Part shown: in pieces, positions 1 through 28,322 of the stretch
Layout of the letters: each line of letters opens with the position of its first letter
Numbering within the stretch: position 1 is the stretch's first letter
Assembly: GCA_034670305.1 (NCBI GenBank)
Contig: JAXMNT010000073.1
Coordinates: 1 to 28,322 of the forward strand
From: Deltaproteobacteria bacterium
Lineage (GTDB): Bacteria; Myxococcota_A; Polyangia; Polyangiales; Houyiibacteriaceae
DNA: 28,322 nt
Direction: 5' to 3'
Translations under genes and position numbers: made by a program
The notes under the pieces: model-generated
Told to the model about the DNA's origin: nothing
Database searches by the model: none
The model's input: only the letters and a program-made list of their open reading frames with translations

Positions 1-2
1 GC

Positions 3-164
3 ATCCGGATGCGCATCGAGACGATCTTCGGATGGCTCAAGAGCGTCGGGGGACTCAGGCGCACGCGGTATCGAGGCAGACGCAAGACACAGTTCGCCGC
101 CTACCTGGCCGGCGCCGCATACAACCTTCTACGCGTCGCGCGGCTGCGGAGCTGCGCCGCGTAG
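3..164 (+). CDS. IS5/IS1182-type DDE transposase, C-terminal fragment (5' part outside window)
   Basis: Manual translation IRMRIETIFGWLKSVGGLRRTRYRGRRKTQFAAYLAGAAYNLLRVARL...* matches the R-x-x-IE-x-x-FGW-x-K ... R-x-RG ... AAYNL C-terminal pattern of these transposases. TAG at 162-164. Not in the ORF track. Confidence 0.85.
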   Translation: MRMRIETIFGWLKSVGGLRRTRYRGRRKTQFAAYLAGAAYNLLRVARLRSCAA

Positions 165-285
165 CACCGACCGATGCCCGGCGGCTTCGTCCACTGGGCA
201 TCGCGCTCCGATTCGCGCCTCGCCGTCGCGAAACACACGGCGTCCACGACGCGGGCAAGGGCACGGGCAAGGGCAACGGCAAGGG

Positions 286-311
286 AGCAGGTCGCTTTTC
301 AGCGACCTGCT
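286..311. terminator. Perfect 11-bp hairpin AGCAGGTCGCT-TTTC-AGCGACCTGCT overlapping the IS end; possible terminator between convergent genes
   Basis: Inverted repeat read directly. There is no U-tract, so terminator function is uncertain. Confidence 0.35.
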
Positions 312-316
312 AGCAG

Positions 317-383
317 TCGGGGTTCGGCGTCGGCGGTCGGCTTCGGCTTCGGCGTCGGCATCGGGGTCGGCAAGAGGGTCGGC
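317..383 (+). repeat. Degenerate (TCGGCN)n hexamer tract
   Basis: tcggggttcggcgtcggcggtcggcttcggcttcggcgtcggcatcggggtcggc, lying between the IS end and the acyl-CoA dehydrogenase stop. Confidence 0.85.
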
Positions 384-386
384 CTC

Positions 387-1598
387 TCAACCCTGGCTAC
401 CGACCTCCAGCCCATACCCCTTGAGGATTCGCCGCGCGACCGCGGCTTTGTGCACTTCGTCTGGACCGTCGTAGATCCGGGCGCCGCGTTCGTGCCGCCA
501 GATGTGAGAGAGCGGTGTGTCCTCCGTGATGCCGAGCGCACCGTGGGTCTGAATCGCGCGGTCGAGCACCTTGCCGAGCACGCCGGCGACGAAGAACTTG
601 ATGCAGCTGATCTCGGTGCGGGCTTCGTAGAGGCCCTTCTGGTCGATGGTCCACGCCGCCTTCTGAACGTAGAGTCGGGCGGCGTCGATCTCGGCGCGGC
701 TCTCGGCGATCCACTGTTGCACCATCTGCTGGGTGCCGAGCGGTTTGCCCGGTTTGATCATCCGCGTCGCCGCGCGTCCGCACATGAGATCGAACGCGCG
801 TTCGCAGAGCCCGATCCAGCGCATGCAGTGGTGGATGCGGCCGGGCCCAAGCCGCATCTGCGCGATCACGAATCCCTGGTTCAGACCGCCGAGCAGGTTG
901 TCCTTCGGCACCCGGCACCCTTCGTAGGCGAGCTCCGAGTGGCTCATCCAGCCCTCCCCTTCGTCGCCCATGATCGGGATGCGGCGCACGTGCTTGAAGC
1001 CGGGGGAATCGGTCGGGACCAGGATCATCGAAGCGCGCATGTGGGGCGGCGCGTCCGGATCGGTAACCGCCATGACGATCGCGAAGTCCGCTCCGTCGGC
1101 CGCGGTCGTGAACCACTTCTTGCCGGTGATGACCCACTCGTCGCCCTCGAGCACGGCGGTGGTGTCCATCCAGGTCGGGTTGCTGCCCGCTCGGTCGGGC
1201 TCGGTCATCGAGAAGCAGCTTCGGATCTCTCCGGCGGCGAGTGGTTTCAGAAACCGCTCCTTCTGCGCCTCGGTCCCGTACTCGTGGAGGATCTCCATGT
1301 TGCCGGCGTCCGGCGCGGGGCAGCCAAAGACGAAATGACCGAGCATGCTGCGCCCCATCACCTCGCTCATCGCAGCGTGGTCGAGAAAGGGCAGCTCCAT
1401 GCCGCCGTAGGAGGCGGGCATCTGCGGCGCCCAGAGCCCTTCGCGTTTGCAGGCGTCGCGTGCGGCCCGGATCTCGGGGAGCGCCGCGTCGAAACCTTTG
1501 TCGCCCACCACCGCTTCGAGCGGGTAGACGTGTGCGTCCATGAACGCACGGGCGCGGGTGAGCAGGTCGGCGGTTCGATCGGAGTGGGCGAAGTCCAT
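387..1598 (-). CDS. Acyl-CoA dehydrogenase (ACAD10/11-like subgroup)
   Basis: Motifs APDAGNMEIL, FSMTEPD, GKKWFTT, RLGPGRIHHCMR, RIYDGPDEVH; GGAG RBS upstream. Confidence 0.95.
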   Translation of the reverse strand: MDFAHSDRTADLLTRARAFMDAHVYPLEAVVGDKGFDAALPEIRAARDACKREGLWAPQMPASYGGMELPFLDHAAMSEVMGRSMLGHFVFGCPAPDAGNMEILHEYGTEAQKERFLKPLAAGEIRSCFSMTEPDRAGSNPTWMDTTAVLEGDEWVITGKKWFTTAADGADFAIVMAVTDPDAPPHMRASMILVPTDSPGFKHVRRIPIMGDEGEGWMSHSELAYEGCRVPKDNLLGGLNQGFVIAQMRLGPGRIHHCMRWIGLCERAFDLMCGRAATRMIKPGKPLGTQQMVQQWIAESRAEIDAARLYVQKAAWTIDQKGLYEARTEISCIKFFVAGVLGKVLDRAIQTHGALGITEDTPLSHIWRHERGARIYDGPDEVHKAAVARRILKGYGLEVGSQG

Positions 1599-1660
1599 GA
1601 GCTTCTCCTACCACGACCGGCTCCCGTGCCGACACGGGCGTCGACCTCGGACCCGGGGAT

Positions 1661-2155
1661 CTAGCGGCTGAACTTCTTCCAGCTCTCGGGGAGTGGCTGG
1701 CCCAGCAGTCGTTCGGCGCCGTGTTCGTCCAGCACCACGAACTTGAAGGTGCCGGTGAAACACACGTCTTCGTTCTGCATCAGCTTCACCTCCACGCCGA
1801 CGATGCGGCCGCGGTCGTCGGCGATGCGTCCTTCGCCGATCACCTCGGTTCCGATGCGCACCGCCTGGCGGATCGCGCATTCGACCCGGCCGGTGAATCC
1901 GAACTTTCGTTTCATGCCGATGAGCGTCCACGAGGCGAGCTCGTCACCGAGCGTCATCACGAGGCCGCCGTGCATGATCCCCGGCGGCCCCTGGTAGCGC
2001 TCGCCGGGCGTGAACCGCGTGCGCACCACGTCGCCGTCGCGTTCGAACTGGAGCTGGAACCCGATGGGATGATCCGGGCCGCAACCGAAGCACGGCTGCC
2101 CTTCGCCCCAGAGGCTTCCGTCGAACCGCTCTACGTCTTGTTTCGTCTCGGTCAC
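1661..2155 (-). CDS. PaaI/hotdog-fold thioesterase
   Basis: CFGCGPDHPIG and YQGPPGIMHGGLVMTLGDE motifs. The GTG start overlaps the upstream TGA (GTGA 2152-2155); the real CDS is the C-terminal third of track ORF 1661..3145. Confidence 0.88.
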   Translation of the reverse strand: MTETKQDVERFDGSLWGEGQPCFGCGPDHPIGFQLQFERDGDVVRTRFTPGERYQGPPGIMHGGLVMTLGDELASWTLIGMKRKFGFTGRVECAIRQAVRIGTEVIGEGRIADDRGRIVGVEVKLMQNEDVCFTGTFKFVVLDEHGAERLLGQPLPESWKKFSR

Positions 2156-3213
2156 GCGTCGATCTCCACGAGTTGGCACGCGATGCGCGCGAGGTGTCCG
2201 ACCGCGGCGCCGAACATGGACGCGTTCGCGTTCGAGGCGTTGCCCTGAAGGCTGCGCTTGAAGACGCCCTGCGCGATCGCCGCGAGCCGAAACAGACTGA
2301 ACGCTTTGTAGTAGGGCCAGTCGCCTTCGGGCGCGATGCCGCCGTGTGCGACGTAGCGCGCGATGAACTCGGCTTCGGTGGGAATGCCGGTCGCCTCGAA
2401 GTCGATGCCGAGCAGCCCGCCCACGTTCGGCAGCGCCACGTCGTAGAGCATGCAGGTGTACGCGAGATCGGCGAGCGGGTGGCCAAGGGTGCTCAGCTCC
2501 CAGTCGATGACGGCCAGGCAGCGCGGCTCGGTCGGGTGGAAGATCAGGTTGTCGAGCCGGAAGTCGCCGTGCGCGATCGTGGTGCGATCGTCCTTGGGCA
2601 AGTGGGCTGGCAAGTACGCGATGAGCGCGTCCATGTACGCCGCGCTGCCTTCCGCGTTCTCGTCCGCGCGCGACGCATCGTACTGCTTGGTCCAGCGCGC
2701 GACCTGTCGCTCGACGTAGCCACCCTTGCGGCCAAAGCCTTCCAGCCCGACCGCGTCCGGATCGACCGCGTGCAACGCCGCGAGGACGCGGGCGAGTTCT
2801 TCGTAGATCGCGGTTCGTTCCTCTGCGGCCAGGTCTGGCAACTGCACGTTCCAGAAGATGCGACCGGCCAGATGCTCCATCACGAAGAACGGCGTGCCGA
2901 TGACATCCGCGTCTTCGCAGAGCGCGAGCATCTTCGCAGTCGGCACGGCCGTGGGTGCAAGCGCGCTCATGATCTGGAACTCGCGTTCCACCATGTGCGC
3001 CTTGTTGAGCAACACCCCCGGCGGCTTCTTGCGCAGCACCGTCGCGCGCGTGCCGTCGTGGATCCAGAACGTCGGGTTCGACTGCCCGCCCTTGAACTGA
3101 CGCACCGTCAGGCCATCGTGTGCACCGATCGCGCCGGACCACCATCGCCCCAGCGCCTCGACGTCGAAGCGGTGGTTCTCGCGCACCTCCCGGGTGCTCT
3201 CAGGAAACTCCAT
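2152..3213 (-). CDS. APH-family phosphotransferase (ACAD10/11 N-terminal kinase-like)
   Basis: FKGGQSNPTF, VLRKKPPG, HGDFRLDNLIF, IDWELSTLGHPLADLAY; start taken at MEFPES (3213). Confidence 0.93.
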   Translation of the reverse strand: MEFPESTREVRENHRFDVEALGRWWSGAIGAHDGLTVRQFKGGQSNPTFWIHDGTRATVLRKKPPGVLLNKAHMVEREFQIMSALAPTAVPTAKMLALCEDADVIGTPFFVMEHLAGRIFWNVQLPDLAAEERTAIYEELARVLAALHAVDPDAVGLEGFGRKGGYVERQVARWTKQYDASRADENAEGSAAYMDALIAYLPAHLPKDDRTTIAHGDFRLDNLIFHPTEPRCLAVIDWELSTLGHPLADLAYTCMLYDVALPNVGGLLGIDFEATGIPTEAEFIARYVAHGGIAPEGDWPYYKAFSLFRLAAIAQGVFKRSLQGNASNANASMFGAAVGHLARIACQLVEIDA

Positions 3214-3255
3214 GCGCGGGACCTTGCCCCGAAACCGGCGCCGTTTCCAACCACA

Positions 3256-3346
3256 GCGCCCGGCGCCCGGCGCCCGGGCGCCCCTTGCCCTTGCCCTTGC
3301 CCTTGCCCCTGCCCTTGGTGGCTTGATCACCGAAGCCGATCCCGAA
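3256..3346 (-). repeat. Composite intergenic element copy 1: short TCGGC tract, TCGGCTTCGGTGATCAAGCCACC core, (GGGCAR)5, then a 7-mer x3
   Basis: Plus strand shows (GCGCCCG)3 at 3256-3276, cccc(ttgccc)4ctgccc at 3281-3314 and ggtggcttgatcaccgaagccga at 3317-3339. Confidence 0.85.
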
Positions 3347-3389
3347 CGCGGATCCGACAGCCACGCGCGCGGAGCGAGCCCTTGCCCGA

Positions 3390-3686
3390 TCAGGAAGCGC
3401 TGAAGTTCCAGGCTTTGCGGACTTCGACGCGCGGGATGAGGTAGTCGTCGACGAGCGCACGGTGGGTTGGGTCGCCGTTGTAGACGTGCACTGCGGCCAA
3501 GTCGGCGAACCGGACGACGAGCGAAAGATCCCACGACCCGAGCGTCGCTTCGTCCGCCGGCACCCCCACCCGGACATCCACCACCATCGGCAACGACGCC
3601 AGCACTTCGTGCGCATGCGTCGCGATCGTCTCTCGCTCCGCCACGAACTCGGCCTTGAGTTTAAAGAGCACGATCCGGTCGATCAT
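3390..3686 (-). CDS. Dabb family (stress-responsive A/B barrel) protein
   Basis: [11 protein letters not shown] ... [28 protein letters not shown]; 98 aa; C-terminal part of track ORF 3390..4292. Confidence 0.88.
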
Positions 3687-3750
3687 GCCGTTCGTCCTAG
3701 CACAGAGATCGGCGTCGGGGAGTTCGACGCTGCCCGGGTGGCTGTTGCGA

Positions 3751-4033
3751 TCGGACTCGGCTTCGGTTTCGGCGTCGGGATCGGCTTCGGCTTCGGCGTC
3801 GGCGTCGGCTTCGGCGTCGGCTTCGGCTTCGGCTTCGGGTTCGGCTTCGGCGTCGGATTCGGGGATCGGCTTCGGCGTCGGTTTCGGGGATCGGCTTCGG
3901 GGATCGGCTTCGGTTCGGCGTTGGCTTCGTGATCGAACCACCAAGGGCAGGGGCAGGGGCAGGGGCAAGGGCAAGGGGACACGGGGCCAGAGGGCCAGGG
4001 GGCAAGGGACACCGGGGGGCACTGGGCAAGGGC
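3751..4033 (+). repeat. Composite intergenic element copy 2: ~170-bp (TCGGCN)n tract, variant core GGCTTCGTGATCGAACCACC, (GGGCAR)n and G-rich tail
   Basis: Hexamer tract 3751-3920, core 3923-3942, GGGCAG/GGGCAA units 3945-3978, degenerate G-runs up to the stop at 4034. Confidence 0.88.
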
Positions 4034-4489
4034 CTACGGCGGAAGTTGTTCGGTCCACCCCATCTCCATGCAGCCCCACCAACCGATCAGAATCGCTTCG
4101 GCGGCGTCGTGTTTCAGGGAGGTCGGTCTCGGTGCGTCGCTCGCTTCGATGATGCGGCGCGCAACTTCTCCGGCGGCGGCTTTCGCGTCCACGCCTGAGC
4201 GCTGCTCGCGATCGAGCAACAAGCGGCGCCGCCAGGTGTGCGCTTGGATCACGAAGGTGCGCGCGCCTCTTCGCTCGGCGACTTTGGTCCACGCCCGCGC
4301 GAGCAACGCGTCGCCTTCGAGCACGACGGCGGCGAGCTCGCCGATCTCGGACAGCTCGCCGTACGCGCCGCGTTTGAGCCGCGCGAATGAGCCGTAGTTC
4401 TGCGAGCGGTAGCGCACGAGTGCACCCGCGTCGTCGTAGACGGCGAGGCCGGTCTTGAGACCGAGGTCGACGGCGAGCAGGTGGGGCAT
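4034..4489 (-). CDS. Uncharacterised RNase H-like / RuvC-fold protein
   Basis: LLAVDLGLKTGLAV (first Asp), VVLEG (Glu), W-R-R after the central strand and HDAAEAILIG near the C-terminus parallel the RuvC D/E/DxxD catalytic layout; 151 aa. Confidence 0.65.
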   Translation of the reverse strand: MPHLLAVDLGLKTGLAVYDDAGALVRYRSQNYGSFARLKRGAYGELSEIGELAAVVLEGDALLARAWTKVAERRGARTFVIQAHTWRRRLLLDREQRSGVDAKAAAGEVARRIIEASDAPRPTSLKHDAAEAILIGWWGCMEMGWTEQLPP

Positions 4490-4544
4490 CGGTTGGAGTG
4501 TGGGTCGGGCGACGGGTTTCACAACACCTGAACGCGTGGCGGTT

Positions 4545-4756
4545 CCGATGCCGATGCCGATGCCGATGCCGATGCCGATGCCGACGCCGATCCCGACCCC
4601 GAAGCCGAAGCCGAAGCCGAAGCCGATGCCGATGCCGATGCCGATGCCGATGCCGATGCCGATGCCGATGCCGATGCCGATCCCGATCCCGATGCCGATG
4701 CCGGACGCCGATGCCGAAGCCGAAGCCGAAGCCGATGCCGATCCCGGACGCCGATC
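4545..4756 (-). repeat. ~210-bp (CCGATG/CCGAAG)n hexamer tract, i.e. the TCGGCN repeat on the minus strand
   Basis: Near-perfect tandem ccgatg with ccgaag blocks; abuts the stop of the SRPBCC gene. Confidence 0.95.
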
Positions 4757-5233
4757 CTATTCGGCGAGTCGGGTGAGGAACGCTGCGTGGTTCTTGCGGA
4801 CGGCGGCGCGGAACATCTGGCTCGTGGCGCGCAGCACGGGCCAGTAGATTGGGCTTCGGCCGTCGAAGACGAACGTGCGGGTGAGCTTGGTGGCGCTGCC
4901 GACGGCGGTGAACCGCGCCTCCTCTTCGATGCCGCGCACGAGGTGCCGGAAGGCCGACGAGATCTGGTCGATCTTCAGAACGTAGACCTCACCCCGATCC
5001 GCGCGCACGACATGTTCTCGGTGGGTGCTCCCGTCCGAGTTGTGGACCCGGCCGTACGCGCCGAGGCTGGCCGCTTCGCCGGACTCCCAGACCACTTCGC
5101 GGATCCCGGGGATGGGGCCCCAGCCGGTGAAGAGGCGGTAGGCCTCCGGGGTGATGAAGAAGTCGTAGGCGGCTTCCGGTTCGAGCGGCAGGACGACGTG
5201 TTCGCGGACCGTGATCTTCACCGGGCTGAGCAT
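4757..5233 (-). CDS. SRPBCC / polyketide cyclase-like (START fold) protein
   Basis: PEAAYDFF..., FTGWGPIPGIREV, HNSDGSTHREHV, TKLTRTFVF and a C-terminal helix; size typical. Start could be at 5251. Confidence 0.8.
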   Translation of the reverse strand: MLSPVKITVREHVVLPLEPEAAYDFFITPEAYRLFTGWGPIPGIREVVWESGEAASLGAYGRVHNSDGSTHREHVVRADRGEVYVLKIDQISSAFRHLVRGIEEEARFTAVGSATKLTRTFVFDGRSPIYWPVLRATSQMFRAAVRKNHAAFLTRLAE

Positions 5234-5332
5234 ACCCGAGCCGCGCTCCACCGCGCTCCGCCCAACTCCGCCTAGACGCGCTCTGCGTGGCCTTGTGGCT
5301 CGCGGCCCTGCCAGACACGACTTCCAGCGACG

Positions 5333-5911
5333 CTACTCCGCCAAGCACGCCTCCGGGGGCATGGTCGCGTCGGAGCCCACGCAGACTTCGCGCTCGGCGA
5401 ACGCGAGGCGTGTGCCGGCCGAGTCGGTGATCTCCACTTGGGCGAGTGCGGGGCCCGGCACGAGGTCGCCGTCCGGAAAGATCACTCGAAGGCCCCGGCG
5501 GATGCACACGTCGAACTCGTCCTCGAACAAGGCGCGCGCCCGGCGCGTCGTCTCGCCGAGCACTTCGGTGCCGGACATCAACCGGACCAACACGATGTCT
5601 TCGGGGCCGACCTGGTTCACGTACGCATCGAGCAGTTCGACGTGCACGGTCGACGCGCCCTGCCCCATCGCCGAAGTGCCCACCTCCGCGAAGTCGCCCT
5701 CGAAGAAGAGTACGGGTTCGAGGCCGACGTGGCAGCGGTCGGGAATGGGTGCGGGCGCGGGCTCGAGTGGGCCGCAGATCACGCCGAGCGAACAGACGAG
5801 GCCGACGCTGAGCAGCAGCCTCTGCGGGAGGGCCGGAACGTGGCCTTTGCGCGGGACGCCTGTGCGAGGGAGGCCGGTGGGCGGGAGGCCGGTGGGCGGG
5901 AGGCGGCTCAT
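5333..5911 (-). CDS. Hypothetical exported/membrane-anchored protein
   Basis: ATG preceded by GAGAGG; N-terminal LPPTG repeats, a hydrophobic stretch LLLSVGLVCSLGVIC, several Cys; GC3-rich codons. Confidence 0.6.
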   Translation of the reverse strand: MSRLPPTGLPPTGLPRTGVPRKGHVPALPQRLLLSVGLVCSLGVICGPLEPAPAPIPDRCHVGLEPVLFFEGDFAEVGTSAMGQGASTVHVELLDAYVNQVGPEDIVLVRLMSGTEVLGETTRRARALFEDEFDVCIRRGLRVIFPDGDLVPGPALAQVEITDSAGTRLAFAEREVCVGSDATMPPEACLAE

Positions 5912-5929
5912 CCCGTCAACCTCTCAGCA

Positions 5930-6580
5930 TCAGCCGACTTCGTCGAGCCAGGCTTCGCAGTGCCCAATCGCGTCCGACGCACCGTCGAAGCTTCGGGTCT
6001 CGTCGAGGCCGGCGGGGCGGAAGTCGTCGAGAAGGGGCTCGAAGGAATCGCTGCTCGATTCGAAAGAGTCGCTCGGTGGTCCGAACGAGTCGCTCGCGGG
6101 CGTACCGGTCTCTGGAACAAAGACCGCGGGGACCCGCACGGTCGCGTCGGGCGACGGAGCAGACCGATCAGACGCAAGGTGTACTGGCTGGCGACCGGTG
6201 TCGTCCTCGGTCCACTTCGGGGTCACGACCGCGACCACCTCGCCGTCCGGTCCGAGTGCTGGCAAGTCCATGCGGGTCGGTCCACACGTGAACGTCAGGA
6301 TGTGGCGGGCTTCGTCCGGTTCGGCAGGGCGAATGACCCGCAGACGGCCGGTCGTGAGTTCGATGGCCGGAAAGCAGAGGGCGGAGCCGACGCGGCGACC
6401 GAGCGGCTGCCGGCGAAGGGTGCGGCCCCGGTCGCGGCTGAGCATGTACGGCACCTGTCGGCCGATGGCTGGATGGTCTCCGACCCAGGTCTTCGTGCGG
6501 CGATCCCGGACGGCCACACAGAGCGATCCCCCGAGAAAGTACTCGGTGTTGCGGGTCGCGTAGACGGTCAACTGGCTCAT
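5930..6580 (-). CDS. Hypothetical protein with TRNTEY...CVAVRDRR N-terminal domain and acidic tail
   Basis: Start at MSQLTVYATRNTEY with AGGA RBS; the motif is recalled from uncharacterised myxobacterial proteins; SDSF repeats in the tail. Confidence 0.65.
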   Translation of the reverse strand: MSQLTVYATRNTEYFLGGSLCVAVRDRRTKTWVGDHPAIGRQVPYMLSRDRGRTLRRQPLGRRVGSALCFPAIELTTGRLRVIRPAEPDEARHILTFTCGPTRMDLPALGPDGEVVAVVTPKWTEDDTGRQPVHLASDRSAPSPDATVRVPAVFVPETGTPASDSFGPPSDSFESSSDSFEPLLDDFRPAGLDETRSFDGASDAIGHCEAWLDEVG

Positions 6581-6777
6581 CTGGGTCGTCCTACGAGCAA
6601 GGACCGTTCCGCCTTCCCCCAGACGTCGATCTTTCGAGAACCTGGTGCAAGGAAGGTCACAGGTGGGGCGCAGAGACCCCACGGTGGCACACCTTGCGTG
6701 GGGTCTGTGGGCACGAGGGGCGACTGGAGTCGCCAGGCGGCCGTTCCGCGTCAAGACGCGTCGTATATCCTCGGTGC

Positions 6778-7854
6778 ATGTTGCGACTTCTCTGGCGGGC
6801 CGCGCCCTTGCTCTGGGCGCGCTGGAAACGGAAGGCAGCCGTGGTGGTTGGGCTGCTCGTGCTCGGGGTCTGGGCATGGCCGACCGAGCGCGGTTCCGAA
6901 CCCGATTCCGCGGCCGAGGCCCGGGAGCACGCAACCGCGGTCGGAACCCGGGTGGAAGAGCTCGGGGTGCTGCCGCGGGTCTCCCACTCGTGGGTGGGTG
7001 GACTCGCGGCCGCCAACGAAGCCGACGGCCGGGCCGAAGTGTATGTCCACTGGGAGGCCACGAAAGAGTTCGACGACGAGGACTACTTCATGGACGCAGG
7101 GCTCACGCGGTTCGACGGCAACGGCGCCACCCGACTCGAGCGCTACACCCGAGCCGGCGCAGGCCTCGCCATCGCGGGGGACCGGCTGTTTGGATCCTCG
7201 CCGACAGGTGTGTTCGAGATGGCGCGGCCGGATGGGCCGCGGGAGATCGTAGAGCCGACCGCGGGGCTGCTCGGCACCTGGCGGGGTGGCTTGGTGTTGG
7301 TCCGAGACCGGGCCGTGCTGGTCCGTTCGCCAGACGGGGTGGTTCGCGAGGTCGCGCAGTTGGCCATATCAAGGTCCGCCTGCGTCTGCGGAGACGCGCT
7401 CTTCGGGTTCGCCAGTTTCGCCCCGACCACGCTCGCGCGCGTAGACCTGCGGTCGGGCGCACAGCGCGAAGTCGCCCAGCTTCCACCCGGTATCCAGTAC
7501 GGAGCAGGCATGGTGTGCGCACGCCCAGGCCTCATCTACGCATTCGCCCTCGAAGGCGGTGCCGCCCACCAAAGCCACCTCATCCGGATCGAAGCAGGCC
7601 GCGCCCACGTGGTGTCGTCGTCGAGAGAGCGACCGCGACCCATCGCCGCCAACCCGAACTGGGTGTTCGTGCAGCGTGGCTTCACCGGCAACGGGATCAT
7701 CGAACGCATCGACCACGACGGCCGAGGGGCGCCGTTCGTCACCGGGCAGGGCCACGTCCTCCGCGCGGTGGCGACGGACCGACACCTGGTGTGGGTGGGC
7801 GGCGGACGGGCCACAGAACGAACCCAGTACGTCCGGCGCGCCGCGCTGCAGTAG
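6778..7854 (+). CDS. Hypothetical membrane-anchored protein, possibly a beta-propeller
   Basis: N-terminal TM (AAVVVGLLVLGVWAW) followed by repeated short beta-strand units (GLAIAGDRLF, PIAANPNWVF, AVATDRHLVW). Confidence 0.65.
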   Translation: MLRLLWRAAPLLWARWKRKAAVVVGLLVLGVWAWPTERGSEPDSAAEAREHATAVGTRVEELGVLPRVSHSWVGGLAAANEADGRAEVYVHWEATKEFDDEDYFMDAGLTRFDGNGATRLERYTRAGAGLAIAGDRLFGSSPTGVFEMARPDGPREIVEPTAGLLGTWRGGLVLVRDRAVLVRSPDGVVREVAQLAISRSACVCGDALFGFASFAPTTLARVDLRSGAQREVAQLPPGIQYGAGMVCARPGLIYAFALEGGAAHQSHLIRIEAGRAHVVSSSRERPRPIAANPNWVFVQRGFTGNGIIERIDHDGRGAPFVTGQGHVLRAVATDRHLVWVGGGRATERTQYVRRAALQ

Positions 7855-7867
7855 GCACGAGGGCGCG

Positions 7868-7997
7868 TCGGCTCGGTGTCGGCGTCGGCGTCCGTGTCGG
7901 CGTCCGTGTCGGCTTCGGTGTCGGCTTCGGTGATCAAGCCACCGAGGGCAAGGGCAAGGGCAAGGGCAAGGGCAAGGGCAAGGGCAAGGGCAAGGGG
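7868..7997 (+). repeat. Composite intergenic element copy 3: (TCGGCN/TCCGTG)n tract, TCGGCTTCGGTGATCAAGCCACC core, (GGGCAA)8
   Basis: Core at 7921-7943 and eight perfect GGGCAA units at 7946-7993, between convergent stop codons. Confidence 0.92.
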
Positions 7998-8026
7998 CTA
8001 CGCCCTATCCGGCTTCGCGTCTTTTC

Positions 8027-8635
8027 TCACCGATACGGATGCGCGCTGAACGCGCCGAGGGCGCGGCGGACGAGTTGGGTCGGGACGTGGCGGCGGACCC
8101 GATCGGCGAGTTCGAAGTGGGCGCCGGCGTAGGCTTCGTCGTAGCGCTCGCTGGCGGCGAGGACCTCGCGAAAGCGGCCCCAGCGCTGCGCTTCTTCGAC
8201 GTCGGCCCGCGCCTCGCGCACGGCGGGTTGGGCGTCGACGAGTTCGAAGCACAAGGACTCCGCCGCCAACACGAAAGCGTTCACGTCCCCGCCCTGCTCA
8301 AAGCGCATCAACGCCCGCTGCGTGGCGACGAGTACCGCGGAGGATGCACCGGCGGCTCCCTCGGCCGGGACCACGCCCCACTCACGGGGGTCGACCGGCT
8401 CGCTGTCGCGGAACGGCACGTCTTCGAAGAGTGCGCGGGTGGCCGCGTGCAACACGCCGGGTTCGATGTCGACGCGCGCCGCCAACTCCAAGCACCACGA
8501 ACCTCGTGGACAGGCCATCCACGCACCGGCGGCGTCGTCTCCGAACGGCTCCAAGTAGCGGGTGAGTTCACGGGTGGCTCCCCGGCGCCCCAGCTCCTCG
8601 GCAAGGCGTCCGCCGCGCGCGCTCCATCCCAACAC
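8027..8635 (-). CDS. Hypothetical alpha-helical protein (AWxACPRGxW motif)
   Basis: C-terminal part of track ORF 8027..9466 has protein-like composition (YLEPFGDDAAGAWMACPRGSWCLELAAR). Start uncertain; GTG 8635 chosen. Confidence 0.6.
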   Translation of the reverse strand: MLGWSARGGRLAEELGRRGATRELTRYLEPFGDDAAGAWMACPRGSWCLELAARVDIEPGVLHAATRALFEDVPFRDSEPVDPREWGVVPAEGAAGASSAVLVATQRALMRFEQGGDVNAFVLAAESLCFELVDAQPAVREARADVEEAQRWGRFREVLAASERYDEAYAGAHFELADRVRRHVPTQLVRRALGAFSAHPYR

Positions 8636-8758
8636 CGCGCGAAGACTGAAGAAGAAGCGCACTGCGAACACTCTACCCGATGATGCCGACGACCTCCCCT
8701 CTTCGAGGGTGGCGATGCCCATGCCGATGTCCGCGCGATTGGGGTACCGTCCGGGTCC

Positions 8759-9520
8759 ATGGGCCACAGCATTCAGCTTCAGACCAAGCATGCGGACAAC
8801 GGGGCGGCCATCGACGAGCTCGCGACGGTCGTGGATGCCGAGGGCCTGTGGCTGACCCACGACGAGTCGGTCCCGGCGGACGAATGGGTGGCGTTCGAGG
8901 TCTCGCTCGGCGATGGCAGTGTGTTCCTCGAAGGCATGGGGCGGTGCGAGAAGAGCCAGGCCACCGCGACGGGGTTCTCGGTGCGGTTGACGACGCTCCA
9001 GTTCGATCCCTCGAACGAACTCATCTTCGAGCGGATCCTCCTCGCCAAAGAGGACCAGGACGAGGGCGGCCGGTTGACGGGAGAAGTGGACGTGGGGGCG
9101 ATGGCGCGCGCAGACGATTCGAAGTCGTCGCCACCGGTCTCCGGCGTGCCGGTGGACCGACCGAGCCACCTCAGCCCACTCGCCACGCCCGGCCCGCCGG
9201 TCAAACCTCCCCCGCCTTTGCCGAAACCCAAACCCTCGTCGCCGCCGCCGCCGCTCGCCGCTGGGCTCCCGCGACCTTCTCGGCCGCCGCCCGCCCAACC
9301 CCGGACACCCTTTGTGGATCCACCCTCTCGGACCGGCGTGGGTGAAGACACCCAGTCCGACATGCTGGTCCCGCAGAACCTCCCGGCCGATGTACTCAAG
9401 GACCTCAAACGGGTGACGGCTCGGCTGGTGGCCGAAGGCCGGGTGCGTGACTTGGCGGAGGCCCACGTGTTGGTGCTACGGGTAGGGCTCAGTGCCCTCG
9501 ATCCGTACCTCGACGACTAG
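8759..9520 (+). CDS. Protein with N-terminal PilZ-like (myxobacterial TIGR02266-like) domain, Pro-rich linker and small C-terminal helical domain
   Basis: GLWL...WVAFEVSLGDGSVFLEGMGRC...GFSVRL..LQFDP..ELIFERIL resembles that domain pattern; family assignment tentative. Confidence 0.6.
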   Translation: MGHSIQLQTKHADNGAAIDELATVVDAEGLWLTHDESVPADEWVAFEVSLGDGSVFLEGMGRCEKSQATATGFSVRLTTLQFDPSNELIFERILLAKEDQDEGGRLTGEVDVGAMARADDSKSSPPVSGVPVDRPSHLSPLATPGPPVKPPPPLPKPKPSSPPPPLAAGLPRPSRPPPAQPRTPFVDPPSRTGVGEDTQSDMLVPQNLPADVLKDLKRVTARLVAEGRVRDLAEAHVLVLRVGLSALDPYLDD

Positions 9521-12500
9521 CACCGACGGGGCCGATGAGGGCACCACGGGGCGTGCCGCTGCACCCAAGGCGCGACGCGGCTGGTTCGGCAAGATCGTGC
9601 GTGGGCTGCTCTGGTGTGTCGCGGCCGTGCTGGCCCTCGTGTGGAGCGCGCTCTTCCATCTCGACACCGAGGCGGGCCGAACGAACGTCTGCGGCCTGGT
9701 CGAAGCACAGCTGCAGGCCACGTTCGAAGGCGACTTCGAACTGGAGCGCTGTGAGTCGTTGGCGCTCGACGACCTGCGCATCGCGGGCGCGTCGGTCCGG
9801 GTGAGCCCGGACGCGGAGCCCTTTCTCCGCTTGGAGTCGATCCACGTTCGGCCCGATGTGGTGGCGATCTTCTCGGGCAACTTGGTGGTCGACGAGGTGC
9901 ATGCGCGCGGTGGCTGGACCGACGTGCGCGACCCCACCGTCTTCGAACGCGCCTTCGCGACGCGGGTCCCCTCGGTCGACGACGGACCGCCGTCTCTCGT
10001 GCCCACCGTCGTGCTTCGACAGGTGCGTCTCGAAGAACTCGGCGCGCGACTCACCGACGACCTCGAGGTGTTCGCAGACGTCGACGGCTCGGTGCAGATT
10101 GAAGACGGGCTCGGCGGACTGCGCATCGAGGTAGGGCAGGTCGAGGCGCGTGGCCGATTGGAGCGCGACGGGGAGTCGGTCGCGACGTTCGAGACGCTCG
10201 AAGACGCGGGCGTCGAGCTCGGGCGGGCCGGCATCACGACGCTCGAACTGCAAGTGGTGTCCGAGGAGTCCCGGGTGCGCGCCCGTGGCGAGATGGCGTG
10301 GGCCGACGATCTCGGGGATGGCCCGGGCACCCTCTCCGTCGACACGGAGTTCGAGGTCGGCCGCGCGCTCTTCCGCCGATTGGGTCTGCCGGAAGTCGCG
10401 GGGGTGCTCGCGACCGACCTGCGGGGCACAGCACACGTCGAAGGTCCGCTCGCTGCGCTCGCGGCGACGGCCGAACTCACGAGCGATGGCGGGACGCTTC
10501 GGCTGGCCGCGGCCGCCGACGAAGATGCGTGGAACACGTCGGTCTCGACGCGGGACTTCGCGCTCGTGCGGGCGGTAGGCGTCGCGCCCGATGCGATCGT
10601 CGACGCCGATCTCGAAGTGCGCATCGAACCCACCGACGCGGGGGCCTACCGCTTCGTGCTCGACGGATCGTCGATCCGATACGCGCCGGCGGACGGCGAC
10701 GAGATCCGCGTGCCGGAGATCCACGCCCGCGCCGTCGTCGAAGAGAACCGGGCGGTGCTCGAGTCGGTGGACGTGCCCCACCTGAGCGAAGGCGGACACC
10801 TCACGCTGAGCGGCGCGGTCGCGTTCGATGGATCCGGCAACGCGGTGCTCGATGCCGACCTCCCGCAACTGGCACGAGACCCCAACGTGCGCGCCTTGGT
10901 GCCCGGTTTGCGGACGGGCGTACGCGTTCAAGTTCGGGCCGAATGGACCCCGACGACCGTCGAAGCATCGGGCGACGTCGTGGCCACCGATCTGCACTAC
11001 GGAACGTCCGGTGCGGCGCGCGCGGAAGTCCGTGGCCGCGTCTCCGGCAACCTTCCCACGCCCGATGCCCAGCTCCGGATCGAGCTCAGCAACGCCCGCA
11101 GCGGCGACCTCTCACTTCGGAACTTGCACATGCAGGTTGCAGGAGCGCGGCGTTCCGGCGGGCTCGCTCACTACCGCGTCACGGGCGACGCCGACCGAAT
11201 GCACGAGGGCAGGCGCGAAGCAGTGAACCTGGACCTCGATGTCGGGGTGGGCGCAGGCAACCTCTTCACGGCGGATGGCCACGCAGCGGTGACCGGGATC
11301 TGGCGCCTTCCGCTCGCGCTCCGGCTGAACGACGTGCGCGTCGACCCTCGCGGCGTGCGCATCGGGCGGCTCACCCTCGACGGGCGCGAACTCGACCTCG
11401 ACGTGCACGGCACGTACGCGTTCCGTGGCAGCTCCAACCTCGTCGCGGCGCTTCACGGCGTGCCGCTCGAAGTCGTCGACCGAAGGCTCGGCCTCGGGCT
11501 TCAGATGCGCGGGATCGCGAGCGGACACGCGACGGTCCGTGGAACCGTTTCGGCGCCGTCGCTCGACGCGGAGATTCGTCTCGACGAGTTCGGCCTGCGC
11601 GACCTGCCGCTGACCGCCGTTCGCGGCTCGGTGCACATCGGACCTGCCGACACCGGTGGGTCCGAGGCGCACGGTCAACTCGCCGCGCGCGGGGGCTGGG
11701 GAGACCTCGAACTCACCGGGCGCGGGCAGTACGATCGCCCCGACGAGCTGATGCAGGCCGCCTGGACGGTGGACCTGAACGGACGCAACTTGCAGCTCTC
11801 GTCGCTTCTGACGGCGGTGCCGGATCTCTCGCCTGCCGACGTGCCCGTGGACGGAAGTTTCGGGCTGGTCGCGGCGCTCCGCGGCACCACCGACGCGCCG
11901 ACCGCACACGTCGAACTGACGAGCCAGAACCTCCGCTACGACCGGGGAGACCCCATCGAGTTCTCCTTGAACACCGATCTGTCGCCTGCGCGCGTGCAGT
12001 TGCAAACCACACTGTCGGATGCCCACGGCCCCCTCGTGCGCGCGGAGCTGGACTCCCCCCTCGAACCCACCCTCTTCAGCGACTTCTCCCCCGAGCGCGC
12101 GCTCGACCTTCCGTTTCGAGTGGTCGCCTCGGTCCCTTTGCGGAAGCTGCAGCAGTTGCCCCGGCCGCTCCGCGTGGACTTGCCGTTGCGCGCCCAGGCG
12201 GAGCTCGAAGTCCTCGGTGGCCCGGACGGTCCGACAGCGCGGGTGCGATCGCGCACCTTCTGGACCGAAGAAGGCGAGTGCAGCGACTCCATGGTCGGCG
12301 CCACGGTCGAGCTGCGCGACGAGACAGTGACTGCCCACTTGCGTCTGCTGCAGGATCGGGTGGAGGTCGCCACCGCAGACAGCCAGACCGAGGCGCCGCT
12401 GCGGCGCTGGTTGCAGACGGGGTTCCCGACCGCGCCGCCCGTGCTCGACGTGGATGCGAGCGGCGCGAACATCGCACTCGCGCGCGTGCCGATCGCGTGC

Positions 12501-14168
12501 GCCCATGCGACCGGGACGACCCGCTTCACTGCGCAGGTCCGCAACCTCTTTGGACCCGATCCCAGCGTACGCGTGGACGCGAGCGTCGCCGACCTGGTGA
12601 TGGAAGGCACCGAAGCGCTCGACATCGATCTCGCCGCAAACGCGAACGCCGACGAAGGCACCGCCGAGATCTCCGTGCGTGCCCGCGACCGACTGGCCGC
12701 GGAGCTGCGCGCCCGGGCGCCCCTCGATTGGAGCGAAGGGTTGCCCGCCCTCGGCGCCGAACCATGGAACGCATCGGTCAGCTTGGATCGCGCACCGGTG
12801 GCCGTCCTCGTCGCGCCGGTTCCCTCGCTCGAACAGCCGGCCGGGCACCTCGACGGTGAGATCCGTTTGTCGGGTCAGGGCGAGGAGGTGCGTGCGCGGG
12901 GCGGTGTCGAGCTGCTCGATGTGTCGCTGACGGTTCGGGATCCATTCGTGCGGGTCGAGCGCCTCGGCGGACGCATCGCGCTCAACGACCGGGGCCTCGA
13001 GCTGCGCGACATTCGAATGGAGGACCGCGACGGCGAGCTGCGGCTCAACGGCCGCATCGACATGGACGGATGGACCCCGACGGCGGCGGAACTCGAGCTC
13101 TACGCGCACGAGATGCCGGCACGGGTGGACGGCGTCATCTTCGCGTTCGTCAACGCCCAGGTGGACGTCGAGGCGCGCCTTCGGGACGAACGTGCGGTGG
13201 ATGTGCGGATGCGCGAAGTCGCGGTGCGTCTCCCGGAAGAGAGCGGCCGCGCGGTCCAGCGCTTGAACGGCCACGACGACGTCATCTACGAAGACGATGT
13301 GCGCTTCTCGCTCGCACCGGGAACCCAGCTCTGCGACGACGGCACGGCTCCACCGTGCCCCACGCCACTCGAGGTGGCGCAAACGGAGACCGACGAAGAA
13401 GAAGAGGAGGAGGCCACGCCTCCGCTCGTGGTCCAGATCACCGCGCGTCCGTTCTGGGTGCGGCGGGACGACTTCGCGATTCAGCTCTCGACCGACCTGC
13501 GCCTCGTGGTCGACGATCGCGGCGCGCGGCTCACCGGACCGGTGGATGTGCGCCGCGGCTTCATCGTGTTGCTCGGCAAACGTTTCGAGATGCGCCGCTC
13601 CGAGATCCGGTTCAGCGGCGCCGCGGACACCGATCCACGACTCGACATCATCGCGGTGCACGAGCTCCGCACCGGCGCGCCGGTCACCGTGCACATCGGT
13701 GGTTTCCTCAGCCGCCCCACCCTCACCTTCTCGTCGCCCGGCGCCGAGAGTGAACGAGACGTCATCGCGCTGCTCGTTCGGGGGCGCGCTGCGAGCCAGA
13801 CCTCGTCCGGCACCGCGCGGGACCAGGCCGCGTCGGTACTCGCTGGTCTGATGGCTGGCCTGCTGAGTTCGTTGACCCGGCGCGAGATCGGTCAATACAT
13901 CCCGGTCTTCAGCATCGAGTCGGACGACAGCCGCAGCGCCCGCATCCGCGCGGGCTTCCAGGCCGACTCGCTCATCCCCGAGTTCCTCGAAGGCGTGGTC
14001 AACGGCGTGTACGTCGAAGGCTTCGTCGGCACCGAAGGGCAAGACGGCGGACAGAGCACGACCGGTGGGTTCCTCATCGAGTTGCTCTTCCCGCGCCACC
14101 TCGTGGGCAGCGGCACCTACGAAGAACCCAGCAACTGGTCGCTCGATCTCACGTGGGAGCCGCTGTGA
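9492..14168 (+). CDS. tamB: Translocation and assembly module TamB-like protein
   Basis: 1558 aa; N-terminal TM anchor, long amphipathic beta-strand region and DUF490-like C-terminus (LTGPVDVRRG..LLGKRFEM...DPRLDI.A...VHIGG...PTLTFSS); adjacent to an Omp85 gene. Confidence 0.88.
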   Translation: MPSIRTSTTSTDGADEGTTGRAAAPKARRGWFGKIVRGLLWCVAAVLALVWSALFHLDTEAGRTNVCGLVEAQLQATFEGDFELERCESLALDDLRIAGASVRVSPDAEPFLRLESIHVRPDVVAIFSGNLVVDEVHARGGWTDVRDPTVFERAFATRVPSVDDGPPSLVPTVVLRQVRLEELGARLTDDLEVFADVDGSVQIEDGLGGLRIEVGQVEARGRLERDGESVATFETLEDAGVELGRAGITTLELQVVSEESRVRARGEMAWADDLGDGPGTLSVDTEFEVGRALFRRLGLPEVAGVLATDLRGTAHVEGPLAALAATAELTSDGGTLRLAAAADEDAWNTSVSTRDFALVRAVGVAPDAIVDADLEVRIEPTDAGAYRFVLDGSSIRYAPADGDEIRVPEIHARAVVEENRAVLESVDVPHLSEGGHLTLSGAVAFDGSGNAVLDADLPQLARDPNVRALVPGLRTGVRVQVRAEWTPTTVEASGDVVATDLHYGTSGAARAEVRGRVSGNLPTPDAQLRIELSNARSGDLSLRNLHMQVAGARRSGGLAHYRVTGDADRMHEGRREAVNLDLDVGVGAGNLFTADGHAAVTGIWRLPLALRLNDVRVDPRGVRIGRLTLDGRELDLDVHGTYAFRGSSNLVAALHGVPLEVVDRRLGLGLQMRGIASGHATVRGTVSAPSLDAEIRLDEFGLRDLPLTAVRGSVHIGPADTGGSEAHGQLAARGGWGDLELTGRGQYDRPDELMQAAWTVDLNGRNLQLSSLLTAVPDLSPADVPVDGSFGLVAALRGTTDAPTAHVELTSQNLRYDRGDPIEFSLNTDLSPARVQLQTTLSDAHGPLVRAELDSPLEPTLFSDFSPERALDLPFRVVASVPLRKLQQLPRPLRVDLPLRAQAELEVLGGPDGPTARVRSRTFWTEEGECSDSMVGATVELRDETVTAHLRLLQDRVEVATADSQTEAPLRRWLQTGFPTAPPVLDVDASGANIALARVPIACAHATGTTRFTAQVRNLFGPDPSVRVDASVADLVMEGTEALDIDLAANANADEGTAEISVRARDRLAAELRARAPLDWSEGLPALGAEPWNASVSLDRAPVAVLVAPVPSLEQPAGHLDGEIRLSGQGEEVRARGGVELLDVSLTVRDPFVRVERLGGRIALNDRGLELRDIRMEDRDGELRLNGRIDMDGWTPTAAELELYAHEMPARVDGVIFAFVNAQVDVEARLRDERAVDVRMREVAVRLPEESGRAVQRLNGHDDVIYEDDVRFSLAPGTQLCDDGTAPPCPTPLEVAQTETDEEEEEEATPPLVVQITARPFWVRRDDFAIQLSTDLRLVVDDRGARLTGPVDVRRGFIVLLGKRFEMRRSEIRFSGAADTDPRLDIIAVHELRTGAPVTVHIGGFLSRPTLTFSSPGAESERDVIALLVRGRAASQTSSGTARDQAASVLAGLMAGLLSSLTRREIGQYIPVFSIESDDSRSARIRAGFQADSLIPEFLEGVVNGVYVEGFVGTEGQDGGQSTTGGFLIELLFPRHLVGSGTYEEPSNWSLDLTWEPL

Positions 14169-16327
14169 CGCGTTCGTCCACGGCTTCCATCTGTGGCGCA
14201 GAGCGCGTCTGCCGCAGCATGGCGGGGCCGCTCGCGTGCGCGTTCATGCTCGCCGCGTGCGGAGACGTGCCCGCGAACCGCTACGGGATCGACCGCATCC
14301 GGCTCGAAGGCATGGAGACCATGGACGAGGATGCGCTCCGCGCGTGCCTCTCCATCTCCGAGAGACCGCGCGCCGGTTTGAACTTCGCGGTCCAGAGCGC
14401 GGGCTCCTGTGGCGAGGCACCATTCGACGCGGGCCGCACCGAGCTCCGCTTGTGGGCTTGGCCCTGGACCGAATGGCCGCTCTTCGACCGCGTTGCGCTC
14501 ACGCAGGATCTGCGACGCATCGAGCGCTGGTACGCGGCGCGCGGGTTTCATGGCGCCGAGGTCGAGGAGGTCGTCGTCCTGCCAGAAGCGGCGCTCTCGG
14601 ACGACACGTTGCCCGCGGAAGAGCCCGAACCGAGCTGCGAACGGCTAAGCGACGACGAAGGGTGTTCCGTCGAGGTCACCATTCGAATCCAAGAGGGCGC
14701 GCCTACCCTGCTCACGGAGATCACGCTCCGCGGCCACGAGTCGCTCCCCTCGTCGCTCCGCCGCACCATCGAAGGCGCGGTCGAGTTGGAGGTCGGTGAA
14801 CGGTTCGACGAGGCCACGTACGACGCGACCAAACGCGCGATCGCCGCCGCGCTCGCCGAAGAAGGATACGCGCGCGCGCGGATCCTCGGAGAAGCGCGCG
14901 TCGACCGCCCGAACCGCACCGCCCGGGTGGACCTTCACGTCGAATCCGGGCCGCTCTGCACCTTCGGGGAGCTCCACATCGAGGGCGCGGACGACCTGCC
15001 ACTCGGACCCATCGCGGACGCGACCCGCATCGACCCGGGAGAGGAGTTCAGCCTGCACGACGTCCAGGAGGCGCAGAAGGCCGTGTTCGGCCTCGGCGCG
15101 TTCAGTGGCGTCGTCGTGGAACCGATGCTCGAGACCGACGCCAACCCGGACCCGAGCGTCATCGACGTCCGGGTGACGGTGACGCCGGCGCGCCGCCACC
15201 GGTTCGGCCTCGGCGGCGGCGTGCAGAGCGGTGTGGTCACCCGCGGCGACTCGGAACCGATCAGCGTGCCGCTCTGGGACCTGCACCTCAAAGCACAATA
15301 CGAGAACCGCAACATGCTCGGCGGCTTGCGGCGACTGCGGCTTGAAGAGCGTCCTCGCATGATCATTCAGGAGCCCTTCCCGAGCTTCGACCGGCCGCGT
15401 TTCGGCAACGTGCTCTCGGCCGAGCTGCGGCAGCCTGGCTTTCTCGAAGCGCGCACCACGTTGGTGGCCGGCGCCGAGCACGAGTTCGGACCGGATCCGT
15501 TCGACACCTTCTTCCGCCACCGGGTGGACGGCCGCCTCTCTGTCGAACGCAACTTCTGGCAACACCGCATCTTCGCGAGCCTCGGATGGCGCGCGAGCTT
15601 CTACCGCGTGCCTTCCGACGAGCTGACCAACGCGGGCGAAGAGCCTCCGTCCGACTACGATCTCATGTACCTCGAGCAGGTCGTGCGGCTCGATCTCCGC
15701 GACGACCCCAACCGTCCCCACGCCGGGTTCTTCATGCAGCTGCGCGCACAAGAGGCGGGCTTCTTTCTCCGCAGCTCCTGGGACTACGTACGCCTCACCC
15801 CCGACGTACGTGCCTACATCCCACTGCCGAAACGCATCACCATCGCCGCGCGGTTCGCGATGGGCATGTACTTCATTCGCGGGGTCGACCCCGACATCGA
15901 CGAGACCAGCGCCGCGCTCGGCCCGCGGGACCTACGCATCCGTGGCGGCGGCGCCAGCAGCAACCGTGGCTACTTGGCTGGGCGGCTCGGCGACGGAACC
16001 GACGGCGGCACCCGGCGATGGGAAGCGAGCCTCGAGATGCGGTTCCCGGTCACCGCAGATCTCGGCGCGGTCTTGTTCGCGGACGTCGGAGACGTGAGCC
16101 GCGACCCCAACTTCCGGTTCGACCATCCGCAGACGAGCGTGGGACTCGGCCTGCGCTACTTCACGATCGTCGGCCCCATCCGATTCGACATCGCGTGGCA
16201 GATCCGCGACCTCGCCGTCGTCGGAAACGACGAGCGCATCCGCAGCACAAGCGACGACACCGAAGTGAACTTCGGCCTCTTCCGCTTCCCCGGCGCCTAC
16301 CACATCTCCATCGGCGAATCGTTCTGA
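14165..16327 (+). CDS. Omp85 family (TamA/BamA-like) outer membrane protein with POTRA domains and a lipobox
   Basis: FMLAAC lipobox; POTRA motifs (DLRRIERWYAARGF, LAEEGYARA); GGASSNRGY loop; GLGLRYFTIVGPIRFD; terminal SIGESF. GTG 14165 overlaps the tamB stop; alternative ATG at 14219. Confidence 0.92.
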   Translation: MTRSSTASICGAERVCRSMAGPLACAFMLAACGDVPANRYGIDRIRLEGMETMDEDALRACLSISERPRAGLNFAVQSAGSCGEAPFDAGRTELRLWAWPWTEWPLFDRVALTQDLRRIERWYAARGFHGAEVEEVVVLPEAALSDDTLPAEEPEPSCERLSDDEGCSVEVTIRIQEGAPTLLTEITLRGHESLPSSLRRTIEGAVELEVGERFDEATYDATKRAIAAALAEEGYARARILGEARVDRPNRTARVDLHVESGPLCTFGELHIEGADDLPLGPIADATRIDPGEEFSLHDVQEAQKAVFGLGAFSGVVVEPMLETDANPDPSVIDVRVTVTPARRHRFGLGGGVQSGVVTRGDSEPISVPLWDLHLKAQYENRNMLGGLRRLRLEERPRMIIQEPFPSFDRPRFGNVLSAELRQPGFLEARTTLVAGAEHEFGPDPFDTFFRHRVDGRLSVERNFWQHRIFASLGWRASFYRVPSDELTNAGEEPPSDYDLMYLEQVVRLDLRDDPNRPHAGFFMQLRAQEAGFFLRSSWDYVRLTPDVRAYIPLPKRITIAARFAMGMYFIRGVDPDIDETSAALGPRDLRIRGGGASSNRGYLAGRLGDGTDGGTRRWEASLEMRFPVTADLGAVLFADVGDVSRDPNFRFDHPQTSVGLGLRYFTIVGPIRFDIAWQIRDLAVVGNDERIRSTSDDTEVNFGLFRFPGAYHISIGESF

Positions 16328-16423
16328 GTGCCTATGCGCCGTGGCGCGGTCACACAGTCGGAGCCGACACGCCAACCTCAGCACGCGCCCGCTGTGATCT
16401 GTGCAGCGCCGAACGCGCCAAGC

Positions 16424-16738
16424 TCATCGTGCGCGCGCTTCCAAGTCCTCGAGGCTGACGCTCGGATCCAGGTAGTCGCGGACCTTCCCGACCACGTACT
16501 TCTTGCCACCGAGTTTCTCGGCCAGGAAGCCCGCATCGACCTCGGCCCACACACGCCCGTTTCCCACCGCGATCTTCGCGTCGAACTTCACCTTCAGCAC
16601 CCTGCCGCGCATGGTCCCCGTCGTGCCGGTCCAGGTCGTCTCGATCTTGTACTTGGCGTACCAGTAGTCGGCCAAGGCGTGCATCCGCGCGAGCGCGGCG
16701 TCGTCGTCACAGGTGTAGGGCTCGTCGAGCGTGAGCAT
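16424..16738 (-). CDS. Polyhydroxyalkanoic acid system (PHA_gran_rgn-like) small protein
   Basis: 104 aa; helix, YKIETTWTG, beta hairpins and GFLAEKLGG pattern. Confidence 0.65.
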   Translation of the reverse strand: MLTLDEPYTCDDDAALARMHALADYWYAKYKIETTWTGTTGTMRGRVLKVKFDAKIAVGNGRVWAEVDAGFLAEKLGGKKYVVGKVRDYLDPSVSLEDLEARAR

Positions 16739-16833
16739 GCCGCGATGCTATCGCGCGGGGCGGCAGAGCGCACGATCGCGGTTCACCGGAGACCGCCCTC
16801 GCAGGCTCGGTTGGCATCGACGACAACGGACAC

Positions 16834-17157
16834 GTGCGGCGCTTCGTACGGATCGGTTTCGACGTCGCCGAACACGCCACGGTCGAAGCGCTTGTGCACC
16901 GCGGACGTGCCGCCTTGCCCGCGTTGCTCGCCGCGGTCGAGCGCGACCGAAGACTCAGCCGCCTCGTCCGCTTCTGGCGGGACTACGACGCCGGCCGCGA
17001 AGTCATGCCGGTCCGCGAAGTCGCCTACCGCACGGCGTTGATGATCCTCCACTCTCTGAGCGCCGAAGGCGAACCAGCGCTCCGGCCCGACCAACGCATC
17101 GAGCTCACCAACGCCGACGTCGAGATCCTCCGCACCCGCATCGCAGAGGTGTTGTGA
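16834..17157 (+). CDS. Hypothetical protein, possibly a 5'-truncated remnant
   Basis: Protein-like sequence (ALVHRGRAALPALL..VERDRRLSRLVRFWRDY) with GC3-rich codons; no convincing start or RBS. Confidence 0.5.
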   Translation: MRRFVRIGFDVAEHATVEALVHRGRAALPALLAAVERDRRLSRLVRFWRDYDAGREVMPVREVAYRTALMILHSLSAEGEPALRPDQRIELTNADVEILRTRIAEVL

Positions 17158-17199
17158 TGCGTCGCCACCCCGGCCAAGGGATTGTCCAGCCGCTCTGAA

Positions 17200-17673
17200 T
17201 CAGTCTGCTTCCAACAGAACGTACAGATCGTCGTGTTCCTCAACCATCAACGCCAGCAGATCCGGCCCGAGGATGGTCTCCCAATGGTCGGGGTCGGTCC
17301 GGACAAGCCCACGAAGGGTTGGAGACACCACGAACAGCTCTTGCTCCGGCCACGGACCGACCATGAATGGCCGCCTGAGCTCTGCCCAAACTGTTGGCTC
17401 GGGTCGAGTGCCGACTCCAGTGCGGTAGAACCCCAGCGGCTCAGACCGATGTTCCGCGCGGTCGGCGGCGGGGACCATCCGCTCGATCGTGTCCGACAAA
17501 CTGTCGGGCCCATCGGCTGGGCGCTCGCACTGGTACTCGAGCGTTTGAAACACCTCGCCGGTCCCCGGATTGCGGCGGTCAAGTGGTGTTGGGCTGGTCG
17601 GTGGCTCGACCCAGCCAGGAAGCTTTTCGCGCAGAGCTTCCGGCGTGCAACGAAAGTAGAGTGCGTAGGCCAT
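17200..17673 (-). CDS. Hypothetical protein
   Basis: ATG at 17673 (MAYALYFRCTPEALREKLPGW..RNPGTGE); balanced composition; region visibly less GC-rich. Confidence 0.55.
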   Translation of the reverse strand: MAYALYFRCTPEALREKLPGWVEPPTSPTPLDRRNPGTGEVFQTLEYQCERPADGPDSLSDTIERMVPAADRAEHRSEPLGFYRTGVGTRPEPTVWAELRRPFMVGPWPEQELFVVSPTLRGLVRTDPDHWETILGPDLLALMVEEHDDLYVLLEAD

Positions 17674-17718
17674 AGGCAAGCATGTAGGTGAGAAACACCA
17701 GCGCTGGCAAGAACATCC

Positions 17719-18312
17719 TTGGACGGGCCTTGCGCCGTCTCTCCGGAGGTCCGAAGCTGGCGTGTGCTGAGGAAGCCAGGGTTCGTGCGGTCATCGCCCG
17801 ACTGTCAACAGGACCTGGATGCGTTCTGGCGCTCGCTCGCAGAGACCGATGCGTGGACCCGAGCCCATCGCAACATCGCGGAGCCCAAGTTCTGCTACCG
17901 GCGGGGTTCCATCGCGCCGCCGACCCTTCATTCGTCGTACTTCGCCGCCGTGGATTCGGTCGTCGGCTTGCGACATTGGGAGGTCCGCTCCCTGCCCGAT
18001 CACCCTCGTGCCACGGATGGGAGGCTGCTCGCGTACTTCCCTGACGCCGATCTCTTTGACGGCTGCGCCGCGCAGGAATCCAAGGGGTTCTTCGACGCGC
18101 ACAACGCGCCGCCGTGGGGGACGTGGGTCTGCATGTTCGAGGACCCAGTCAACGACCCATCGTACAGACGCTACCTCGTCGCCTGGATCCCGAACGCCTT
18201 CATCGAGCTCGCCGAGATCGGAATCCATGTGAACCCCGAGGAGTGCATCCAGTGGTTGAGCGACACGGAGACTCTGCTCGCGGAGATCATCGCACCGGTT
18301 GGGAGGACCTAG
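17719..18312 (+). CDS. Conserved hypothetical protein
   Basis: Motif-dense C-terminus GRLLAYFPD..LFDG.A...SKGFFD.HN.PPW.TWV..YLVAWIP...GI.VNPEECIQWL; start uncertain. Confidence 0.7.
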   Translation: MDGPCAVSPEVRSWRVLRKPGFVRSSPDCQQDLDAFWRSLAETDAWTRAHRNIAEPKFCYRRGSIAPPTLHSSYFAAVDSVVGLRHWEVRSLPDHPRATDGRLLAYFPDADLFDGCAAQESKGFFDAHNAPPWGTWVCMFEDPVNDPSYRRYLVAWIPNAFIELAEIGIHVNPEECIQWLSDTETLLAEIIAPVGRT

Positions 18313-18339
18313 CGCTGCATCGGCGTGCCCTGCAGCGCT

Positions 18340-18954
18340 TCACCCGAGCGCGTGGACGACCGCGACGAGGCGACGTACGCGGGCTTCGATCGCCTCGGGC
18401 GACCGGACGCGGCCCGACCACTGATCGCCGAGCGTCTGGCCGTCGGTCACCATGCTCCACTGCGCGCGGTCTTCGACCCAAGCGCGGACCGCGGCCTTCG
18501 CCGCAGGCTTGAAGAGCGGCGCGACCTGCGACGGATCCCCAGCGACGTAGACCACGGCATCGAAGTCCGCATCACCGCTCGAACACTGCTGGATGCCCAT
18601 CGCCTGCCGCTCCGCCTCCCACTGCGCCTGCTTGGCGGGTCGGATCACGAGGTTCGCGCCGAGGGGCACCGGCCAACGAAACTCCACGCGGCACTTGTTG
18701 CCCGCCGTCTCCCCGAGGCCGGCACCGCTCCACACCTGGTTGGTGATGCGAAACGAGATGCCCTCGAACACGCCCTCCACGGTCGTCACCCCATCGACCG
18801 TGGAAGCCGTCAGTCCATGACGGGACGCGAACGCTTCGAGCGTGGCTTGGTTCTTCTTTCGGTTCCGCGGAATGATTCGGATGAGGAAGAACACGGCGGG
18901 GAACACCACGATGGCGAGCCCGACGATCAGATAGACAGCCTCAGGATTCTGCAT
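18340..18954 (-). CDS. Hypothetical single-pass membrane protein
   Basis: N-terminal TM followed by a basic stretch, FA.RHGL and SGDADFDAVVYV motifs. Confidence 0.75.
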   Translation of the reverse strand: MQNPEAVYLIVGLAIVVFPAVFFLIRIIPRNRKKNQATLEAFASRHGLTASTVDGVTTVEGVFEGISFRITNQVWSGAGLGETAGNKCRVEFRWPVPLGANLVIRPAKQAQWEAERQAMGIQQCSSGDADFDAVVYVAGDPSQVAPLFKPAAKAAVRAWVEDRAQWSMVTDGQTLGDQWSGRVRSPEAIEARVRRLVAVVHALG

Positions 18955-19080
18955 TCAACCACTCCACCGCCCGGACCTTACCAGCCCATCCCGGATGCGA
19001 TCCGTGGGAGTGGTGGGGTCGCGCGTCCGCGAAGCGAGAGAAATGGGGCTGTTTGGGTGTTCGGGCGGTGTCGGCATCCC

Positions 19081-19163
19081 CGACTCAACGGAACGACTGT
19101 TCCGGCCGAGCAACGAGCCAGACGCGGCTGCGTCATCGGACCCATCGCGCGTTGAGTCGTCCA
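19081..19163 (+). other. Predicted multi-stem structured element closed by a 10-bp perfect inverted repeat and followed by T-CCA
   Basis: CGACTCAACG (19081-90) / CGTTGAGTCG (19150-59); inner hairpins GGAAC-gact-GTTCC and GACGC-ggct-GCGTC; TCCA at 19160-63. Function unknown. Confidence 0.4.
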
Positions 19164-19179
19164 CAGCTACGCTCCACCC

Positions 19180-19737
19180 GTGGATGAGCACACCGAGCTG
19201 CTCCACCTCCTCGCGGATCGACTCGAGGCGCTGGAGATCCCGTACATGGTGAGCGGTTCGGTGGCGCTCAACGTGTACGCCGAACCGCGCATGACGCGTG
19301 ACACGGACGTGGTGATCGCGCTGCACCGACCGCGGGTCGACGACTTCGTCGCGGCGTTCGCGCCAGACTTCTACTGCGATCGCAGCATGGTCGTGGAGGC
19401 AGTCGCCCGGAGCGACATGTTCAACGTCATCCACAACACCTGGATCGCCAAGGTCGACTTCATCATCCAGAAAGACTCACCCTACCGGCACGAAGAATTC
19501 GAGCGCCGTCGAATGATGCCCATCGAAGGACGGGAGGTGTCGATCGTGGCTCCCGAAGATCTCTTGCTGAGCAAGCTGGTGTGGAGTGGCGGCCAGTCCG
19601 AGTTGCAACTTCGGGATGTTCGTGGACTCATCCGCCACGTCGAGATCGACTGGGCGTACGTCGATCGCTGGGCCGACGGACTTGGCGTTGCGAAACTCGT
19701 TCAAGCCATCCGCAAAGGGCCCGCTGATGACCAATGA
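19180..19737 (+). CDS. Nucleotidyltransferase, MenT1/DUF6036-like putative toxin
   Basis: YMVSGSVA...EPRMTRDTDVV (GS + DxD), KVDFI, PEDLLLSKL, QLRDVR; same layout as M. tuberculosis MenT1. Confidence 0.82.
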   Translation: MDEHTELLHLLADRLEALEIPYMVSGSVALNVYAEPRMTRDTDVVIALHRPRVDDFVAAFAPDFYCDRSMVVEAVARSDMFNVIHNTWIAKVDFIIQKDSPYRHEEFERRRMMPIEGREVSIVAPEDLLLSKLVWSGGQSELQLRDVRGLIRHVEIDWAYVDRWADGLGVAKLVQAIRKGPADDQ

Positions 19738-19990
19738 CACCCATCCCGAGATCGCAGCGCGGTACCGCGCGATGATTCAGAAGCTCACTCCATCCGAGCG
19801 GGTCGCGATGGGTGGGCGCATGAACGCCGCCGCGCGAACACTTGCCCGAGCGGGCATCGTTGCCGAGCTCGGACCCGGTGCGACCGAAGCCCAGATCCGC
19901 GAGCGTCTGTTCCTGCGGTGGTATGGCGACCTGCCTGAGCCCCATCGCAGCCGCGCCCTCGCACAAGTCCTCGCTGCCACGCCCCGTTGA
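19727..19990 (+). CDS. Small helical partner protein, putative MenA1-like antitoxin
   Basis: 87 aa MTNDTHPEIAARYRAMIQKLTPSERVAMG..M..AARTLARAGI....PGATEAQIRERLFLRWYG; overlaps the NTase stop by 11 bp. Confidence 0.75.
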   Translation: MTNDTHPEIAARYRAMIQKLTPSERVAMGGRMNAAARTLARAGIVAELGPGATEAQIRERLFLRWYGDLPEPHRSRALAQVLAATPR

Positions 19991-20011
19991 CCACGCCCGC
20001 AAGGAACGCGG

Positions 20012-23000
20012 TCACACCTCGATGTCGAGCCGCTTCAGCTTCTTCTGCAGGCCGTAGCGGCTGACGCCGAGCAACTTGGCCGCCTTCGTTTGGTTGCCCT
20101 CCGTACGGGTCAGGGCGGCGCGGATGAGTTGGGTCTCCAGCGCATCCAAATGGGTGCGCAGATCGAGGGTGCCGTCGTTCGAAGGAGCGAGGGTCGGGGC
20201 TTCGCCGAGGTGGTCGACTTCCAGCCGGTCGCCGCAGACGAGCATCGCGCGCAACAGCTCGCTCTCGAGCTCGCGGACGTTGCCTGGCCACGACCGCGCG
20301 CACAGCGCGCTCATGGCCGCGGGCGCGATGCCAAGGTCACTCCGGCCGTGTCGATCGAGCAGGTGGCGGACGAGCGGCGCGATGTCCTCCACCCGCTCGC
20401 GGAGCGGGGGCACCTCGATCGTCACGACCGCGAGCCGGTAGTAGAGGTCTTCCCGAAACCTCCCCGCTTCGACCGCGTCCGAGAGCACCGCCCTCCCCGC
20501 GCCGACCACGCGTACGTCGACTTTCACCACCCGCTCGCCGCCGACCCGCCGCAACTCGCCTTGCTGCAGGACCCGCAAGAGTTTGGCTTGCATGGCGGCG
20601 CCCATCTCACCGATCTCGTCGAGAAAGAGCGTGCCTCCGTCGGCGAGCTCGAAGAGCCCTCGATGCCGCTGGACCGCGCCGCTGAACGCGCCCTTCTCGT
20701 GCCCAAAGAGCACGCTCTCGAGCAGCGTCTCGGGCAACGCCGCACACGACTCGGCGACGAAGGGGCCCGTGCTTCGATGGCTCTCATCGTGCAGGGCGCG
20801 CGCGATGCGTTCTTTGCCGACGCCGCTCTCGCCCTGAACGAGCACCGGCAGATCGGAGGGCGCGACGCGGCGCACGAGATCCATCACCGCCTTCATCTTC
20901 GCGCTCTCGACGACCAGCCCCTGGACGTCCTCGGCGCGGCGCACCCGAAGTTCTTCGCGCTGAACTTCGACCTGTCCTTCGAGCGAACGGCGCAGCGCCC
21001 GCAGGCTGCGCTCGGCGCGCCGACTCTTCCGCAACTCAAGCGCCCCTTCGAGCGCGATGGCGCCGATGTCGGCCAGATCGGAGAGGAGTGCGCAGTCGGT
21101 CGCATCGAACGCCGCGGGTCGCAGGCGGTCGTCGAGGTAGAGGACCCACTCGCTGCCGCCCGTCGCGTGGGCGAGCCGCGGCATGGGAACGGCGAGCACC
21201 GAACGCAACGCGAGCGCGTGCACGCTGCCGGCCTGACGAAGCCGCTCGTCTTCCAGCGCGTCCATGGTCGAGAGCGGTCCGCCCGCTTCCAGTGCCCGTG
21301 CGACCACCGAGCGCGACGGAACCTCCTCCGCACCGCGGGTGCTGGGCACCGCCGCGCGTACGACGAACTCCCCGAGCGGCGTGCGTTCGACCAAGAAGCC
21401 ACGGTCCGCGGCGACCAGTTCGATCGCTGCCGAGACCAGCGCCTTTCGAATCGCACTCGGACGGGTTTCGTCCGTGACCCGTTTCGCGTGGTGCAGGAGC
21501 CGCCGCCACCGCGCGCTGCCGTCATCAGCAGTGTCGCTCGTCGGTCGCACAGGCCATGCTCGACGGTACGCAGCCACGTCCCGCATCCGGGTGCGCGCGC
21601 CTGCGTCCAGCGTGCGGGCTGCAGAATCGAGGAGGCCACGCGCCTGCGCTGCGTAGCCATCCCCTCGCGCCACGTCACCAGCCGCGTCGGCGACCTCCGC
21701 CCCAAGAAGCGCAGCCCACAAGCGCTCCTCCCAGGTCCGATGCGAAGCGCCGAGCTCCAACAGGCGCCTCGAATCCGGCACCGCGCCTTCCGCGAGCTGA
21801 ACCCGAGCCGCGGCGTACCCGTAGGCGAACTCGGCTTCATCGGCCGGATCGAGTTCACCGAGCCGTCGCTGCGCTTGGGCGAGGTCGTGCGGCGCAATCA
21901 GCGCGATCCAGCGTGCCTCGAGACCGGCCTGGGTGAAACGATCCCCGCGACCCAACGCTTCCGCCACACGACCCCGGCGCAGCGACACCTCACCGCGGAG
22001 AAGCGCGCACAGTTCGAGGCACAGCGCATCGGCCGCACGCACCGCCGCTGCTTCCGCCGCGTCCAGCTGGACGGACACCGCGTCTTCGTCGCCGATGAGG
22101 AGCGAGAGGTTCGCGAGGTTGGCCAGCGTGCGCGCCGCGTCCCGATCGCGGCCGATGGCCATCAGCTCCGAGCCAGCCGTGCTGAGTTGCTGCTGCGCCG
22201 CGCCCAGGTCGCCCCGGTCGAGCGAGAGCGTGCCGCAGTTCGCGCTGGCCGAGGCCGCTAGGTGGGCTTCGCCGATCTGTTGCGCGAGGGCGCGGGCTTG
22301 GGTGTGTTGGGCAACCGAGCGCTCAAACATTCCGTCGGCCTGATCCACCGAACCGGCGGTGAGCAGAAGCCGTGCCCGCTGGTGGCGCGCCAGCCGGTCC
22401 GATCCCGCACACGCCGCCAGACCGACCTCGAGCGCAGCGCGCGCTGCCACGTGTTCTCCGCGTGTGAGATGCACCCAGGCCCGAAGCTCCGCTGCCACTG
22501 CGTCTTGGCAGGCCTCGATCCAGGGCGCCGCGTCTTGCGGGCGGTTGTCGCTCAAGGCCAGCCACGCACGCGTCGACGGCGCTGCTTCGGACTCGTGGAC
22601 CGGGTCCCCGAGCCGACGCGCGATCTCGGCGCGCAACGCTGAGGCCTCTGGAGACAACGCTCTGGGGCCAGCGACTTCACCAGACTCGAGCCAGCCGATC
22701 GCGCGGCGGTATGCGCCAAGCGCACGGGCCGCATCCGCGGCGGCCACGCGCAGTGCGTCGAGGTCTGCGAACAGGAGCGCATGCGCGGCAAGTGCTTGGG
22801 CCTGGCTTGGGTTGCCGGCTTCGCGGGCCAGCTCGATCGCGCCAAGCACCTCGGATGGGTCACGTTCGACGATCCACCGCGCCATCGCACACACCACCCG
22901 CCCCCCGGGGTCGTCCGCGTACGACTGCAAGAGCGTGCGGGCGCAGCGGACCCGCTCGGACGCAACCAGCCCCGCCACGAGGTCGCGCACGACGTCGTCG

Positions 23001-24550
23001 CGCAACCGAAGCTGCGGGCCGTCCAACACCGCCACCCCAGCGCGCAATAGTCGAAGGGCGCCAGGATCAACCCGATGGGCGGGCAACTCGAAGCCCAGGG
23101 CCAGGCTTTGGGCGACCTCCAGCAGGTCCGATGCGACCTGCGCGGTCTCCGTCGCCAGCCAACCTTCGACGACCCCAGGCCGGTTCGGATCCTCGCCCCG
23201 ATCGAGAGCGTCCGCGACCGCCCGGCACAGTCGTCCCGCCAACCGGCCGGTGGAACGCGCCACCCCCGCGGCGGAGACGCCGAGGTGGTTCGCCAGTCGC
23301 TCGAACGACGGCTCGTCGAGCGGCTCGACTTGCAAGTCTCCGTCGGCCGCTGCGGTCTGCAGTGCCACGGCGGTCCGGGTCCCCAGCGCGGCGAGCGAAA
23401 CGACGTCCGCGCCGCGCAAACGGTCCTCGAGATCGTCGGGCTCGGAGTCCTCGAAGTGATGCACCCCGCCCGGCACGATGTGATCGCGCGCAAACGTGGG
23501 AGGTACGCGACCGGCTGCCCGCGCGCGGGCCTGGACTCGGCCGATCGCCTCTTGGATGAGCCGTCCCCGACCCGACCCCTCCGGTCCACCGACGCGGACC
23601 ACGCCGCCCCGCTCCAACCGGTCGACCAGCGCATCGAGCAACTCGACGTCGCCCACCCACGGCGCGTGGCGGGCCGACATGGCGCGCTCCGCGTGGGTGC
23701 GGTCGCGGAGGACTTCGGTGCTGGCACTCAGCTCCACCTTCAACGAGCCAGCCAATGCTTCGAGGCGCAACAGCGCCTCGCGCATGGTCCCTGGCCGGTC
23801 TTCGATGCGCGGCGACACAAAGCTGCGGAGCACCCGCCCGAGCTCCGGGGGCACATCGGCTGAGAGTGGCCGGTTCTGCCAAACCGATGGGCCGGGCCCC
23901 GTGGAGGGTTCGGTGGCACCGATGCTGGAACCCGACTCGGTGCGTGCGGTGGCGAGCAAGTCGATCAACGTCGCACCCAGCGCGAACACGTCGGTCTGGA
24001 CACTGCGCACGCCGCGCCAGCCTTCAGGAGCAAGAAACCCAGGGGTGCCTCGAACGAGTCCGTCGATCACCGGCGGACCCGAGAGGCCGAGATCGATGAG
24101 CACGGGGGTGCCGTCCGAGCGCCGCATCACGTTGGACGGCTTGACGTCCCCATGCATCAGGCCTGCGGCGTGCAAGGCCTGGAGCGCGCGTGCGAGCTGG
24201 ACGCCGAGATCGAGCGCATCCGCCCAGTCGAGGTCGTCCACCAACTCGAGCGAACGGCCATCGACGAACTCCTGGATGAGCAACGCGCCGGCGGCCAAGT
24301 GGAACGGAGCGCCGAGCGGGCGAGCCATCGTGCAGAGTTCGTACACCTTGGCGAGGTTTGGGTGGGCGACGGCTTCGAGCGCCCGGAGTTCGATCTCGAG
24401 CAAACCGAGGGACTCGGTGGGCACCGACTTGGCCGCGAACAGTGTGCCCGACCGATGATCGCGCACCAGCAGCACCCGTGCAGAGGCCCCACGCCCGAGC
24501 TCGCGCACATACTCGTAGCGCTTCGCCAGAAGTGTCAACTTGGTTGGCAC
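20012..24550 (-). CDS. Ser/Thr kinase - degenerate P-loop - TPR-like - GAF - sigma54 AAA+ - Fis HTH transcriptional activator
   Basis: Kinase LGRGASARV, HGDVKPSN, DLG, GTPGFLAPE, DVFALG; GAF (LRSVLAVPM..VLYLD); AAA+ GESGVGKE, LFGHEKGAFSGA, LFLDE, FREDLYYRL, WPGNVREL; HTH GNQTKAAKLLGVSR. Start put at GTG 24550 because the track start (24742) overlaps the riboswitch. Confidence 0.92.
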   Translation of the reverse strand: MPTKLTLLAKRYEYVRELGRGASARVLLVRDHRSGTLFAAKSVPTESLGLLEIELRALEAVAHPNLAKVYELCTMARPLGAPFHLAAGALLIQEFVDGRSLELVDDLDWADALDLGVQLARALQALHAAGLMHGDVKPSNVMRRSDGTPVLIDLGLSGPPVIDGLVRGTPGFLAPEGWRGVRSVQTDVFALGATLIDLLATARTESGSSIGATEPSTGPGPSVWQNRPLSADVPPELGRVLRSFVSPRIEDRPGTMREALLRLEALAGSLKVELSASTEVLRDRTHAERAMSARHAPWVGDVELLDALVDRLERGGVVRVGGPEGSGRGRLIQEAIGRVQARARAAGRVPPTFARDHIVPGGVHHFEDSEPDDLEDRLRGADVVSLAALGTRTAVALQTAAADGDLQVEPLDEPSFERLANHLGVSAAGVARSTGRLAGRLCRAVADALDRGEDPNRPGVVEGWLATETAQVASDLLEVAQSLALGFELPAHRVDPGALRLLRAGVAVLDGPQLRLRDDVVRDLVAGLVASERVRCARTLLQSYADDPGGRVVCAMARWIVERDPSEVLGAIELAREAGNPSQAQALAAHALLFADLDALRVAAADAARALGAYRRAIGWLESGEVAGPRALSPEASALRAEIARRLGDPVHESEAAPSTRAWLALSDNRPQDAAPWIEACQDAVAAELRAWVHLTRGEHVAARAALEVGLAACAGSDRLARHQRARLLLTAGSVDQADGMFERSVAQHTQARALAQQIGEAHLAASASANCGTLSLDRGDLGAAQQQLSTAGSELMAIGRDRDAARTLANLANLSLLIGDEDAVSVQLDAAEAAAVRAADALCLELCALLRGEVSLRRGRVAEALGRGDRFTQAGLEARWIALIAPHDLAQAQRRLGELDPADEAEFAYGYAAARVQLAEGAVPDSRRLLELGASHRTWEERLWAALLGAEVADAAGDVARGDGYAAQARGLLDSAARTLDAGARTRMRDVAAYRRAWPVRPTSDTADDGSARWRRLLHHAKRVTDETRPSAIRKALVSAAIELVAADRGFLVERTPLGEFVVRAAVPSTRGAEEVPSRSVVARALEAGGPLSTMDALEDERLRQAGSVHALALRSVLAVPMPRLAHATGGSEWVLYLDDRLRPAAFDATDCALLSDLADIGAIALEGALELRKSRRAERSLRALRRSLEGQVEVQREELRVRRAEDVQGLVVESAKMKAVMDLVRRVAPSDLPVLVQGESGVGKERIARALHDESHRSTGPFVAESCAALPETLLESVLFGHEKGAFSGAVQRHRGLFELADGGTLFLDEIGEMGAAMQAKLLRVLQQGELRRVGGERVVKVDVRVVGAGRAVLSDAVEAGRFREDLYYRLAVVTIEVPPLRERVEDIAPLVRHLLDRHGRSDLGIAPAAMSALCARSWPGNVRELESELLRAMLVCGDRLEVDHLGEAPTLAPSNDGTLDLRTHLDALETQLIRAALTRTEGNQTKAAKLLGVSRYGLQKKLKRLDIEV

Positions 24551-24662
24551 ACGTCCAAGGCTAGTCGGGGCACCTGGTTTGATCCAGGTGTGATTTGGGG
24601 TGTCGACGGGGATCGACGCCATTCCGACACGGAAGGTTTCGCCAACCTCATTGGCGACTGGG

Positions 24663-24690
24663 TTGACTCGACCCCTTCCGGTTCTATGCT
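24663..24690 (+). promoter_or_regulatory. Putative sigma70 promoter of gdx
   Basis: TTGACT-N16-TATGCT ending 20 nt upstream of the riboswitch. Confidence 0.6.
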
Positions 24691-24710
24691 CGGCGCTGCC
24701 CATTGTGGGC

Positions 24711-24750
24711 CCTGACGAGGGCGACCCGTACCAGGTAGGCACGACGGGCC
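24711..24750 (+). promoter_or_regulatory. Guanidine-III (ykkC-III) riboswitch
   Basis: CCTG-ACGAGG-GCGA-CCCGT-A-CCAGG-T-AGG-CACG-ACGGG; pseudoknot pairings CCTG/CAGG and CCCGT/ACGGG with conserved ACGAGG; lies directly before RBS GGAGG (24753-57) of an SMR gene. Confidence 0.88.
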
Positions 24751-24765
24751 GTGGAGGTGGATTCC

Positions 24766-25194
24766 ATGGCGTGGTTCGTTCTTTTCATCGCGGGTGCACT
24801 CGAGGTCGCGTGGGCCTTGGGGCTCAAGTACACGGAAGGCTTCACCAAGCCCCTGCCGAGTCTGCTGACTGGTGGGGCAATCGTGGCGAGCATGCTGCTG
24901 CTCGCACACGCCAGCCGGACGCTTCCCATCGGCACCGCCTACGCGGTGTGGGTCGGGATCGGCGTGGTGGGCACCACGGTCGGGGGCATGTGGCTGTTCG
25001 ACGAAGCGATGCCGCCGCTTCGGGTGTTCTTGGTCGCGTTGCTCGTGGTGTGCATCGTCGGGCTGAAGGTCACCGCCGCACCTCTCACGTCCGCACCGGC
25101 TGAGGGCGCACCGGCTGAGGGCGCACCGGCTGAGGCGGGACCAGTTGGTGACGTTGCGGCTTCGGCGGAGACACCCGCTCGCGACGGTCAGTAG
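24766..25194 (+). CDS. sugE: SMR family guanidinium exporter Gdx (SugE) with low-complexity C-terminal extension
   Basis: MAWFVLFIAGALEVAWALGLKYTEGFT, PIGTAYAVWVGIG, 4 TMs; upstream guanidine riboswitch. Confidence 0.93.
   Translation: MAWFVLFIAGALEVAWALGLKYTEGFTKPLPSLLTGGAIVASMLLLAHASRTLPIGTAYAVWVGIGVVGTTVGGMWLFDEAMPPLRVFLVALLVVCIVGLKVTAAPLTSAPAEGAPAEGAPAEAGPVGDVAASAETPARDGQ
25093..25136 (+). repeat. 15-bp tandem repeat (GCACCGGCTGAGGGC) x ~3
   Basis: Read directly; encodes APAEG repeats in the Gdx tail. Confidence 0.9.
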
Positions 25195-26354
25195 ATCAGG
25201 TAGGGGCGGCGGACCTCGACGAAGCGGGCCGCGCCTTTTCGATCCGCGGCCAGGTAGTCCGTGAGGTCGGCCCCCTCGTTGACCAGCTGCCGGTACTCCG
25301 GGCCACCGGTGAGCATGTCGATCGCTGGTCGCCGGTCGTACTCGTAGGTCTCGGTCCGCCAGGGGTACTCGATGTCCTCACCAGGCAAACCGGCGGCGAT
25401 CCAACGCAGGTACGCCTGATAGCTCCGGAAGCGGGTCCGGTCGGTGACGTGGACCTGAACGCCGCGGCAGGCTTTGCCGGCGTGTTTCTGAAAGGTCGGC
25501 GTGAACCCGACTTGGCGCAGGTGCGCGCCGGGGACTTCGATCGCTCGAACTGCGTCCACGTCGAACGCTGGGCTGCCCCAGAGCTCGAACGGACGGGTCT
25601 GACCGCGCCCTTCGGACAGCGTGGTGCCTTCCACCAGACAGCCGCCTGGATACACGGTGGCGGTGTCCAGGGTGGGCATGTTCGGGGACGGCAGCACCCA
25701 GGGCAGTCCGGTCTGGTCGAACCACATCGAGCGCGCCCAGCCCTCCATCTTCACGACTTCCACCGACGCATCGATGCGGTCGCGTTTCATCGCGAGCCCG
25801 ATGAGCTCGCCGATGGTCATGCCGTGCCGCACCGAGATCTCGTGCAGGCCGACGAACGACCGAAACCCCGGGCGCTGCGGGCCGCCTTCGACGACTTCGC
25901 CACCGAGCGGGTTCGGGCGATCGAGCAGCACCACCGGGACCCCGACCCGCGCCGCCGCGCCGATCACGAACGCGGCCGTCCACACGTAGGTGTAGTAGCG
26001 CGCGCCGACGTCTTGCAGATCGATGACGACCGCGTCGAGCCCTTCGAAGTGTTCGGCGCGGGGATGCAGATCGGCCGCGTACTCCCCGTAGAGCGAGACG
26101 ATCTTGCGACCGTCCAGCATCGAGACTTCGTTGGCGCTGGTGGACACCGATTCCATGTCTTGCGCGGCGCCTGCCCAGCCGTGTTCGGGACCGAAGAGCG
26201 TGACGACCTCGGCGCGTTCGGAGACGACGTCGAGCGCGTGCGTGAAGGTCGCGTCGACGCTCGCGGCGTGCGCGAGCAGGCCGACCTTCTTGCCCGCGAT
26301 CGACGGGACCTCGCCCGCGCGCAACCGATCGAGCCCGGTGCGAACCCGGCTCAT
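25188..26354 (-). CDS. namZ: DUF1343 / NamZ family exo-beta-N-acetylmuramidase
   Basis: [63 protein letters not shown]. Confidence 0.9.
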
Positions 26355-27313
26355 CGAGTGGCGCTCTCGCGCGCGGACGCGTGCGCTTCGTCCGATGCGA
26401 GCAAGTACAGCAGCGCCATGCGGACCGCGACGCCGGCTTCGACCTGGTAGAGCACCACGCTCTGAGGACCGTCCGCCACGAGTGGATCGATCTCCACCCC
26501 GCGGTTCATGGGGCCTGGATGCATCACGATCGCGGTCTCTTTCGCATAGGCCAGTTGGGCGGGGCCCACACCGAACGTGCGCGCGTATTCACGGTCGCTC
26601 GGCAAAAGCGCTTCGCCCAGCCGCTCTTGCTGGATGCGCAGACACATCACGACGTCGGCGCCTTCGAGCGCAGGTCGCAGCTCGTGGAAGACGTTCACGT
26701 CGAACGCCTCGGCGAAGTCGTCGGACACCAGCGTGCGCGGACCGACCACGTTCACCTCGCAGCCGAACTTGCGCAGGAGCACGCAGTTGGAGCGCGCCAC
26801 GCGGGAGTGGGCGATGTCTCCGCAGATCGCGACTTTGAGACCTTCGAGGCGCCCGAGCTTCTTTCGAATCGTGAACGCGTCGAGCAGTGCCTGGGTCGGA
26901 TGCGCGTGCATGCCGTCGCCGGCGTTGATGACGCCGCAGCGAAGTTTCGAGGCAACGTATGCGGGGGCGCCGGAGGCCGAGTGACGCATCACGACCACGT
27001 CCGGGTGCATCGCTTCGAGCGTCTTGCAGGTGTCGTAGAGCGTCTCGCCCTTCTTCACGCTCGAGGTGGCCACCGACATGTTCACCATGTCGGCGCTCAG
27101 GCGTTTGCCGGCGATCTCGAAGCTCGTGCGGGTCCGGGTGCTCGCTTCGTAGAAGAGGTTGATGACCGTCTTGCCCCGCAACGTCGGCACCTTGCGAACC
27201 GGTCGGCGCGAGACCTCGAAGAACGCTTCGGACGCATCGAGGATCTGAATCACGTCCGCCGGAGAGAGGTCGCGAATCGAGAGCAGGTCGCGGTGGGGAA
27301 ACGGCGTCGTCAT
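26351..27313 (-). CDS. pyrB: Aspartate carbamoyltransferase catalytic subunit
   Basis: [59 protein letters not shown]. Confidence 0.98.
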
Positions 27314-27813
27314 CGGCTCATCACCTGGATGTGCAGTTGTGCGTCCGCCTCGCGCGACTCCACCCGAAGACGTTTCTTCGGGTCGACGGTGCGCACGAAC
27401 CCGACGAAGTCCGCCGCGATGGGCAGCTCGCGCCCGCCGCGGTCGACGAGCGCCGCCAACCAGATGCGACGCGGCCGACCGTAGTCGAGCAACGCGTCGA
27501 TCGCCGCGCGCACGCTGCGACCAGTTTGAAGCACATCGTCGACCAACACGATGTCGCGTCCGACCACATCGAACGGAATCACGCTCGGCCCGATCTTGGG
27601 ATCCGGCAGCGCGGTCGCCGCGTCGTCCCGATAGAGCGCGATGTCGACGCTGCCATGGTCCACATCGCCAAGGATCCGAACGAGCTCGGAAGCCAGCGCG
27701 ACCCCACCCCGTCGAATCGCCACCACGGCCGGCCGCTCGACCACATCGTCGATCTCGGCGGCGACCTCTTTCCAGCGGAGGCCCACCGCCGACTCGTCGA
27801 GCAATACCTGCAC
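27310..27813 (-). CDS. pyrR: PyrR bifunctional pyr regulator / uracil phosphoribosyltransferase
   Basis: [43 protein letters not shown] overlap with pyrB; GTG start at 27813 after GGAGAGG. Confidence 0.95.
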
Positions 27814-27904
27814 GCCCTCTCCGTACCCGAGCCCCCCCGCCACAGCAAGAGCCGTCTGGGACGATTGCCGCGGGCGACCGCGATTCCAGGCTCAGCGTCA
27901 GCGG

Positions 27905-28196
27905 GCGGGTTCGGGTTCGGCTCCGGATTCGGGATCCTGGGATCGGCGTCGGCTTCGGTTTCGGCTTCGCCGTCGGCTTCGGCTTCGGCGTCGGGATCGG
28001 CGTCGGCTTCGGTTTCGGCTTCGGCGTCGGCTTCGGCTTCGGCTTCGGCGTCGGCCTCGGCCTCGGCTTCGGTTTCGGTTTCGGTTTCGGCTTCGGCTTT
28101 GGCCTCGGCTTCGGCTTCGGCTTTGGCCTCGGCTTTGGCTTCGGTTTCGGTTTCGGTTTCGGCTACCGCTTCCGCTTCCGCTTCCGCTTCCGCTTC
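27905..28196 (+). repeat. ~290-bp (TCGGCN)n hexamer tract grading into (TTCCGC)n
   Basis: Read directly; ends exactly at the GTAA of the IS66 end. Confidence 0.95.
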
Positions 28197-28322
28197 GTAA
28201 GTCCTCTTGGCGCCCCGTGTTGACGGGCTGAGGGTCAGCCGAGCGGGAGCTTGATTTCGCCGAGGCGGGCGGCTTGGACGGCTTCGGTGAGGTAGGCGGC
28301 GGGGTCGAGGTCGTTCAGTTTT
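28197..28322 (-). mobile_element. IS66-family element, right end
   Basis: Terminus GTAAGTCCTCTTGGCGCCCCGTG (IS66 ends begin GTAA) lies 38 bp from the transposase stop. Confidence 0.8.
28235..28321 (-). CDS. IS66 transposase (TnpC) C-terminal fragment
   Basis: Manual translation KLNDLDPAAYLTEAVQAARLGEIKLPLG* matches the KLN-x-x-DP-x-x-YL ... LP C-terminus of IS66 transposases. Confidence 0.8.
   Translation of the reverse strand, partial: KLNDLDPAAYLTEAVQAARLGEIKLPLG

Follow-up and report, generated by a model that had tools for sequence, protein, structure and literature searches.

An unusual mosaic of G-rich and TCGGNN hexamer repeats in the intergenic DNA of a Polyangiales-like myxobacterium

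Introduction

The REP/BIME sequences and REPINs of enterobacteria and pseudomonads are short, hairpin-forming extragenic modules that lie at gene 3' ends in hundreds of copies. REP/BIME sequences form mosaics with defined linker types, are enriched between convergent or co-directional genes, and are sometimes targets of insertion sequences (IS). Long simple-sequence repeats of the VNTR type have reportedly been surveyed in prokaryotes by Mrazek and co-workers, and the mini-me elements of Drosophila consist of two microsatellites separated by a conserved core.

Near counterparts of the G-rich repeat described here are the GGGAATC heptamer repeats of Xanthomonas and Nostoc, which form G-quadruplexes (G4) and are 89-93% intergenic; their mean distances to the two neighbouring ORFs are unequal, 28 nt on one side and 160 nt on the other (Rehm et al. 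2015, PMC4692102). Our repeat, the G block, resembles them in being a G-rich, G4-capable simple repeat that numbers from roughly one hundred to several hundred per genome, is ~90% intergenic and asymmetrically placed between ORFs, occupies either strand, and is enriched in some lineages but not in others. It differs in its 6-nt unit (GGGCAN, rather than one of 7 nt), with unit number held near 4-5, in the hairpin over a stop codon that often follows it, in being also the terminus of an IS, and in its polar join to a second, non-G4 microsatellite, a partner that GGGAATC is not known to have.

We have analyzed a 28,322-nt stretch of DNA (the window) together with the genome from which it comes. 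We conclude, with a probability of roughly 0.55, that three composite repeats in the window exemplify locally a mosaic of intergenic modules that extends through the genome of a GC-rich Polyangiales-like myxobacterium, and do not belong to a family defined by a conserved core.

Results

Anatomy of the window copies

The first-pass annotation had described three tripartite copies in the window, and we observed all three: each joins a (TCGGNN)n tract (the C tract or arm) through a short core to a (GGGCAR)n tract, with the TCGGNN-type tract to the 5' side and the GGGCAR tract to the 3' side on the same strand in 3/3 copies. All are intergenic relative to the Pfam-supported APH, Dabb and SRPBCC genes; the remaining ORFs that flank the copies have no Pfam support. 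TRF reported tracts at 3282-3317, 3757-3929, 3945-4001, 7865-7930 and 7945-7996. The features are as follows.

2152-3213, minus strand: APH gene (Pfam)
3256-3283, no strand assigned: GC-rich palindromic run, GCGCCCG x3.9, directly past the copy 1 G block (TRF)
3281-3316, minus strand: copy 1 G block, GGGCAR x5 + GGG, G-quadruplex-capable (TRF 3282-3317, G4 prediction)
3317-3330, minus strand: copy 1 14-nt linker ("core"), GTGATCAAGCCACC (exact match)
3331-3355, minus strand: copy 1 short degenerate TCGGNN arm, ~3-4 units (sequence, TRF row 3325-3355, alignment)
3390-3686, minus strand: Dabb gene (Pfam)
3757-3929, plus strand: copy 2 TCGGNN microsatellite, 28.5 units (TRF, sequence)
3929-3942, plus strand: copy 2 diverged linker, GTGATCGAACCACC, 2 mismatches to GTGATCAAGCCACC (sequence comparison)
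3945-4030, plus strand: copy 2 G block, GGGCAG/GGGCAA x5, then a degenerate G-rich stretch (TRF rows 3945-4018, sequence, G4 prediction)
4757-5251, minus strand: SRPBCC gene (Pfam)
7865-7930, plus strand: copy 3 degenerate TCGGNN/12-nt arm (TRF, sequence)
7930-7943, plus strand: copy 3 14-nt linker, identical to that of copy 1 (exact match)
7945-7997, plus strand: copy 3 G block, GGGCAA x8 + GGG (TRF 100% matches, sequence, G4 prediction)

As a correction to that annotation, the C arm of copy 1 amounts to only the few degenerate units listed. Folding with G4 allowed predicted a G-quadruplex in 3/3 copies. The copy 1 G block faces the start of the APH gene, and the GCGCCCG run beside it is a perfect hairpin, GGCGCCCGG/CCGGGCGCC (hairpin scan, row C73, minus strand). 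In copy 2, where one G is absent just upstream of the linker, the microsatellite is antisense to the minus-strand flanking genes and the G-rich stretch stops 3 nt short of the CTA (TAG) stop of ORF 4034-4522 (minus strand). The arm of copy 3 begins 11 nt past a TAG stop at 7852-7854, and its G block ends 30 nt from the TGA stop (8027-8029) of a 479-aa ORF, 8027-9466 (minus strand).

Four further tracts in the window, at 253-285, 324-371, 4545-4755 and 27943-28197, were absent from the first-pass annotation. One of them fills the gap between the SRPBCC gene and ORF 4034-4522, and two accompany an IS end:

3-313, plus strand: IS right end ("element A") (Pfam PF01609, genomic copies, consensus)
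3-161, stop 162-164, plus strand: element A, C-terminus of a DDE_Tnp_1 transposase (PF01609, E 1.9e-8)
253-285 and 285-313, plus strand: element A, G block following the subterminal region, then terminal hairpin ending CTAG
324-371, plus strand: TCGGCG tract directly outside the element A end (TRF, sequence)
4545-4755, minus strand: (CATCGG/TCGGCA)35, same microsatellite family, without a G block (TRF, sequence)
27943-28197, plus strand: (TCGGCT)42, same microsatellite family, without a G block (TRF, sequence)

The core and its linkers

The identity of the core in copies 1 and 3 is upheld for the 14 nt of GTGATCAAGCCACC, with 0 mismatches, and copy 2 differs from it. We reject, however, the proposal that a conserved 23-nt core defines a family. 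At ≤1 mismatch, GTGATCAAGCCACC has only two sites in the 7.93-Mb assembly, those of copies 1 and 3; the core is thus private to a 4.7-kb neighbourhood, an outcome that the annotation itself had named as evidence against its proposal, and linkers elsewhere are variable. By arithmetic, any given 14-mer should turn up ~0.06 times in 15.9 Mb counted over both strands, so that chance does not explain two exact copies in one and the same context. At 3 mismatches the window held 4 matches, which is not above the 2.3 expected by chance. Internal pairing of the core, also suggested earlier, was no more stable than in shuffled sequences (-11.2, -10.6 and -17.4 kcal/mol for the 3 copies, vs shuffle means of -12.5, -13.9 and -15.4), with no significant structure. 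There was no Rfam match.

Throughout the genome, linkers are short, A/C-rich and variable, and occur in small private families; the median length is 13 nt at junctions with an upstream tract. The last 9-mer was common to another locus in 25 of 142 linkers of at least 9 nt, compared with 0.2 loci in the null, and therefore small copied families like that of the window exist elsewhere. The window core appears to be a recently copied linker, a private variant. Junctions in the G-to-C order pass through a single conserved linker, GGGAACCGCRCATCCTCTCCTTCGGATTCGG.

G blocks, polarity and gene ends

We found 466 (GGGCAN) blocks of at least 3 units, with 4 units in 178, 5 units in 168, and at least 6 in only 50. 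There are 335 blocks away from IS ends, of which 222 have GGG as their last letters; AGAGA (36), CCCCC (21) and AGAAA (17) are recurrent patterns. That the two tracts are not independent microsatellites, as first supposed from the window, holds genome-wide and with strong polarity: a TCGGNN tract lies just 5' of 181 of the 335 blocks on the same strand and of 33 on the opposite strand, 121 have none, and a tract lies downstream in only ~12 cases. A degenerate C-to-G pattern gave 330 overlapping matches, as against 1 for the reversed control.

On its 3' side, the G block abuts a gene, often via a hairpin that overlaps a TAG stop. A hairpin follows 72 of the 335 blocks (6 in shuffles, 5 upstream), and in 34 of these 72 cases the hairpins, perfectly paired but of differing sequence, begin exactly at the block end. 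Of 61 hairpin cases, 46 have the stop of the neighbouring gene turned towards the block, and in 41 of these 46 the hairpin end is -16 to +4 nt from that stop. Overall, a stop faces the block in 199 cases vs 133, at a median distance of 25 nt. After stop codons, the sense strand reads NTGCCC in 149 cases plus 43 IS ends, compared with GGGCAN in 24, and the stop is TAG in 90/149 block-adjacent genes vs 1604/5460 genome-wide.

The TCGGNN microsatellite

Period-6 tracts number 1613 and total 136,347 nt, or 1.7% of the genome; 85% of tract bases are intergenic and make up 11.8% of intergenic DNA by our own gene calls, which outside the window rest on a crude codon-bias caller; within it, this caller mistakenly extended one gene across copy 1. 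Convergent gaps hold 264 of 654 C tracts (40%) against a background of 887/4787 gaps (19%), and divergent gaps hold 83 of 654 (13%) against 20%.

Growth of the arms by slippage, as earlier proposed, fits the C arm, whose unit identity (0.356 within tracts against 0.255 between them, and 0.439 at lag 2) is like that of a slippage microsatellite, but not the G arm, which stays near 4-5 units + GGG. Nothing observed points to templated repeat addition, the other mode of growth that had been proposed. In 65 composites, C-tract purity showed no gradient towards the G block (0.838, 0.851, 0.845; p = 0.23), so that no focus of growth at the junction is visible. Nor does a repair defect account for the expansion, since both MutS and MutL are intact. 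Tandem-repeat periods are nearly all multiples of 3, an observation that would not be expected from plain slippage in non-coding DNA and that counts against our preferred explanation. With its head-to-tail units, block-wise variants, lengths of up to ~350 nt and mainly intergenic location, the C arm is a classic long simple-sequence repeat, but it departs from that class in its extreme density, its almost exclusive multiple-of-3 periods and its polar linkage to a second, length-constrained repeat.

Link to an insertion sequence

About 121 G blocks, about 70 of them at contig ends, lie with their hairpin at the end of a DDE-transposase IS, comparable to the IS4/IS5 types and their solo ends or MITE derivatives, whose transposase C-terminus matches PF01609; these blocks are ≤33 nt from the CTAG tip, and truncated remnants retain 35-512 nt of the IS interior. 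No inverted-repeat partner end of this IS was identified. Among the 43 IS ends that adjoin a gene, 39 have a hairpin whose TAG/CTAG is also the stop of that gene. IS subterminal sequence, in contrast, is missing from the three elements of the window and from the majority of solitary blocks. The hairpins and flanks of most solitary blocks are unlike the IS end, so that only about one block in four has a demonstrated IS origin. Many solitary blocks may nevertheless be IS-end or REP-like remnants left at gene ends. An association with Y1/RAYT-type transposases, for which the first-pass annotation had suggested looking, was not found in the genome: among 11 Y1_Tnp genes, a tract lay ≤600 nt away at 2 of the 8 that were placed in a called gene.

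Distribution in relatives

Expansion of TCGGNN is almost confined to this genome, with 4799 matches to TCGGCN x5 here, 351 in relative G012, and ≤21 in each of 39 further relatives. G blocks occur in several related genera and are abundant in G004 (481 matches, with only 11 C matches) and G017 (357). Edge-of-gene placement was observed in G004/G017 also, where the right flank was coding in 19/20 modules and the left non-coding in 15/20; the adjacent gene faced the block by its start in 9 of 20 and by its stop in 10.

Discussion

We favor a model with two modules. The first is a length-constrained G block, (GGGCAN)4-5GGG, whose six G3 runs and 3-nt loops should make it G-quadruplex-capable in DNA or RNA. 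It occupies the intergenic edge with a gene on its 3' side, often with a short hairpin at once over the neighbour's stop, usually TAG, and block plus hairpin serve also as the terminus of a high-copy DDE-transposase IS. The second, a hypervariable (TCGGNN)n in non-coding DNA 5' of the G block on the same strand, probably arose from TCGG-containing proto-repeats in the module flank and may have grown by replication slippage or unequal exchange in 6- and 12-nt units. A conserved CATCCTCTCCTTCGGA module appears to exhibit such seeding on the other side. Seeding, as we infer it, would account only partly for the 181:33 same-strand polarity. The linker between the modules is short, A/C-rich and not conserved. 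Nearby loci could have come to share the 14-nt core, a private linker variant, through a local duplication or through ectopic gene conversion in which the repeats served as homology arms.

A different view, which we think unlikely, is that arms, linker and hairpin all belong to one composite, non-autonomous mobile element (MITE/REPIN-like or an IS-end derivative) that transposes whole, with later arm slippage and linker divergence. Fixed polarity, linker families spread over different contigs (25/142 loci), patchy lineage-specific amplification, the DDE IS terminus formed by G block and hairpin, the neighbour stop at IS ends, which resembles targeted insertion, and ~72-nt higher-order tandem units on contig C5 (CATCCTCTCC, (TTCGGA)n, CACCGA, (GGGCAR)5) are all consistent with it. 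Yet neither a core nor termini of the composite are conserved, and non-IS blocks are surrounded by weak position weights only; 121/335 blocks lack a C tract, most C tracts lack a G block (~784 classified C tracts vs 214 junctions), C-tract and G-block abundance is uncoupled across genera, as in G004, and the 11 Y1_Tnp genes show no connection with the tracts. Somewhat less probable again is a selected gene-end element (terminator, insulator or 3'-UTR stabiliser) made of G block and hairpin, possibly with the adjoining tract. Along the neighbour gene the order would be stop codon, hairpin and C-rich (YUGCCC)5 tail; the tail could be a Rho-loading or protein-binding site, and the G-rich template strand could block RNA polymerase via a G-quadruplex. 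The absence of a U-tract means that the blocks are not canonical intrinsic terminators, a strong hairpin is present at only 72/335 blocks, the adjacent gene in G004/G017 faces the block by its start as often as by its stop, window copy 1 faces a gene start, and the IS-end copies are the same sequence spreading as selfish DNA too. These points are set against a block length constrained to 4-5 units + GGG in three genera, the short distance to the facing stop, hairpins that differ yet pair perfectly from the block end, the enrichment of tracts in convergent gaps with depletion in divergent ones, and a published analogue in the G4-forming repeats of Xanthomonas/Nostoc (PMC4692102).

Mis-joining of tracts or junctions in a short-read metagenome assembly we regard as very improbable. 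The assembly is in 105 contigs, and Logan contigs from 4 public runs stop at every tract (3275-3321, 3791-3828, 3936-3985, 4534-4755 and 7937-8004); because none bridges any tract, the tract lengths are the assembly's alone. But the unique inter-tract segments were recovered with 0 differences in 4/4 runs, each ending in the expected repeat, a Logan contig over 4756-7936 takes in the copy 3 C arm and the start of its core, 1613 loci share a consistent grammar, and the same tracts and junctions occur in the one-contig genome G012. Barely more than negligible, finally, is the chance that the tracts are translated, now or recently, as low-complexity sequence in C-terminal extensions, small ORFs or stop-codon read-through. 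Such translation would account for the 3n periods, and it agrees with in-gene tracts that read GCCGAN (Ala-Glu/Asp) in the sense direction (89 vs 20), with the reverse complement of CATCCTCTCC, GAAGGAGAGGATG, which resembles a Shine-Dalgarno site + ATG, and with a short alternative minus-strand ORF ending CTA/TAG at 7998-8000 that, in our own reading, is in frame with copy 3. Pfam-supported genes, however, end before the tracts, which lie on either strand relative to genes; the arms have no register link (37/52/51 mod 3), and the phases in which tracts follow stop codons show only a weak bias (62/92/60 and 30/48/55). Moreover, 35/36 ATGs after the GAAGGAGAGGATG-type motif are unlinked to any called gene, and their products are repeat-derived low-complexity sequence in inconsistent frames.

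The window elements resemble mini-me in having two microsatellites and a non-repetitive spacer, but here the spacer is not conserved and there is no sign of retroposition. The likeness to REP sequences that had been suggested earlier stands for the mosaic as a whole, which shares with REP/BIME gene-end modules, hairpins, mosaic structure, linkers, enrichment in convergent gaps, hundreds of copies and an occasional connection with IS elements; it differs in having no conserved palindrome consensus, in its tandem hexamers instead of inverted REP pairs and, from REP/REPIN, in having no Y1/RAYT gene association. Among known bacterial intergenic repeats the patchwork stands out as an unusual variant that lacks a shared core. 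It is best read as a mosaic of the REP/BIME kind, in which a gene-end module, G-quadruplex-capable and possibly derived from an IS, is combined with a microsatellite that would have grown by slippage.

Composite repeats of the window

We read and aligned the three composite sites of the window, and observed that each comprises, on a single strand, a tract of TCGGNN-type hexamers (the C tract), a non-repetitive stretch and a series of GGGCAR units (the G block), as the first-pass annotation had described. The arms of all three copies were picked up by TRF. Their approximate positions are listed here with the Pfam-supported flanking genes, an insertion sequence (IS) end and four repeats that had not been linked to the composites (marked "new").

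3-161 (stop codon 162-164): C-terminal 53 aa of a DDE_Tnp_1 transposase (PF01609, E 1.9e-8); the contig starts inside the gene
150-313: conserved IS terminus, with G block and a hairpin ending in CTAG
253-285: G block, then hairpin (new)
324-371: TCGGCG tract (new)
2152-3213, minus strand: APH gene
3281-3355, minus strand: composite copy 1
3390-3686, minus strand: Dabb gene
3757-4030, plus strand: composite copy 2
4545-4755, 211 nt: (CCGATG)35, which is TCGGCA on the minus strand (new)
4757-5251, minus strand: SRPBCC gene
7865-7997, plus strand: composite copy 3
27943-28197: (TCGGCT)42 (new)

Taken together, the positions of the Pfam-supported genes and of the neighbouring ORFs, which lack Pfam support, place all three copies between genes, in agreement with the earlier assignment; copy 3 occupies the gap from a TAG at 7852-7854 to a minus-strand ORF ending at 8027-8029. 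The tract at 4545-4755 fills the entire gap between two co-directional minus-strand genes that probably form an operon and, if transcribed, would appear as (CAUCGG)n within the mRNA.

A repeat family defined by a conserved core had been proposed. We handled this core as its 14 non-repetitive bases, GTGATCAAGCCACC, which are the same at 3317-3330 (minus strand) and 7930-7943 (plus strand); the corresponding bases of copy 2, at 3929-3942, are GTGATCGAACCACC. With up to 1 mismatch the 14-mer had 5 matches in the 7.93-Mb genome, and the exact core in its repeat context was found only at the two window sites. This privacy to the window is the outcome that the first-pass annotation had itself named as contradicting a core-defined family, and the 214 close junctions found genome-wide have variable linkers. 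Nor did the internal pairing suggested for the core exceed shuffled sequence in stability, and Rfam at its gathering threshold gave 0 matches in the window.

Contigs from four public DNA runs of one study, possibly the runs from which this assembly was made, stop at every tract, and the tract lengths reported here are therefore those of the assembly. The unique segments between tracts showed 0 differences in the four-run contigs.

Hexamer tracts genome-wide

The assembly comprises 7.93 Mb in 105 contigs, one of them the window, at 68% GC. A periodicity scan detected 1613 period-6 tracts (136,347 nt, 1.7% of the genome), mainly of the classes AAGCCG (TCGGCT and relatives) and AAGGGC/ACGGGC (GGGCAA/GGGCAC). 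Genes were called with a codon-bias caller written for this analysis (5903 genes, 87.7% coding); by these calls, from a crude caller that in the window extended APH through copy 1, intergenic regions contain 85% of tract bases, and 11.8% of intergenic DNA is tract sequence.

Prokaryotic long simple sequence repeats consist of head-to-tail units of 1-9 nt whose copy number varies between strains or within a population. Tracts of this construction were found both by TRF and as 596 tracts of at least 10 in-register TCGGNN units (median 19, maximum 55, total 12,093 units). Of these units 5343 are TCGGCT, and the mix of variants is particular to each tract: the probability that two units are identical is 0.356 within a tract versus 0.255 between tracts. 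Identity also reveals a 12-nt super-period, being 0.439 at lag 2 versus 0.346 for adjacent units. The TCGGNN tracts thus behave like true microsatellites.

Tandem-repeat periods were 6 (1483 tracts), 12 (253), 15 (69), 3 (46) and 9 (17), and the periods 4, 5, 7, 8, 10, 11, 13 and 14 combined contributed 24 tracts. The model proposed below does not account for this rule of multiples of three in DNA that is mostly non-coding, and tests for a reading frame gave negative or weak results. The window itself has 15-nt tandem repeats at 25092-25135 (CGCACCGGCTGAGGG, 2.9 perfect copies) and 5848-5904 (TGCGCGGGAGGCCGG, 3.8 copies).

The TCGGNN strand is the locally C-rich strand (negative GC skew) in 310 cases versus 172, and for the G strand the corresponding figures are 96 and 67; gene orientation is without such bias (1647 versus 1741). 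We regard the skew bias as real but modest, and as an observation rather than as support; skew reflects the direction of replication only indirectly. Loss of mismatch repair was considered as a cause of the tracts and rejected: mutS (884 bits) and mutL (416 bits) are both present, neither with internal stops.

Polarity of the junctions and variability of the linkers

Among 335 G blocks outside IS ends, a TCGGNN tract lies within 90 nt upstream on the same strand in 181, on the opposite strand in 33, and in neither position in 121; tracts downstream of the block are few, about 12 among the 214 close pairs. An independent pattern search gave 330 overlapping matches for the C-then-G order versus 1 for a reversed control. 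Both counts show strong polarity and bear out the claim that the arms are not independent. For the G-then-C order the search returned 46 matches versus 28 for its control, and nearly all such junctions use one conserved linker, GGGAACCGCRCATCCTCTCCTTCGGATTCGG, whose TTCGGA end continues directly into a TTCGGA/TCGGCT tract and whose 13-nt heart occurs 52 times in the genome. A conserved module with the same heart, CATCCTCTCCTTCGGATTCGG, often stands 3' of a G block, joined to it by GGGAACCGCR (for example on contig C5 at 65100-65300 and on C44 at 45384-45460), and on C5 this module, a TTCGGA tract and a G block form higher-order tandem units of ~72 nt. Its reverse complement, GAAGGAGAGGATG, resembles a strong ribosome-binding site followed by ATG.

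Linkers in the C-then-G order, with a median of 13 nt, are A/C-rich (ending, for instance, in AACCAA, CACCGA or AACCAC) and not conserved. Some are nevertheless common to several loci: among 142 linkers of at least 9 nt, 25 have their last 9-mer in common with another locus, versus 0.2 expected; examples are GCCTGCACTCAA (5 loci) and TCGTGCCTTGA (4 loci). The window core is one more small linker family of this kind, whose three members, two identical and one diverged, lie within 4.7 kb, and we read it as a linker that was copied recently. Such copying would have proceeded by local duplication, or by gene conversion in which the two repeats served as homology arms.

G blocks, hairpins and predicted quadruplexes

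We found 466 GGGCAN blocks of at least 3 units, including 178 of 4 units, 168 of 5 and only 50 of at least 6. Expansion had been suggested for both arms; it fits the microsatellite-like TCGGNN arm but not the G arm, which is held mostly at 4-5 units. An extra terminal GGG is present in 222 of the 335 non-IS blocks, and the unit patterns AGAGA (36 blocks), CCCCC (21) and AGAAA (17) recur at many loci. By the motif definition used for G-quadruplexes (at least four G3 runs, loops of up to 7 nt), (GGGCAN)4-5GGG qualifies in most blocks, with six G3 runs and 3-nt loops, and for each of the three window copies ViennaRNA, run with its G4 option, predicted a quadruplex, at a gain of 8-18 kcal/mol.

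A perfect hairpin with a stem of at least 7 bp follows 72 of the 335 blocks, versus 6 in shuffled sequence and 5 on the upstream side, and in 34 of the 72 the stem starts directly at the end of the terminal GGG. Hairpin sequences differ among blocks, the sole shared consensus being the IS-end type, AGCAGGTCGC...GCGACCTGCT.

Placement relative to genes

C tracts occupy convergent gaps in 264 of 654 classifiable cases (background, 887 of 4787 gaps) and divergent gaps in 83 of 654 (background, 979 of 4787). The G block forms the edge of the gap; the gene nearest to it on its 3' side (in G-strand orientation) faces the block by its stop in 199 cases (median gap 25 nt) and by its start in 133 (81 nt). 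In hairpin cases with a called neighbour the stop faces the block in 46 of 61, and in 41 of these 46 the hairpin ends within -16 to +4 nt of the stop.

Within 60 nt after the stop, NTGCCC units follow 149 genes (plus 43 beside IS ends) and GGGCAN units 24, a contrast that arises in part because the polarity of the composite puts the C tract between gene and block in the other direction. TAG is the stop codon of 90 of the 149 genes, versus 1604 of 5460 genome-wide. Read in the direction of the neighbouring gene, the usual arrangement is thus a stop codon followed by the hairpin, CCC(YTGCCC)4-5, the linker and (NGCCGA)n. Copies 2 and 3 keep the order from stop to (NGCCGA)n, without a clear hairpin, and copy 1 faces a gene start.

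G blocks at the end of an insertion sequence

At least 121 G blocks by a strict pattern, about a quarter of all, have identical flanks: CGACGC 5' of the block, and CGGCAAGG and the hairpin GAGCAGGTCGCTTTTCAGCGACCTGCTAG 3' of it. In an alignment of 56 copies, a highly conserved stretch begins about 45 nt 5' of the block and runs to the CTAG tip. Within the window, the combination of a DDE transposase and a conserved terminus, as in IS4/IS5-type ends, is present only in the element at 3-313. From the identical flanks, the transposase and the conserved end, this block and hairpin are thus the terminus of a high-copy IS. About 70 of the copies lie ~57 nt from a contig end, and this IS is therefore a main cause of assembly breaks. 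Among the 48 copies with 1600 nt of assembled upstream sequence, the IS interior in common with other copies amounts to only 35-512 nt in 43 and is absent in 5; these copies are therefore truncated remnants.

The three composite copies have no IS-end flank. The IS type of hairpin was found on some solitary blocks and is absent from most, so that descent of all G blocks from IS ends is something we infer.

Distribution among relatives

Protein matches place the organism in the Myxococcota, near Polyangiaceae MAGs. TCGGCN x5 had 4799 matches here, 351 in a genome of another genus (G012, one contig) and at most 21 in each of 39 other relatives, and was present at all in 12 of 41 genomes. GGGCAN x4 had 716 matches here, 481 and 357 in two genomes of related genera (G004 and G017, respectively) and 56-83 in four others, and the 33-nt form of the block is patchily distributed, in 36 of 201 genomes of the order. 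From this distribution the G block predates the TCGGNN expansion and is more widespread, the expansion being essentially confined to this genome. G012 has both junction orders, with linkers of its own.

Blocks in G004 have 5 units and GGG. Some stand 3' of a stop codon and some precede a hairpin, and blocks are also present within ~100-nt higher-order tandem units. At four loci (L002-L005; G004 C10:56830-57270, C15:5180-5480, C15:26040-26262 and C44:36780-37100) such units place a block every 95-115 nt. Some related-genus blocks stand directly 5' of a GGAGG-ATG gene start, as at locus L112. In a sample of 20 G004/G017 modules with at least 330 nt of flank, coding sequence lies on the 3' side in 19 (stop side facing in 10, start side in 9) and non-coding sequence on the 5' side in 15.

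In the nearest genomes APH identity is at most 76% and gene order differs, and none of the 80 metagenome loci kept (634 kb in total, best identity 72%) contained a hexamer tract.

Proposed origin and possible role of the composites

We favour, with a probability of roughly 0.55, a mosaic of two repeats: a G-quadruplex-capable module at gene boundaries, and beside it a microsatellite grown by slippage. A REP-like or IS-end-derived module, consisting of a G-quadruplex-capable block and a hairpin, would have been laid down at gene boundaries, and a TCGG-containing proto-repeat on the same strand, on the side away from the gene, would then have expanded beside it, 6 or 12 nt at a time, through slippage during replication or through unequal exchange. 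The linkers would drift and would now and then be copied between loci. The anatomy, counts, placement, IS link and distribution of the repeats are direct results, and seeding, slippage, conversion and the origin of the solitary blocks are inferred.

The main rivals are that the repeats function at transcript ends, or that the composite is a mobile element; neither excludes the mosaic. The position of hairpin and block at stop codons suggests that the module may act at transcript ends. The arrangement is not that of an intrinsic terminator, a GC-rich hairpin with a U-tract: the hairpin is followed by CCC(YTGCCC)n, with no T run. As to mobility, the G block does stand on an IS end. MITEs have terminal inverted repeats and a target-site duplication around a unit of defined length, and neither position weights nor sorted flanks revealed conserved MITE-like outer ends for the composites. 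The REP/BIME-REPIN elements consist of a conserved imperfect palindrome of ~20-40 nt, are extragenic, mostly at gene 3' ends, and have a cognate RAYT. The REP-like character that had been suggested stands in so far as the modules here are extragenic and mostly at gene 3' ends, but no cognate RAYT (Y1 transposase) flanked by the repeats was seen: of 11 Y1_Tnp matches, 8 were placed in called genes, and these 8 have conserved flanks of their own, with a hexamer tract within 600 nt of only 2. The eleven Y1_Tnp (IS200/RAYT-like) genes, of ~235-249 aa (contig C1:180033-180584, C38:23610-24161, C68:18512-19063 and 8 more), have a downstream hairpin, GGTGCAGCAGCATGCTGCATTGGCA, and are unrelated to the hexamer tracts.

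MIRUs are intercistronic units of 40-100 bp that carry small ORFs in phase with the flanking genes. The unit here, in contrast, is 6 nt, and the registers of the two arms are unrelated (distance modulo 6 flat; modulo 3, 37/52/51). A coding origin of the tracts was rejected on the same absence of a register link, on a phase after stop codons that is only weakly uneven, and on the ORFs behind the ATG motif with Shine-Dalgarno-like sequence, which yield only repeat-derived low-complexity sequence.

A joint reading, which we consider unlikely, is that a lineage-wide block at gene boundaries, (GGGCAN)4-5GGG of Polyangiales-like myxobacteria, both marks transcript ends and, by forming a G-quadruplex, destabilises replication on one side, so that growth on the 5' flank would give hexamer microsatellites here and ~100-nt higher-order repeats in one related genus (g5). 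If true, it would be the parallel in bacteria to minisatellite instability driven by G4 and would account for 12% of intergenic DNA here being hexamer repeat. Such polar instability is attractive, but the single test run did not support it: the purity of C tracts does not rise towards the G block (0.838, 0.851, 0.845; p = 0.23), so that no growth focused at the junction is seen.

The closest published case that we found is the G-quadruplex-forming GGGAATC repeat of Xanthomonas and Nostoc, which is intergenic in 89-93% of cases, at a mean distance of 28 nt from one ORF and 160 nt from the other (PMC4692102). A search of openly available full-text literature gave no description of a TCGGNN microsatellite in polar pairing with a fixed-length GGGCAN block.

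If the mosaic reading holds, this genome offers a natural case of two kinds of simple repeat under a grammar, one of them fixed in length, placed at gene ends and found also on the end of a mobile element, and the other unconstrained. It provides a concrete means of asking whether G-quadruplex motifs in bacteria function at the 3' ends of transcripts, permits testing whether they bias replication slippage nearby, and shows how IS termini may be domesticated or decay to REP-like modules. In practical terms, the repeats fragment short-read assemblies (~70 contig ends lie in a copy of the IS end), and they would serve as informative strain markers.
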